Assembly: GCA_963734535.1 (NCBI GenBank)
Contig: CAVTHS010000004.1
Coordinates: 150,820 to 214,819 of the forward strand
DNA from: an uncultured Chloroflexia bacterium
GTDB taxonomy: Bacteria; Chloroflexota; Limnocylindria; Limnocylindrales; CSP1-4
Reading direction: 5' to 3'
Length of the DNA: 64,000 nucleotides
Below are positions 1 to 64,000 of the stretch, piece by piece. The translations under genes and the position numbers were made by a program. The stretch's first letter is position 1. Each line of letters starts with the position of its first letter. A model generated the notes under the pieces. That model did no database searches. It saw only the letters and a program-made list of their open reading frames with translations, and had not been told where the DNA came from.

Positions 1-221
1 TGGAGGACGTTCGCCCGCTCGATCGGGGCCAGCTTCTCCCACTTCCGCTGGGCTTTGTCGGCGAGCTCGATCGCCTCCCGCGCGTCCTCGACCGACGAAT
101 CGGGGACGTTCGAGACCGCCGCGCCGGTGGCCGGGTTCTCGACCGCCAGCGTCTTCTCGCCCGAGGCGCTGACGAAGCGACCGTTCACGTAGTTCTGGTA
201 GAGGCGGGTAGCGACAGCCAT
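1..221 (-). CDS. Aldehyde dehydrogenase (AldA/lactaldehyde dehydrogenase-like), N-terminal part, truncated by the window edge
   Basis: Manual translation MAVATRLYQNYVNGRFVSASGEKTLAVENPATGAAVSNVPDSSVEDAREAIELADKAQRKWEKLAPIERA is a typical ALDH N-terminus; GGAGGA RBS upstream of ATG at 221. Confidence 0.85.
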   Translation of the reverse strand, partial: MAVATRLYQNYVNGRFVSASGEKTLAVENPATGAAVSNVPDSSVEDAREAIELADKAQRKWEKLAPIERANVL

Positions 222-342
222 CGTGATCCTCCGTGTTGACCGGCCGCATCCTGGGGGCGCGGCCACGACCGTGGGTGGCAGTGCGCGGAGCGGGGTCAGC
301 CCTCCACCCGCTCCGCGCCCGCCGTTGACATCAGACGCAGAC

Positions 343-1479
343 CTAGCCGAGGACGAGCGCCGACAGGCTCAGGTCGGCATGGGTGGGGCTTCCGGGCTCC
401 GAGCAGCCCTGCTCGCCGAAGGCGAGATAGCCAATCGTGGGCAGGACGCCGACGGTGTGCTCGAGTTCGCCCGGGATCTCCCGGATCCGGTCGCCGAGCG
501 CGATCGCGCGGCCACCGCAATGGGCCAGCAGGACGGCCTTGGGGTGCTTCACGCCCTTGGCCGCCTCGTGGACGGCATTGCCGGCCTCCGCGACCAGCCC
601 GTTCACCGATGCCTCGCCCAGCTCCAGCTCCATCCCGTCTTCCATGGCCGCCCCGAAGTCCATCGAGCCGTCCGCGTTGCTGTTGACCGGGTGGGCGGAG
701 TAGGCGATCCCGCCGTGCCGGAACAGCAGGGGATACTGGACGCTGAACGAGACGAGGGCGCCGCCGCCGATCTCGGATTCGGGCTTGGCCACCCACTCGG
801 AGTAGACGTCCATCGCGCGCCGGCCGTCGAGCTCGAACACCTTCCGGCCCGAGGCCCGGGTCACCTTGGCCTTCTTGCCCGTGACCCGATAGCCGTTGGT
901 GAACGCGTAGCCGACCTCGCCGCCGAGGGCGGCGACGGCCAGGTGGTCCTTGAACGCGTGGCCGTTGGCGATCTGCTGGAACTTGCTCTCCGCAGCGTGG
1001 TCCGAAGCAGAACCGCCGACAACCGGCACGCCCGGGGCCACACTTGCGATCCCGCGCAGCAGCTCCTCCTCCGGCCCCATGAAGGCGAGGGTCAGCAGCG
1101 CCCCTGGGGTGCTGCCGAGCTGCTTCACGACCTCTTCGGCAGCCTTCCTGCCGGCGGCGAAGGCGTCATCGCCAACGGGCACGACCGCGACCGCCCCCGC
1201 CCGGTCGGCGATCAGCATCAGGCTGGCCGCCCCGCCGGCGCTCGTGACCCAGCCGTCGTCCCGGAACACGCCGGTGGACGACGAGCCGCCCCACATGGGG
1301 ATTCCGCCGAGCAGCTCGGAGACGCTGCTCGCAAGGGCATCCGTGTCGTACTGCGACGTGGCGAAGAGGATGGCCAGGGTCGGGGCGCCTTCCAGCCCGG
1401 CCTTCGCCTGTGAGACGAGTTCGGCTGCCGCCGCCCGCGGATCCGTGGACGTCGTGCTGCCGGTTCCAATGCCGCTCAT
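343..1479 (-). CDS. Stand-alone FIST N/C-domain protein
   Basis: 378 aa; motifs GGSSS, PVVGGSASD, VTRASGRKVFELDGRRA, HCGGR, GYLAFGEQ typical of FIST domains. Confidence 0.85.
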   Translation of the reverse strand: MSGIGTGSTTSTDPRAAAAELVSQAKAGLEGAPTLAILFATSQYDTDALASSVSELLGGIPMWGGSSSTGVFRDDGWVTSAGGAASLMLIADRAGAVAVVPVGDDAFAAGRKAAEEVVKQLGSTPGALLTLAFMGPEEELLRGIASVAPGVPVVGGSASDHAAESKFQQIANGHAFKDHLAVAALGGEVGYAFTNGYRVTGKKAKVTRASGRKVFELDGRRAMDVYSEWVAKPESEIGGGALVSFSVQYPLLFRHGGIAYSAHPVNSNADGSMDFGAAMEDGMELELGEASVNGLVAEAGNAVHEAAKGVKHPKAVLLAHCGGRAIALGDRIREIPGELEHTVGVLPTIGYLAFGEQGCSEPGSPTHADLSLSALVLG

Positions 1480-2888
1480 GAGAGTGCCTCCTGCAACGTT
1501 TCCGGACTGATCTGCCTGGAGCCCGGCAGCTGTCCGGTTTGACTGATCTGGCCGAGGATCGCCGCCCCGAGCAGCGAAGACTGGTCCTGGAACTGGTACT
1601 CGAAGTCGCCGGTCCAGCGCCGCCTGGCTTCGAGCATCCCCCGAATCCTGGCCCCGCCGCCGGAGATCCCCACCCTGTGGCCGAGATCGACGACCTCGGC
1701 GACTTCTGCGAGATGCCCGCCCAGGTATCTCGCGTTGCCGCGGACGACGCTGAGCAACAGGTCGTCGCGCGTGGTCTGGAGCGTCAGGCCGCTGAAGCGG
1801 CCGGTAAGAGGCTCGAGGGAGTACCGGCTGCCGCCGATGTAGGGGACGTACTCGGGGAGATCGGCTTCACGGGCGTCCGGATCCGGACCCAGGAGGAACG
1901 CATCAAGCACGCCGGGAACGTAGTGGCCGTAGAACTCGTCGGCGTCCAGCTCGCTGCAGGCGGTCCGGCGGAACCAGTCCAGCGCCTCGCCGCCCGCATT
2001 CAGCACGAAGAACGTGAGCCACCGACCCGGGATGACGTGGCAGCGGACGTTGAAGGTTGGGGATGCGATGGGGCGGTCGGTGCACACGCTGGCGATGTCG
2101 CACGTCCCGCTGATGATGTTGATGTCGCCGCGCTCGGTGAGGCCCCCGGAGAAGGCGGCGAGCACCGCGTCGTTGCCACCGCAGAGGACCGTGCAGCCGC
2201 GAGGCAGGCCAAGCTCGTCGGCGACGGCGGGCCGGATGGGACCGACCGGCTCATGGGACTGCCGCAGCGGCGGCAGCATGCCCTCGTCGATGCCGGCCAG
2301 ACCGAGGACCGCCTGGTTCCAGGTGAGGTCGTTGCTCGCCGTGTTGTAGAGGCCGGTGATCGAGGTCGTCGACGGATCGATCGCCCAGCGGCCGGTCATC
2401 CGCTTGACGAGATAGGTGTTGCAGTGGCCGAACTTCGCGGTCGCCGCCCAGATGTCCGGGCGCTCGTCCCGGAACCAGAGCATGGACGACAGCGACGAGC
2501 CGCCGGACACGGGAAGATTGCACGTCTCGGCCAGGAACCTCCTCTCTCCCACAAGGGCACGGATGGCGGCCGACTGCGTGCGCGACCGCCCGTCAAGGAA
2601 CAGGACGGCAGGCGCGAGCGCCGTGCCGTCGCCCGCCATCGGCGTGAGTCCCGGAGTGGTGACCGACAGGGAGACGACCTCCACGCCGGCGAGGCTGGGG
2701 GACGCCTCCGCGCAGCACTCGCGCAGCGCCTCCCACCAGACCGCAGGGTCGACGTCCGCCTTGCCGTGGTCGTAGAGGTGCGGGGCGTAACGGCGCTGCG
2801 CCTCGGATCGCTTCACCAGGTCGGCACTGAAGACGGCGATCTTGAGGGCGGTCGTCCCGACGTCGATGGCGAGGATGTCTCCGCTCAC
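1476..2888 (-). CDS. FGGY-family carbohydrate kinase (xylulokinase-like)
   Basis: GTG start overlapping the upstream stop; ILAIDVGTTALK, GGNDAV, ISGT, PYIGGSR, ISGGGA motifs. Confidence 0.9.
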   Translation of the reverse strand: MSGDILAIDVGTTALKIAVFSADLVKRSEAQRRYAPHLYDHGKADVDPAVWWEALRECCAEASPSLAGVEVVSLSVTTPGLTPMAGDGTALAPAVLFLDGRSRTQSAAIRALVGERRFLAETCNLPVSGGSSLSSMLWFRDERPDIWAATAKFGHCNTYLVKRMTGRWAIDPSTTSITGLYNTASNDLTWNQAVLGLAGIDEGMLPPLRQSHEPVGPIRPAVADELGLPRGCTVLCGGNDAVLAAFSGGLTERGDINIISGTCDIASVCTDRPIASPTFNVRCHVIPGRWLTFFVLNAGGEALDWFRRTACSELDADEFYGHYVPGVLDAFLLGPDPDAREADLPEYVPYIGGSRYSLEPLTGRFSGLTLQTTRDDLLLSVVRGNARYLGGHLAEVAEVVDLGHRVGISGGGARIRGMLEARRRWTGDFEYQFQDQSSLLGAAILGQISQTGQLPGSRQISPETLQEALS

Positions 2889-3788
2889 GACAGGAGTCCC
2901 TCGGCGCTGAGGAGCGCCTTCAAGGCCTGGACCTGTCCCGAGTCGAGCGGAAGCAACGGTCGTCGCGGGATGCCGCCCCGGAAGCCTGCCAGCGTCATCG
3001 CTGCCTTGACGCCCGCCACCCCATGGGTCCCCGAGATCGCCGCGTTGATGCGGCTGACTCGATCCTGGAGCGGGACCCCATTCGGCTCGTCGCGGGCACG
3101 TCCGTAGCTCGAACAGCTGCAGGGCGAGCTGCGGGAACGAGTTGGCGAGCGAGACCGTGCCGCCGGGCGAGCCGCCCAGCATGGCCCGGAACAGGAAGTT
3201 GGCCGAGCCCGCCAGCACGTGGAACGAGGGGCCCTGGAAGGGAAGGAAGGCTTCGATGCCACTCGACGCGCTGTCCTTGAGGCCCACGATGTTTTCGTGG
3301 GCTGCGAGGCGTCCAACCAGGTCAGGGCTCAGCGTGACACCGCAGAAGCCCGGCGCGTTGTAGAGGAGAAGCGGGACCCGCGCGTCGTCCGCCAGGGACG
3401 AGAAGAAGCGGTAGAGGACCTCGTCGGTCATCTGCGCCCGGAAGTAGCCCGGCGACAACACGAGCCCGAAATCGGCCCCGATATCTGCCGCAGCTGCCAG
3501 GAAGCGCTCCGCTTCACGCTGGCCGTCGTACGCGGCCCCGGCGAGGACCACCTGCGCAGGCCCCTTGTGCCCGACGACGGTCTCGAGCACACGCAGCTTC
3601 TCGCCCTCCGCCAGGCTCCGGTTCTCTCCGTTGGACCCAAGCGCGAGATAGCCGAGGATCCCGCTCTGTGCATAGCGCGCGAGGTTGAACCGGAGGGCGT
3701 CGTAGTCCACGTCCTCGTTCGGCGCGAAGGGCGTGCTGATCGGCGCGAATACGCCGGCGAGCCTGGACTGGACATCACGTCCGGCCAT
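2885..3788 (-). CDS. DHDPS/NAL-family aldolase (4-hydroxy-2-oxoglutarate aldolase-like); one frameshift near 3107
   Basis: GVFAPISTPF, LGSNGE, LLYNAP, GLKDS; the C-terminus (GVAGVKAAMTLAGF..PRRPLLPL) continues in ORF 2885..3316. Confidence 0.85.
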
Positions 3789-4586
3789 CACGTCGCCTCG
3801 CGGATCTCGCGGCGGCCATCCTCGGCCGTCTCGATCGCGTCGGCCCCGAGCTCGCTGGCAATTCCCCCAGCGACAGCCCGCACCCGTTCGCCGAAGTACT
3901 CGAGCCGATCGTGGATCCGGAAGTGGGGCCCCGCGATGCTGATGGCGCCGACCGGCCTGCCGTCGGCTCCGATGATCGCCGCTCCCACGCACGCACCGAA
4001 CGGCTCGTTCTCGCGGTCATCGGTGGAGTAGCCGCGGCACTCCGTCCGCCGGATCTCCTCCCGGAACGTGGCCAGGTCACAGATCGTCCGATCCGTCCGG
4101 GGCAGAAAATCCATGCGTGCGTAGATCCGTTCGCGCTCCACGCCGGGGAGCGCGGCGAGCATGGCCTTGCCCAACGACGTGGAGTGAAGCGGCATCGTCT
4201 GGCCGACCGCGGAGACCAGCTGGATGCTGTTCTCGGCCTCCAGCTTGTCCACGTAGATGATTTGGAGGTCCTCGATCACCCCAAGGTGCACGGTCTCCCC
4301 GAGCTCATCGCGAAGGGCTGTGAGGTGCGGGCGCGCAATGCTCCGGAGATCCAGGCCAATCGTGACGCGGTGGGCCAGCCACAGGATCTTGCCGCTGAGG
4401 CGATAGCGCCGCGTCGACTCGTTCTGGGTCACGTACCCGGCCTCGACGAGCGTCCGAAGGAGGCGTGTCACGGTGGCCTTGTCGAGGCCCAGCCTGCTGG
4501 CCGATTGCCGATGGGCCGAGCCCGTACCCGTCTCCGCGCGCCAGCGTCTCCATGACATCGAGGCCGCGACTGAGGGTCCGAGTCAC
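3788..4586 (-). CDS. IclR-family transcriptional regulator; frameshift near 4495
   Basis: TLSRGLDVMETL..GPSAIGQQAG / LDKATVTRLLRTL HTH; ETVHLG, PLHSTSLGKAMLA effector domain. Confidence 0.9.
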
Positions 4587-4592
4587 CGCTGT

Positions 4593-4605
4593 TTCACCTA
4601 GTGAA
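4593..4605. promoter_or_regulatory. Putative IclR operator TTCAC-CTA-GTGAA
   Basis: Palindrome just upstream of the iclR start and downstream of a minus-strand TATAAT at 4629-4634. Confidence 0.55.
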
Positions 4606-4842
4606 CTCACGGTACGGTGTGCGCACTCATTATAGCGGCCGTTCAAGCCCGGGGTGGGTAGTCCGCGCAACTCCTGGAATGCCTCGGGCCGGTGCGTACA
4701 TGAGCTTGCCGTCGTGCGGTATGTCGGCAGCCCACAGGACCCCATAGGCCTTTCAGTCGATTCCCCGCCGGGGCCGGCGTGTGCACACTGCAGACAGGGC
4801 CACGGTCCATCCCACGGCAGGTTCTGGCGTGGTGTTGAGCCC

Positions 4843-6165
4843 GTGAACGCTTGGGATGTGGTGTTGGGCACGCTCGCCGAAGAGGCGCGATTGCGACTTC
4901 AGCGGCTCCGGAGTCTCCTCGAGGCTAAGGAGTACTTCGACGTGGGCGCGAGCGCGCGCTTCAGGGCCGTCCACCGTCGCGTGACCTGGCAGGCGAGCAG
5001 GGCCGCGATGTTGGTCATCGGATTCGGGGCGCCGCTTCACGTCGTTGTTCTCACGATCCTCCATCCGTCCGCATTCGTCCCGATCGCGATGGTCGACACT
5101 GTGCTCGCTGCGGCGGCAGCGCTCGGTTGGTGGTGCCTTGGTGGTGTACTGCGACACTGGCCCGAGCCCGTCGCTTTCGTCATGAGCCTGGCAGTCGGGG
5201 CAGCGGCGATGCTCCTGGCGGTCTCTGGTCCTCACCTCGTCGCACTGGCGGTCGGATACCTGCTCTTCATCCCGCCGGTCGTAGCGCTCGTCGTCCCATG
5301 GCGCAGCCAGGCGGAGGTTCGCTGGCTGGCCGTCTACGGGGCTGCCGTCATGGTCTTCCTCGCGACCGTCGCCCCGGATGGCTGGCCTGCCGCCGCCGAG
5401 CGACGCGACCTGGTCGTCGCGCTGCTGGTGTCGCTGGCGGCGGCCTTCACCGGCCACGCGCTGGTGTTCCGGCGCCAGGTGCGCAGCTTCGCGCAGGTCC
5501 AGGCCCTCGGAAGGCTTCAGCGCCGTGAAACGCGCCAGTGGGCCGAGCTCCAGCGGGTCCACAGCTCGCTGGAGGTTATCGCTCGCACCGACGATCTGAC
5601 GGGCACCGGCAACCGCAAGAAGCTCGACGAGGATCTCAGAATCGCCCGCGGTCGTCTTGCCCGCACAGGTGGCCGCTTCGGGCTCCTGGAGATCGACCTT
5701 GATCACTTCAAGGCGATCAACGACACCTTCGGTCATGTTGCCGGTGACGAGATCCTTCGGCGGGTCTCCAGCGCCCTGCGCGACGCCGTTCGCAGCGACG
5801 ATGCCGTGTATCGCTTCGGTGGGGAGGAGTTTCTCGTTCTCCTTGGCAACGTGTCGGGCGGTGTTCTCAGCGCAGGTGAACGGGTCCGCGAGGCCGTCGA
5901 GGACCTGGGCCTGCTCCATCCTGCGAACGCGCCGTTCGAGCACGTGACGGTCAGTGTCGGCGCGTCCTTGATCAGTCGGGCCGACCTCGCTGCGAGCAAT
6001 GACGAGTGGTTCAGTCGCGTCGACGTCGCGCTGTACCAGGCGAAAGCCGATGGGCGCAACCGTGTCGCCGTCGCGCAGCCAACCGCGGCGATCGTCGAGG
6101 TCCGCACGCTCCGGGCGAATGCGGCGCCTGTCCCCAGGGTCCCGTCCCTCCAGTACCTCCCGTAG
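4843..6165 (+). CDS. Membrane-bound diguanylate cyclase (GGDEF)
   Basis: Several hydrophobic helices, then TDDLTG..NR, DLDHFKAINDTFGH, RFGGEEF, ALYQAKADGRNRV; RxxD I-site (RSDD); start codon uncertain. Confidence 0.92.
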   Translation: MNAWDVVLGTLAEEARLRLQRLRSLLEAKEYFDVGASARFRAVHRRVTWQASRAAMLVIGFGAPLHVVVLTILHPSAFVPIAMVDTVLAAAAALGWWCLGGVLRHWPEPVAFVMSLAVGAAAMLLAVSGPHLVALAVGYLLFIPPVVALVVPWRSQAEVRWLAVYGAAVMVFLATVAPDGWPAAAERRDLVVALLVSLAAAFTGHALVFRRQVRSFAQVQALGRLQRRETRQWAELQRVHSSLEVIARTDDLTGTGNRKKLDEDLRIARGRLARTGGRFGLLEIDLDHFKAINDTFGHVAGDEILRRVSSALRDAVRSDDAVYRFGGEEFLVLLGNVSGGVLSAGERVREAVEDLGLLHPANAPFEHVTVSVGASLISRADLAASNDEWFSRVDVALYQAKADGRNRVAVAQPTAAIVEVRTLRANAAPVPRVPSLQYLP

Positions 6166-6201
6166 CGACGCCACCGTGGATTCGCTGAGAGAGCAGGCGA
6201 C

Positions 6202-6612
6202 TTGACGGGCGAGCCTGTCCATGTCGCGCGCGACGCTCGGGTGGCCAACGAGCACCTGGCGCTCATGGAGGGCAGATGCCGCGGGCTCCTGGAGTCCGCT
6301 CCGGACGCGATGGTGGTCGTCAACCCGGCCGGCGAGATCGTCGAGCTCACGCCGGACCTCGTGAAGCTCGACATGGGTCTCATCCGTGGGATCAACGCCG
6401 ACCCTGCACGCCAGGCGCTCGTCGCCGGGATGGGCTACTTCGCCACGAGGCGCAAGATCCGCCTGGTCGCCGAGGGGATCGAGACCCTCGCCGAGCTCGA
6501 GACGCTGCGCTCCCTCGCGATCCGCTACGGCCAGGGCTACCTCCTGGGCCGGCCGCAGGATGGTCGCGGGCGGGGACCGTGGCCGACGAGCATCGCCGTC
6601 CCCGCGTCGTAG
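6202..6612 (+). pseudogene. Internally deleted PAS-EAL phosphodiesterase remnant
   Basis: PAS start (LLESAPDAMVVVNPAGEIV) fused directly to the EAL C-terminal part (PDLVKLD, VAEGIET, GQGYLLGRP); EAL and DDFG motifs absent. Confidence 0.7.
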
Positions 6613-7170
6613 CTGCCACGGGCAGCATCGCTTGCGGGTCCTGCGTGCGGCTGCTCGACCCCGGACAGGACGGGTTGATCGTGTCGGGCTTTCGGCCCAG
6701 GTCCGGTTGAGAACGCCGAAGGTCAGCCGGGCACCATCGCACCGTCGAACCGATCCGCGTCGACGCCGACACGGATGAGGTGAAGCGGCAGGGCACTCAT
6801 GACAGGCACTCCCCCCCCTGATCTCGCACGGGACGACGTGGATCTGATCGGGCACGGGTAGACGAACCTCGACCGAACAGCCCGGGCCGCGCCAGCCGTG
6901 CGATGCGAGTCCCCCGGGTCGATCCCGATGACCGTAGTGGACCACGGCGGGTCCCGGATGCGGTAGCCCCTACGTTCGAATCTCGCGTGATGATCGACCG
7001 AGCCTCCGCGTCCCGGCCTGACCCCGATGAGGTCATTCGGTCGGACCTCATCCTGGATACGAAGACTGATAGAGTCACGCCGCAGTTCTCCTCGACGAAC
7101 AGGTCGTCCGGGATGACAACGGCGGGAGGGTCGAATCCGTGTCCATCACCGGGCGCACGTGGCGCGCGTA

Positions 7171-7590
7171 ATGCACTTCAGGGTGGCGGCCGTGACGCTC
7201 GTGGCGGTCGGCTCGATGGCGATCGCGGGCTGCGGCGGGGGCAACAGCAGCACCCAGTCCCCATCGTCGAGCGCGGCGTCGCCGGCTCCGGTCGCGGCGT
7301 CAGCGACAGCGGGGACGGGCTCGGGCTCCTGTGGTGAAGCCACGGCTGCCCTCGTCAAGCAGCACCTGGCCAGACCGGACGTCGTCTCGGTCACGACCGA
7401 GGGCGGGTGCCACGATGCCACCATCGTCACGTCGCTGGGGCCGGGAGATTCGGCGACGGGTCTCGCGATCTGCGACAGCGCCGCCGACGTGGCCTACACG
7501 GGTGACATCAGCTCGATCACGGTCCTCGCTGCGAACAACAAGGAGCTGGCGATCGGCATCAAGGGCCAGCCCTGCATTGGTGAGCCGTAG
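7171..7590 (+). CDS. Small lipoprotein of unknown function
   Basis: Signal peptide with lipobox IAG-C, Ser/Ala linker, small domain with 4 Cys. Confidence 0.75.
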   Translation: MHFRVAAVTLVAVGSMAIAGCGGGNSSTQSPSSSAASPAPVAASATAGTGSGSCGEATAALVKQHLARPDVVSVTTEGGCHDATIVTSLGPGDSATGLAICDSAADVAYTGDISSITVLAANNKELAIGIKGQPCIGEP

Positions 7591-7760
7591 CAGCCTGCCG
7601 CCTCGCGGACCCGAGCCCGCCGTGGTTCGGGCCCGAGAGCCGGGAACCGCGCCCACCGGGCCAGGGCAATATCCATGGAGATCGAGGCGCGAGCGACACG
7701 GCGATGCCGGTCCGGGCAGAGCCGGACCGGCATCGGTCGGGAGGGGGAGGAGGAGGAGGG

Positions 7761-8651
7761 TCAGCGTGTGCGGGACCGAGCTCCAGCGAGGCGGAGCGCG
7801 CCGAGCGACACGACCCCGAGGAGGGCGACGAAGCCGAGCACCAGCGTAAGCGAGGTGCCGGACGGTGACGTCGTCGCGCCCGCCGTGGCGGTCGGCGGTG
7901 GCGTCACGGTCGGGGCTGTCGAGGCCACCGGGGTTTCCGAAGGCATCGGCGCGGTCGGGGTCGCGGTCGCGTCGACGGCGACGATCGCCTTGAGGCCGTT
8001 CCCCCCGACTGCCGGGCTCGCCGCCGAACCGACGACGAAGACGCTGTAGCTGTTGCAGTCGGCGACGTTCAGCGTGCCGAGCGCGAGCGCGACCGTCGTC
8101 GTCGCGGCAAGGCGGACGTCGAGGTCATAGGCGCCCGCCTTGACCGCCATGTAGCCGGTGTTCTTCGGATAGACGAGGCCCTTCACGATGGCAGCATCGG
8201 CGGCCGAGCCGTTGGGTGCCACGTCGACGGCCGGCGCATCGGCGCTGAGGTGGATTGCCCGGATCTGGGCAGTGGAGCAGGAGGCCGCCGGGTCATCGAC
8301 GATGACCTGGGCCTCGATCTTGGCCACCGCGTTGGTGGCGGCGACGGTATACGCCTTGCCGGCGTCGAGGGTGAGGTTCGCGTCGATGACGGCGCCGGTG
8401 GTGGTGCCGGTCGCGAAGACCTGCACGTGGTGGGCGCCAGCCGGAATGGTGAGGTAGTCGGAGATCACACCGAAGGGGACGGAGGTAAGGACCTTCGAGT
8501 CGTCGACGACGACGTCGACGGCCGGGGCGTCGGGCGAGCCGTGGAGGACGCGGACCTTGGCCGTGTCCGCAGCTGCGGCACTGCCGACGGCCCCGAGGAA
8601 GAGCGCGCCTGCAACGGCAAACGCCGCGAGGGATCCGATGCGACGGTTCAT
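7761..8651 (-). CDS. DUF4397-domain secreted/membrane-anchored protein
   Basis: Signal peptide; two repeats VRVLHGSPDAPAVDV / IRAIHLSADAPAVDV; Pro/Thr linker; C-terminal TM helix. Confidence 0.9.
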   Translation of the reverse strand: MNRRIGSLAAFAVAGALFLGAVGSAAAADTAKVRVLHGSPDAPAVDVVVDDSKVLTSVPFGVISDYLTIPAGAHHVQVFATGTTTGAVIDANLTLDAGKAYTVAATNAVAKIEAQVIVDDPAASCSTAQIRAIHLSADAPAVDVAPNGSAADAAIVKGLVYPKNTGYMAVKAGAYDLDVRLAATTTVALALGTLNVADCNSYSVFVVGSAASPAVGGNGLKAIVAVDATATPTAPMPSETPVASTAPTVTPPPTATAGATTSPSGTSLTLVLGFVALLGVVSLGALRLAGARSRTR

Positions 8652-8718
8652 GGGCGAATGCTTCCTTTCGTCGATCGCGCTGGTCGAGTGCCCAGCATCG
8701 GTTGGCTGACAACCCCTC

Positions 8719-8746
8719 TTCGGGCGTAACCAGCGCGGCGGATTGG
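8719..8746 (-). promoter_or_regulatory. Putative SigK-like ECF promoter (CAATCC-N16-CCGAA)
   Basis: Resembles the mycobacterial SigK consensus CCATCC..CCGAA; lies ~70 nt upstream of the DUF4397 gene. Confidence 0.45.
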
Positions 8747-8753
8747 TGTCGAG

Positions 8754-9240
8754 GTGGCGCTGGCGGGTGGCGCGTTCGGCTCAACCCTCGTCTTCAACGT
8801 GCCCCTGCCGCGTGGCGCTGCGGCCCGGCGACTCCTCCTTCAGCATCGGGGGGCACCAGCAGGTGCTCTTCACCCGCAACCTGACGAGCTACTGGGAGAC
8901 CGACTTCAATACGATCCTCGGGCTCACCAGGGCCGGTGGCGGCCGGCTGGTACGGGCTCAGCTCGACAGCCTTGGCGACGGCATGACAAGCGCGGGCGCG
9001 CTGGACGAGACGTTGGCCCGCAGGTGGGAGCAGGTCTTCGACCGCGCCAGCCTGGATGGCCTGTACGTCCTGGGCAGGCTGTCACGCTCTCCGTGCCGGG
9101 ACTGCTCGTCGACGCCGGCACTGGCGCTTCCATGACACGGCCACGGCACGAAGATCACGAGCTGGTCGGTCGTGACCAGGCAGGGGCCGGGGATCACCAT
9201 CAGCCTGCCCGACTTCACGGACGACATCGCGCTCAGATGG
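8754..9240 (+). pseudogene. Degraded, internally deleted glycoside-hydrolase-like gene remnant
   Basis: Protein-like segments in shifting frames (GALDETLARRWEQVFDRASLDGLYVL; VDAGTG; ITISLPDFTDDIALRW) with no complete ORF. Confidence 0.4.
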
Positions 9241-9276
9241 CCGCCCTGCCACGGGCGGGCGCGCGTCCGGACAGTG

Positions 9277-11073
9277 CTACCGCGACGGCAGGGTCGTGCC
9301 CGCGAGGACCTGGCGGAGGACGAACCGGCCGTCGGTCGCCGGGTCGAGCAGGTTCGGCTGGCCGTGATCGACCACGACGATCGGCGAGAGCCGGACCTGG
9401 GCCAGTCGCGTCCCGACGAACGTGAGGGAGGTGATGATTCCCTCCTGCGTCTGCCGGCTCCAGTCCTGGTCGAACCAGAAGTTGCCCTGGCTGGAGCCGA
9501 CGTACCGATACGTCGATCCCGTCTTCGTGATCGAGAGCGCCCCGGCCCAGTGGAAGTCGGCCCCGACCACGTGGTCCACGCCCGCCGCCACCAGCGTCTT
9601 CACGACGCCGAGCTGGAACGCGGTGAACGTTGCCCGGTACTCGACGGAGCTCCATTGCGGGAGCGCGATCACCACCTGCGCCCCCTGGGCGCGCGCGCTC
9701 GCGACGGCCTTCGCCACGTTCGCGGGGGTCAATGCGGCGACGCCGGCCGATGACGCAGTCGCGTACGCGGATCCGCCGATCGAGTCGAACCCGACGAAGC
9801 CGAAGGTGACGCCGCCGGCATCGACGACGGCCGGACGGAGCGCCTGGCCAAGCGAGCGACCGGCACCCGTCGGCTGGATCCCGGCGGCCCGGAAGAGGTC
9901 GACCGTCTCGCCCACTGGGCCCAGGCCCGCGTTCGTCGTGTGATCGGCCGCGACCGTGACGACGTCGAAGCCCGCCCGGGCCATCGCCGGGGCCACCCGC
10001 GGGTCGATCGAGAAGACCGTTCCGCTGTCGTGCTGGACGAAGTTGCGGGTCATGGCGCACTCGAAGTCGCTGACCGCCACGTCGGCATTCCGGATCAGGT
10101 TGCGGACCGCGCCCGCATTGCCCGTTCGGACGGCGTCGACGACCGTCCAGCCGAAGCGCGGGTCCCAGTGCGTGCCGGTGTACCGCGCCGTTCCCCCGGC
10201 CGCGAGCCAGTCCCACCCGCGACCCAGGACGTTGGTCTGGTGGCTGACGCCGCGATCCGGGCAGTTGACGCCGGTCGTCACGATCACCCGGACGTCGGCC
10301 ACGGTCCACCGGCTCCACGCGGCCGGCCACGCGGCGGGCGTCGCGATGACCAGCGGGTACCGGGCATTCCGGGCAGGCTTCTCGCCAAAGAGGTCCGCTC
10401 CGTCCAGGGCAACGGCCTTCACGCGCGGGCTGACGAGCGCGGGCGGGACCAGGGCCAGCTGGGTCCTTCCCGGGCCAAGGGCGGCCGTTACCTGGTCCGC
10501 CGGCACGCATGCCGAGGCGGCGCTCCCCGCCTTCCCCAGACACCGCGGCGACCGCGGCCTCGGCCCCGCACGGGACGATGAGCGTGCCGGCAGCGAAGCG
10601 CGCAGCGAGCGTCGCGCGGCTGACGGTGGTCACCGCGTAGTTGTCGAATGCGCTGACGACGGCCAGCGGGACCGTGGCCGCGCCCGGACCAGCTGGTGCG
10701 CCCGGGCTCGCGGAGGCCCCCGCCGCGCCGGCGGGCGAGGCGACCGGCGACGCCGCGGGAGACGCAGGCGCCGAGCGGCGGGAGACGCGAGTGGATCGGC
10801 CACGGTCGACCCCTTGGCGGATGCGGATGCGGGGCCCGCCACGGCAGCGGCCGACGCGCCGCCCGTCCCGCTGGCGCCAGTGCCCGCGCTACCCGTCCCC
10901 CCGGGACCGGGCGGCGTGCCCCGGGCAGGCCCGATCGCGACGGCGGTGCCGAGAAGGGCTGCCACCGCGACGAGCGCCAGGCCAACGACCGGGGCCGCGC
11001 GTCGTCGCGGCCCGTCGGCTGGCCGATCGGGACCCTCGCGCCGGCTTCTCGCCTCCTGCCCCTGGTCACCCAT
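9277..11073 (-). CDS. CapA/PGA_cap-family metallophosphoesterase-like protein with an N-terminal TM helix; two frameshifts (~10775, ~10520)
   Basis: ADVAVSDFEC, GFDVVTVAADH, QWSSVEY, VVGADFH, SQGNFWFDQ. Confidence 0.8.
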
Positions 11074-11095
11074 GCCGGCCACTATGGCGCAGCGG

Positions 11096-12415
11096 TCAAG
11101 AACCGACGACCGTGCCGGGGGCCTGGTCGGCATCCGCAGGTGGATCCCAGCTGCCGATGCTCGCGATGATCCCGGGCAGGTAGCGCCGGCGGTGGACCAG
11201 CAGGCCGAGCGCAACGAGGATGTACGCGGCCGAGAAGACGAGGCGCACGTCGGTCGTGGGGAACGGGAACTGGACGATGAACAGCCCGAAGATCGCGGCT
11301 GCCTCCCACAGCCCGAAGCGGCGATCCGCGAGCACGGCGAACGCGAGGAGGGCCTGGGCGCTGGTGAGGAGGAACTCCTCGGTCTGGCGATCGTCGAGCG
11401 GCAACGGCGCGCCCGCGCCACCCCCGAGCGAGTACGCAACCCAGAGGCTCCCCACCAGGAGCGTCCACTGGTTGACCTTCGCGGAGAGCAGCATCCCGAG
11501 GCCGTCGGCGGCGTGGAGCCGCCAGGCGAAGATCGTCGCGACGATCAGCTCCGGGGCCTCCGACGAGAGTGGAGCCAGCCACTGGACAAGCAGGAACTGG
11601 TCGATCCGGAGCGCCTCCCCGGTCGCAACCAGGCCGTCGGCGAACGGCTTGGCGGCCATCACCACGATCGCCGCGGCGGCGAGGAAGAGGCCCGTGACGA
11701 GAACGCGCCGCGAGGCGCGGGGGAGGAGCGCGATGTCCGCCGCGACGCCGATCAGCTCGGGCTCGCCGCGCCCCTCGCGGGTGACGCGCCAGAGGTAGGC
11801 GCCGAAGAGCGCGAGGAGGACGACCGCGTCATACCAGGCGATCGACCGGGTGAACGGGATCACGAAGGCGTATGCGCTGGCGATCGCGAGGAAGGCGAGC
11901 TCGACCCGGTTGTGGGTGGGCAGCACGACCGCCGGCTCGCGGTTGCGAGCCATCGTCTGCGGGCCCGCCGAGACCGCGCTGACTGCCACGACCACGCCAT
12001 CCCCCCGCCGGCGCCGCATCGCCCAGAACGCCACGAAGGCGACGAGCGGCCAGCCGATCCCGATGAGCAGCCGGTTCGACCCCGTCATGTTCGCCGCCGC
12101 GTACTGCGTGTACGCCGGGTCGCCGCCCCCCGTGTACGAGAAGTACAGGTCGACCGCGTATTCGGGCAGGACGGCGATCAGGGCGAGGATGGCGATGGCC
12201 AGGCTGCCCGAGATGTCGACCTGGGCTGCTTCGGCCGCCCACGAGAGGAGCACCGCGGAGGCGACCACGCCGGCCCCGAAGACCAGGACCGTCAGCTCGG
12301 GCGACAGGACCGTCCCGGTGAGCCGGATGACGATCGCGGGGAGGGCAACGCTCGCGGTGATCCCCAGCCTGCGCCACATCGATCGACCGGGTCGCCCGAG
12401 GGCGCGTTCCTGCAT
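11096..12415 (-). CDS. Sodium:calcium (CaCA-family) antiporter
   Basis: Multi-TM protein with alpha repeats AVLPEYAVD / ANMTGSN and APLSSEAPE / SAKVNQ; alternative start at 12379. Confidence 0.88.
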   Translation of the reverse strand: MQERALGRPGRSMWRRLGITASVALPAIVIRLTGTVLSPELTVLVFGAGVVASAVLLSWAAEAAQVDISGSLAIAILALIAVLPEYAVDLYFSYTGGGDPAYTQYAAANMTGSNRLLIGIGWPLVAFVAFWAMRRRRGDGVVVAVSAVSAGPQTMARNREPAVVLPTHNRVELAFLAIASAYAFVIPFTRSIAWYDAVVLLALFGAYLWRVTREGRGEPELIGVAADIALLPRASRRVLVTGLFLAAAAIVVMAAKPFADGLVATGEALRIDQFLLVQWLAPLSSEAPELIVATIFAWRLHAADGLGMLLSAKVNQWTLLVGSLWVAYSLGGGAGAPLPLDDRQTEEFLLTSAQALLAFAVLADRRFGLWEAAAIFGLFIVQFPFPTTDVRLVFSAAYILVALGLLVHRRRYLPGIIASIGSWDPPADADQAPGTVVGS

Positions 12416-12439
12416 CCGGACAGGGTACGGGCGCGAGCG
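12381..12439 (-). repeat. 59-bp direct repeat, copy 1 (-10 box, ATG and first 12 codons)
   Basis: 50/59 identical to 15187-15245 by manual alignment. Confidence 0.85.
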
Positions 12440-12702
12440 TACCGGTGCGCGAGGCGCAAACCGCCCGCGACGGTTCGAGGAGGCGCGACCCCGACCCCGG
12501 CGACCGGCTCGGGTTCGCGGCTCGCGTGCTGTGACGCATCGTGAGCTACCCCGTGTTGTCAGGCGCCGGGTTGCCGGTCACTTCGGTGGTGCAGGTGACC
12601 GCCCCGGGACGGCTGTCGCCCTGATCACCGCCGAGCGGTGTCAGGTCGACCGCGTGGACCTGTCGGATGGAGCTGACGGCGCCGGCCCGAACTCGTCATG
12701 GC

Positions 12703-14118
12703 CTAGGGTCCGGTCAGGTCGGCCTCGACGATCGAGACCTCGGCCGCGGCGATGTGCGGCCGTCCCGTATCGAGCAGGGCCCGCTCCACCGTCCGTTGGG
12801 GATCGGCCCGGTACGAGCCCGGTGCGTCGCCGGGGCTTGTCACGGCCCCGCGGTACGCAATGACCGTCCGGTCCGCCTTGCCATTCTCGCGCACGAGGAT
12901 CGAGAAGCCGTGGTACCCGAGGCCTCCCTGGGGTGGGACCCCGGTCGTGACGGGCAGGGACGCGAGCTGACCGACGAGCGCCGCCACCTGCACCTCGGTC
13001 AGGGCCCAGGACGGGTCCGGCCGGCCGGAGTAGACGCCAAGCGTGACGGTCACCGTCGGAAGCGGGCTGTTCGCAAGCGGGGCAAGCGGGCCGCTCGGGT
13101 CGATCAGCCCGGCCAGGTGGGTGACGGGGATCGTGACCACCGGCATGCCGGCCGCGTACGGGGCCACCTGGTACTGCCCGAACGTGATCTCGAGACCGCC
13201 CGGCGTGACCGCCCACGCGGCGTAGTTGTCGGCGGTCGGCTCGGTCCCGGTCGCGAGCCACGTGGCCATGGAAGAGTCCGTCATCCAGTCGGCCAGGGTG
13301 ACCTTGAGCTGTGCCCTCGCCTCGGTCGCGAGCACGTCCATGTAGCTGCTGCCCGGACGGAACAGGTCCGCGAGCGCAAGGCGCCTGCCGGACGCGAGGT
13401 CGAAGGTGAAGGTGCTCAGCACGTCGGCGCCGTGGGCAGCCCCCGACGGGTAGGAGTACGAGTTCACGCGCAGGCTCAGCACGTCCGGCGAGGTGTACGC
13501 GACGCTGTAGTCGACCTGGAGCGTCGAGGGCTGGTTCGGGCCGGCCTGCGGATCCTTGCCGATCCCCGACGTGAAGTCCCGGACCGCGGCGTCGGCCTGG
13601 TCCTGGAGCAGCTTGTTGATCGCGGCGCCGGCGGGCGCGTCGCCGAGGCCACTGACCCGCGGGTAGCGCACCTGGTAGGTGGCACCCGTGGCAGCGGCGA
13701 CCCCGCTGAGCACATCACCGGTGACAGTGGGGTCCGCGCGCGGCGTCAGACTGGGGCTCGGGGCCGGGCTCACGCTCGGGGCCGGGCTCGGGCTCGGCGT
13801 CCCCGCGATTGGAGAGGCCGACGGCGACGGGACCGGGCCACCCACATCGACGGGACGGCCGTCGCCTCGGGCGGCCCAGGCGACGACGACCACCGCGACG
13901 AGCACGATTGCCGCAGCACCGGCGAACCGGAGCGCCCGGAGGCCTCGGGTCAGCCGGGCTTTGGCCCGCCAGGCCGGAACCTGCCTGGTGGCAAGGACGG
14001 ACGCGCGGACGCGCTCGACTGCGGGTTCGAAAAGCGACCGTGGTCCACGCTCCATCCATTCGCGCAGCTTCAGGCCGAACCCCTCATCAACGACGACCGG
14101 GCGCTTCGGCGTGGTCAT
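12703..14118 (-). CDS. RsiV/PdaC-like (DUF4163/DUF3298) membrane protein, possible anti-sigma factor
   Basis: Short cytoplasmic N-terminus, TM helix, SP linker; VRYPRV, GAAHG, TFDLASGRRLALADLF, FGQYQVAPYAAG. Confidence 0.8.
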   Translation of the reverse strand: MTTPKRPVVVDEGFGLKLREWMERGPRSLFEPAVERVRASVLATRQVPAWRAKARLTRGLRALRFAGAAAIVLVAVVVVAWAARGDGRPVDVGGPVPSPSASPIAGTPSPSPAPSVSPAPSPSLTPRADPTVTGDVLSGVAAATGATYQVRYPRVSGLGDAPAGAAINKLLQDQADAAVRDFTSGIGKDPQAGPNQPSTLQVDYSVAYTSPDVLSLRVNSYSYPSGAAHGADVLSTFTFDLASGRRLALADLFRPGSSYMDVLATEARAQLKVTLADWMTDSSMATWLATGTEPTADNYAAWAVTPGGLEITFGQYQVAPYAAGMPVVTIPVTHLAGLIDPSGPLAPLANSPLPTVTVTLGVYSGRPDPSWALTEVQVAALVGQLASLPVTTGVPPQGGLGYHGFSILVRENGKADRTVIAYRGAVTSPGDAPGSYRADPQRTVERALLDTGRPHIAAAEVSIVEADLTGP

Positions 14119-14234
14119 GCCAGTCCCCACTCGGCGAGCCGGCCGAGCCTGGTTGATTCGCTCCATGCGGGCACCGGGGCGAGACCGGCCGTGTCCTGAG
14201 GGGAGCAGCCGAGCTCGGTCATGACCCACTCGAC

Positions 14235-15221
14235 CTACGACAGCGACCCGCGCGGTGCGTGGCCGGCCCAGCGGTGAGCGCGGACGGCCGCCAGCAGGTC
14301 CGGCGACAGCGGCCCGGCGGCCGCGGCGGCGACGTTCGCGGCCAGGTGCTCCGGCCGGCGCATCCCGGGGATGACCGTTGTCACGTCGGGGCTCGAGAGG
14401 ATGAACCGCAGGGCGAGCTGGGCGAGCGTCTGTCCCTCCGGCACGAGCGGGCGGAGGGCGTCGACGCGGGGGATCGTGGCCCCGAGGTTCGCTGCCCCGA
14501 AGTACGCGTTCCGCCAGTCTGCCTCCGGCCAGCGGCTCTCCAGGGTCAGCGTGCCCGCCAGGCTTCCCTCGTCGAGCGGAACCCGGGCGATGACCGCCAC
14601 GCCAAGCTCCCGGCAGGCGGGGAAGAGCTCGTCCTCGGCCGCCTGGTCGAAGACGTTGTAGACAACCTGGACCGAATCGATGAGACCGGTCCGGAGCGTC
14701 CGGAGGACGTTCGCCGGCTCCCACCGGTTGACGCTGATCCCGACGTGCCGGGCAAGGCCCTCGCGGCGAAGGTCCTGGACGGCGCGCTGCCAGCCCGGGT
14801 CGTCCGCCCACTCGTCCTGCCAGACGTGGAACTGCGCGAGGCCCAGCGCCGGCACCTTCGCCCGGCGGAGGATGGCCTGCACCGACGAACGGACGTGGTC
14901 CGGTGGAAAGACGTCCCGGATCCGGTCGCCCGGCCGGGCCGGCCACTGCCGGTTCTTCGGGGGGATCTTCGAGGCAAGCAGGAGGTCGCGGCCGGGATTC
15001 TCGCGTGCGAGCTGGCCCAGCATCTCGTCGCTGTGGCCCGCGCCGTAGACGAGCGCGGAGTCGAAGAACGTCACGCCGGCGTCCACCGCGGCCTGGAGGA
15101 CGGCGAGCGACTGGCGGTCGTTGGCGCCGGTCCACCCGCCGATGCCTCCGCCCATCCCCCACATGCCGACCCCGAGCTCGCTCACGGACCGGCCGGTCCG
15201 CCCGAAGGCGCGTTCCTGCAT
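14235..15221 (-). CDS. Aldo/keto reductase
   Basis: FGRTGRSVSELGVG, FFDSALVYG, GISVN, VQVVYN, VIPGM; leaderless TACGCT-6nt-ATG. Confidence 0.93.
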   Translation of the reverse strand: MQERAFGRTGRSVSELGVGMWGMGGGIGGWTGANDRQSLAVLQAAVDAGVTFFDSALVYGAGHSDEMLGQLARENPGRDLLLASKIPPKNRQWPARPGDRIRDVFPPDHVRSSVQAILRRAKVPALGLAQFHVWQDEWADDPGWQRAVQDLRREGLARHVGISVNRWEPANVLRTLRTGLIDSVQVVYNVFDQAAEDELFPACRELGVAVIARVPLDEGSLAGTLTLESRWPEADWRNAYFGAANLGATIPRVDALRPLVPEGQTLAQLALRFILSSPDVTTVIPGMRRPEHLAANVAAAAAGPLSPDLLAAVRAHRWAGHAPRGSLS

Positions 15222-15245
15222 CGGCACAGCGTACGGGCGCGCGCG
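15187..15245 (-). repeat. 59-bp direct repeat, copy 2 (native AKR promoter and start)
   Basis: Matches 12381-12439. Confidence 0.85.
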
Positions 15246-15316
15246 ACGGCGGGGATGCCGGGAATGCGGTCAGCCCGGCCGGACGCCGAGTCGCCTGGCA
15301 GGGAGACGCGCGGCGG

Positions 15317-16930
15317 TCAGGCCGTCGGTTCGGTGCCGCGAGCGACGGCGCGCGGGTTCGTCCGTGCGGGCCGCCGCTGGAATCTTCGCAGGATCGTCCG
15401 GTCGCGTGCCGTGAGATCCCATCGGCACCGGCACAGGCCCTTCGGGCAGCCCGGGTGCGGCAGCCGTGGTGCGAGAAGCTCCTTGGCGATCCGGCAGATC
15501 CGCCCATCGTCGGCCCGGCAGACGTCGCAGCAGGCCGCGCCAACGAGCTCGGCCTCCTTGGCGATCTCCGCGATGCCGCGCAGCTCGGCCGCGACCCCGT
15601 CCCGGTGCAGCGTGATGATCGCCTCCGGGAGCGTCGACGGCGAGCGGGCGAGACGGAAGAGGGCCATGGCCTGCTCGCGTCGGATCCGGGAGGCGTCCTC
15701 CCAGCGCCGGTCGCGCTTCGCGGACCGGAACGCCCGCTCGACCGTGTTCATGAAGAGCGCGCGAGCGGCTTCCACCGTTTCCTCGGAGAGCTGCGCGGCG
15801 GCCAGGCGAGCTGCGCGCTCGGCCGGCGCACCGGCCTCAGCCCCGAGCTTGAGCCAGCGCTCTCGCTCCCGCGTCCAGCGGTGGGAGCTGGCGATCCGCC
15901 GGCGCTCAGCCTCGAAGAAGAGGACCGCGGCTTCCGTCAGGTAGACCGTTCGCCCGTCGAGGCGCTTGACGACGATCCGGTGGCGACAGCGCGGGCAACC
16001 GCGACTCGACGTCGGCGGCGGCTCCAGCAGGACGGCGCAGTACGGACACGAAGCAGCGACGGCCACGACCCTGGCTGCCGCCTTCGCCGGTTTGGCGCGA
16101 CGGGCGGACGCGGAGCGTGGGCTCTTGCCGGCGGGCTGTGCCTTCGTCGCCGACCGAGGCTCGGGTGGGCGGCGCTTCGCCCGCGCCGGGGTCGAGGGCT
16201 CGGTGTCGATGCCGCGGCTCGCGGGCGTGTCCAAGTCGGCCTCCCGGGGGACCGCCGGGGGCGCGTCGACGGGACCTGCCTCGAGCGCCAGCCCGGGGTC
16301 ACCGACCTCGCCGGCCTTGGCCAGATCCAGGAGATCGGGAAGCGCACCCTCGTCGGCTTCCGCGGCGCTGCGCATGTCCGAGGCAATGCCCATGTCCGAG
16401 GCGCTGCCAATGTCCGAGGCGTCGCTGACGACCGAGGCGTCGCCGCCGTCCGCGGCCGCAGTGGCGCCCGGACCGCCGTCCAACGCGTAGTCGACAGCGG
16501 CGCTCCACCACGCTTCGCCGGGTGCGGCGGCGACCACCGAGCCAGGTCCCGCCATGACGCCGACCATCGCTCCACCCCGGGGCTCGGAAGGCTTCTCGGT
16601 GCTGGTTTCGTGAGTCTCCGCCCCCTCGCGCGCGGCCCCGCCCGCCCCGGCGCCTGCGGAAGGAGGCCCGATCACGATCGCCGGGTGTGACCTGCCGCGC
16701 CGCTTCGGCCCGGGCGGGCCATCCGCCGCTGGCGGCACATCCGCCGCTGGCGACTGGTCCGCCCCGGGTTCGTCGGAAAGCGCGTCGGCCTCCGACTGGT
16801 CCGTGGGAGTGGTCGGGTCACCGCCGCCGAAGATGTCCGCGAGGCGCGCGGCGAGACGCATCCGGTCGAGCTCGAGCTCGGCCTCGTCGATCTTCTGTCG
16901 CGGTCGCAACAGGCCTGGCATCTTCGCCAT
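15317..16930 (-). CDS. Hypothetical protein with a long disordered N-half, a zinc ribbon and a C-terminal Cys/His domain
   Basis: CPYC..CPRC and CCDVC..DG..LPHPGC..GLCRC; three 18-bp repeats (ATGTCCGAGGC) near 16374-16427. Confidence 0.75.
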   Translation of the reverse strand: MAKMPGLLRPRQKIDEAELELDRMRLAARLADIFGGGDPTTPTDQSEADALSDEPGADQSPAADVPPAADGPPGPKRRGRSHPAIVIGPPSAGAGAGGAAREGAETHETSTEKPSEPRGGAMVGVMAGPGSVVAAAPGEAWWSAAVDYALDGGPGATAAADGGDASVVSDASDIGSASDMGIASDMRSAAEADEGALPDLLDLAKAGEVGDPGLALEAGPVDAPPAVPREADLDTPASRGIDTEPSTPARAKRRPPEPRSATKAQPAGKSPRSASARRAKPAKAAARVVAVAASCPYCAVLLEPPPTSSRGCPRCRHRIVVKRLDGRTVYLTEAAVLFFEAERRRIASSHRWTRERERWLKLGAEAGAPAERAARLAAAQLSEETVEAARALFMNTVERAFRSAKRDRRWEDASRIRREQAMALFRLARSPSTLPEAIITLHRDGVAAELRGIAEIAKEAELVGAACCDVCRADDGRICRIAKELLAPRLPHPGCPKGLCRCRWDLTARDRTILRRFQRRPARTNPRAVARGTEPTA

Positions 16931-17175
16931 CGCCCTGGTCCCTCGCCTACCGGCTGCCAGCGGTCCACCCTCGCTCGCCTGAAGCCCAGCAGCTGATCGC
17001 ATTCCCTACCGTGGGGGCGCAGCATACTCCTCACCCACCCGGTCTCGTCCAGACCCCAATCGAGCAACCGGTGCGCGCGCGCACACGCCCGGTGCGCCCG
17101 CGCACCCCGGGTGCGCCGGGCGCGCGCACCGTGTTCTCGCTTCTCCGGCGAGGCTCGGACGGCCTGGCCGAGGCG

Positions 17176-17811
17176 ATGCGAACGACTACCATTGGGGCCG
17201 TGCTGGACTTCGATGCCTACGCCGCCGACTGCCGGCTCTCCGGCCAGGTGGAGCCCGGGGAAGGTCGCCTGACCGATCGGCTCAACGCCACCCAGGAGCT
17301 GTCCATTCGCGCCGCCCGACTCGAGAGCCTGGCCGACGGCCACGTCGTGGAGATGGCGGAAATCGTTGTCGGGTCCGCGGAGCTGTGTGCCGTGGTCGCC
17401 AGCGGACCCCGGGGTGATCTCGGCCGCCGGCTGCGCACGCACGCCACCCGGGTCTCGGTGAACCTCGGTCCGTACACCGTCGTGGGACTGGTGCACGGGA
17501 CCCCAGCGTCCGATCCCCTCGGAGCGGCCGTGCGGCGCGCCGCGTGGTTGCCGATCACGGAGGCGACCGTCACGTACCAGCGCGGCCCGGACTCGGTCTC
17601 CGAGGAGGTGGCGACGCTCCTCGTCAACCGGACCAGGGCGAGCTCGTTCCGGGCTCTTGAAGAAGCCAGCGTCGCCTTTCCCTGGGAAGCGGACCGGGTG
17701 CCCCGGCCCGCGACGGCGCGCGCGATCGACTTCACCGGCACGCTTCGCGACGTGGAGCGTCCCGATGATGACGAGCCGAAGCCGGCCCGGGATTCGGGAT
17801 CCCCGCTCTGA
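17176..17811 (+). CDS. Hypothetical protein (possibly DUF6812-like tandem beta domain)
   Basis: Globular composition; RLTDRLN, GPYTVVGLVH, WLPITEATV, LLVNR. Confidence 0.7.
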   Translation: MRTTTIGAVLDFDAYAADCRLSGQVEPGEGRLTDRLNATQELSIRAARLESLADGHVVEMAEIVVGSAELCAVVASGPRGDLGRRLRTHATRVSVNLGPYTVVGLVHGTPASDPLGAAVRRAAWLPITEATVTYQRGPDSVSEEVATLLVNRTRASSFRALEEASVAFPWEADRVPRPATARAIDFTGTLRDVERPDDDEPKPARDSGSPL

Positions 17812-18053
17812 CCGATCCGCGCGATCCGGTCCGCCCGACGCGGTCCCGGCGTCGCCGCGGGCGAAGGCCCTCGCGATCCTGAGCCGCGGCGCGCGTGCAT
17901 CCCGATGCCCGCGCGTGCAATCGATGCCCGAGCCCACGATGGGTCAGCTGGGCCGCACGCGGCGACCCTGCGCCCTGAGGCATTCGGCGCCATGCTGCTG
18001 TCCGCACCTGCCGGCGGGATTCCCGCAGCGGGGGAGCGCGCTCTGAGCGGACC

Positions 18054-21000
18054 ATGAGATCCAACCAGGCATTTCCGGGCCCGGGCGATCGCGATCGCCG
18101 ATGGGCGGGTCGCGAGCGCCGGGGGTTGCGTCGCGATGCCGGGCCCGATGAGCCGATCCTCGCCGAGCTGTTCAGCGTCGAGCGGCTGGAGCAGCACGCG
18201 CAGACGCTGGCAGCCGCCCAGGCGATCACCGACACGCCGCGGCAAGGACACCCCGTCGGGCCGCGCATCGCCGAGAACGGGCGCATCCTCCTGGATTCGT
18301 ATCGGATCCTGGCCCGGGCGATCAAGGATGAGCGCTCGATCACGCCGGCTGCAGAGTGGCTCGTCGACAACTTCCCGATCGTCGACGAGCAGCTCCGCGA
18401 GATCCGCGACGACCTCCCCCCGAACTACTACCGGGAGCTCCCCAAGCTGGCCGGCGGCCATCTCGAGGGGTACCCGCGCGTCCTGGGGCTCGCCTGGGCA
18501 TACATCGCGCACACGGACAGTCGCTTCGACCCGGAGAGCCTGCGACGGATGGTTCGGGCCTACCAGGCCGTGGAGCCGCTGGCGATCGGCGAGCTGTGGG
18601 CGATCGCGATCAGCCTCCGGATCCTCCTCGTCGAGAACCTCCGCCGCCAGGCGGAGGAGATCGTGCGCAGCCGCACGGCCCGTCAGCGGGCAGACGAGCT
18701 CGCGGATCGACTGCTGGGCCTCGGGCAGGCGATCGGCCCGGACACAGGGCCGACCTCGCGCCGCCTCTCGGCGGAGCTCCCGACGGCGGCCCGCGTCCAG
18801 CTCTTCCAGCGCCTTCGCGACCAGGACCCCGCGGTCACCCCCGCCGTCCAATGGCTCGAGGAGCTCCTGGCGGCCCAGGGAACCACGGCCGAGGAGATGG
18901 TCCGCCTGGAGCACCAGCGGCAGGCGACCATGAACGTCACGGTCCGCAACGTGATCATGAGCATGCGCCTCATCTCGTGGTTCGACTGGGCCCAGTTCGT
19001 CGAGAGCGTGAGCGTGGTCGATGAGGTCCTCCGGGCCCGAAGCCCGTTCGGCGAGATGGACTTCGCGACACGCGATCGCTATCGGCACGCCATCGAGGTG
19101 CTGGCGCGGGACTCGGACCTGACCGAGATCGAGGTCGCCCGGCGGGCCGTGTCGATGGCCGAGGATGAGGAGGCGGGTGCTGGAACGCGGACCGCCGCCC
19201 GCACCGCTGCCGTCCACGCCTCGCCCGGCCACCCGGCGCCCTCGGCACCAGCGGCTGTGGCGCCGGCGCCCGGGAATGCCGCGCCCGAGGAACGCGGGCA
19301 TCACCGGGACCCCGGCTACTACCTGATCTCGGACGGCCGCCTGGAGTTCGAACGAGCCCTCGGCGCTCGCGTGCCGGTACGGGTGCGGCTCCGCCGCGCC
19401 TACATCCGAACGGCGACGACGAGCTACCTCGGGACCATCGCCCTCGTCACGGCGCTCCTGCTTGCCATGCCGCTTGCGCTCTCCTGGTACGTGGGCGCGG
19501 CGGGCCTCGGCGTCCTGCTCGTCGCGTTCCTCGCGCTCGCGCCCGCATCCGACCTCGCCATCGACCTCGTCAACTGGGCGGTCACGAACGTGCTCGGCCC
19601 GAAGGCGCTCCCTCGACTCGACCTCGACGATGGCGTCCCGTCACGGCTGCGAACGCTCGTGGTCGTGCCGATGCTCCTCACGAGCGAGGCGGACGCCGAG
19701 GCGCAGGTCGGCGGCCTGGAGGTGCACTACCTCGCCAACCGGGAGGGCGACATCCGGTTCGCCCTGCTCTCGGACTGGCTCGACGCATCGACGGAGGAGG
19801 TTCCCGGCGACGACGAGCTCCTGTCGGCGGTCGCCGCCGGCATCGACCGGCTCAACGAGCGTCACGGCGAGGCGCCAGGGGGAGGCGCCCGGTTCCTGCT
19901 CTTCCACCGCAAGCGACGCTGGAACGAGGCCGAGGGCCGCTGGATCGGCTGGGAACGCAAGCGCGGCAAGCTCCACGAGCTCAACGCCCTCCTGCGCGGC
20001 TCGACGACGACCGGCATCCTGACCACCGGGCGACCCTCCTCGGTCCCGCCGAACGACGTCCGATACGTCGTCACCCTGGACGCCGACACGCGGCTGCCCC
20101 GGGGCGCCGTGGGGCAGCTGGTGGGAACGGTCGCGCATCCGCTCAACCAGGCGGTCTTCGATGCGCGCGTCGGCCGCGTGACCCGTGGCTACGGCGTGCT
20201 CCAGCCGCGGATCACCTCTACCCTCCCTGCCGAGCACGAAGGATCGGCGTTCCAGCGGATCTTCTCCGGATCGGCCGGGATCGACCCCTATGCATCCGCC
20301 GTCTCCGACGTCTACCAGGACCTGTTCGGTGAGGGGAGCTTCACCGGGAAGGGCATCTACGACCTCGACGCATTCGCCGCGGCAATGGCAAACCGGGTTC
20401 CCGAGAACGCCCTGCTGAGCCACGACCTGTTCGAGGGCGTCTTCGCCCGTGCCGGCCTGGTGACTGACATCGAGCTCTTCGACGAGTTCCCGTCGAACTA
20501 CCTGGTCTCCGCGTCCCGCCAACATCGCTGGGCACGCGGCGACTGGCAGCTCCTGCCCTGGATCCTCGGCCGGGCTCGCGACGCCACGGGCCGGCGAAGC
20601 CACGCCTCGATGCCCGGCATCGCCCGCTGGAAGATGGTGGACAACCTGCGGCGGACCCTGTCTGCCCCGTTCACGCTGGCCATGCTCGTCGCCGCCTGGA
20701 CGCTGCCCTCCGTCTCGGCGTGGGTGTGGACCGCGTTCGTCCTCGCGGCGGTGCTGGTCCCCGCTGCGCTTCCGGTCATGGGAGGGGTGCTGCCGCAGCG
20801 GAAGGGCATCTCCAAGCGCAGCCACCTGCGGGCGGTCGGAGCGGACCTCAGCCTGGCTGCGGCCCACGTCGGGCTCGGCATCACGTTCCTCACCCACCAG
20901 GCCTGGCTCATGGTCGACGCGATCGCGCGGACGCTGGCGCGCCTCTACGTCACCCGGCGAAACCTCCTCGAATGGACGACTGCAGCCCAGGCGAAGGCGA

Positions 21001-24000
21001 GCGGCGCCCTCGACGCCGCCGAGTTCTACCGGCAGATGGCGGGCGGGGTGGCGATCGCGGCGGCGGTCGCGATCCTGGTCCTCGCCGTCAAGCCCGGGGC
21101 GGCACCGATCGCGGCGCCGTTCGTGGTCCTCTGGCTGGCCGCGCCCCTCGTTGCGCGGCGCGCCAGCCAGCCACCTCCCGAGTCGGCCGCGGAGCAGCTC
21201 TCGCCTGCCGATGTCGCGTCCCTCCGCCGCATAGCGCGCCGGACGTGGCGGTTCTTCGAGGCGTTCGTCGGTCCCGGGGACCATGGCCTCCCGCCCGACA
21301 ACTTCCAGGACGACCCGCTCCCCGCCATCGCCCACCGGACCTCGCCCACGAACATCGGGATGTACCTGCTGGCGACCGTCACGGCCCGCGACTTCGGCTG
21401 GATCGGGACGCTGGAGATGGTGGAGCGACTCGAGGAGACCCTCGCGTCCATCGGCAGCCTCGAACGCTTCCGTGGCCACCTCTACAACTGGTACGACACG
21501 CGCGACCTGCACCGGCTGGAGCCCGCGTACGTCTCGTCGGTCGACAGCGGCAACCTCGCCGGCCACCTCCTGACGCTGTCGAACGCGTGCCGCCTGCTGA
21601 TCGACGAGCCGCTCCCCGTGGCAGCGGCGCTGGCCGGGATCGGCGACGCGATGGCGCTGGCCCGTGAGGCGGCGGGCGGGATCGGCGACGACCGGCGCAG
21701 CCAGACGCTCACCCGGCGGCAGCTCGACCAGGCCTTCGAGCTGCCCGATGGGGCGAGCCACGTGGTGCCCGCGACGCCCGACGACTGGGCGGCCCGCCTG
21801 GCGGAGCTCTCCGCGCACACCGCGACGCTCTCGGACGTCGCGGCCGCACTCACCGCCGAGCGTGGCGAGGGACCCGACGGTGAGCTGGTGGCGTGGGCCG
21901 AGGCAACCCAGCACGCGGTGCAGAGTCACGTCCGCGACCTGGCGCTGCTCCAACCGCCCTCCGGGGCGACGCTCGCGAGCTCCGGGCGACGACTGGCGAC
22001 CGCCTTCCCGACGATCGCCGAGCTGTCGGATCCGCCCGACGGCGAGATCGGTGCCGGATCGGACGCCGCGGTGATGCTCGTGCGACGGCTCCGGGCGATC
22101 GCCGACCAGGCGCAGCAGCTCTTCCGCGAGATGGACTTCAGCTTCCTGTTCGACCCGACCCGCAAGCTCTTCTCGATCGGGTTCCGGGTCCGCGATGGCA
22201 CGCTGGATCCGAGCTACTACGACCTGCTGGCGTCGGAGTGCCGCCTCGCCAGCTTCCTGGCGATCGCCAAGGGCGACGTCGCCCCGGACCACTGGTTCCG
22301 GCTGGGCCGCTCGCTCACGCCGGTCGGTCGTGGCTCGGCCCTCATCTCGTGGTCCGGGTCGATGTTCGAGTACCTGATGCCGGCCCTCGTGATGCGCGCG
22401 CCGGCCCTGAGCCTGCTGGACCACACCTACCGGCTGGTGGTGGCCCGCCAGATGAGCTACGCGGCGGAGCTCCGCGTGCCCTGGGGCATCTCGGAGTCGG
22501 CCTTCAATGCGCGCGACCTCGAGCAGCAGTACCAGTACTCGAGCTTCGGCGTGCCCGGCCTCGGCCTGAAGCGCGGCCTGAGCGAGGATGTCGTCGTCGC
22601 CCCGTATGCGACCGGCCTCGCCGCGATGATCCGGCCCGAGGCTGCCGTCCGGAACTTCACCCGGTTGGCGGCGGCCGGGGCGAGCGGGCAATACGGCTTC
22701 CGAGAGGCCCTGGACTTCACGGCGAGGCGAGTCCCGGAGGGCGCTTCCGTCGCGATCGTGAAGAGCTACATGGCCCATCACCAGGGGATGGCCCTCGTCG
22801 CCCTCGGCAACGTGATCAACAACCGGGCGATGGTGGAGCGCTTCCATGCGGACCCGATCGTCGAGGCGACGGAGCTCCTCCTCCAGGAGCGGATGCCGCG
22901 CGACGTCCTGGTCGCCCGGCCGCGCGCCGAGGAGGTGAAGAGCGCGGCCGACGTCCGCGACCTCGTCCCGCCGGTCCTGCGCCGGTTCACCTCGCCGCAC
23001 GACGCCATCCCGCGGACCCACGTGCTGTCCAACGGGCGCTACGCGGTCATGGTGACGGCCGCGGGATCCGGATACAGCCGCTGGGGCGACGTTGCCGTGA
23101 CCCGTTGGCGCGAGGACGTGACCCGCGACTCGTGGGGCAGCTACCTGTTCCTGCGCGACATGGACTCGGGCGCGGTCTGGTCGGCGGGCCACCAGCCGAG
23201 CTGCGCGGAGGCGGACACGTACGAGGTCATCTACGCGGAGGACCACGCCGAGATCTCGCGCCGCGACGGGTCGATCACCACCGGCCTGACGATCGTCGTG
23301 TCGGCCGAGCACGACGCGGAGATCCGGCGGGTGACGCTCACCAACCTCGGCACGCACGAGCGCCACATCGAGCTGACCTCGTACGCGGAGGTCGCCCTCG
23401 CGCCGCAGGCGGCCGACGTCGCCCACCCCGCCTTCCAGAACCTGTTCGTGCAGACCGAGTTCGTCCCGGAGATCGGCGCCCTCCTTGCGACGCGCCGTCC
23501 GAGATCGCGCGACGAGACGCCCATCTGGGCCGCCCACGTGGCGGCCGTCGAGGACGAGGCCGTGGGCGTCATCCAGTACGAGACGGATCGCGCCCGCTTC
23601 CTGGGCCGGGGCAGGTCGGTGCGCTCGCCGGTCTCGGTCATCGACGGACGCCCGCTGTCGAACACGGTCGGCGCGGTGCTGGACCCGATCTTCAGCGTCC
23701 GGTGCCGCGTCCGGCTCGCACCCGGCGCCACCGCCCACGCGATCTTCTCCACGGTCGTGGCCGCATCGCGCGACGCTGTCCTGGACCTCGCCGACAAGTA
23801 CCGGGAGGCGGCGACGTTCGAACGGGCGGCGACGCTGGCCTGGACGCAGGCGCAGGTGCAGCTCCATCACCTGGGGATCGACTCGGACGAGGCCCACCTC
23901 TTCCAGCGCCTGGCCAACCGAATCATCTTCTCCGACCCGTCGCTTCGCCCGGCCCCGGGCCTGCTGGCCGTGAACGCACGCGGAGCACCCGGGCTGTGGG

Positions 24001-27000
24001 CCCACGGGATCTCGGGCGACCTGCCCATCGTGATGGTGCGAATCGACGAGGAGGAGGATCTCGAGATCGTCCGCCAGCTCCTCCGCGCGCACGAGTACTG
24101 GCGCCTCAAGCTCATCGACGTGGACCTCGTGATCCTCAACGAGCACGGCGCCACGTACGCCGGCGAGCTCCACGACTCGCTCGAGGCGCTCGTCCGGACC
24201 AGCCAGTCCACCCTGGTCCCGGAGGGCCACCGGGGGCACGGTGGCGTGTACATCCTGCGCGGCGACCAGCTGTCCGCCGAGGATCGCGCGCTCCTCCAGG
24301 CGGCCGCGCGGGCGGTCCTGCTCAGCCGCCGGGGCACCCTCAGCGACCAGGTCATCCGCCTCGAGCGCCCGGCCGACCGGATCGCGCCGCCGCCGGCGCC
24401 ACCGGGTCCGAGGCCGCCGAGGAGCGTGGCGGCAGCGCCGCGTCCTGCGCTCGAGTTCTTCAACGGGATCGGCGGCTTCGCCGACCGCGGCCGGGAGTAC
24501 GTCGCGATCCTGGGTCCGGGCCAGTCCACCCCCGCACCGTGGCTCAACGTCATCGCGAACGAGGCCTTCGGCTTCCAGGTCTCCGAATCCGGGTCGGGCT
24601 ACACCTGGTCCGGGAACAGCCGCGAGAACCAGCTCACCCCGTGGTCCAACGACCCGGTCAGCGACCCAATCAGCGAGGCGATCTACCTCCGGGACGACGA
24701 GACGGGCGAGCTGTGGGGTCCCAGCGCCCAGCCGATCCGCCTCGAGGAATCGACGTACACCGTCCGCCACGGTGCGGGGTACAGCCGTTTCGAGCACCTG
24801 CACGACGGGATCGACCTCCATCTCGTCCAGTTCGTCCCGCTCGACGAGCCCCTGAAGGTGTCGGTGCTGACGATCGAGAACCGATCCGGGCGCCCCAGGC
24901 GGCTGTCCGTGACCGCCTATGCCGAGTGGGCGCTCGGCACCTCCCGCGGCGCCAGCGCCCCGCGCATCGTGACCGCGCTGGACCCCGAGACACGGGCGAT
25001 CCTGGTGCGCAACTCCTGGAACACCGAGTTCGCGGGCCGGGTCGCCTTCCTCGACCTCGGCGGGAGGCAGACGGCGTGGACCGCGGACCGGACCGAGTTC
25101 CTGGGCCGGAACGGCGCCCCGGACCGGCCCGCCGGCCTCGATCGCGGCTATCGGCTGCGGGGCGCCGTGGGGGCCGGCATGGACCCGTGCGCCGCGCTGC
25201 AGACCAGTTTCGAGCTCCCCAACGGGGCGCGGACCGAGGTGGTGGTGCTGCTCGGCGAAGCCGCGGCGGGCGCATCCGCGGCCGACCTGGTCCGGCGTGC
25301 GCGGGCCGCCGACCACGACGTCGACGCTGCGCGAGGTGGGGCGCTTCTGGGAGGCGGCCCAGGCCACGGTCCAGGTACGGACGCCCGAGCGCTCCATGGA
25401 CATCATGCTCAACGGCTGGCTGATCTACCAGACACTCGCCTGCCGGCTCTGGGCCAGGACGGCGTTCTACCAGGCCGGCGGCGCGTACGGGTTCCGGGAC
25501 CAGCTCCAGGACGTGATCGCCCTGGTGACCTCGAAGCGTGAGCTGGCCCGCGAGCATCTCCTGCGGGCCGCGGCCCACCAGTTCGTCGAGGGTGACGTCC
25601 AGCACTGGTGGCATCCGCCCTCCGGCCGCGGCGTCCGCACGCGCATCTCGGATGACCGGGTCTGGCTGCCCTATGCCGTCGATCGCTACCTCGCGGTCAC
25701 CGGCGACACGGCGATCCTCGACGAGACGGTCCCCTATCTCGAGGGGCCGGCCCTGCGGCCCGACCAGACCGACGCCTACTTCCAGCCGGAGATGTCATCG
25801 AAATCGGCCTCGCTGTTCGCGCACTGCGCTGCGGCGCTCGACCGGAGCCTTGCCGTCGGCGCGCATGGGCTCCCCCTCATCGGATCGGGCGACTGGAACG
25901 ACGGGATGAACCGGGTGGGCTACGAGGGCCGGGGTGAGAGCGTCTGGCTGGGCTGGTTCCTGTATACCGTCCTTGCAGCCTTCGCGCCGATCGCGGAGGC
26001 GCGCGGCGAGCGCCCCCGCGCGGATCGCTGGCGCGCCCGCATGAGGTCGCTCCGGCGGGCGCTCGAGAGCCAGGGCTGGGACGGCGACTGGTACCGCCGC
26101 GCCTACTTCGACGACGGCACGCCGCTTGGCTCGGCGATCAACGCCGAGTGCCGGATCGATTCGATCGCCCAGTCCTGGGCCGTGCTGTCGGGTGCCGCGA
26201 CGCCCGCCCACGCCGAGCGTGCGATGGCCGCGGTGGAGGAGTTCCTCGTCCGGCGCGGGGACGGCCTCGTCCTGCTGTTCACGCCGCCGTTCGACCGGTC
26301 CGATGTCGATCCCGGCTACATCAAGGGCTACCTGCCCGGCATCCGGGAGAACGGCGGCCAGTACACCCACGGTGCCATCTGGTCGGTCCTCGCATTCGCG
26401 GCGCTGGGCGACGGGGACAAGGCAGGCGAGCTCTTCTCGATCCTCAATCCCATCAACCATGCCGCAACCCGGGCCGGGGTCCATCGCTACAAGGTGGAGC
26501 CGTACGTCATGGCGGCCGACGTCTACGCCGAGCCGCCACACGTCGGGCGCGGGGGCTGGACCTGGTACACGGCCTCGGCGGGCTGGATGTACCAGGCCGG
26601 GATGGAGTGGATCCTTGGGTTCCGCCTGCGCGGGACCACGCTGGTGATCGACCCGTGCATCCCGCGAGCGTGGCCCGGCTTCGAGATCGACTTCCGCTAC
26701 CACTCGGCCCGCTACGCGATCGTGGTGCAGAACCCGCAGGGGGTCAGCCGCGGCGTTGCGTCCATCGAGCTCGACGGCGCGGCCCTGCCGGGCGGCGGCC
26801 CCGTTGTCGGCGGGGAGGCGGGCACCGCGCCGGGAGCCGGCGCGCCGGGGCTCGGCGGCGCGGCGATCCCTGTCGCCACCGCGGGCGTCGGCGGCGCGGC
26901 CGTCCCGCGTGGCGTCGCGGCAATCCCCCTCGTCGACGACGGCGCCACGCACCGGGTCCGGGTCGTGCTGGGGACGGCGCCGATCCGGGAGGCGGAGGTG

Positions 27001-27030
27001 GCCTCCGCGCTCCGGCCCGCCGGGACGTGA
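18054..27030 (+). CDS. ndvB: Cyclic beta-1,2-glucan synthase (Cgs/NdvB/ChvB type, GT84 plus C-terminal GH94); frameshift near 25320
   Basis: [62 protein letters not shown], then [40 protein letters not shown] in ORF 25297..27030. Confidence 0.93.
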
Positions 27031-27121
27031 CCGAGGATCGCGCGCCGCGATCGATGACACGGTCAGGTTCGAGCCGGTCGGCGTCAGCGAATCGGTTCGA
27101 CCCGCTACCATCGGCCGAACC

Positions 27122-27607
27122 ATGAGCGACGAATCCGCGCTTCCGGCGATGGCCGGTGTCGACATCCCGTACCGCGTGGTCCGGACCGAGATCGCGGGGA
27201 GCGCGGAGGAGAGCGCGGCGCTCCAGGGGATCGAGCTCTCGTCGCTCCTGCGGACGATCGTCGTCCGGCGCGGCGAGGGCGACTACGTCTTCGTCCTGGT
27301 GCCTGCCGGGCGGCGCTTCGACTGGCCGAAGCTGCGCGCCCACCTGGGCGTGCGCCAGCTGTCGCTTCCCGACGCGGACGAGGCGCGGGCGGTCACCGGG
27401 TACGAGCGCTACGCGATCACCCCGTTCGGCGCGGCGCGCGCCTGGCCGGTGATCGCCGACGCCACGATCCTGGAGCGCGAGATCGTGGCCATCGGCGGCG
27501 GCGCGCGGGGCGTAAACGTCCACGTCGCCGCGTCGGACCTCGTGCGCTTCCTCGACGCCGCGGTCGTGGACGTGAGCGCGCCGGACGAGACGCATAACCA
27601 GGGTTGA
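27122..27607 (+). CDS. YbaK/EbsC aminoacyl-tRNA deacylase family protein
   Basis: LLRTIVV, VTGYERYAITPFG, VAIGGGARG; TACCAT upstream. Confidence 0.88.
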   Translation: MSDESALPAMAGVDIPYRVVRTEIAGSAEESAALQGIELSSLLRTIVVRRGEGDYVFVLVPAGRRFDWPKLRAHLGVRQLSLPDADEARAVTGYERYAITPFGAARAWPVIADATILEREIVAIGGGARGVNVHVAASDLVRFLDAAVVDVSAPDETHNQG

Positions 27608-27639
27608 CCGGCGGCGCCCAGCGAGCAAACGCGAGGATG

Positions 27640-27780
27640 GCGCGCAGCCGCGCAGCTCATTACCGACAACGGGACGCCGTTCGTCGCGATCACCGCACGA
27701 TGCTCAGCCAGTTCCAGCGCAGCCTGGCCGAGCTCGCGACCCGCCACATCCGGACCCAGATCGACACTGGCAAACGCCGG
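27640..27780 (+). mobile_element. Degraded DDE transposase (IS481/IS3-like integrase core) remnant
   Basis: QLITDNGTPFVAIT, then after a frameshift RTMLSQFQRSLAELATRHIRTQIDTGK, matching the TDNG..F..L..H.R...NGK pattern. Confidence 0.65.
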
Positions 27781-27911
27781 CCGAACGCTTCGATGGCACG
27801 CTTTTCGCCGACCGCGGCTTCAGCAGCGTCCCGTCCCTCGCCGGCGTGGCCGATCTACTCGAGGTGATCCTCGCCGCCTGAGCCAGTCTCATCTCCACCG
27901 GGGAACTCTGC

Positions 27912-29057
27912 TCAGTGCACCGCCGCCCCGACGAGGCTGCCGAGCCCGAATGTGATCGCGGCCGCCAGGAGACCGAAGGCAACCTGCCGAGCCCCCGACC
28001 GGAACGCATCGGCACCGGTCACGATGGTGATCGCGACGCCGACCGCCATGAGCGCCGCGGCGCTGACGACGATGGACACGATGACCGCCGGCAGGCCGCT
28101 CGCGACGAGGAAGGGCGCCACGGGCACGATCGCACCGAGGGCGAACAGGCAGAATGACGTGCCGGCCGCGACCCAGGCGGAGCCGCCGAGCGCATCCGGG
28201 TCGATGCCGAGCTCCTCCCGGGCAAGCGTGTCGAGCGCGCGGCCGGCGTCACCTGCGACGATCGAGTGGGCCGTGGTCCGCGCCTGCTCGGCCGACAGTC
28301 CCTTGGCCTGGTAGATGAGGGCGAGCTCCTCCTCTTCCTCCTCCGGGACCTGGACGAGCTCCTGACGCTCGACCGCGATCTGATGGGCATACAGCTCACG
28401 CGCACTCTGGACCGACAGCCACTCGCCGATCGCCATCGAGAGCGCGCCGGCAAGGAGGCCTGCGAAGCCCGCGACGAGGACCGCGGCACCGCCGCCCGAG
28501 GCGCCGGCGACGCCCATTGAGAGGCTGAGGTTCGAGACCAGCCCGTCGTTGGCGCCGAGGACCGCGGCGCGCAGGGCGTTGCCGCCGCTCATCCGATGGC
28601 GCCCTTCGATCCGCGCGACGGTGCCCCCCTCGAGGCCGCGCCCGTGGGCCAGCTCGCGCAGGAGCCGGGCGTGCGACCGCTCGTCAGCGGGCATGCCCGA
28701 GGTGGCCTCGGGCTGCGCGTCGTACATCAGCTGGTCGGTCGATTCCTTCTCGGCGATCGAGGCGACGACGGCTGCCGGGCCGAACCGCCGGGCAATCCAC
28801 ATGAGGATCCTGGTCCGCCAGGACGGTCCGAGTGTCCCGGTGGCGATGCCCGCAGACTCCAGCCGCTCGCGCCAGACCCCGCCGTGGCGGGTCTCCACCT
28901 CTGCGAGCCGGCCGTACAGCTCCCGCAGGGCCGGGTTCGTCTCCGCGGCCGCCATCACCTCGTAGATGGCCGCCCCGTCGATCTCACCCTGGAGGTTCTC
29001 CCGGTAGCGGGCGATGTCCGTCGCGTCGGGCGGCCCGTCCGGTCCGCTGTCGTGCAT
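27912..29057 (-). CDS. VIT1/CCC1-family Fe/Mn transporter with an N-terminal rubrerythrin-like domain
   Basis: EIDGAAIY, ETRH, ERSH; LRAAVLGANDGLVSN, SMAIGEWLSV. Confidence 0.92.
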   Translation of the reverse strand: MHDSGPDGPPDATDIARYRENLQGEIDGAAIYEVMAAAETNPALRELYGRLAEVETRHGGVWRERLESAGIATGTLGPSWRTRILMWIARRFGPAAVVASIAEKESTDQLMYDAQPEATSGMPADERSHARLLRELAHGRGLEGGTVARIEGRHRMSGGNALRAAVLGANDGLVSNLSLSMGVAGASGGGAAVLVAGFAGLLAGALSMAIGEWLSVQSARELYAHQIAVERQELVQVPEEEEEELALIYQAKGLSAEQARTTAHSIVAGDAGRALDTLAREELGIDPDALGGSAWVAAGTSFCLFALGAIVPVAPFLVASGLPAVIVSIVVSAAALMAVGVAITIVTGADAFRSGARQVAFGLLAAAITFGLGSLVGAAVH

Positions 29058-29110
29058 CGGTTCAGCCTACACGCCGGTCGGGCGGCACCGTCAGGCCGAA
29101 ACAGGAGTGG

Positions 29111-30586
29111 TCAGGCGTTGCGTGCCTCGGGTGTTCGTCCGACGCCCGCCGTCGGCGGGCGTCGCGGCCCCGCGATCCAGAGCGCCACGGACCAGAGGCC
29201 AAGGGCGGCGAGGACCACCGGGATCAGCGCGACATAGGAGCCGGTCGTGTCGAAGGCGATCGCGCCCACGTAGACGGCCAGCGTGCCGCCGACCGGGTAG
29301 GCGACCCCCAGGAGCCCGAAGATCGACCCGAAGTTGGGCCCGCCGAATACGTCGCCGAAGGCCGCCGACCGGACCGCGATGGTCGCGCCGGTCCCAACGC
29401 CGTGCAGGAGCACCCCCGCGATCGCGAGCCCCGGCGCCGAGGCGACGAGCCCGAGCGCCGCGATGACCCCGCCGGCCACGGCGACGGCCGCCACGACGCC
29501 AACGACCCGGCGCCCGATCCGATCGGAGAGCCCTCCGCCGACGATCTGCCCGCCGACGTAGGCGAGTGACTGGAGGCCGAGCGCCGCGGCCGCCCACTCC
29601 GCGCCGAGGCCGCTCCTGATGGCGCCCGGGATGAACGCCTGGAGGACGCCCTCGTCGAATACGCCGATCGCGGCGGCCCCGGTGAAGAGGAGCCAGAAGC
29701 GCCGCGTGCGGACCACGCGCCGCACGCTGTGCGCGTGCTCGCTGCTGCCGAGCGGCGGGACCTCGAGGGCGGCCGCGACGGCGCCGGGGCCCGAGGTCTC
29801 GTGGAGGCCCGACGCGCGGGCCGCGATGCCGGCCTCCAGCGCAAGCGTCGTCGGCCGGCCGGCGCTCACGGGCTCGCCGAGGACACGTGACGGTCGCTCG
29901 ACCGCGTCCGGCCGTGGCGCCACTCGCGGGGCGGCGCCCCGCACGTCGGACGGCGCCAGGGTGCGGCGGCGCTCGGCGCGGCGAGCCGGGACCACGATCG
30001 CCGGGCCGCTGGTCATGAGCCACACGAACGCCACGCCCACCAGGCAGGTCGCAAGGAAGACGAGCGACGCCGAGCGCCAGCCCGCCGTCTGGATCAGCCC
30101 GCCGGCGATGGGCAGCGCGATCGCGACCCCGATCCCGGGCCCGGCATAGGCGATCCCCAGCGCGAGGCCCGACATCCCCGCATAGCGCCGCGCGATCGCG
30201 GTGGATGTCCCGATGAACGACAGCTGCAGCCCGAGCGCCATGAAGACCGCGTACGCCAGGATCACGAGGGAGATGTCGCGCGCGAGGTAGACGGCCAGCC
30301 AGCCCGCGGCGAGCAGCACCATGGACGCGGTCAGGAGGTCGCGGTCGGCCCATTCGTCGTATGCGCGGCCCAGGAGCGGGCTGGCGACTGCCGTCACGAC
30401 GAGGAACATGGTCCAGGGCGTGACGGCGAGCGTCCGGCTGATCCCGAACTCCTGCGCGAACGCGACGGAGATGGCCGGGAACGTGTACAGGCCGCCGTAC
30501 GCGATCGCGCCGACCGTGAACGCCCCGGCGAGCGGAAGCGATAGCCGGGTCGCGCGTTTCGCGATTGGGAGGGCCACGGCGGTCAT
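29111..30586 (-). CDS. MFS transporter (OFA/MCT-like)
   Basis: About 12 TM helices; GRAYDEW, GLALGIAYAG.GIG, GGLSDRIGRR, DVFGGPNFGSIFG. Confidence 0.9.
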   Translation of the reverse strand: MTAVALPIAKRATRLSLPLAGAFTVGAIAYGGLYTFPAISVAFAQEFGISRTLAVTPWTMFLVVTAVASPLLGRAYDEWADRDLLTASMVLLAAGWLAVYLARDISLVILAYAVFMALGLQLSFIGTSTAIARRYAGMSGLALGIAYAGPGIGVAIALPIAGGLIQTAGWRSASLVFLATCLVGVAFVWLMTSGPAIVVPARRAERRRTLAPSDVRGAAPRVAPRPDAVERPSRVLGEPVSAGRPTTLALEAGIAARASGLHETSGPGAVAAALEVPPLGSSEHAHSVRRVVRTRRFWLLFTGAAAIGVFDEGVLQAFIPGAIRSGLGAEWAAAALGLQSLAYVGGQIVGGGLSDRIGRRVVGVVAAVAVAGGVIAALGLVASAPGLAIAGVLLHGVGTGATIAVRSAAFGDVFGGPNFGSIFGLLGVAYPVGGTLAVYVGAIAFDTTGSYVALIPVVLAALGLWSVALWIAGPRRPPTAGVGRTPEARNA

Positions 30587-30724
30587 CCTACGGGAGCGGT
30601 GACGCGAGTGACTCGTCGATCGCCCGCGGCAGCTGGCAGGCCTGATCGGGTTGGGCGAGAGACCGCGCGCCGGGGCGGAGAGCGTTGATTCTCTGGTCGG
30701 GTACCGTTCCCCCGGAGGCGGCGG

Positions 30725-31325
30725 ATGGTCGGGTTCTTCGACAACGCGTACCGCGACGGCGGAACGCCGACGTGGGACGTCGGGCGGCCGCAGGGTGCGG
30801 TCGTGCGCCTCGCACGGACGGGTCTCGTCACGGGGTCCGTCCTCGACGCGGGCTGCGGGACCGGCGAGAACGCGCTCCATCTCGCCGAGCTCGGGCACGC
30901 GGTGCTGGGCGTGGACTTCGCGGTCGCGGCGATCGAACGCGCCGCCGCGAAGGCCGCCGGACCGCGGCCTGCCCGTCGAGTTCCGCGTCGCGGACGCGCT
31001 CGATCTCGCCGCGCTCGAGAGGACGTTCGACACGGTCCTCGACGTCGGGCTCTTCCACACGTTCGAGGATGCCGAGCGCACCCGGTACGCCGCGAGCCTC
31101 GCGGGCGCGCTCCGACCGGGCGGGCGGGCCTTCCTGCTCTGCTGGAGCGACCGCAACCCGTTCGGGCGCGGCCCGCGGCGGATCTCGCGGCGGGAGATCC
31201 GGGAGACATTCCGCGAGGGGTGGCAGGTGGAGGCGATCGACCCCGAGTGGCTCGACACGCGCCTCCCGGACGGTCGCATCCACGCCTGGCTGGCGCGGAT
31301 CACCCGGGTCGGCGCCGGGACGTAG
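30725..31325 (+). CDS. Class I SAM-dependent methyltransferase; frameshift near 30960
   Basis: PTWDVGRPQ, VLDAGCGTGENA; continues as FDTVLDVGLFHTF, LRPGG in another frame. Confidence 0.88.
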
Positions 31326-31417
31326 GGCGCTGATACGGGCGCAGGGCGCGGGGCGGGGGCGGGCCGGCGTCCGGGGAGCGACCCCCGGTGCGGCACACAC
31401 TCCTCGCTAATGCCTCG

Positions 31418-31607
31418 CCCCTGATCACTAACCGGGACGAGTGGACCCCCGCGCCGCCCGGGACACGCGCTGAGCCGACAGTGGCCGGTGATTCCGTCGC
31501 TTGTGCGTCGCGGGCGCAGCATTCGCGAGGGTCCGGAAGCCCGAAACGGGCTCCCGGGGCCTACGAGGGCGACCAGCGATGGCCCCGTTCTGGTTAGTGA
31601 TCTGGGG
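31418..31607. mobile_element. Putative MITE-like element with 22-bp imperfect terminal inverted repeats
   Basis: CCCCTGATCACTAACCGGGACG (31418-31439) versus the reverse complement of 31586-31607, CCCCAGATCACTAACCAGAACG: 19/22 match; intergenic, no convincing ORF. Confidence 0.55.
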
Positions 31608-31727
31608 GCCATCAACACCGAGGATCCCCGCCCGGGACGGACGGTCGGCTCGAACCCGGGCGCGCACGTCGCGACCCGCGGCGACGCCGGCCCGGGACAC
31701 GTCATGGCACGCTCGCGGCAGGCCGGG

Positions 31728-31733
31728 TATGCT
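31728..31733 (+). promoter_or_regulatory. -10 box TATGCT for a leaderless transcript of the cys operon
   Basis: 6 nt upstream of GTG at 31740, the same spacing as other leaderless genes in the window. Confidence 0.7.
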
Positions 31734-31739
31734 CCCGCC

Positions 31740-31826
31740 GTGAACCAGCCCGAATTGCAGATCGGACCCCGCTGCTCCTGTCGCCGGCGAGTACCGGTGC
31801 AGGGTGCGCGAGCGGTCGGCTGCTGA
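31740..31826 (+). CDS. Putative Cys-containing leader peptide (28 aa)
   Basis: MNQPELQIGPRCSCRRRVPVQGARAVGC*; leaderless; directly upstream of DUF4395-cysE-cysK. Confidence 0.7.
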   Translation: MNQPELQIGPRCSCRRRVPVQGARAVGC

Positions 31827-31916
31827 TCGACCGGCACCCACACCGGGGCTCGCGACTCCTCGCGACGTACGAGCGGCGCTTCATGTCGCCGCTCACCGGC
31901 CCGCGTCCCCCGGAGG
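31787..31916 (+). promoter_or_regulatory. Putative attenuator RNA with alternative helices
   Basis: Hairpin 31787-31853 competes with helix 31843-31854/31902-31913, which overlaps the GGAGG SD at 31912-31916. Confidence 0.6.
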
Positions 31917-31926
31917 TTCCCGTCTC

Positions 31927-32440
31927 GTGTCCAGCATCCTCACCCCACCAGCCCGCCAGGTCGATCCGCGCGGCCAGCGCTTCGGCGCAGGCGTCTCGGC
32001 GGTCGTCCTGGTCGTCGCGCTCTGGCTCACCATGCCCTGGCTCGCCGTGCTCGTCGGCTTCAATCTCGGCGTCTCGGCCGCGTTCGGAACGCGTCTCTTC
32101 CTGCCCGGCCGCCTGTGGCCGGTGATCCGGCGAACGCTCCGGCTTCGCCCGGCGGCGCTCGAGCACGAGTACCCGCCCCGCTTCGCACAGGCCCTGGGCG
32201 CCACGGTCATCGGGCTCGGCGCGATCGCCTTCGTGGCTGGGGCGACGCTGCTCGGCCTGGCTCCTCGTGGGCGCCGTTGCCGGCCTCCAGGTCCTGCTCG
32301 CATCCACCGGGATCTGCGTCGGCTGCCGCCTCTACGTCCTCCGCTGGTGGGTGCCCGCCCAGTTCGCACGCCTCTTCCGACGAGCCGATCGGCTCGTCGG
32401 TCCAACCGTCGGCCCGCCGATCAGCTATCGCGATCGATAG
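31927..32440 (+). CDS. DUF4395-family membrane protein; frameshift near 32260
   Basis: [31 protein letters not shown]. Confidence 0.85.
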
Positions 32441-32468
32441 GCCGGCCGAACACCCAGGAGTCGACGCC

Positions 32469-33317
32469 ATGAGCCCGCCCCACGATCGCGACCATGCCTT
32501 CGCTGCGACCCTCGCCGATGAGCGACGCGAAGGCGACCGGGGATTCCCGCTCAAGCGCGACGTCGCGGTCTTCGTCGACGAGCTGCTGGGGATCCTCTTC
32601 GGGCAGCTCTCCGAGGGCGCGGCCGGCACGGCCGACGAGCTGCAGGCGCGGCTCACGCTGGCCGTGCGCGATCTTCGCCGGCTGGTCGCGCCCCTCGCCG
32701 AGGCGGGCGCGGCCAGCCGGATCGTGGACGCCTTCGCTGACGCGCTGCCGGACATCCACGACCGGCTCGGGCAGGACGCCCAGGCCATCGCCGACGGCGA
32801 CCCCGCCGCCGAGAGCCTGGACGAGGTGATCGCGGCCTACCCCGGCTTTCTCGCGATCGCCATCCATCGGATCGCCCACGAGCTGTGCGGGCTGGGCGTC
32901 CCGATCCTGCCGCGGCTCCTCGCCGAGGTGGCCCACACGCGGACCGGGATCGACATCCACCCCGGGGCGACGATCGGCCGGTCGTTCTGCATCGATCACG
33001 GCACCGGAATCGTGATCGGCGAGACGGCGGTGATCGGCAACGACGTCAAGCTCTACCAGGGCGTCACGCTGGGCGCGCTCTCCGTCGCGAAGAGCGCCGC
33101 CGGCACGAAGCGCCACCCGACCATCGAGGACCGCGCGGTCCTCTACGCCAACGCGACGGTCCTCGGCGGCGACACCGTCATCGGCCACGACAGCGTGGTC
33201 GGCGGGAACGTGTTCCTGACCGCGAGCCTCCCGCCCGATTCCGTCGTCTACCAGTCCAGCCAGGTCCGCGTCCGTCGCGTCCGCGACGGGTTCGAGGACT
33301 CCGACTTCGTCATCTGA
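32469..33317 (+). CDS. cysE: Serine O-acetyltransferase
   Basis: [46 protein letters not shown]. Confidence 0.95.
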
Positions 33318-33330
33318 AGGAGACCGCTCG

Positions 33331-34245
33331 ATGAAGGCCGATTCCATCCTCGCCACGATCGGCGAGACACCCCACCTGCGGATCAACCGTCTCTTCGACC
33401 CCCGCGTCGAGGTGTGGGCGAAGCTCGAGCGGGCCAACCCGGGCGGCAGCATCAAGGACCGGATCGCGCTCTCGATGATCGAGGACGCCGAGGCCCGCGG
33501 GATCATTGGTCCGGGCTCGGTGGTCATCGAACCGACGTCGGGCAACACCGGCATCGGCCTCGCGCTCGTGTGTGCCGTCAAGGGCTACCGGCTCATCCTG
33601 ACCATGCCCGAGTCGATGTCGATCGAACGTCGCAAGCTGATGACCGGCTACGGCGCGGAGCTGGAGCTGACGCCGCGGGAGCTCGGCATGAATGGCTCGA
33701 TCGCGCGCGCCAGGGAGCTGGCGGCCGAGATCCCGGGCGCCTGGATCCCGATGCAGTTCGAGAACCCCGCGAACGTCGAGGCACATCGGCGCACGACGGC
33801 GGCCGAGATCCTGCGCGACTTCCCGGAGGGCCTGGACTACATCGTCACCGGCGTCGGGACCGGCGGTCACATCACGGGCGTCGCCGAGGTGCTGAAGCCG
33901 CTCTGGCCGAAGCTCCGCGTGTTCGCCGTGGAGCCGACCCTCTCGCCGGTGCTCTCGGGCGGCACCCACAGCCCGCACTCGATCCAGGGGATCGGCGCCG
34001 GGTTCATCCCGGCGGTGATGCGAACGGACCTCCTCGACGGGATCCTCCAGGTTGCACCGGAGGACGCGATGACCTACGCACGCCGCGCCGCCCGCGAAGA
34101 GGGTCTCCTCATCGGCGTTTCGTCCGGGGCCTCGCTGGCGGCCGTCGCGCAGCTCCTCCCGCAGGTCGCGGATGGCGCGACGATCCTCACGTTCTCCTAC
34201 GACACCGGCGAGCGCTACCTCTCGGTCGACGCGCTCTGGGGCTGA
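33331..34245 (+). CDS. cysK: Cysteine synthase A
   Basis: [43 protein letters not shown]. Confidence 0.97.
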
Positions 34246-34286
34246 TGCCCGAAGCCGACGGTCAGGTTGGGCCGGCCGCCGGGAAG

Positions 34287-36113
34287 TCAGGGTCCTCCTT
34301 CGGGCCGGCCGGGCCGTCCTCCGGGCCGGCGTCCGGCGAGGCCAGCCGCGTCCTCCCAGTCGAGCCACGGGACGTCGTGCCCGGCGAGGTACGCCTTGAC
34401 GGCCGTCCCCACGGTCGGGTGGAAGGACGTGTCGCCGAGGCGCTGGTAGACCCCGTAGCCCCGGAGCCGGTCCTTGACGTGCCCCTTCATCTCGGCGAAA
34501 TGGAGCTCGATGCCGGCCAGCGCCAGGTCGGTGATCAGCTCATCGAGTGCGTCCGCGGCCGTCGTATCGACGTCGGTCACCGGCTCGGCACAGACGACCA
34601 GCCAGCGAACCGGCGGCTGCACTCCGCGGACCACCGCCCGCGCCCGGATCCGGAACAGGTCCGCGTTGGCGAAGAACAGCGGCGCGTCCCACCGGTAGAG
34701 GAGGAGGCCGGGCACCTGGAGCGCGTCCGGGTGTCGTTCGATATCGTGATAGCCCTTGTAGTTGCGCACCCGTCCCAGGATCGCTTCGTGCGGCCGCCAG
34801 GCATGCCGGATGAATTCCAGGAGCGAGAGCCCCACGGCGATCCCGATCCCGGGCAGGACTCCAAAGAGGACGACGCCAAGGAAGCTGACCATCGACAGTC
34901 CGAACTCCGAGCGGCGAAGGCGCAGGAGGCGTCGCGCACCCGCGAGATCGAACAGGCCGAGCGCCGCGGCGATCACGATCGCCGCGAGCGCCGTCGATGG
35001 GAGGTTGGTGAGCAGCCCTGGCTCCACCACCAGCAGGAGGACGACGACGCCCGCGCCCACCAGTCCGGTCACCTGCGTCCTTGCGCCGGCCGCCTCCGCG
35101 ACCGGGGTCCGCGTGGCGCTGCTGCTGACCGGGAATCCGCCGATGAGCGCGCCTGCGACGTTCGCGACTCCCAACGCAACGAGCTCATGGTCCGGATCGA
35201 CGGAGTCGCCGCGGCGGGCGGCGAACGTCCGGGAGATGACGCTCGTGTCGGTGAACGCGATGAGGGCAATCCCGAACGCACCCGGGACCAGGGCGAGAAG
35301 GTCGGCCAGGCTGACGGCGGGGACCCCCGTGGCGGCGAAGCCGCGCGGGACCGCGCCGACCACGGCCAGCTGGTTCGCGAGCCCGAGGAACGTCACCGCG
35401 AGGGTGGCCAGGATGACCGCGATGAGGATCCCCGGGAGGCCCCGCGAGACGCGGCGCAGCACCAACGTCACGACGAGCGCGCCGCCCCCGATCAGCAGTG
35501 CGACGGGCACCGCCCGGCCGTCGACGACTCCCCGGACAATCCCGATCGAGTCCCCCAGGAAGTCGGACCCGGAGACCGAGAAGCCCAGCAGCTTCGGGAC
35601 CTGGCTCACGATGACGGTCAGGGCGATCCCGTTCATGTAGCCGAGGCGGACCGGCCGAGAGAGCAGGTCGGTCAGGAAGCCGAGGCGCGCCGAGGCCGCC
35701 GCCATGCAGATCGCGCCCACCATGAGCGCCAGCGCCGCGGCCAGGGCAACCGAGCGACCGACATCGCCGCCGGCGAGCGGGACGATCGTCGCCGCGATAG
35801 GCGCGATGAGCGCCGAATCCGGGCCGAGCACGAGGATCCGCGACGGCCCAACGAGGAAGTACGCGACGAGGGGCCCGACCGTGGCGTACAAGCCGGTGAT
35901 CGCCGGGAGGCCGGCCGCCTGTGCGTACGCCATTCCGGCCGGGACCAGGAGTGCCGACAGGACGATCCCGGCGACCAGGTCCGCGCGGAACGAGGCGAGC
36001 CCATAGCCGCGGAGGGCCGTGAGGATGGGAAAGGCACGCATCGCGGCGCTCCGCGGATCGCGCGGCGGGCGCGTCTCCGGCGGCGAGTGGACCTCGGGCG
36101 GATCGACCGACAC
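34287..36113 (-). CDS. SulP-family anion (sulfate) permease with STAS domain
   Basis: ADLVAG, PAGMAYAQAAGLP..GLY, ELVALGVAN, GARTQ, APLFFANA. Confidence 0.95.
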   Translation of the reverse strand: MSVDPPEVHSPPETRPPRDPRSAAMRAFPILTALRGYGLASFRADLVAGIVLSALLVPAGMAYAQAAGLPAITGLYATVGPLVAYFLVGPSRILVLGPDSALIAPIAATIVPLAGGDVGRSVALAAALALMVGAICMAAASARLGFLTDLLSRPVRLGYMNGIALTVIVSQVPKLLGFSVSGSDFLGDSIGIVRGVVDGRAVPVALLIGGGALVVTLVLRRVSRGLPGILIAVILATLAVTFLGLANQLAVVGAVPRGFAATGVPAVSLADLLALVPGAFGIALIAFTDTSVISRTFAARRGDSVDPDHELVALGVANVAGALIGGFPVSSSATRTPVAEAAGARTQVTGLVGAGVVVLLLVVEPGLLTNLPSTALAAIVIAAALGLFDLAGARRLLRLRRSEFGLSMVSFLGVVLFGVLPGIGIAVGLSLLEFIRHAWRPHEAILGRVRNYKGYHDIERHPDALQVPGLLLYRWDAPLFFANADLFRIRARAVVRGVQPPVRWLVVCAEPVTDVDTTAADALDELITDLALAGIELHFAEMKGHVKDRLRGYGVYQRLGDTSFHPTVGTAVKAYLAGHDVPWLDWEDAAGLAGRRPGGRPGRPEGGP

Positions 36114-36317
36114 GCCTCATTGCCTCGCGCATTGCGGCGACGCCCGGTGGGCAGGCCGCGTCCCGGCCATGATGCCGCACGCGGGTTCGCGCGCGCGTGG
36201 CGCGGGGCGCGCGGCCGGGCGCGCGCGGCGCGGGGCGGGGCGTGGGCGCGGGACGACGTGCCCGGGCTGATGGCGCGCCACCAGGCCTGCCGGCAGGAAC
36301 CTGCGAAGATCGGGCCC

Positions 36318-36786
36318 ATGACCGATCGCATCAGCGCCGGGATCCTCCTGCATCGACATCGGGGCGGGCGCCTCGAGGTGCTCCTGGCCCACCCGGGCGG
36401 ACCGTTTCACGCGAACCGGGACCTGGGCGCCTGGACGATCCCGAAGGGCGAGGCCGATCCCGGGGAGGACCTGGTGGACGTCGCGCGTCGCGAGTTCGCC
36501 GAGGAGACAGGCCACCCGTCACCGGCCGACGAGCCGACCCCACTCGGAACGATCCGGCAGCGCGGCGGGCAAGCTCGTCCACGCCTGGGCGCTGCGCGGC
36601 GACCTCGATCCGGCCGCGGCACGCAGCAACACGTTCAGCCTGGAGTGGCCACCCAGGTCGGGCCGGCTGGAATCGTTCCCGGAGATCGATCGCGTGGCCT
36701 GGTTCGACCTCGGCGAAGCGCGCCTTCGCCTGAAGGACGCGCAGGTGGCCTTCCTGGATCGGCTGGTCGAGGCCCTGGGTGGCTGA
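36318..36786 (+). CDS. NUDIX hydrolase; frameshift near 36568
   Basis: SAGILL, LAHPGGPF, WTIPKGE..ARREFAEETG (Nudix box); SNTFSLEWPPRSG..FPEIDR. Confidence 0.9.
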
Positions 36787-37080
36787 CCGGGGTCCGTCGC
36801 GCGGGAACACGGTCACCGGGCTGCGTCCCACGGATCGCGCGGGCCGCCGCGGGGCCCCAGGCCCGGTCGCGCCTCGCCAGTCGTACACTGCAGGGCGAGC
36901 CTCGATCCGCTCGAACCCATCGTTTCGACCCACCGGAGGCATTCGCTTGTCCCGCTTCACCGACGCGCTGGCCTGCTGGGGCGCCCCCGGCTGCCCGTGC
37001 ACGATCGGGGAGGGAGCACCGCACGGTTCCTGCCCACCGCGCGTCGGGTGCACGCCATCCTGACGCCGGCAGGCCCGAGC

Positions 37081-37735
37081 GTGGGCCGCGCTCGGTGCGC
37101 TCGGCATCTCGACGGACGCCGCCACGGGGCGGCACTCGTCGCCCTGCTCGTCGGGCTGGTCGTCGCATCCTGCAGTGGACCCGCGGCCACGGGTAGTGCC
37201 ACGGACAGCAACGCGCCCTCCGGTTCTCCCGCGGCGTCCGCGAGCGTCGCGTCGCAGCCGATCGCGAGCGTCGCGTCGCCTCCGGCCGGCGTCCGCGAGC
37301 GTCGCGTCGCCCGCCGCGTCCGACGCGAGCGCGGGGGCGACCCCATCGGCGTCGGGTGCGCAGGGCGACTTCACCGGCGGAACGGCCATCGCGAGCCTGA
37401 CGCTTCCCGGCGGTACCGTCGGGTACGCCGGCGGCTCCTGCGAGCACGGTCCGGGCAATGACTGGGTGGCCGTCAACATCGGCCAGCCGAACGGACCCGA
37501 GTATTTCGGGTTGACCGCGGGACGCAGCCCCTACGGCGCATCGGACGTCCGGACGGCGACCGGCGGCGGGACCCTGAAAGGGGACGCCGTGCTGATCACG
37601 TACCGCCACACGGGCACCTCGTTCGTGCTCGACCACGACAGCGCCTCCGTCTTCCTCTTCGTCGACACATCGGGCGGCACGTTCACCGGCCACCTGGCCG
37701 ACGGCACGAACGTGAGCGGCACCTTCCGCTGCTGA
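37081..37735 (+). CDS. Putative lipoprotein; frameshift near 37290, start uncertain
   Basis: Hydrophobic stretch with lipobox VAS-C, repeated ASVAS linker, beta-rich C-terminal domain ending SGTFRC. Confidence 0.65.
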
Positions 37736-37830
37736 TCCGCGTCGCCGGGTCGTCCGCTCCCGGGTCGTCCGCACCGGCTTCGTCCTCGTTGCGACCGCGC
37801 AGCCTCATGCGACCACGGGACAGCGCGGCG

Positions 37831-39114
37831 TCAGTCGTCCGCGCGGACCTCGGCCAGGCGCCGCGCGAGGAAGGCCCGCTCCGTCTGGTTGCCGGCCAGG
37901 TCCACGGCGCGTCGGTAGGCGCGCCGCGGCCTCGTCACGCCGCCCGACACGACGCAGGAGGTCGGCGCGGGCGGCGTGGAACAGGTGGTATCCGTCGAGC
38001 GCACCCTCCGACTCGCAGCGCGTCCATGAGGACAAGCCCGGCGCGTGGCCCGTCGGCCATCGCCACGGCGACCGCACGATTGAGCTCGACGACCGGGGTC
38101 GGCACCTCGCGCGACCAGCGCGTCGTAGAGCCCGACGATGGCGCGCCAGTCGGTCTCGTCGGCACGCCGGGCCCGGGCGTGACCGGCCGCGATCGCGGCC
38201 TGGAGCAGGTACGGTCCGGGGCGCATGCCGCCGACCGCGAGAGCCGCGGCGAGGGCCCGGTCGACGAGCGCCAGCCCTTCCGCGATCTCGACGCGATCCC
38301 AGCGACCGCGATCCTGGTCCTCGAGCAGCGTCAGCGAGCCGTCCGCACCGACACGGGCGTCGCGGCGCGAGTCCTGGAGCAGGAGCAGGGCGAGGAGCCC
38401 AACGGTCTCGGCCTGCTCGGGCATGAGCTCCGCCACCAGCCGCGCCAGCCGGATCGCCTCGGCACACAGCTCGCGGCGGACCAGCGCGTCGCCTGCCGTG
38501 GCGCTGTACCCCTCGTTGAAGACCAGGTAGAGGACCGCGAGCACGCCGTCGAGCCGCTCGGGCAGGAGCTCGTCGGGAGGCACCCGGTACGGGATCCCGG
38601 CGTCGCGTATCTTCTTCTTGGCCCGGACCAGTCGCTGGGCGAGCGTGGCCTCGGGAACCAGGAAGGCACGCGCGATCTCGGGCGTGGTGAGGCCGCCGAG
38701 CGTTCGCAGGGTGAGCGCGACGCGGGCGTCCATCGCGAGAGCCGGATGGCAGCAGGTGAACACCAGGCGAAGCCGATCGTCGCCGAGGCGGCTGTCGCTC
38801 CCGAGGCGCACGTCGTCCTCCTGTCCTCCGCCGTCGACGAGGGCGCGCTCGATCTCGGCGAGCTTCAGGGCCTGGCGACGTGCCCGGCGGATCCGGTCGA
38901 GGGCGCGGTTTCGCGCCGTGGTGGTGATCCATGCCCCTGGGTTGCGCGGAACGCCATCCCGCGGCCAGGTCTCGAGCGCGGCCACGAACGCGTCGGAGAG
39001 CGCCTCCTCGGCCAGGTCGAAGTCGCCCAGGACGCGGATGAGCGTCGCGAGGACCCGACCGGACTCGTCACGGAAGGCCCGCTCGACGTGCTCGCGGACC
39101 GCGTCGGCGGTCAG
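37831..39114 (-). CDS. ECF42-type sigma factor with C-terminal TPR/DUF6596 extension; three frameshifts in the 3' part
   Basis: [78 protein letters not shown]; possible CTG start overlapping the yciI stop. Confidence 0.9.
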
Positions 39115-39485
39115 CCGGCCGCCCCCGCGCCCGCGACGTCCGAATCGCCCATGTCGAGGATCGGCCGGACCTCGACCGAGCCGTACGCCGCGCCCGGGCA
39201 GCGGCCGGCCGCTTCGAGCGCCGCGTCGAGGTTCGGGCACTCCACGATGTAGTACCCGCCCAGGACCTCCTTCGTCTCGGCGTACGGCCCGTCGGTGGTC
39301 AACGTGCGGCCGTCGTGGACCCGGACGGTCGTGGCAGCCGTGGACGGGGCCAGCGGCTCTCCTCCCTTGTAGATGCCGGTGTCGATCATCCACTGCGTGT
39401 AGGCATTCCAGGGTCCCATGTCCGGCATCGGCGCGCCCTGGGCCGGCCCCATCTCGGGCCCGTAGATGAGAAGCATGTAGCGCAT
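39111..39485 (-). CDS. YciI/DGPF-domain protein
   Basis: [35 protein letters not shown]. Confidence 0.93.
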
Positions 39486-39574
39486 CGGGTTCTCCTCCTG
39501 GAACGTGCAGGCGAGGGGCGGTGCCAGATCCGCCGGGGGTCGACCGTGGCGAGCACAGCGTCCTCTGCCCAGTC

Positions 39575-39601
39575 GACGAACGGAGGTGGCCCGGATCGAC
39601 G
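39575..39601 (-). promoter_or_regulatory. Putative ECF42 autoregulatory promoter CGTCGA-N17-CGTC
   Basis: One mismatch to the described ECF42 motif (TGTCGA..CGA/TC); directly upstream of yciI-ecf42. Confidence 0.65.
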
Positions 39602-39745
39602 CCGCACTCGCCATCATCCGCGGATTCGTGCCGCGCGTCAGGCCGCGTCGCCCATCGTGGACGGGCTCCGTCGCCGGCGCCCGATCGTGACGAGATCCTG
39701 GCTGTCGAGATCCTGGCTCGACATGACCCCGTATCCTCTCTGGCC

Positions 39746-41121
39746 ATGGCTCCTCGCAGCGAGGTCATCCACGTCGCCGGACGCGACGTGACCGTGACCA
39801 ACCCGGACAAGGTCTTCTTCGCGGCCCGGGATGCCGTCGAACGCGCGATCGCCCCCGTGGGTGCCGAGGCCGGCCCGCGCGACGCGGCGACGGCCCCGGT
39901 CACAAAGCTCGACCTGGTGCGGTACTACCTCGCGGTCGCAGACGGCGCCCTGCGGGGAGCCGGCGGCCGCCCGATGGCCCTGAAGCGCTACCCGAATGGC
40001 GCGACCGGCCCTTTCTTCTTCCAGAAGCGCGCGCCGGAGTCGCGACCCCCTGGATTCCGACCGTGACGCTCAGCTTCCCGAGTGGCAGGACCGCCGACGA
40101 GGTCGTGATCGAGGACGCCGCGCAGCTGGCGTGGGTGATCAACCTTGGCTGCATCGACCTCAACCCGCACCCGGTCCGGGCCGACGACCTCGATCACCCC
40201 GACGAGCTCCGCGTGGACCTCGACCCGGTGCCGGGCGTGCCGTGGGACGACATCCGCCGGGTTGCGCTCGTCGTCCGCGACGCCCTCGTGGACGTCGGCC
40301 TCGTGGGCTGGCCGAAGACCTCGGGCAGCCGCGGCATCCACGTCAACGTCCGGATCGAGCGTCGCTGGACGTTCCCGGAGGTGCGCCGCGCCGCGCTGGC
40401 CCTCGCCCGCGACGTCGAGCGCCGCGCGCCGGAGCTCGCCACGAGCCGCTGGTGGAAGGAGGAACGCCACGGCGTCTTCATCGACTACAACCAGAACGCG
40501 AAGGACCGCACGGTCGCCAGCGCCTACTCCGTCCGGCCGCGGCCGGACGCGCGGGTCTCGACACCGCTGACCTGGGACGATGTCCCCGATGTTGACCCGG
40601 CGGCATTCACGGTGTGGACCGTTCCCGGGAGGCTCGCGCGGCTGGGCGACCCGCACGCGGCGATCGACGAGCATGCCGGGAGCCTCGATGCGCTGCTGGA
40701 GCTCTCGGCTCGCCACGAAGCGGAGGGCCTGGGCGACGCGCCATGGCCCCCGAACTACGCGAGGACGATCGACGAGCCGCCACGGGTCGCGCCGTCGAAG
40801 CGTCGGATGCCGTCGAAGCCGCTGATCGAGATCGGGCGCGCCGCGACCCAGGCGGAGGCGATGGCGGGCCTGGCACGCTGGAAAGAGCGCCATCCAGACG
40901 TCTGGCCGCAGCTTGCGCCCGCGGACGTGCTGGTGGACGCGATGCGTGGCCGCTCCACCACCTGGACGCGGATCCGCCTCAACCTGGAGCACGTCCCGCC
41001 CGACCAGCGGCCCGGGCAGGAGGCGCTCGATCCCGACTACGACCCGTGGGCCGGGGTGGAGTGGCCGGGCCGTGTCGGCCAGCCGGATCGGACGCCTCGG
41101 AAGAAGGCGCCCGCGAGCTGA
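39746..41121 (+). CDS. Prim-PolC / LigD-polymerase-like primase-polymerase; frameshift near 40050
   Basis: [60 protein letters not shown]. Confidence 0.92.
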
Positions 41122-41212
41122 TCGATGCGCGCCGCGCCATCGGCGTCGCGCAATTGGCGCCGCGTCGATCCGCGCGCAGGCCTCGCCCGCCAGGGGGACC
41201 TGCGCCCTTCCC

Positions 41213-42025
41213 CTACCCGCGCCGGAAGTGGGCGCCCCCCGTGATGCACGCGAGGAGCGTGAACCAGTAGCCGGCGAAGACCGCGGCGACGATCACGACG
41301 AAGACGGCGCCACCGACACCCGTGGAGCCCGCCGTGTCGACCGTCCTCAGGGCGCTCAGCGACCCGAACAGGATGAGGGTCATGAAGACGCCGCCGATCA
41401 ACCCGACCAGCGTCCCCAGGACCCGCCCCCACGTTCGCCGCATGAACATCCCGAGCGAGACCAGGATCTCGAGCAGTGCCCACACCAGCATGACCACCCC
41501 GATTGCGATCAGGGCCCCCCCGACGACGTCGCCGAGATTGGAGGCCTGCTCGCGGTTGAGGAAGTCGCTCAGCTTGCTGCCGCCAAGCACGAACCCCAGG
41601 GCTGGCAGGAGCGTGAGGACACCGGCTGCCAGCATGAAGAGCGCGGCAATGAAGGCGCGACCCATCGAGTGGCCCGGAGCCTGGACCTGGGCCGGCTGGA
41701 CCCAGCCGGGCGCCGCTACCGGCTGGCCCCAGGCGGGCTGAGCGGGCGGTGCCGCCGCGGGTGCAGGCTGGACCCAGGCCGCCTGCGGGGGCGGCGTCGC
41801 CGCCGGTGCCGGCTGGCCCCAGCCGGCCTGGGCAGGCGGCATCGGCGCGGGCGCGGGACCGGGAGCGGGTGCGGGGGGGACTACCCAGCCGCCTTGCTGG
41901 GGGGGCGTCGGCGCTGGTGCGAGTGCGGGCTGGCCCCAGTCGGGCTGCGTCGGGGCAGGCTGCGCGGGCGGCGTCGGTGCGGCCGGGTCAGGCACGCTCG
42001 TCGATGGTGGCTGCGGCTCGGTCAT
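41213..42025 (-). CDS. Membrane protein with a Pro-rich N-terminus (WGQP/WVQP repeats) and four TM helices
   Basis: ORF composition; AGGAGG RBS. Confidence 0.8.
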   Translation of the reverse strand: MTEPQPPSTSVPDPAAPTPPAQPAPTQPDWGQPALAPAPTPPQQGGWVVPPAPAPGPAPAPMPPAQAGWGQPAPAATPPPQAAWVQPAPAAAPPAQPAWGQPVAAPGWVQPAQVQAPGHSMGRAFIAALFMLAAGVLTLLPALGFVLGGSKLSDFLNREQASNLGDVVGGALIAIGVVMLVWALLEILVSLGMFMRRTWGRVLGTLVGLIGGVFMTLILFGSLSALRTVDTAGSTGVGGAVFVVIVAAVFAGYWFTLLACITGGAHFRRG

Positions 42026-42094
42026 GTTCCCCCTCCTGGTGCTTCATCCCCCAGGCTCGCGACTGTAGCGCCGCGCGCTCGCCGAGGGAAGGGG

Positions 42095-43505
42095 TCAGGG
42101 CGCGGAGGTCGCCGCCGGGGACGGGCCGGCCGAGGCACGTGGCGAAGCACCCGGCGTCGCCCGCGGGTAGAGCGCAGCGATCAGGAAGCGCGTCGCGTCA
42201 TCGCCGGTGAACAGGTCGCGATTGAAGAGGACCGCGACGCTGACCCGCTGCTTCGGCAACCAGCGGATCGACGCACGGGTCCCGGCCAGCGCGCCCGTGT
42301 GGCCCACGGCGACGAACCGCCCGTCCAGCTTGACCCGCGAGACGCCGAGGCCATAGGCGAGGGCGGCGTATCGCTCGATGTTCGGGTCGAAGGTGAGCAT
42401 CTCGGCGAGCGAGGCCGGCGCCAGGACATCGCCACCGTAGAGCGCCCGGGCCCAGCGGGCCAGGTCCTCCGTCGTGGATGCGATCGATCCGGCCGCGAAG
42501 GCCGCGGTGGCGACGGCAGTGAAGGGCGACAGCGTGCTGCCGTCGCTGAGGTCCTTCGGCAGGATCTTCCCGGCGTACCCGACGAACATCTGGTTCGCGT
42601 GCGCCGGCGGCACGGCGGGCGCCCCGACTCCCTGGACGTACGTCGACGCCAGACCGAGTGGCACGAAGAAGTCCTGTCGAACCTGGTCCGCCCACGGCGC
42701 GCCGCCGGCGAGCTCGGCGACCAGGCCGAGCAGGACGTAGTTGGTGTTCGAGTAGCCCCAGCCCGTGCCCGGCGGAAACGCGGGCTTCGCGACGAAGGGC
42801 AGGACTTCGCTCGGCGTCCAGGTGCGCCCCTTCGCGCGGTTCAGGGCGGCGTCGAACTTCGGATTCTGGAAGAAGTCCGCGAGACCGCTCGTGTGCTGGA
42901 GGAGCATCCGGAGCGTGATCCGGGCCGCGTTCGGGTAGTCCGGGAGCCATCGCGCCAGGGGGTCGTCGATCGTGAGCCGTCCCTGCTCGGCCAGCCGGAG
43001 GATCAGGGCCGCTGTGAACGTCTTCGTCAGGCTCGCGATGGCGAACGGCGTCTCTGGCGTCACCTTCGCATGGGTCGCCGCGACCGCATCGCCGGCGACC
43101 CCGGTCCACGTCCGCCCATCCGCGAGGATCACGGTGGCGGCGATGCCCGGGATGACCATCGCCTTCCTGGCCGCTTCGAGCGCTCGCTGGAGCCTGGCCC
43201 CGGTTGCGGCGTCGACGGGTGATGCGCGGCGACGGCGCGACCGCCGTGACCGGGGACGGGCTCGCTGATGGCGACCGCTCCCCCGCGGCCGCGGAGCCCG
43301 CCGGGGTTGCCGCCGGGACGGCAGCCAGCGCGGGCGACGGCGTGGGAGCCGGCCCGACCGCGCCAGCCGGCCCCGGGAACGCGCCCGGGAACAGGAGGAA
43401 GGCACCGGCGACGCCGCCGACGACGAGGAGGACCGCGAGCACGGCCCCGGCGAGGAACCGTCGGCGGCGTGGCCGGCGCGCCTGCATCGACCACGCCCGC
43501 GTCAT
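42095..43505 (-). CDS. Serine hydrolase, beta-lactamase / D-Ala-D-Ala carboxypeptidase family; frameshift near 43220
   Basis: IASLTK (SxxK), LLQHTSG, YSNTNY, GHTG; N-terminal TM helix; ATGA overlap with ligC. Confidence 0.88.
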
Positions 43506-44600
43506 CGGCCGCCCGGCTCCCGACCGAAGATCTGCGCGAGCTCGAACGGCGGCGTGGCCTCCAGCTGGTCGTAGCGGCAGGAACCGGGGTCCCGGTCGGG
43601 GCGCCAGCGGACGAGACGTGTCGCGTGCCGGAACCGGTCGCCCTGGAGGTGATCGTAGGCGACCTCGGCGACCCGCTCCACGCGCAGCGGCTCCCAGGAG
43701 AGGTCCTTCCCGCGGTTCCAGCGCGACGTGGCACCCGGCATCCGTCGCCCATATGCGGCCTCGGCCAGCTCGGGGGTCGCCCAGTCGCGCCACGGGTGGC
43801 CATCCAGCGCGCCGTCGCGCAGCGGCGCCAGCTCGTCCACGAGCTCACGGCGGCGTGCAGCGGTGAACCCGCTTGCGACACCGACGTGATGGAGCGTGCC
43901 GGCGTCGTCGTGCAGGCCGATGATCAGCGACCCGACGCCGCTGCCGGCCTCGTCCTTGTGCCAGCGGAACCCGGCCACGGCCACGTCGGCGGTGCGGGCG
44001 TGCTTCACCTTGATCCAACCCCGCTTCCCGGGCTGGTATGGCCCGTCGAGGCGCTTCGCGATCACGCCGTCGAGGCCCGCGCCCTCGAACCGATCGAACC
44101 AGTCCCGGGCGAGCGTCACGTCGCGCGTGAGCGGCGTCACGTGGATGGCGGGCACGTCCGGGCGAATCGCCATCGGTGAGGGCTTCGCGGCGCTCGGAGA
44201 ATGCGCGGTCGCGCAGGTCGTCGTCACCGATCGCGAGTAGGTCCCATGCGACGAAGCTCGCGGGTGTCTCGGCGGCCAGGAGGCGAACCCGTGACGCCGC
44301 CGGATGGATTCGAAGCAGGAGCGCATCGAAGTCGAGCCCGTTCGCCCCCGCGATCACGACCTCGCCGTCGACCACGCCACGATCGGGCAGCGCGTCCAGC
44401 AGCGGCGCGATCAGCTCCGGGAAGTAGCGCTCGAGCGGCCGCATGTCGCGGCTCTGCATCACGACCTCGTCCCCGGCGCGGAAGACGATGCAGCGGAAGC
44501 CGTCCCACTTGGGCTCGTACGCCCAGCCATCTCCCTCGGGGAGCGCCGCCTGCGGGGCGGCGAGCATCGGCTCGAGGGGTGGGACGAACGGCAGGCGCAT
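43502..44600 (-). CDS. ligC: ATP-dependent DNA ligase LigC; frameshift near 44180
   Basis: [64 protein letters not shown]. Confidence 0.92.
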
Positions 44601-44643
44601 CGCCCGATTATGCGGCGAGAGGCGCAGGTGATGGGCGGCGTGC

Positions 44644-46365
44644 TCAGGCCGGCTCGTAGGCGGGGTACTCGGGCCACCAGATCGACTCGTCGACCGCAGC
44701 CTCGGCGTCTGCGCGGCCCTGATCCCCTGCCGCCAGCGGCAGGCCGTCCACCGTTCCGAACGACCGAACGACCTCCACGGCGATCTCGCGCGACACCGAA
44801 CGCAGGTCGCGGATGGGCGGGTAGAGGGAGCCTTCGGCGAGGCGCTCCGCGGTCACGAGCCCGGCCAGCGTGTGCGCGGCCACGAGGAACTGGGTGTCGC
44901 TCACCTGGCGAGCCCCGGCCACGATCGCGGCAAGCCCGACGCCGGGGAAGATGAAGGCGTTGTTCGCCTGCCCGATCAGCCGCGGGCGTCCGTCCACGAT
45001 CACCGGGTCGAACGGGCTGCCCGTCGCGACGAGCGCGCGCCCGTCCGTCCAGGCCAGCACCTGGCTCGGGGTCGCCTCCGTGCGCGAGGTCGGATTCGAG
45101 AGCGGGAAGACGATCGGGTTCGGGCAGCCCTCCGCCATCGCCCGCAGGACCGGCTCGGTGAACGTGCTCGGCGTGGCCGTCGTCCCGATCAGGATCGTGG
45201 GCCGCAGCGCGCGAACGACCGACAGCAGGTCGGCGCCGGTGGCGAGCCCGAACGCAGCCAGCTCCGCGGCGCCGAGCGCGAACTCGTGCTTGTCGGCGTC
45301 GAGCCCGGGGCGGTCCAGGCCAAGCAGGCCCCTGGAATCGATGAGGGCGAGCGGAGCGTCGGACCTCGTCCTCGGGTGCGCCCGCGGCGACGAGGGCGGC
45401 CCGCACGAGCCGCGCGATGCCGGTGGCCGCGGCCCCGGCCCCGAAGAAGACGAAGCGCTGGCCGCGGAGCGGCTGGCCAAGGTGGCGAAGCCCGGCCAGG
45501 ATCCCGGCCACGATCACCGACGCCGTCCCCTGGATGTCGTCGTTGAAGGAGGGCAGCACGTCCACGTAGCGGTCCAGGATCCGGATCGCTGTGTGCTGCT
45601 TGAAGTCCTCCCACTGGAGGATCGCCCGCGGAAAGACGGACTTGACGCCGGCGACGAAGGCATCGATGAACGCGTCGTAGGCCGGCCCCCGCAGGCGCGG
45701 GTGGCGCCAGCCCGCGTAGATCGGGTCGGTGAGAAGCGCCTCGTTGTCGGTCCCCACGTCGAGCGAGATCGGCAGGGTGAGCGCCGGGTAGATCCCGGCG
45801 CCGGCGGTGTAGATCGCCAGCTTGCCCACCGGGATTCCCATCCCACCCGCGCCCTGGTCGCCAAGCCCGAGGATCCGCTCGTTGTCCGTGACGACGACCA
45901 GCCGGACCTCCTGCTGCGCCGCGTTGCGGAGGAGCTCCGGGACGCGGCCGTGTCCCCCGGCGTGATCCACAGGCCGCGCGGGCGCCGGAGGATGTGGCTG
46001 TACTCCTGGCAGGCCCGCCCGACGGTTGGCGTATAGACGATCGGGAGGAACTCCTCCAGGTTCTCGGCCAGCAGCCGGTAGAAGAGCGTCTCGTTGCGAT
46101 CCTGGAGGGCGGCGAGCCCGATGTAGCGCTCGAGCGCGTCCTCCTTGCGCCGGACGTGCTCCAGCTCCAGGCCCAGCTGCTCCTCGAGCGTCAGGACGTG
46201 CGAGGGGAGCAATCCGTGCAACCCGAACCAGTCGCGCTCCTCGTGCGTGAACGCGGCATCCTTGTTGTAGAGCGCGCGGCCAAGCAGCGAGCGACCCCGG
46301 AACGTGATGCGAAGCGGGCGGCGCGTGTCCGGCGCGCCCGGAAGAGAAGCGTGCGGGGCAGTCAT
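44644..46365 (-). CDS. maeA: NAD-dependent malic enzyme; frameshifts near 45950 and 45350
   Basis: [62 protein letters not shown]. Confidence 0.93.
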
Positions 46366-46477
46366 CCGCTGAGGGTAGGAGGGCGCCGAGCGCCCGCAGA
46401 GTGCCGTCTGCACCGAAGCCGCGCGGCGGGTGGCACGGTCGGTGACACGACCGGTGTCGCGCCGCCGGGCCGCAGCC

Positions 46478-46879
46478 TCAATGCGCCACGACGACGGTCG
46501 CCGCGGCGTGGGCGACAACGTGCCGGGAGACGCTGCCGCGGAAGGCGCGGTTGATCGGAGTGCCATCGCCGGACCCGATGACGATCGTGTCGAACCCGCC
46601 CTCCTCGGCGATCTGCTCGATCCGGCGCGCCGGGTCGCCGGACGGTTCCAGGACCTCGACGTCGATCCCCGTCGCGGCAAGCAGCCGCTTCGCCTCCTGC
46701 AGCTCGTAGGCGCGAGCGCTGGCGTCGATCGAGGCGTCGCCGGCCGGGCCGTCTCCGCACTCGGGCAGGACGCTCACCACGCTGACCGGCGCGTGGAATG
46801 CGCGGGCAAGCTCGCCCGCCGTCTCGAGGGCGCGCCGGGCAGGCTCTCCGCCGTCGTAGGCAAGGAGAATCTTCTTCAT
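46478..46879 (-). CDS. Universal stress protein
   Basis: [27 protein letters not shown]. Confidence 0.9.
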
Positions 46880-47022
46880 CGGCTCACTCCCATGGCGGGT
46901 CGGCCTCGGGCGGTCGGCTCGCGTGGAGGAATGGTCGCTCGACGCACCGCGGGCAGGTAGACCGAATGGGCGCGATCACGGGGGCCGCTCGGGATTGGCC
47001 CCAGGGCCATGGGGCAGGGTGT

Positions 47023-47679
47023 TCAGGTGAGCGTCGCGTTCGCCTTGGCCGGGTCCGTCACCCTCTCGGCGTCGGTCAGGTCGCCCGCCAGGTATCGCTG
47101 GACCGTCGGGCCGAGGGCCTGCACGAGCGTCTCCGCCGAGACGGAGGCCAGCGGCTCGACCGCAACCACGTACCGCGCCATCGCGAGACCGATGAGCTGC
47201 GAACCGGCCAGCGTGGCGCGGAGCGCCGCGTCCGGCCGGTCGATGGCGCGGGCGAGGGCCAGGAACGGGCCTTCGGCCAGGAGCTCGCGGAGCATCCCCG
47301 CGGCGACCGGGTCCGTGGACGCCGAGCGAACCACCCCCAGCAGCAGCGACCTGACCGCCTGCGTCTCCCAGAGCTCCAGGACGAAGCGGACGAACCGATG
47401 GCCGAGCTCGTCACGGGGACCGACCAGGATCCGGCTGACCATCAGCGCCGGGTCGAACGGGAACTCCATCGCGGCGACGAACAGCTGCTGCTTGGACCCG
47501 AAGTAGTGATGAACGAGCGCCGGGTCCACGCCCGCCCCGAGCGCGACGCCGCGGATCGTCGCCGCCTCGAAACCGCGCTCGCCGAAGCTCGTCCGCGCCG
47601 CGAGAAGGATCCGGGAGCGCGTGTCGCTCGCGCCGGGCCGGCGGCCCGTTCGGCCGGGCGTCCGCGCCGCGCCGGTCAC
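47023..47679 (-). CDS. TetR-family regulator
   Basis: TRSRILLAAR..F.ERGF..ATIRGVA..AGVDPALVHHYFGSK; GTGA overlap with the permease. Confidence 0.92.
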   Translation of the reverse strand: MTGAARTPGRTGRRPGASDTRSRILLAARTSFGERGFEAATIRGVALGAGVDPALVHHYFGSKQQLFVAAMEFPFDPALMVSRILVGPRDELGHRFVRFVLELWETQAVRSLLLGVVRSASTDPVAAGMLRELLAEGPFLALARAIDRPDAALRATLAGSQLIGLAMARYVVAVEPLASVSAETLVQALGPTVQRYLAGDLTDAERVTDPAKANATLT

Positions 47680-48821
47680 ACCACGTCGCGGCGGATCGTG
47701 AGCGCCGCGATCGTCCCGAAGAAGGCGGCGACGACGCCGAGGACGGCCAGATCGAGCTGGAGTGCCGGGACGCCCAGGTCCGCGCCGCGGATGAAGACCT
47801 GGCGCAGCCCGTCGACCGCGTAGTTGAGGGGCATGATCGCGACGAGCGGTTGGAGGATCGACGGCAGGTTGCTCACCGGGAACAGGACGCCCGACAGGAG
47901 GAACTGCGGCGCGAGGACGATCGGGATGAACTGGATGATCTGGAGCTCGGTCCGGGCAAACGTCGAGAGGAAGATCCCGAGGCTCACGGCGCCGACTGCC
48001 AGGAGCACGACGACGAGGAAGGCGAGGATCGGGCTGCCGCTCGCGGCAATGCCGAGGCCGATCGAGAACGCGGGAAGCGGGCCGAGCGCGCCGACGTGCA
48101 GCGACCCCAGGGCCCACAGCAGGAGCACCGCGACCTGGATCGTGGCGAACAGGCCGAACCCGAGCGTGTACCCGAGGACGACCTCCCCGCGCGTCACCGG
48201 CGTCGCCATCAGTCGCTCGAGCGTACCGCCGGTGCGCTCGCGCAGGAAGCTCACCCCGGTGAGGATGTAGACAAAGAAGTAGGCAAAGAACGCGACGATC
48301 GCCGGCGCGAAGGTCGTGACCGGGTCGTCCGTGGGGGTGCCATAGACCGTCGCGTGGTGGACGGCCGGGATCGCCGTTCCGGTCGCCTCCGTGGCCGCGG
48401 CCAGCACGGACCGCTGGATCGCGGAGACCTGGCCCACGTCACCGGACGGGTCGAGGCCGTTCGTGATCACGGTGATGTCCAGCGAGGCGCCGGATCCGGC
48501 CGCGGTCCGGATGACGATCCCGACCGACGCGGCCCCGTCCCCGATCGCCGCGCGGGCGGCCGCCTCGTCCGCGATGTCGCTGACCGTGGCGCCGTCGGCA
48601 CGGAGGGCGGCCTCGAGGGCGTTGCCGACCGCCAGGCCGCGCGGGCCGGCGAGATTGACGACGACGGCCGTGACCTGCGGCGCCTGGCTCTCGCGCAGGA
48701 TGAACGTCACCAGCCCCGTGATGACGATCGGGGCGATGAAGAGCAGGGCGAGCGACGGGCGGTCGCGCCGGATCTCCGAGACGACCCGCCGGAAGAGGGC
48801 GACGATGCGACGGCGGCTCAT
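47676..48821 (-). CDS. ABC-2 type exporter permease
   Basis: RERTGGTLERLMATP, PQFLLSG, MPLNYAVDGL. Confidence 0.92.
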   Translation of the reverse strand: MSRRRIVALFRRVVSEIRRDRPSLALLFIAPIVITGLVTFILRESQAPQVTAVVVNLAGPRGLAVGNALEAALRADGATVSDIADEAAARAAIGDGAASVGIVIRTAAGSGASLDITVITNGLDPSGDVGQVSAIQRSVLAAATEATGTAIPAVHHATVYGTPTDDPVTTFAPAIVAFFAYFFVYILTGVSFLRERTGGTLERLMATPVTRGEVVLGYTLGFGLFATIQVAVLLLWALGSLHVGALGPLPAFSIGLGIAASGSPILAFLVVVLLAVGAVSLGIFLSTFARTELQIIQFIPIVLAPQFLLSGVLFPVSNLPSILQPLVAIMPLNYAVDGLRQVFIRGADLGVPALQLDLAVLGVVAAFFGTIAALTIRRDVV

Positions 48822-49579
48822 CGGGTCACCTCGACGTTGCCGCCCAGGCGGAGGAACGCCTGCTCCAGGTCGGCGGTGCCCGCCTGCACCCGGATCTCCT
48901 GGCCGGTCCCTCGGGCGATGATCGTTCCGGAGCGGACGAACAGGAGCTCGTCGCAGCGGTCCGCCTCGTCCATGACGTGGCTCGAGACGACGATCGTGGT
49001 CCCGGCGTCGGTCAGGGCCCGGAAATGGGCCCAGAACTGGACACGCAGCAACGGGTCCACGCCCACGGTCGGTTCGTCGAGGAACAGGACGGGCGGCCGG
49101 TGGACCAGGGCGCACGCCAGCGAGAGCCGTCGGCGCTGACCGCCCGAGAGCGTCCCGACGATCGACGACCGCCTGTCCGCGAGGTCGACGATGCCGAGCG
49201 CATGCTCGACCGGCTCGCTCCCGTCGACGCCGTAGACGGCGCCGAAGAAGCGAAGGTTCTCGGCGACGGTCAGGGCCGTGTAGACGCCGTCGGTCTGGGT
49301 CATGTAGCCGATCCGGCCCAGGTTCGGGCGGGACGGCATCCTCGAGCCCAGCACCTCTGCCCAGCCCGCGGTTGGGACGGTGAGCCCGGTGAGGAGCCGG
49401 ATCAGCGTGGTCTTGCCGGAGCCATTCGGTCCGAGGAGCCCGTAGATGCGGCCGGGTGCAAGGTCGAAGGTGACGTCGTCGACGGCGCGCAGCGTCCCGA
49501 ACGACTTGACGAGGCCGTGGGCGCGGATCGCGGGCGGCGGGCCTGCGCCGTCCAGGTCCTGCTCGGCACGCAATGCCAT
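48818..49579 (-). CDS. ABC exporter ATP-binding protein
   Basis: GPNGSGKTT, LSGGQ, FLDEPT, SSH. Confidence 0.95.
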   Translation of the reverse strand: MALRAEQDLDGAGPPPAIRAHGLVKSFGTLRAVDDVTFDLAPGRIYGLLGPNGSGKTTLIRLLTGLTVPTAGWAEVLGSRMPSRPNLGRIGYMTQTDGVYTALTVAENLRFFGAVYGVDGSEPVEHALGIVDLADRRSSIVGTLSGGQRRRLSLACALVHRPPVLFLDEPTVGVDPLLRVQFWAHFRALTDAGTTIVVSSHVMDEADRCDELLFVRSGTIIARGTGQEIRVQAGTADLEQAFLRLGGNVEVTR

Positions 49580-49637
49580 GGGCGCGTCACCCTCCCGTGC
49601 GCGTAGCCGCAGTCGGCGGCACGTTCACCGTCCGGGT

Positions 49638-49666
49638 AATTCTACATCCGATGAATTCCAAGTCAA
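49638..49666 (-). promoter_or_regulatory. Sigma70 promoter TTGACT-N16-TAGAAT overlapped by palindrome AATTC-N10-GAATT (putative TetR operator)
   Basis: AT-rich island upstream of the ABC-TetR operon. Confidence 0.7.
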
Positions 49667-49704
49667 ATCGTCGCACCAGGTCAGATCGTCACCAAGTCAG
49701 ATCG
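49658..49704. repeat. Three direct repeats CCARGTCARATCG
   Basis: Copies at 49658-49670, 49676-49688 and 49692-49704. Confidence 0.8.
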
Positions 49705-49784
49705 CCCGCACTCGATCGCCGGGGACGCGCTCCCGCGCGCGTCGCGCCGCGGTGGCATCCTGCGGCTGTGAGCGGGCCACGAAC

Positions 49785-50645
49785 ATGACCGAGATGGCCG
49801 CCAGGTACGACCTCCGAGCCCGATCGTACGGGCGGTGCTGGGCGCCGGTCCTCGCGCCGGCGTCGCTCGCCCTGCTCGACGCGGTCGAGCCCACGATCGC
49901 AGTCGCGCCGGCCGCCCGGCTGCTCGACGCAGGGACGGGATCCGGGACGCTTGCAATCGCGGCCGTGCGTCGCTGGCCGCTCGTCCACGTGGTCGGTCTG
50001 GACATCTCGGCCGGCATGCTCGCCCTCGCTCGAGCCGGCGCCGACGCCACGCTCGCGGCGGACGACCGGGCGCGGGTCTCCCTCGTGGAGGGAAGCATCG
50101 CCGCCCCGGAGGAAGCGGGCCTCGCGCCCGCCTCGATCGACGCGGCAGTCTCGTCGTTCGTTCTGCATCTCGTCGCCGACCGCGTGCCGGCGCTCGCCGG
50201 GCTGCGGCACGTGCTCCGACCGGGCGGCGTGCTCGCGTTCGTGGTCTGGGCGGCGGAAGGCAAGCCATGGGCGATCGAGGCGGCATTCGACGCGGCCCTT
50301 GCCGAGACCGTGGCGCGCCACCGGGTGGCGGCGCCGGCTCCCGCCGGCGGGACGCGCGCCGGCCCGATCGGCTCCGCCGTCACGGCCAGGGCCGAGCTCC
50401 TGCGCGCAGGCTTCGCGGACGTCGAGGCCTGGGAGCCCAGGCTCCATCACCCGTTCGACCGGGCAGGGGCTCGCGCGCTCTTCGTCGACTACGACCGCGC
50501 GTTCGATCTCGATCAGCTCTCGCCGGTCATCCGGACAGCCGTCCTGGCCGCGTTCGACACGGCGCTGGCGAGCCTGCCGGACGCTGCGTTCACGTGGGAC
50601 GCGCCGCTCGTGGCGGCTCGGGCGATCCGACCGCGCGATCGCTGA
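49785..50645 (+). CDS. Class I SAM-dependent methyltransferase
   Basis: LLDAGTGSG, GLDISAGML, VLRPGG; start uncertain. Confidence 0.88.
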   Translation: MTEMAARYDLRARSYGRCWAPVLAPASLALLDAVEPTIAVAPAARLLDAGTGSGTLAIAAVRRWPLVHVVGLDISAGMLALARAGADATLAADDRARVSLVEGSIAAPEEAGLAPASIDAAVSSFVLHLVADRVPALAGLRHVLRPGGVLAFVVWAAEGKPWAIEAAFDAALAETVARHRVAAPAPAGGTRAGPIGSAVTARAELLRAGFADVEAWEPRLHHPFDRAGARALFVDYDRAFDLDQLSPVIRTAVLAAFDTALASLPDAAFTWDAPLVAARAIRPRDR

Positions 50646-50728
50646 CCGCGGGGCACGCTCGCGAGGAGCCCGGCGACGAACCTGGCGTTCGAGCAGCGCG
50701 AGGCCGCCCTGGCGACGGGGCCGCGCGG

Positions 50729-51367
50729 CTACTCGGCGGCGGCTTCGCCCTCGGCCGGCGCGGCGACCGGCGCCACCTCGGCCACGACCTCCGGCTCGGC
50801 CTCGACGACGCGCGGGGCGAGGACGCGGAAGACCACCTCGTCCGGATCGTTCAGGATCGTCGCGCCGGCGGGAACCGGCAGGTCGCGAACCGCGATCACG
50901 GCGTCGAACGTCGTCAGCGTGGAGACGTCCACCTCGAGGAACTTGGGCAGGCGGTCCGGGCGGGCGCGAACGCGGACGTGGTCGACCGCATGGATGAGCG
51001 TCCCACCCTCCTTGGTCACGGCCTCCGACTCGCCGAAGCTGTGGACCACCACGTCGACGGTCATGTCCTCGGTCATCTTCACGCGGAACAGGTCCACGTG
51101 GAGCGGCGTCCGATTGACCCGGTGGAGCTGGACGCCGTTGATGACGACCGGCGTGGTCTTGGCGCCCTCGACCTGGAGGTCGATCAGCGCGTTCGCCCCG
51201 GCGCGGCGGCGGAGCTGCTCGAACTCGTGCGCGTCCACGGAGACGGACGTCGAATCGCCGTGCCCGAACACGACGGCCGGGATCCGGCCAGCCTTGCGCA
51301 GGTGGGACGTCGCCTTGCCCATCTCCGTGCGGGGCAGGGCGGCAAGGGTGGGGCGGTCGGTGCTCAC
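50729..51367 (-). CDS. rplY: 50S ribosomal protein L25 (Ctc form)
   Basis: GKATSHLRKAGRIPAVVFG, PLHVDL, acidic tail. Confidence 0.95.
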   Translation of the reverse strand: MSTDRPTLAALPRTEMGKATSHLRKAGRIPAVVFGHGDSTSVSVDAHEFEQLRRRAGANALIDLQVEGAKTTPVVINGVQLHRVNRTPLHVDLFRVKMTEDMTVDVVVHSFGESEAVTKEGGTLIHAVDHVRVRARPDRLPKFLEVDVSTLTTFDAVIAVRDLPVPAGATILNDPDEVVFRVLAPRVVEAEPEVVAEVAPVAAPAEGEAAAE

Positions 51368-51535
51368 GGCGGGCCTCTCGGTTCGGACTGGTCGTTCTCG
51401 GGACAGGGCGGCGGCGCGGCCGGATGGGGCCGGGCGCCCGGTCGAAGGGTGAGCGTACCACGAGCCGAGCCCCGGGCTCCACGAGCGGGCTCAGAAGCGG
51501 AGCCGCGGGCCTTGCCGGTGTACGATCCGGCCGGC

Positions 51536-52234
51536 ATGGCGAGCACCATCCTCATCGTCGAAGACGAGCACGCGGTTGCGCGTGGAATCCAGTACGCCCT
51601 CCAGCAGGAGGGCTACGAGGTCACCGTCGCCCGGTCCGGCGAGGAGGGCCTGGACTTCGCCACGCACCAGGCACCCGACCTCGTGGTGCTCGACGTACGC
51701 CTGCCGGGCATGGACGGATTCGAGGTCCTGCGCCGCATCCGCGCGACCGACGGCAAGATGCCGATCCTGGTCCTGACCGCGCGCGACGACGAGGTGGACA
51801 AGGTCATCGGCCTGGAGCTGGGGGCGGACGACTACCTGACCAAGCCGTTCGGGCTTCGCGAGCTGATGAGCCGGATCAAGGCGCTTCTCCGGCGGGCATA
51901 CGGCGACTTCGCGGATGCCGGCGGCGGGCGCGTCCTGCGCCACGACGACCTCCTGATCGACCTCGAGCGCCGGCGCGTCCAGCGCGCGGGCCGCAAGGTC
52001 AACCTCACGCCGACCGAGTTCGAGATCCTGCGGCATCTCGCGGCCCGTCCAGGGCGCGTCTACACGCGGAGCGAGCTGCTGGAGCTCCTGCGCGACTACG
52101 AGGCGCTCGACCAGGACGAGAAGACCATCAACGTCCACATCAGCCACCTTCGCGAGAAGATCGAGGACGACCCGTCCGCGCCGGTCTTCGTGCTGACCGT
52201 GCGGGGAGTCGGCTACGCGTTCGTCGAGCGCTGA
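51536..52234 (+). CDS. OmpR-family response regulator
   Basis: ILIVED, LDVRLPGMDG, GADDYLTKPF, LTPTEF, TVRGVGY. Confidence 0.95.
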   Translation: MASTILIVEDEHAVARGIQYALQQEGYEVTVARSGEEGLDFATHQAPDLVVLDVRLPGMDGFEVLRRIRATDGKMPILVLTARDDEVDKVIGLELGADDYLTKPFGLRELMSRIKALLRRAYGDFADAGGGRVLRHDDLLIDLERRRVQRAGRKVNLTPTEFEILRHLAARPGRVYTRSELLELLRDYEALDQDEKTINVHISHLREKIEDDPSAPVFVLTVRGVGYAFVER

Positions 52235-52286
52235 CGCGACGGCCGTCGCCGGTCCCGCGGAGGCGCCCCGGCCCGGGCTGCGCCGC

Positions 52287-53951
52287 ATGGACCGCCTCGT
52301 CCCACGGTCGTTCCGGGCGCGCCTGACCCTGACCGTCGTGGCGCTGGTGGCGGCCGTCCTGCTGGTGGTGTCGGCCATCGTCGTCAACCGGCTCGACGCG
52401 TACTTCGCGGAGCAGGAGGAGGGCGCGCTCACGGCACGGGCCCTCGAGGTCGGGAGCATCGTCGCCGTCGTCGCAGTTCCGGCCTCGGGGGTGGACCCGG
52501 TGGTCGAGGCCGGCAACACCCTCAACGCGACGGTCGCCGATCGGGTCGGCGCCGCATCGTTCCTGAGCTTCCTCGCGAACGCGGTCGCGAAGGCGGACGT
52601 CACGGTCGAGATCGGCGGGGCGAGCCGGACGTCATCCGGAACGGTGATCGTGACGGCGGCACCCGGCGGGACGACCAGGGCGGCCCTCACGGCGCCGCCG
52701 GAGGTGCGCGAGAGCCGCGAGACGATTCGGGCATCGGCGGTCTTCGGACCGATCCAGAGCAGCGAGCTGTCGGTCCCGTGGGGCGTCAAGGTGACGCTCT
52801 CGAACCCGTACACGACGCGTGCATACACCCTGGCCACGGTCACCACGCTCCTCGCGGTCACGGTGCTGGGCGCCCTCCTGGCCGCGCTCGTGCTGGGAGC
52901 CGTGATCGCCGGCCGCTTCACCCGCCCGCTGCGCAGGCTCAGCGAGGCGACGCACCGCTTCGGCGGCGGGGATCTCGCGAACCGCGTCCCGGCGGCCGAC
53001 ATCGGCACGGCGTACACCGAGGTGACCGACCTCGCCCGACAGTTCAACCTGATGGCCGGAAGGCTCGAGGAATCGGTTGGCCTTGTCCGGCGCGACCGGG
53101 ATCGGAGCCGCGAGTTCCTCGCCGACGTGAGCCACGAGCTGCGGACCCCGATCGCCGCGCTCCGGATGAACACGGAGCTCCTCCAGGGGCAGGCCGGGGA
53201 TGATTCCGCGACGCGGCGGGAGTTCCTCGAGTCCAGCCGCGTCCAGCTGGAGCGCCTCGACTGGCTGGCCCAGAACCTGCTCGACCTCTCGAAGCTCGAA
53301 TCGGGGCTGCTCGCCCTGGACCTTCGCCCGGACGACCTCCGGACCACCGTGGAGTCGGCGGTCGAGCAGGCCGAGGCCGCGGCTCGCAGGCGCGAGGTTG
53401 AGCTGACCCTGGAGCTTCCGGACGCTCCACTGCGGATCCGCCACGACCCGCAGCGAATTGGCCAGGTGGTCGGGAACCTGGTCGGCAATGCCCTCAAGTT
53501 CACGCCGCGCGGTGGCCGCGTCGTGGTCGCCCTGCGACCGCACCGGGACGGCGCCCAGCTCGAGGTCGCGGACACGGGTGTCGGGATCGATGCCGCCGAG
53601 CTGCCCCACATCTTCGAGCGCTTCTACCGGGGTTCGAGCGCGAACGAGGCGCGCGGAAGCGGAAGCGGCCTGGGCCTCGCGATCGTGAAATCGATCGTGG
53701 ACATGCATGCGGGCCGGATCAACGTGGAGAGCCGCGTGGGACATGGGTCGACGTTCAGCGTGACCCTGGTCCGCGATCCGCGGGCGGTCTCGTCCAGTCC
53801 CGTCAGCGCCGAACCTGGCGGCACGGCGGCCCCCGGCGGCGCGTCCGCTGCCAGCGGCGCGGGGACCGCCGGGGACGCCGCTGGTGCCGCGGAGCACGCG
53901 GCCCCACCCTCGGGCGCTGCGGGGAGCGGCGAGGTGGCGATTTCTTCATAG
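52287..53951 (+). CDS. Sensor histidine kinase (HAMP-HisKA-HATPase)
   Basis: Two TM helices; SHELRTP, NALKFT, DTGVGI, GLGLAIV. Confidence 0.95.
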   Translation: MDRLVPRSFRARLTLTVVALVAAVLLVVSAIVVNRLDAYFAEQEEGALTARALEVGSIVAVVAVPASGVDPVVEAGNTLNATVADRVGAASFLSFLANAVAKADVTVEIGGASRTSSGTVIVTAAPGGTTRAALTAPPEVRESRETIRASAVFGPIQSSELSVPWGVKVTLSNPYTTRAYTLATVTTLLAVTVLGALLAALVLGAVIAGRFTRPLRRLSEATHRFGGGDLANRVPAADIGTAYTEVTDLARQFNLMAGRLEESVGLVRRDRDRSREFLADVSHELRTPIAALRMNTELLQGQAGDDSATRREFLESSRVQLERLDWLAQNLLDLSKLESGLLALDLRPDDLRTTVESAVEQAEAAARRREVELTLELPDAPLRIRHDPQRIGQVVGNLVGNALKFTPRGGRVVVALRPHRDGAQLEVADTGVGIDAAELPHIFERFYRGSSANEARGSGSGLGLAIVKSIVDMHAGRINVESRVGHGSTFSVTLVRDPRAVSSSPVSAEPGGTAAPGGASAASGAGTAGDAAGAAEHAAPPSGAAGSGEVAISS

Positions 53952-54042
53952 ACGCCGCACTTGCGCCTGAACGCGCTGCTGCCACCATGACGGGAACGCC
54001 CCGGCCATGGCCCGCCGCCACGCACCCTGGAGTCACGCACGC

Positions 54043-55449
54043 ATGAGCGACCCCTTCGACCCGGCCCCCGACACGATCAGGATCCCCTCGGCGCCCGACC
54101 AGCTGGACGACACCACGCCGCCCACGCCGCAGGTCAGCTATGCGCCGGTGGCGGATCGCCGGCCGGCGTGGGCCGCGACCGAGGTCGACGCTGAGCAGGC
54201 ACCGCGGCCGACCCCCGAGCGGTGGTTCGAGCCGGCCCACGCGGAGGCGGTGACCGGCGGCTGGATCCCCGCGAACCCGGCGCCCGCGCCGGGCGGCGGG
54301 GGTCGCGGGCGTGGCGGGTTGGTGGGGGTCGTCGTGGCCGCGTCACTGGTCTCCGCGACGCTCGCCTCGATGGGGACCTACGGCCTGCTCCGCGCATCCG
54401 GCTCCCTCGACAAGCCGACCCCGGCCCCGGCCGCCGTCCAGGGGCAGACCGTCACGACCTCGCAACCGGTCGTGATCGACGAGCAGTCGGCCATCACGAC
54501 GGCCGCGGCGAAGGTCTCGCCGGCGATCGTGACAATCACCTCGTCAGGCGCCGCGCCGAATCCGAACGACCCCTTCGGCCAGATCCCGTCGACGGGCGTG
54601 GGATCGGGCGTGATCTTCAACGCGAACGGCTGGATCATCACCAACAAGCACGTCGTGTCAGGCAGCAGCCAGCTGAAGGTCGCCCTCCAGGACGGGCGCC
54701 AGTTCAACGGCACGATCTACGGGATCGACACGCTCACGGACCTCGCCATCGTGAAGGTGGACGCCACCGGCCTGCCGACCGCGCCGATCGGGAACTCGTC
54801 GGCCGCGAAGGTTGGACAGCTGGCGATCGCGATCGGCAGTCCGCTGGGCACCTACACCAACTCGGTCACGTCGGGGATCATCTCCGCCTTCGGTCGCACG
54901 ATCCAGGTGGAGGACGGCACACAGCTCCGGAACCTGATCCAGACCGACGCCGCGATCAATCCCGGCAACTCGGGCGGCGCGCTCCTCGACGCCGGGGCAA
55001 ACGTGGTGGGGATCAACTCGGCCGTCGCCCGCACCGCCGAGGGAATCGGCTTCGCCATCCCGATCAACATCGCCAAGCCGATCATGGAGCAGGCGCTCGC
55101 CGGGCAGAAGCTGGCGCGCCCGTGGATCGGGATCCGATACCAGGCTCTGACCCAGCAGATCGCGGACCAGGAGAAGCTCAGCGTGAGCGAGGGGGCCTGG
55201 CTCCAGCCGGCCTCCTCGAGCGGCGCGACCGACCCGGCGATCGTTCCCGGAAGCCCCGCTGCCAAGGCCGGGCTCAAGGATGGGGACATCATCACCTCGG
55301 TCGACGGCACGAAGATCACCGCCCTCTCCCCCCTCGACGACATCCTCACGGAGTACGTGCCCGGCACCACCGTCGCGCTCGACGTCCTCCGGGATGGCTC
55401 GTCGATCACCCTGGCCCTGACCCTGGGAACCCGGCCCGCCAACCTCTGA
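54043..55449 (+). CDS. htrA: HtrA/DegP serine protease with PDZ domain
   Basis: TM anchor; TNKHV, DLAIVK, QTDAAINPGNSGG, SPAAKAGLK.GD. Confidence 0.93.
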   Translation: MSDPFDPAPDTIRIPSAPDQLDDTTPPTPQVSYAPVADRRPAWAATEVDAEQAPRPTPERWFEPAHAEAVTGGWIPANPAPAPGGGGRGRGGLVGVVVAASLVSATLASMGTYGLLRASGSLDKPTPAPAAVQGQTVTTSQPVVIDEQSAITTAAAKVSPAIVTITSSGAAPNPNDPFGQIPSTGVGSGVIFNANGWIITNKHVVSGSSQLKVALQDGRQFNGTIYGIDTLTDLAIVKVDATGLPTAPIGNSSAAKVGQLAIAIGSPLGTYTNSVTSGIISAFGRTIQVEDGTQLRNLIQTDAAINPGNSGGALLDAGANVVGINSAVARTAEGIGFAIPINIAKPIMEQALAGQKLARPWIGIRYQALTQQIADQEKLSVSEGAWLQPASSSGATDPAIVPGSPAAKAGLKDGDIITSVDGTKITALSPLDDILTEYVPGTTVALDVLRDGSSITLALTLGTRPANL

Positions 55450-55457
55450 ACGGGCGC

Positions 55458-55832
55458 TCAGGCCCGGTCGCGCTCGCGCCGGATCTCCACCCCGGCCCAG
55501 GCGAAGTCCCCGGGAAGCGGTGCGCGCGGCTTGCGCACGCGCACCGTCACGGCCCCCGCCGCCGGGTGGCCCGCGAGCACATCGGACGCGATCCGCTCGG
55601 CGAGCGTCTCGATGAGGGCGACATGCGGTCCGTGCTCGACGACCGCCCGTGCCCGTCGGAAGACGTCGCCGTAGTCGATGGTCCGGGCAAGGTCGTCGGT
55701 CGTCCCCGCCGCCGCGAGGTCCACCTCGAGCACCACGTCCACCTCGAACGGCTGGGCTTCGAGGGCCTCCTCCGGGAGCACCCCGTGCCGGGCCTCGAAG
55801 CGCATCCCGCGCAGCTCGATCCGGTCGGTCAC
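55458..55832 (-). CDS. folB: Dihydroneopterin aldolase
   Basis: DRIELRGMRF..HGV..EE, DDL..TIDY, LIETLAE, VRKP.AP. Confidence 0.95.
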   Translation of the reverse strand: MTDRIELRGMRFEARHGVLPEEALEAQPFEVDVVLEVDLAAAGTTDDLARTIDYGDVFRRARAVVEHGPHVALIETLAERIASDVLAGHPAAGAVTVRVRKPRAPLPGDFAWAGVEIRRERDRA

Positions 55833-56863
55833 GGGCCGCCCTCCGGGTCCTCATCCGTGCCGCGCACGACGGCGTCCGCCATCCGGGCGGCACGCACGTT
55901 CGGCCTGATGTCATGCACGCGCACGATGTCCACGCCGGCAGCGACGCCGAGAACCGTCGTCGCGAGGGTCGCCTCGACGCGCTCATCGGCGGGCAGGTCG
56001 AGCACCTTGCCGAGCGTTGACTTCCGGGAGGTTCCAAGCAGAATGGGCCGGCCCAGGAGGCGCAAGGTCGCGAGGTTCCGAAGCAGCGCCAGGTTGTGGT
56101 GTGGCGCCTTGCCGAAGCCGAATCCCGGGTCGACGATGAGGCGCTCCCAGGCGACCCCCGCGGCGAGCGCACGCTCCAGGGCGCGCTGGAGATCCGCGAG
56201 GACCTCGGGGACGAGGTTCCAGTAGCGCGCCTCTGCCCGGTTGTGCATCACGACGAGCGGGACGCCGTGGTGGGCCGCGACGCGGGCGAGACCGCCGTCC
56301 GGCGCGGTTCCCCAGACGTCGTTGAGCAGGTGGGCACCCGCCTCGATGGCAGCATCCGCGACGGCCGGCTTCATCGTGTCGACCGAGATCGGGACCTCCG
56401 GCAGCGTCTCCCGCAGCGCGCGGACCACCGGCACCACGCGGGCGATCTCGTTCGCCACGCTGACGCGATCGTGGCCCGGCCGGGAGGATTCGCCCCCGAC
56501 GTCCAGCAGGTCCGCGCCGTCCGCGACCATGGCCGTGGCCAGTGCGACAGTGGCGCGCACGGCGTCGCCGCCGTCGGTGATCAGGCCGTCACCGGAGAAG
56601 GAGTCCGGCGTGACGTTGAGGATCCCCATCACGTAGGTCCGGCTGCCCCAGGCGAACGTCCGGGGCCCGATCGCGAGCGGCGCTGGGCGGCCGGGAAGCC
56701 CGCGGGAGGCACCTGGGGGGGTCGCGAAGGACGGGGTCGCCGCGCCGCCGCCACGGCCCGGGTCCGGCGGAACCACCCCGCGATCACGGGACAGCTCTCG
56801 CCCGCCGCCGACGACGCCCGCCGAAGCGAGTGGCGGATCGACCGGATGTGGGCGGCGTGGCAT
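55829..56863 (-). CDS. folP: Dihydropteroate synthase
   Basis: MGILNVTPDSFS, GGESSRPG, VDPGFGFGK, GTSRKS, RVHD; start uncertain. Confidence 0.95.
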   Translation of the reverse strand: MPRRPHPVDPPLASAGVVGGGRELSRDRGVVPPDPGRGGGAATPSFATPPGASRGLPGRPAPLAIGPRTFAWGSRTYVMGILNVTPDSFSGDGLITDGGDAVRATVALATAMVADGADLLDVGGESSRPGHDRVSVANEIARVVPVVRALRETLPEVPISVDTMKPAVADAAIEAGAHLLNDVWGTAPDGGLARVAAHHGVPLVVMHNRAEARYWNLVPEVLADLQRALERALAAGVAWERLIVDPGFGFGKAPHHNLALLRNLATLRLLGRPILLGTSRKSTLGKVLDLPADERVEATLATTVLGVAAGVDIVRVHDIRPNVRAARMADAVVRGTDEDPEGGP

Positions 56864-56875
56864 CGCGACGTGATC

Positions 56876-58384
56876 CTACGCCGGGCCTGGGGCACCCGGG
56901 TCGCGGAGCTCGGGGTCGTCAACGAGCCGCGCGCGTGCGGCGCCGACCAGGTAGAGAGATCCCGCAACGACCACGGGCCCCTCGGCGGTGGTCACGGCCC
57001 GTTCCAGCGCAGCGACCGGGTCCGCGGCGAATCCGACAACCGACGCCGGGAAGGCCGCGAGCCAGCGCGCGGCGAGCGCCTCGGGCGGCAGCGCACGCCC
57101 GCCCGGGACGGCAGTCGCGATCACCCGGGCACCGGCGAGCGACCTCGATGTTCCCAGCGCCGCGATCAGCCCGTCAACGTCCTTGTCGGCCATCGTCCCG
57201 ATCACGAGCGTGACCGGGGCCGCGGATCGCCCGGCGTCGGACGACCCGGGCCCGGCGGACGGGGGCGGAGCGGCCGGGCCGGCCGGAGCGGTGGCGGGCG
57301 CTCCCGACGAGGGCGACGCCGCGGTCCATCTCGCGGCCGAGCCCCCGAAGCCGCGCAGCTCGGGCCGCAGCTCGTCGAGCGCGGCGGCGAGCGCGCGGGC
57401 ACCGGCCGGGTTGTGGGCCCCGTCAAGGAGGACCTCCGCGCCGGCACCGCGCGGTCCGGCGCCCGGGAGGTCGATCAGCTCGAGGCGGCCCGGCCATCTC
57501 GCAGCGGCATAGCCCGCCCGACGTGCATCGGGACCGACGTGCGCGATCCCTGCCAGACCCAGCGCGTCGAGGACCGCGTCGGCGACCGCGGCGTTCGCGG
57601 CCTGGTGCCGCCCGAGCAGTCCCAGGCGGACCGCGCCGAGCCCCGGCAGCTCCACGACCAGGCCGCGCCGGTCGAACGCGAGCACGGGGACGGGTCTCAC
57701 CTCGAGGAGCGCGACGCCCACACGCCGCGCTCGACGCCGAAGCGGCCCGAGAGCGGGACCCGTCGCTCCCGTCATCGCGAGATCGCCGCGCATGACGATC
57801 GCGGCCTTCTCCCGTGCGATCAGCTCGACGGTCGGTCCCAGGTGTTCGGTGTGGTCGAGGTCCACGTTCGTGATCGCGGCGACCCCGCCGTCCCACGCGT
57901 GGGTCGCATCGAGCCGGCCGCCGAGGCCGACCTCGACCACGGCAAGGTCGACCCGTTCGTCGGCGAAGTGGCGGAACGCGAGCGCGGTGAGCAGCTCGAA
58001 CTCCGTGGGCGGACCATGCCGCCGGGCGACGCGGTCGGCGACCGGCAGGCCCGCCCGGACCAGGCTCGTGAAGTCGTCCGGCGCGACGGGGTGCCCCGCG
58101 ATCCGGATCCGTTCCCGGTAGCTGACCAGGTGCGGCTTCGGCGTCTCGCCGGCGCGATACCCGGCGGCCGCGAGGCACGCACCGACGAGCGCGACCACGC
58201 TCCCCTTGCCGTTGGTGCCGCCGATGAGCGCGCCGCGGAGGCCCTCCTCCGGGTGACCCAGGGCGGCCAGCAGTGCCCGGGTGCGTGCGAGGCCCAGGCG
58301 GATCCCGAACCGCCCGCGTGCCTCCAGCGCGGCGACCGACTCGGCGAAGGTGTCCGGGAGGTGGCCGCCCTCCACCCCGGTCAC
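56876..58384 (-). CDS. folC: Folylpolyglutamate synthase / dihydrofolate synthase
   Basis: GTNGKGS, PHLVSYRERI, EVGLGGRLDAT, WPGRLE, LDGAHN, GSLYLVG. Confidence 0.95.
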   Translation of the reverse strand: MTGVEGGHLPDTFAESVAALEARGRFGIRLGLARTRALLAALGHPEEGLRGALIGGTNGKGSVVALVGACLAAAGYRAGETPKPHLVSYRERIRIAGHPVAPDDFTSLVRAGLPVADRVARRHGPPTEFELLTALAFRHFADERVDLAVVEVGLGGRLDATHAWDGGVAAITNVDLDHTEHLGPTVELIAREKAAIVMRGDLAMTGATGPALGPLRRRARRVGVALLEVRPVPVLAFDRRGLVVELPGLGAVRLGLLGRHQAANAAVADAVLDALGLAGIAHVGPDARRAGYAAARWPGRLELIDLPGAGPRGAGAEVLLDGAHNPAGARALAAALDELRPELRGFGGSAARWTAASPSSGAPATAPAGPAAPPPSAGPGSSDAGRSAAPVTLVIGTMADKDVDGLIAALGTSRSLAGARVIATAVPGGRALPPEALAARWLAAFPASVVGFAADPVAALERAVTTAEGPVVVAGSLYLVGAARARLVDDPELRDPGAPGPA

Positions 58385-58941
58385 AGCTCCAGGTCGTCCT
58401 CGTAGAAGACGCACTGGTTGAAGCGGGAGCCGAGGCACACGTCGTTGACGTACCCCTCCTCCATGTGGACGCCGCCTCGCAGCTGGCAACGCGAGACGGT
58501 GTGGTCCTGCCGGACCAGCGCCTTGAGGAGATGTGGCGCCTGGATCGGCACGGAGCCGCGGATGCCCGTCATGTAGAAATGGGGGCACACGTTGCGCCGG
58601 ATGCTCGGGAGCCCGAAACCCGTGCGTGCCGCGCCAAAGCCTGTGCGGCGGTTCGGATGCGCGAGCGGCGCGTGCGAGACCGTCTCGGCTTCCCGCGTGC
58701 CGGTGGCGACCGCGGTGGGGCGGCCCGGCATCGGCGGCCGACCCGGCATCGGCGGCCGGCCCTGTGAGATCGACCGGGAGGCCGGGTAGGGGGCACGCAT
58801 CCCGGCCGCGCCATCCCGCCCTGGGATCGGGTTCCGGATCACCGGGCCGAGTCGGATGGATTGCCCACCGGCATCCGGGCGCGACTCGCGCGGCAGGCGT
58901 CCAGCGTCGATCCCATCAGGCACCGGACCGGACACTCCCAC
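58381..58941 (-). CDS. Hypothetical protein with a four-Cys C-terminal domain, coupled to folC; start uncertain
   Basis: VCPHFY..SRCQL..DVCLGSRFNQCVFYE; TGA overlaps the folC GTG. Confidence 0.7.
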   Translation of the reverse strand: MGVSGPVPDGIDAGRLPRESRPDAGGQSIRLGPVIRNPIPGRDGAAGMRAPYPASRSISQGRPPMPGRPPMPGRPTAVATGTREAETVSHAPLAHPNRRTGFGAARTGFGLPSIRRNVCPHFYMTGIRGSVPIQAPHLLKALVRQDHTVSRCQLRGGVHMEEGYVNDVCLGSRFNQCVFYEDDLEL

Positions 58942-59072
58942 ACGCGTTCATTGCGTGCCAGCGTACACCGGACCGCCCCGCACCGGCGCACCGTCGCGGC
59001 GCCCGCGGGCCCGGCCGCGGGCGCCGGCCCCGGCCCCGGCCGCGGGTCGTCGGCATGCGACAATTCCCCGCG

Positions 59073-60275
59073 ATGATGCCCCGCCGCGGACGGCCGAACC
59101 AGGTCCGGCCTCGACCGCCCTCCTCCGGCCGACCCCGGCCGGCTGCACCGGTGCCTCGTCGGCCGGCCGTCCCGCGCATCCCGCCGCCACGCACCCCCGA
59201 GGCGCCCCGCAGCCTGCCCCTGGCCGCGAGGGCCGCCCTTGCCGTCTCCGTCGTCGCGCTCGTGGCGGTGGTCCTGCTCACGGTCGCCGGGGCGCTCCCC
59301 GGGATCGTCTCGAAGGTCGGAGGCGCGGTCTCCGGGATCGCCGGGGCCGTGCTCCCCTCACCCTCGCCGACGCCGACGCTGGCCCCGGTTCCGGTCGCTC
59401 CCGTGCTCGACGCCCCGGCACAGACCGCCACGAACCAGCCCTCGGTCACCGTGACCGGGAGCGTTCCGGCGAGCATCGCCGGGCAACGCGCCGGCATCCG
59501 GATCCGCCTCCTCGTGTCGCTGCCGAAGAAGGAGCCGGTCCAGGTCCGCGAGATCGCGCTGGGCGAGACGCCCAACTTCGCGATCCCCGACGTTCCGCTC
59601 CAGCCGGGCCGCAACGACTTCTCGGCGATCGCGATCGGCCCGGCCGGCGAGAGCGAGGCATCTCCGATCGTGACGTACGTGCTGGACACGTCGAAGCCCA
59701 AGATCACCATCACCTCGCCGGCGAACGCGTCGACGGTCAACGGCACCTCCGTCACGATCGTTGGCACGACCCAGGGCCACTCGACGGTCACGGCGCGAAA
59801 CGCGGCGAATGGACGCACCGCGATCAGCGTCGCGGACAGCCCCGGGGGCTTCCAGGTGGTCCTCGGGCTCGCGGACGGGACGAACGCGATCTCGCTGACG
59901 GCAGTCGATCCTGCCGGCAATGCCGCAACGGCGGTCCTCTCGGTGCGCCGGGGGACCGGCGAGCTGAAGGTCGCCCTCAGCGCCTCGTCCTATCGGATCA
60001 GCGCCGCGAAGCTGCCCCGGATGCTGCAGCTTCGAGCGGTCGCCACGGATCCGGGCGGCATCAGCCTGCCCGGGCGCGACATCACGTTCACGCTCTCGAT
60101 CCCCGGCGTGCCCCTCATCACCGGCCAGGAGACGACCGACGCCTCAGGCGTCGCGCTCTTCCAGACCACGATCCCCGCCGGCGCCACGCCGGGCAGCGGA
60201 CCCGGTCTCGCCATCCTGACCACGCCCGAGTTCGGCGACGCGTCGGGTCGCGTCGTGATCACCATCATCCCCTAG
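59073..60275 (+). CDS. Membrane-anchored bacterial Ig-like domain protein
   Basis: Arg/Pro-rich N-terminus, TM helix; LDTSKPKITITSP, GTNAISLTAVDPAGN, TTDASGVA. Confidence 0.8.
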   Translation: MMPRRGRPNQVRPRPPSSGRPRPAAPVPRRPAVPRIPPPRTPEAPRSLPLAARAALAVSVVALVAVVLLTVAGALPGIVSKVGGAVSGIAGAVLPSPSPTPTLAPVPVAPVLDAPAQTATNQPSVTVTGSVPASIAGQRAGIRIRLLVSLPKKEPVQVREIALGETPNFAIPDVPLQPGRNDFSAIAIGPAGESEASPIVTYVLDTSKPKITITSPANASTVNGTSVTIVGTTQGHSTVTARNAANGRTAISVADSPGGFQVVLGLADGTNAISLTAVDPAGNAATAVLSVRRGTGELKVALSASSYRISAAKLPRMLQLRAVATDPGGISLPGRDITFTLSIPGVPLITGQETTDASGVALFQTTIPAGATPGSGPGLAILTTPEFGDASGRVVITIIP

Positions 60276-60308
60276 CGCGACGGGCGCCGGCGCAGCTACC
60301 ATCCGCAC

Positions 60309-60620
60309 ATGGCGAACTGGCGCTGCCCGCATTGCCGGACACCGCAGCCCGAGGCAGCCCGGTGCTGGGTCTGCCGTCGCTCCAGCACCAGCTGCGGTTC
60401 GTGCACGCACTTCCGGCGGGCGATCGCGGGCCCGCTCGGCGGCACCTGCGGCCTCGATTCGCGGCGTTCCGCGCTCCGCGGCGATGAGCTGCGGGGCTGC
60501 TGGCGACCGGTCCCGGGGGCTCCCGGACGATCCGAATCCGGGGCGCTGCTCCCGCTCGTCGATCCTGCCGGACCTCCGTTCCCGGCACCCGGCACGCTCT
60601 GGGGCAAGCCTGGCGCCTGA
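60309..60620 (+). CDS. Small Cys-rich (zinc-ribbon-like) protein
   Basis: CPHC, CWVC, CGSC plus two more Cys; leaderless TACCAT-6nt-ATG. Confidence 0.75.
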   Translation: MANWRCPHCRTPQPEAARCWVCRRSSTSCGSCTHFRRAIAGPLGGTCGLDSRRSALRGDELRGCWRPVPGAPGRSESGALLPLVDPAGPPFPAPGTLWGKPGA

Positions 60621-60665
60621 ACGCCCGTTCGGTCGGCGACCGGTCGCCGTGAGCCGGCGCCTCGG

Positions 60666-62710
60666 TCAGGGCGAGGGACTCGGTGCCGGGGGGGCCGTGC
60701 CGAGGACGATCGGCGACCCGGGCGGCACTCCCGTCCCGGGGTTCGGATTCTGGGAGGCCACCACGTCGGATTCGGCCGGGCTGCCGCCGCCCTCCCACTG
60801 GATGAGCAGCCCCTCGGCCGTCGCCTGGGCCTTGGCCTGCGCCACGGTCAGCCCGACGTACGTCCCGACGACGACGGAAACCGGCGTCGGCACGGGGGTC
60901 GGGACGGGTGTGGGCGCCACGCTGGGCTCGGGTGACGGCGACGGCGACGGGACCGCCGTCGGCGAAGGGGACGGCGACGCGCTCGGGCTCGGCTCAGGGG
61001 AGGGGGACGGCGACGCGCTCGGGCTCGGCTCAGGGCCCTTGGACACCACGTAGTCGAGCGGCGTGTCCACGGGCACGGTCAGCCCCGACGGCAGCCCCTG
61101 GCCGATGATGGAGCCGACCGCGATGGTCGGGTCGAAGTCGTCGGTGCGGGTTCCCAGGCGCAGCCTCGCGTCGGAGATGGCGCGGACCGCGTCACCTTCC
61201 GGCAGGCCGACGATCGAGGGAACCGCGACGAGGTCCTTGCCGCTCACGACGTCCACCGTGACGTCCGACCCCTTCGTGACGCTCGTGCCCGCGGGGGGAT
61301 CCTGCCCGACGATCGTGCCCTCCGCCGCGTCGTTGCGCTTGACGTAGTTCGGCTTGAGGTTGACCCCCAGGTCGTCGGCCTGCGTGTTCGCGTCGAGATA
61401 GGGCTGCCCGAGATACGAGGGCAGGGTCACGCTTCCCGGGCCGGGGGTCACGGCAGGACCGGAGCCGGCGGAGACGAGCCGGAAGAGGAGGAACCCGGCG
61501 ATCGCGAGGACCACCAGGCCGATGAGGCCGGCGACCCAGACCCAGGGGCTCGTGCCATCCTCGTCGTCGGGATCGATGGGCGGAGGCGTCCCGCCGCGTC
61601 GACCGGGATCGCCAGCGTCCGGCCCGACGCCGGCATAGGCGTTCGGATCGTATGGGGGTGGCACCCGCGAGGCGGGCGTGCGGGATGGGCCCGAGTACGG
61701 CGGACGCGGGCCGGCGCCCGGTCCCGTCGGCGCGGCCGGCGAGGCGGCGACCCGCGCCGCGGCACCTGGCACGCCGCCGGCGGCAGACGCCCCAACCGCG
61801 CCGGCCCCGGCCAGCCGGCGGCCGCACCCGCTGCCGCGGCGGCACCGGCGGCGACCTGCCCGGCGGGCCGCGCCCCGGCGATCCGGCCCTCCTCCAGGTA
61901 TGCCTCCAGCGCATCGGCCATGGCCCCCGCGCTCGCGAAGCGCGACGGCGCGTCTGGAGCGAGAGCCTTTCGATCGATCGCCTCGAGGGCCGGCGGGACG
62001 CTGGGCCGGACATCGGAGACGCGCGGCGGCTGCGCGGAGATCCGGGCCATGGCGACGGCGGCCGCGGAGTCGCCTTCCCAGGGCCGGCGACCGCTCAGCA
62101 GCTCGTACAGGACGATGCCAAGGCTGTAGACGTCCGAGGCGGCCGTCGCCGGCTCCCCGAGCGCCTGCTCCGGGCTGAAGTAGTGGACCGATCCGAGCGT
62201 CGTGCCCGGAAGCGTCAGGCCGGCGTCCGCCCAGGCGCGCGCAATTCCGAAGTCGGCCACTTTCACGCGCCCGTTGGCATTCAGCATGATGTTGCCGGGC
62301 TTCACATCGCGGTGGACGATCCCGCGGTCGTGTGCCGCATCGAGCGCTCGTGCGACCTCGGCAACCAGGCGGGCGGCCTGGCGCGGCGGGAGCGGGCCGT
62401 TGCGGCGGAGGAGCGAGGCGAGATCCTCGCCGTCGACCAGCTCCATCACGAGGTACGGGCCCTGGTCGTCGACGCCGAAGTCGTGGACCGCCACGATGCC
62501 GGGGTGGCTGAGCGCCGCAGCAGCGTGAGCCTCCTGGCGAAATCGCGCGACGAAGTCGGGGTCGCGCCCGAATTCCCGGTGGAGGACCTTGACGGCGACA
62601 TCGCGGCCGAGCTGGCTGTCGGTGGCGCGGTAGATCGTGGCCATGCCGCCCTGGCCCAGCAGCTCGACGAGGCGATACCGCCCACCGAGCACGTCGCCGA
62701 GACCAGCCAC
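60666..62710 (-). CDS. pknB: PASTA-domain Ser/Thr protein kinase; frameshift near 61790
   Basis: LGQGGMATIY, VAVK, HRDVKPGN, DFGIA, YFSPEQ; TM helix and three PASTA repeats in ORF 60666..61772. Confidence 0.9.
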
Positions 62711-62760
62711 GCTCTCTCCCTTTCGTCCGGTGTTGGGTCCGCGCCGCGCGGTTTCGAGGC

Positions 62761-63633
62761 CTAGAAGTCGAGTTCGCGGAGGTACGCGCCGAACTCTTCC
62801 CCCAGGTCCGGGCGCGCGAGCGCCAGCTCGACCGAAGCCTTCAGCCAACCCATGGTCGTGCCGGCATCGTAGCGAGTCCCGTCGAACTCGTAGCCGTACA
62901 CCGCCTGCTCCTCCATGAGCGCCTGGATCGCGTCCGTGAGCTGGATCTCTCCCCCGGCGCCGTGGGTGGTCTGCTCCAGCTTGTCGAAGATCTTGGGTGT
63001 CAGGACGTAGCGGCCGATGATCGCGAGGTTGGACGGCGAGTAGCCGGGCGCCGGCTTCTCCACCACCTGGTCGATCTTCCAGAGCCGGCCGTCGCCGCCC
63101 TCCACGCGCTGTCCGCCGATCACGCCGTAGCGGGACGTCTCCGACGCCGGCACTTCCATCACGGCCACCACGGACGAGCGGGTCTGGCCGTAGGCGTGGA
63201 CCAGCTGCCCGATGCAGGGTCGCTCGCCGACCACGACGTCATCCGAGAGGATCACCGCGAATGGCTCGTGGCCGACCAGCTCCTTCGCCATCAGGACGGC
63301 GTGGCCGAGGCCCAGCTGCTCCTTCTGCCGCACGTAGGCGATCTGGGCGAGGTCCGTGATGGCGCGGATCTGGCGAAGGCGCTCGATCTCGCCACGCTCC
63401 TCCAGCAGGTGCTCCAGCTCGTAGCTGAGGTCGAAGTGATCCTCGATGGCGCGCTTCTGGCTGGACGTGACGATGATCACCTGCTCGATGCCGGCCGCCA
63501 CGGCCTCCTCGACCGCGTACTGGATGATCGGCTTGTCGACGAGCGGCAGCATCTCCTTGGGCTGGGCCTTGGTGGCAGGCAGGAAGCGGGTGCCCCACCC
63601 GGCGGCGGGGAAGACGGCCTTGCGGACGCGCAT
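62761..63633 (-). CDS. galU: UTP--glucose-1-phosphate uridylyltransferase
   Basis: KAVFPAAGWGTRFLPATKAQPKEMLP, LGLGHAV, VEKP, GEIQLTDAI. Confidence 0.97.
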   Translation of the reverse strand: MRVRKAVFPAAGWGTRFLPATKAQPKEMLPLVDKPIIQYAVEEAVAAGIEQVIIVTSSQKRAIEDHFDLSYELEHLLEERGEIERLRQIRAITDLAQIAYVRQKEQLGLGHAVLMAKELVGHEPFAVILSDDVVVGERPCIGQLVHAYGQTRSSVVAVMEVPASETSRYGVIGGQRVEGGDGRLWKIDQVVEKPAPGYSPSNLAIIGRYVLTPKIFDKLEQTTHGAGGEIQLTDAIQALMEEQAVYGYEFDGTRYDAGTTMGWLKASVELALARPDLGEEFGAYLRELDF

Positions 63634-63755
63634 GAAACCTCGAAAGCTCGCAATTCGGGCGATGGCCGGACGGGCGGCGAATGGCCCGTCCTGCCGGGCA
63701 CCCCAAGTATACGAGGGCCGCCGAGCCCACCCGTTCGGCGTGCTCTCGGGCCGGA

Positions 63756-64000
63756 TCAGGCGGTCCCGCTCGTCGCCTCGTGCGGCTCGGCAGCCTCCCC
63801 GCCGCGCTGGAGCAGGGCCGCCGCGGCGAGCACGAGGACGCCGCCAGCGACCTGCACGGGACCCAGCAGCTCGGCGAGAAGGATCGCCGCGAGGACCGTG
63901 CCCGCCAGCGGCTCGATCAACGCGATGATGGCGGCCCGGGTGGGACCGATGGCGCGGATGCCGAGCAGGAACAGGAGCGTGGGGATCGACGCGCCGGCCA
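63756..64000 (-). CDS. EamA/DMT transporter, C-terminal part (truncated by the window edge)
   Basis: Manual translation LFLLGIRAIGPTRAAIIALIEPLAGTVLAAILLAELLGPVQVAGGVLVL. Confidence 0.88.
   Translation of the reverse strand, partial: AGASIPTLLFLLGIRAIGPTRAAIIALIEPLAGTVLAAILLAELLGPVQVAGGVLVLAAAALLQRGGEAAEPHEATSGTA

Follow-up and report, generated by a model that had tools for sequence, protein, structure and literature searches.

Does a reading frame of 28 codons in front of a DUF4395 gene sense the cysteine supply of a soil bacterium? The original prediction for this locus, made for a stretch of 64,000 nucleotides (the window), held that a ribosome stalled at Cys codons in a leaderless short ORF (sORF) frees the Shine-Dalgarno (SD) sequence of a DUF4395-cysE-cysK operon. 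It also guessed that the source belongs to a different phylum from the mycobacteria in which such leaders are known, and this guess was right: the host lineage is soil Chloroflexota, class Ca. Limnocylindria. We consider it reasonably probable that the leader is a ribosome-operated translational attenuator reading the supply of charged tRNA-Cys, and we infer the direction and size of its response. The leader and the genes that follow it comprise:

31728..31733, forward strand: -10-like hexamer TATGCT (TANNNT), read in the sequence, 6 nt before the sORF start
31740..31826, forward strand: leader sORF, 28 codons and a stop, GTG start at the presumed mRNA 5′ end
31773..31781, forward strand: putative sensor codons UGC-UCC-UGU (Cys12-Ser13-Cys14), which include a CUCC anti-SD tetramer
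31927..32440, forward strand: DUF4395 gene (Pfam PF14340, 2.4e-15), the presumed regulated gene
32469..33317, forward strand: cysE-like serine acetyltransferase (Hexapep and SATase_N matches)
33331..34245, forward strand: cysK-like PLP-dependent cysteine synthase (PALP, 9.1e-72)

The hexamer at 31728, the 6-nt spacing, the GTG and the 28-aa ORF at 31740-31826 (stop codon at 31824-31826) were all found where they had been placed, and the ORF is indeed the tail of a longer frame, of 112 aa (31488-31826). This longer frame had no match in Pfam and is not conserved, several relatives having an in-frame stop just upstream and stop-to-stop segments of 31-37 aa. As relatives we used 80 loci, the best 80 of 340 genome matches; all are Chloroflexota MAGs, mostly Ca. 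Limnocylindrales, and the comparison thus covers Limnocylindria-like Chloroflexota. A TANNNT hexamer stood 6-10 nt before an in-frame ATG or GTG in 69 of 71 leaders (6-7 nt in 63, 9-10 nt in 6), and starts led by TANNNT at leaderless spacing were in frame rather than out of frame with Cys-x-Cys by 63:0. The same arrangement, TANNNT-N6/7-RTG, was enriched in this lineage before long ORFs (≥150 codons; 36 and 24 cases, against 1-14 at other spacings). Judging from the -10 hexamer, the mRNA 5′ end probably lies at GTG 31740 or within a few nt of it.

Conservation of the uORF and of its Cys codons, which the original prediction required of related genomes, was readily detected. Besides the window, the same short Cys-x-Cys sORF was present in 72/80 related loci, where it spans 24-36 codons, and a polycysteine version was present in 5 more (best 80 of 340 matches). 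Alignment of the upstream regions, proposed earlier as a check, returned both conserved Cys codons and compensatory changes in the two leader helices, A and B, described below. Judged by these relatives, the element in front of DUF4395 is real and conserved.

Both Cys codons were invariant in 71/71 leaders, and the codon between them took 7 forms. The first varied synonymously (UGC in 60 leaders, UGU in 11); the second was the rare UGU in every one of the 71, and UGU made up 129/210 of the sORF Cys codons compared with 77/588 in 208 long ORFs. Where the middle codon encoded Ser it was UCC in 56/56 cases. The window has Cys codons at 31773-31775, 31779-31781 and 31821-31823, and the predicted pattern of Cys-x-Cys plus a terminal Cys held only in its first part: Cys-x-Cys was found in all 71 leaders, whereas a terminal Cys occurs only in the small clade to which the window belongs. 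At the amino-acid level the conserved core reads C-x-C-(R/P)-R-R-x-P in 72 loci, with Arg codons after Cys-x-Cys, and at the nucleotide level 27 nt of it are nearly invariant, synonymous sites included. Two to three consecutive Arg codons were as conserved as the Cys codons, among them CGA, which is rare (454/7012 Arg codons in 208 long ORFs).

Such constancy at synonymous sites (UGU always, UCC in all Ser cases, the rare CGA) would suit a metabolite- or protein-binding RNA of the riboswitch kind, in which the Cys-x-Cys-Arg-Arg-Arg reading is accidental and translation irrelevant; the palindromic repeat and the conserved helices of the core also fit this view. Several features of the leaders make a binding RNA quite unlikely. 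The TANNNT-led start keeps frame without exception, the distance from the start to Cys-x-Cys changes by whole codons (11-13), the codon between the Cys pair varies freely with both Cys codons retained, and the polycysteine variants keep the Cys codons and not the nucleotide core. Rfam release 15 gave 0 matches for the whole window at gathering scores, and a search of 31200-32100 at E up to 10 gave two chance-level matches only, both with E above 5, so that no Rfam family was matched even at that threshold.

Conservation of the core at the amino-acid level, and the fact that the sORF always accompanies DUF4395 rather than cysE or cysK, might instead point to a functional peptide, such as one that binds metal or sulfur as a partner of DUF4395, with the helices serving mRNA stability or translational coupling. 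The pattern of substitution makes this very improbable. Outside the core, second codon positions had changed as often as third positions or more (56/95/92 substitutions by codon position in the N-terminal part, 43/73/26 in the tail), and nonsynonymous exceeded synonymous codon changes in both parts (129:62 and 97:13, respectively). The peptide families differ almost wholly between clades, the conserved residues past Cys-x-Cys are encoded where helix A and a local hairpin, H, have their arms, and a search with five sORF peptides (Pfam and NCBIfam, E up to 10) matched no small-protein family. Outside the core, the sORF peptide is without protein-type constraint.

The structured elements of the leader on which the attenuator reading depends are the following:

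31764..31771, forward strand: window-specific anti-SD stretch immediately before the Cys codons, with 31911-31920 as its predicted partner
31782..31799, forward strand: local hairpin H, with palindromic CCGG-type arms, competing with the 5′ arm of helix A
31787..31853, forward strand: helix A, the putative anti-sequestrator, its 5′ arm lying within the sORF and 14 nt beyond the first Cys codon
31843..31854, forward strand: switch segment S3 (anti-SD), shared by helix A, as its 3′ arm, and helix B, as its 5′ arm
31871..31894, forward strand: GC-rich hairpin enclosed by helix B, 8 bp (31871-31878/31887-31894)
31902..31916, forward strand: 3′ arm of helix B and the SD GGAGG (31912-31916), read in the sequence

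The four arms predicted for helix A, GCGAG/CTCGC, CCGGTG/CACCGG, GGGTGC/GCACCC and CGGTCG/CGACCG, do pair as claimed (31787-31791/31849-31853, 31794-31799/31841-31846, 31802-31807/31834-31839 and 31813-31818/31828-31833, respectively). Folded alone, 31785-31855 formed exactly this helix, at -46.4 kcal/mol (z = -5.24; 0/200 shuffles as stable). In the window its loop holds the last Cys codon and the sORF stop, and the stop fell within the loop in 66/68 leaders. Helix A was the only helix predicted by RNAalifold on 71 leaders; it was 89.2% paired across them, and its GCGAG:CUCGC segment appeared in 57/67 single-sequence MFEs. Five pairs and 16 cells had changed on both sides, values reached by 1/500 and 0/500 shuffles, respectively.

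Hairpin H, at -10.6 kcal/mol in the window (z = -2.2), was 92% paired in 70 distinct leaders. Its changes were almost all one-sided, to wobble pairs, with a single cell changed on both sides, and covariation is therefore uninformative for it. An outer stem between the Cys-codon region and the 3′ tail of the sORF was also considered; its cognate duplexes averaged -11.23 and its non-cognate ones -11.29 kcal/mol, and it was dropped.

Helix B, its enclosed 8-bp hairpin and its overlap with the SD were likewise present as predicted. Its pairs, 31843-31848/31908-31913 and 31851-31854/31902-31905, cover the first two G of GGAGG. The mutual exclusivity of A and B that had been claimed was confirmed, since 31843-31854 is common to both. 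The enclosed hairpin was stable (-16.9 kcal/mol, z = -4.8) and showed a compensatory change from G-C to A-U in L004. The helix B region alone folded at -37.0 kcal/mol (z = -1.86; 8/200 shuffles as stable), with a median z of -1.1 across leaders. S3 formed a conserved block (columns 138-150 of alignment A2), and the S3:SD columns were 79.6% paired. Twelve cells had changed on both sides, a value reached by 0/500 shuffles; the number of pairs changed on both sides was 4, against 2.7 in shuffles, 94/500 of which reach 4. Cognate S3:SD duplexes averaged -18.06 kcal/mol compared with -15.83 for non-cognate ones, and the best duplex spanned all four SD bases in 52/67 leaders. A C before GGAG went with a G after CUCC in 35/58 leaders, and a U with an A in 8/58, the U-A cases all coming from one peptide group and perhaps representing few events. 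Support for helix B is weaker than that for helix A.

S3 is one of two predicted partners of the SD. It was the dominant one in 34/67 leaders, and an anti-SD within the sORF was dominant in 23/67. The commonest predicted 5′ partner among leaders was CUCC (+2..+5) in UGC-UCC-UGU; in the window, the MFE structure paired the SD with 31764-31771 (P about 0.65), a stretch predicted to lie within the footprint of a ribosome with its A site on Cys12 or Cys14. Duplexes of the Cys-codon region with the SD gave no co-variation signal (cognate -9.48, non-cognate -9.46). The predicted two-helix scheme was thus correct in that A and B are present, but omitted the second anti-SD inside the sORF and the competing hairpin H. 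As the whole leader (31740-31960) was no more stable than shuffles (z = -0.10), the case that these structures are not due to chance rests on helix A, on the enclosed hairpin and above all on conservation.

With its putative regulatory codons and its mutually exclusive helices A and B, both showing two-sided changes, the leader has the make-up of a leader-peptide attenuator, and we propose that it would operate as follows. The transcript would begin at or near GTG 31740, and ribosomes would translate the 28-codon leader, in which Cys-x-Cys and the Arg codons after it are the only conserved coding features. The SD of DUF4395 could be masked by two anti-SDs: S3, forming helix B, and a stretch within or beside the Cys codons (the CUCC of UGC-UCC-UGU in most relatives, 31764-31771 in the window). 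Helix A would tie S3 to sORF sequence starting 14 nt past the first Cys codon. When Cys-tRNA is scarce, the ribosome would wait for it at a Cys codon in the A site, its footprint hiding both the anti-SD of the sORF and hairpin H's 5′ arm; since it would stop short of helix A or melt only its base, S3 would stay locked in A and the SD would be free (ON). When cysteine is plentiful, the ribosome would continue to the stop codon in the loop, opening the 5′ arm of A on its way, and release S3, which would pair with the nearby SD to form helix B, while the freed 5′ arm folded into hairpin H (OFF). We infer the transcription start, the translation of the sORF and the ability of as few as two or three Cys codons to stall a ribosome.

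Modelling of the ribosome at successive positions was consistent with this sequence of events. In a masking scan of 70 leaders, the median predicted cost of opening the SD was 6.34 kcal/mol without a ribosome, 5.03 kcal/mol with the A site on the first Cys codon and, for positions +8 to +13, about 7.0 kcal/mol. In 87% of leaders a ribosome at the Cys codon lowered the cost below that without a ribosome (Wilcoxon p = 3e-10), and the scan placed the most accessible SD at the Cys codons, as expected if stalling there frees the SD. The modelled effect of the ribosome was modest (1.3-2 kcal/mol). In equilibrium models the SD was mostly paired, and placing a ribosome on the Cys codons still left an opening cost of about 5 kcal/mol. 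Neither A nor B dominated the modelled ensemble (costs of 4.7 and 3.4 kcal/mol), and the two states were nearly iso-energetic, with a median difference of 1.28 kcal/mol (IQR -1.9 to 5.7).

The same scan bears on whether the invariant Arg codons, CGA among them, sense arginine or the general speed of translation. Their conservation, equal to that of the Cys codons, and the rarity of CGA in long ORFs are what such a sensor would show. Arginine sensing is nevertheless highly improbable: the conservation of these codons is explained by their forming the 5′ arm of helix A and hairpin H, a ribosome paused at +4 to +6 would open helix A and so shift the leader towards OFF, the neighbouring genes concern sulfur and cysteine, and the polycysteine variants multiply Cys codons, not Arg codons.

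A different output for the same sensor would be Rho-dependent termination, instead of or besides SD masking: a C-rich tract would load Rho after ribosome release at the stop, and a stall at Cys would keep the tract paired through helix A. Rho-dependent termination has been proposed for actinobacterial Cys leader peptides in the available part of Seliverstov et al. 2005 (PMC1262725). Base composition agrees with this, the roughly 95 nt after the sORF stop being richer in C (0.48, against 0.34 within the sORF) and poorer in G (0.27, against 0.38), as does the count of 0 intrinsic terminator-like sites in 31200-32100. The C-rich tract is, however, short and lies mostly inside structured segments, and the complementarity of S3 to the SD and its co-variation with it are not required by a Rho model, which we regard as unlikely. 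Translational attenuation through SD masking remains the reading that we prefer.

Which genes belong to the conserved unit was examined in the same 80 loci. In the window, the GTG start of DUF4395 at 31927 was confirmed via homologues, and an additional C near 32256, a 1-nt insertion relative to L003, interrupts the gene. The gene order there is DUF4395-cysE-cysK, which puts the sORF 5′ of a cysteine- or sulfur-related operon. Among the best 80 of 340 matches, the order DUF4395 to cysE-cysK recurred in 17/80 loci, and two further loci had cysE 5′ and cysK 3′ of DUF4395; counted singly, cysE lay downstream in 17/80 and cysK in 19/80. Neither gene was found in the fetched flank of the other 61/80 loci, 4 of which had <1.5 kb of downstream sequence, too short a flank to establish absence. 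A ThiF-rhodanese gene lay 3′ of 3/4 scanned polycysteine loci and was absent after L024. As far as gene order tells, the conserved unit is therefore the sORF with DUF4395, joined by cysE and cysK in only 19/80 of these best matches. For the control of DUF4395-cysE-cysK first proposed, this leaves DUF4395 as the gene consistently linked to the sORF, with cysE-cysK outside the conserved unit (17/80).

DUF4395 itself, a membrane protein, gave few clues. An AlphaFold model (pLDDT 79.7) found no PDB fold match at E ≤0.001, the best being 0.87, and the literature found on DUF4395 mentions the name only in passing. Since DUF4395 has neither an assigned function nor a structural match, the cysteine logic rests on association. 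Further members were sought as well. The only extra core copy in the window was a 1-mismatch chance match at 5423, no second core copy was present within the fetched flanks of related loci, and the 64-kb window held no other TANNNT-led Cys sORF; no regulon is therefore demonstrable from the window.

The nearest counterparts are the mycobacterial Cys attenuators (Ms5788A and others), shown experimentally, for which the available part of that paper takes an sORF with two or more Cys codons in a row as the defining feature (Canestrari et al. 2020, 10.1101/834739). The original prediction placed one such attenuator in front of a DUF4395-type sulfur operon; the name DUF4395 is absent from the main text of the preprint. 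Named sORFs of M. tuberculosis are Rv2334A, which precedes cysK1-cysE, Rv0815A, Rv0485A and Rv2391A (PMC13096801). The Chloroflexota leader resembles them in being an unannotated short ORF at a presumed leaderless start with Cys codons as presumed sensor, in its location 5′ of cysteine or sulfur genes and in its proposed output, SD masking by leader pairing that would be relieved by a ribosome waiting at Cys codons. Even the dimensions are close: 90 nt plus 97 nt to the gene for Ms5788A, as given in the part of the 2020 paper available, and 87 nt plus 100 nt in the window. The differences are equally clear. Unlike the actinomycetotal sORFs, the present family belongs to Chloroflexota and is known here from sequence alone. 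In place of a C-terminal Cys run it has a mid-ORF Cys-x-Cys; the window, with Cys12-Ser13-Cys14 and a terminal Cys, lacks the consecutive Cys codons of the mycobacterial definition, as do 53/71 leaders. Consecutive Cys codons do occur in 18/71 leaders, in L013 and L067, and in the 5 polycysteine loci. Finally, instead of one long duplex there are three or four segments, the main anti-SD lying outside the sORF and being governed via helix A. The best reading is that the element is closest to the mycobacterial polycysteine leaderless sORFs, but is a three-part switch in another phylum.

Other leaders share parts of this design. In the trp and his leaders of enterobacteria, the position of the leading ribosome on regulatory codons decides between mutually exclusive helices 1:2, 2:3 and 3:4. 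Regulatory codons, exclusive helices and a stop codon inside the structured region recur here, but the last helix masks an SD, no terminator-like site was found in 31200-32100, and the leader is leaderless rather than SD-led and has only two or three regulatory codons. As in the translational attenuation of ermC and cat, a ribosome stalled in the leader ORF would rearrange hairpins and free the downstream SD; there, stalling comes from an antibiotic acting with the nascent peptide (summarised in the available part of 10.1101/834739), whereas here the presumed cause is a lack of charged tRNA. The Cys leader peptides that genome comparison has predicted for actinobacteria (Seliverstov et al. 2005, PMC1262725) are, like ours, short Cys-codon ORFs 5′ of cys or cbs genes, found through conservation and without an intrinsic terminator; in the available part of that study they appear as Cys runs near the stop with no conserved hairpins, whereas in the present leaders the helices are most conserved.

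Several consequences follow for this family and its hosts. To our knowledge, leaderless-sORF amino-acid attenuators have been demonstrated only in mycobacteria, and with the present element their range would come to include a second phylum, in a soil lineage that is abundant but uncultured. Tentatively, the Cys-codon sORF and DUF4395 may form an old, self-contained 'cysteine-hunger' module of Chloroflexota. Such a module might be the phylum's first described case of amino-acid attenuation by the ribosome, and also its first family of leaderless uORFs with a regulatory role. It might work as a double lock, with one anti-SD under the stalled ribosome and one held by the anti-sequestrator helix; Cys-x-Cys with the rare UGU might be enough, and DUF4395 might be needed when cysteine is scarce, for instance in sulfur acquisition. 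Should Ms5788A in mycobacteria likewise be followed by a DUF4395 gene, two phyla would share the module. The leaders further suggest that two non-adjacent Cys codons can suffice given the right RNA geometry, and their compact, conserved three-helix design offers 77 natural variants for studying how ribosome position is converted into SD access. They also count as in-silico evidence for frequent leaderless mRNAs in Limnocylindria, and they give a first regulatory clue to DUF4395, which would be co-regulated with, and is probably needed for, cysteine or sulfur supply.

Reading the sequence between 31400 and 34400 bore out the layout on which the original prediction rested, including the TATGCT hexamer, the short leader ORF (sORF), the helix elements and the Shine-Dalgarno (SD) sequence of the DUF4395 gene.

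Elements of the locus
31728-31733: hexamer TATGCT, followed after 6 bases by the sORF start
31740-31826: sORF, 28 codons from a GTG, with Cys codons at 31773-31775, 31779-31781 and 31821-31823
31787-31853: helix A, the anti-sequestrator hairpin
31843-31854: S3, the switch segment, 3′ arm of helix A and 5′ arm (anti-SD) of helix B
31912-31916: GGAGG, the SD sequence, ten bases 5′ of the GTG at 31927
31927: GTG start of the DUF4395 gene (Pfam match 2.4e-15), confirmed by homologues
Downstream: a gene for a cysE-like acetyltransferase (Pfam hexapeptide/SATase) and one for a cysK-like PALP enzyme (Pfam 9e-72)

No Rfam family matched the window or the leader region, no sigma-70 consensus promoter was found, nor any intrinsic terminator in 31200-32100. 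Neither a gene nor an RNA family could be recognised in the ∼400 nt between a methyltransferase gene and the hexamer (31326-31727); the 40 nt just 5′ of the hexamer are conserved inside the window's own clade.

Relatives of the DUF4395 protein were numerous: of 1168 candidates in the protein collection, 1081 had E ≤ 0.001, with identity up to 91%. We aligned 31 of these (A1) and scanned GTDB species genomes with the alignment, which gave 377 matched stretches, 340 of them encoding relatives; the best 80 of these 340 form our locus set (handles beginning with L). All 80 are Chloroflexota MAGs, several of them closed and many from Ca. Limnocylindrales, an order of the class Ca. Limnocylindria, so the element does lie outside the phylum of the mycobacterial precedent, as had been supposed. 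We anchored the loci on the DUF4395 start and translated the upstream 260-300 nt. A frame reading C-x-C-(R/P/L/I)-(R/W)-R lies upstream of DUF4395 in nearly all of them and, counting both leader types described here, a Cys sORF is present in 77 of these best 80 of 340 loci, being absent only from L015, L037 and L041. The main set of leaders comprised 70 loci plus the window (71 leaders). It left out L063, L074 and L075, where the pattern matched polycysteine tracts, and L067, where the match misfired; L067 and L013 were later recognised to carry the same Cys-x-Cys sORF. In L015 and L037 the DUF4395 gene (at 3998 and 4004) directly follows another coding region and is followed by metallo-beta-lactamase and rhodanese domains, which looks like a sulfide- or persulfide-handling context.

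The sORF start carries a leaderless-type signature. Among the 71 leaders the gap between TANNNT and the start codon is 6 nt in 34, 7 nt in 29, 9 nt in 4 and 10 nt in 2, TANNNT being missing in 2; the sORF spans 24-36 codons, mainly 28-30, and the start lies 11-13 codons ahead of Cys-x-Cys. Within 80 nt upstream of Cys-x-Cys, TANNNT-N6/7-RTG was in frame 63 times and never out of frame. Across all loci and the window, TANNNT-RTG occurred 90 times with N6 and 71 times with N7 spacing, against 13-43 at other gaps, and ORFs of at least 150 codons lay behind it 36 (N6) and 24 (N7) times, against 1-14. Of 11 TANNNT-N6/7-RTG sites on the two strands of the window, 9 lead into ORFs of 100 codons or more; the MFS gene at 30577 (−) and another gene at 29057 (−) are examples of such leaderless-type starts. 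L041 shows the signature (TACCAT, 7 nt, ATG) at DUF4395 itself. Given this strong enrichment of the N6/7 spacings ahead of long ORFs, leaderless starts seem frequent in the lineage, and Limnocylindria may commonly have leaderless mRNAs; the sORF start bears the same signature as the lineage's long ORFs.

In the sORF, Cys-x-Cys keeps its two Cys codons in 71/71 leaders: the first reads UGC in 60 of these and UGU in the other 11, and the second reads UGU in all 71. The middle codon is UCC in 56, AUC in 7, ACG, ACA and GCC in 2 each, and AUG and CUC in 1 each. In total the sORFs hold two (12 leaders), three (51), four (7) or five (1) Cys codons, consecutive in 18/71. UGU makes up 129/210 of their Cys codons versus 77/588 (13%) across 208 long, GC3-rich ORFs taken from these loci. 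The third base of the second Cys codon (31779-31781 in the window) lies in none of the helices examined; a possible reason for this invariant rare UGU is selection for slow decoding, or for pairing beyond those helices. Outside the core, substitutions between nearest-neighbour leaders numbered 56/95/92 at codon positions 1/2/3 for the N-terminal part and 43/73/26 for the tail, with nonsynonymous to synonymous codon changes of 129:62 and 97:13, respectively. This pattern and the nonsynonymous excess indicate that the peptide is not conserved as a protein, and the five sORF peptides scanned (E up to 10) matched no Pfam or NCBIfam family. Such a pattern is, at the sequence level, that of a leader peptide in which only regulatory codons and RNA would matter.

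Aligned with MAFFT (A2), the 71 leaders share three conserved blocks: the Cys codons and the next ∼18 nt, with a palindromic CCGG-type repeat; S3, ∼27 nt past the stop, with consensus CUCCGGG and then CCUCGC; and the SD context, CCCGGAG. Folded alone, 31787-31853 gave exactly the pairs proposed for helix A (−46.4 kcal/mol, z = −5.24). The 8-bp hairpin at 31871-31894 (−16.9 kcal/mol, z = −4.8) and the helix B region (−37.0 kcal/mol, z = −1.86) also folded; the full window leader showed no extra stability over shuffles (z = −0.10). Because helices A and B both use 31843-31854, they exclude each other, as anticipated.

RNAalifold recovered a single helix from the 71 leaders, the base of A (GCGAG/CUCGC plus CC/GG). 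Over 11 core pairs of A, 89.2% of cells are paired, versus 25-48% when the partner is slid, and changes on both sides affect 5 pairs (reached by 1/500 shuffles) and 16 cells (0/500), for example in L033 (A-U to G-C) and in L070 and L079 (both C-G to U-A). The base of A formed in single-sequence folds of 57/67 leaders (median z −1.95), and the sORF stop falls within the loop of A in 66/68.

S3 and the SD context are reverse complements. Of the cells in the seven S3:SD columns, 79.6% are paired and 12 have changed on both sides (0/500 shuffles); only 4 pairs changed, versus 2.7 in shuffles (94/500 reach this). Cognate duplexes averaged −18.06 kcal/mol versus −15.83 for non-cognate ones and were better in 50/68 leaders, three leaders having been dropped as their S3 was not matched by the search pattern. 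The base before GGAG and the base after CUCC are C/G in 35, U/A in 8 and other combinations in 15 (n = 58, omitting nine leaders without CUCC in S3, the window among them). The best duplex spans all four SD bases in 52/67 leaders. In L052 (3764-4006) about three tandem copies of a ∼25-nt unit separate the mid hairpin from the SD, giving a 141-nt spacer. A local hairpin of the palindromic repeat is possible on these models; it is 92% paired, its changes being nearly all one-sided, to wobble, with one cell changed on both sides.

The SD has a second predicted partner. In the minimum free energy fold of the full window leader, A is formed and the SD pairs with 31764-31771, directly 5′ of the Cys codons (P ∼0.65), its pairing with S3 being predicted at P ∼0.18. 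Over 67 distinct leaders, S3 was the predicted partner with mean 0.48 (dominant in 34) and the 5′ part of the sORF with mean 0.28 (dominant in 23), most commonly through the CUCC made by UGC-UCC codons. Such CUCC:SD pairing would account for a UCC without synonymous variation.

The Cys codons and helix A keep an invariant geometry: counted from the first base of the first Cys codon, the base of A begins 14 nt downstream. A ribosome whose A site holds the first Cys codon would cover the sORF anti-SD and abut A, leaving it unmelted. Once the second Cys codon is in the A site, the ribosome's footprint would also extend over the local hairpin's 5′ arm and into the base of A, and the CCGG pairs holding S3 would remain. 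A ribosome farther downstream would have to melt A, freeing S3. To model this, we held 27 nt (A site −15 to +11) unpaired and computed the GGAG opening cost in 70 leaders. The median cost was 6.34 kcal/mol with no ribosome, 5.0-5.2 for A-site positions −3 to +1 of the first Cys and 4.82 at +3, rising to ∼7.0 at +8 to +13; at the Cys codon it was below the no-ribosome cost in 87% of leaders (p = 3e-10). In this model, direction and position fit an attenuator and the size of the effect is modest. States A and B lie close in energy (median difference 1.28 kcal/mol, IQR −1.9 to 5.7), neither dominates the modelled ensemble, and the SD is mostly paired even with A enforced (5.39 kcal/mol). Equilibrium models are a weak guide for such GC-rich RNA. 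The main alternative is Rho-dependent termination, acting instead of translational control or as an additional output; the 95 nt past the sORF stop are rich in C (0.48) relative to G (0.27). We lean towards a translational attenuator that is ON while a ribosome waits at the Cys codons.

Of the proposed targets, DUF4395-cysE-cysK, the last two accompany DUF4395 in relatively few loci: cysE and cysK lie downstream in just 17/80 (best 80 of 340), and in two further loci of this set cysE is upstream and cysK downstream. In four loci the sequence past DUF4395 runs to less than 1.5 kb, too short for absence to be judged. At the remaining loci, on the basis of 65 ORFs scanned in 20 loci, unrelated genes come next, such as EamA, Fur, FtsH and ABC transporters. 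With cysE/cysK in a minority of loci and unrelated neighbours elsewhere, the regulated unit would be DUF4395 itself. The protein is modelled as a helical membrane protein (pLDDT 79.7); the model had no match in the PDB at E ≤ 0.001, and we found nothing informative on DUF4395 in the literature. A SulP-family sulfate permease gene with a STAS domain (34287-36113, −) is convergent with cysK in the window and also present in L002 and L003; no TANNNT-type Cys sORF precedes it within the window. L003 is the closest among the loci listed (CysE 97% and CysK 96% identical), its methyltransferase gene lying ∼1.6 kb farther from the leader. Relative to this near-identical locus, one additional C interrupts each of two genes in the window, DUF4395 (at 32256) and the methyltransferase gene (30725-31325, at 30957). 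For its C-terminal portion, DUF4395 then continues in frame with ORF 32267-32440. As the two insertions lie within 1.3 kb, they may well be homopolymer errors from a long-read assembly and not signs of pseudogenes.

A second leader type, with 2-4 consecutive Cys codons, occurs in L024, L063, L072, L074 and L075. The tract is followed by RRRPR in four loci and RQRPR in L024, TANNNT lies 10 nt ahead of an ATG, and the sORFs (25-48 aa) lie ∼160-320 nt upstream of the DUF4395 start, with spacers of ∼160-190 nt. A ThiF-rhodanese (MoeZ-like) gene follows DUF4395 in three of four loci scanned (L063, L072 and L074, not L024).

In Canestrari et al. (10.1101/834739), mycobacterial leaderless sORFs are defined by at least two consecutive Cys codons; in Ms5788A the SD is masked by pairing with the Cys tract and stalled ribosomes relieve this, Rv2334A lies upstream of cysK1-cysE, and the distribution survey covers 41 mycobacteria only. 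Four Mtb Cys attenuators are named in a 2026 NAR paper (PMC13096801; see also Shell et al. 2015, PMC4633059). For Mycobacterium, Propionibacterium and Bifidobacterium, Cys leader peptides were predicted by Seliverstov et al. 2005 (PMC1262725). We found no description of a Chloroflexota Cys-leader attenuator in the full-text literature, where subscription journals are mostly outside coverage. The five polycysteine loci satisfy the consecutive-Cys definition of the mycobacterial family, whereas the window sORF has no consecutive Cys codons and falls outside it. Although built on a different, three-part RNA design, the window element would, according to our models, work in the same way as the mycobacterial Cys attenuators.
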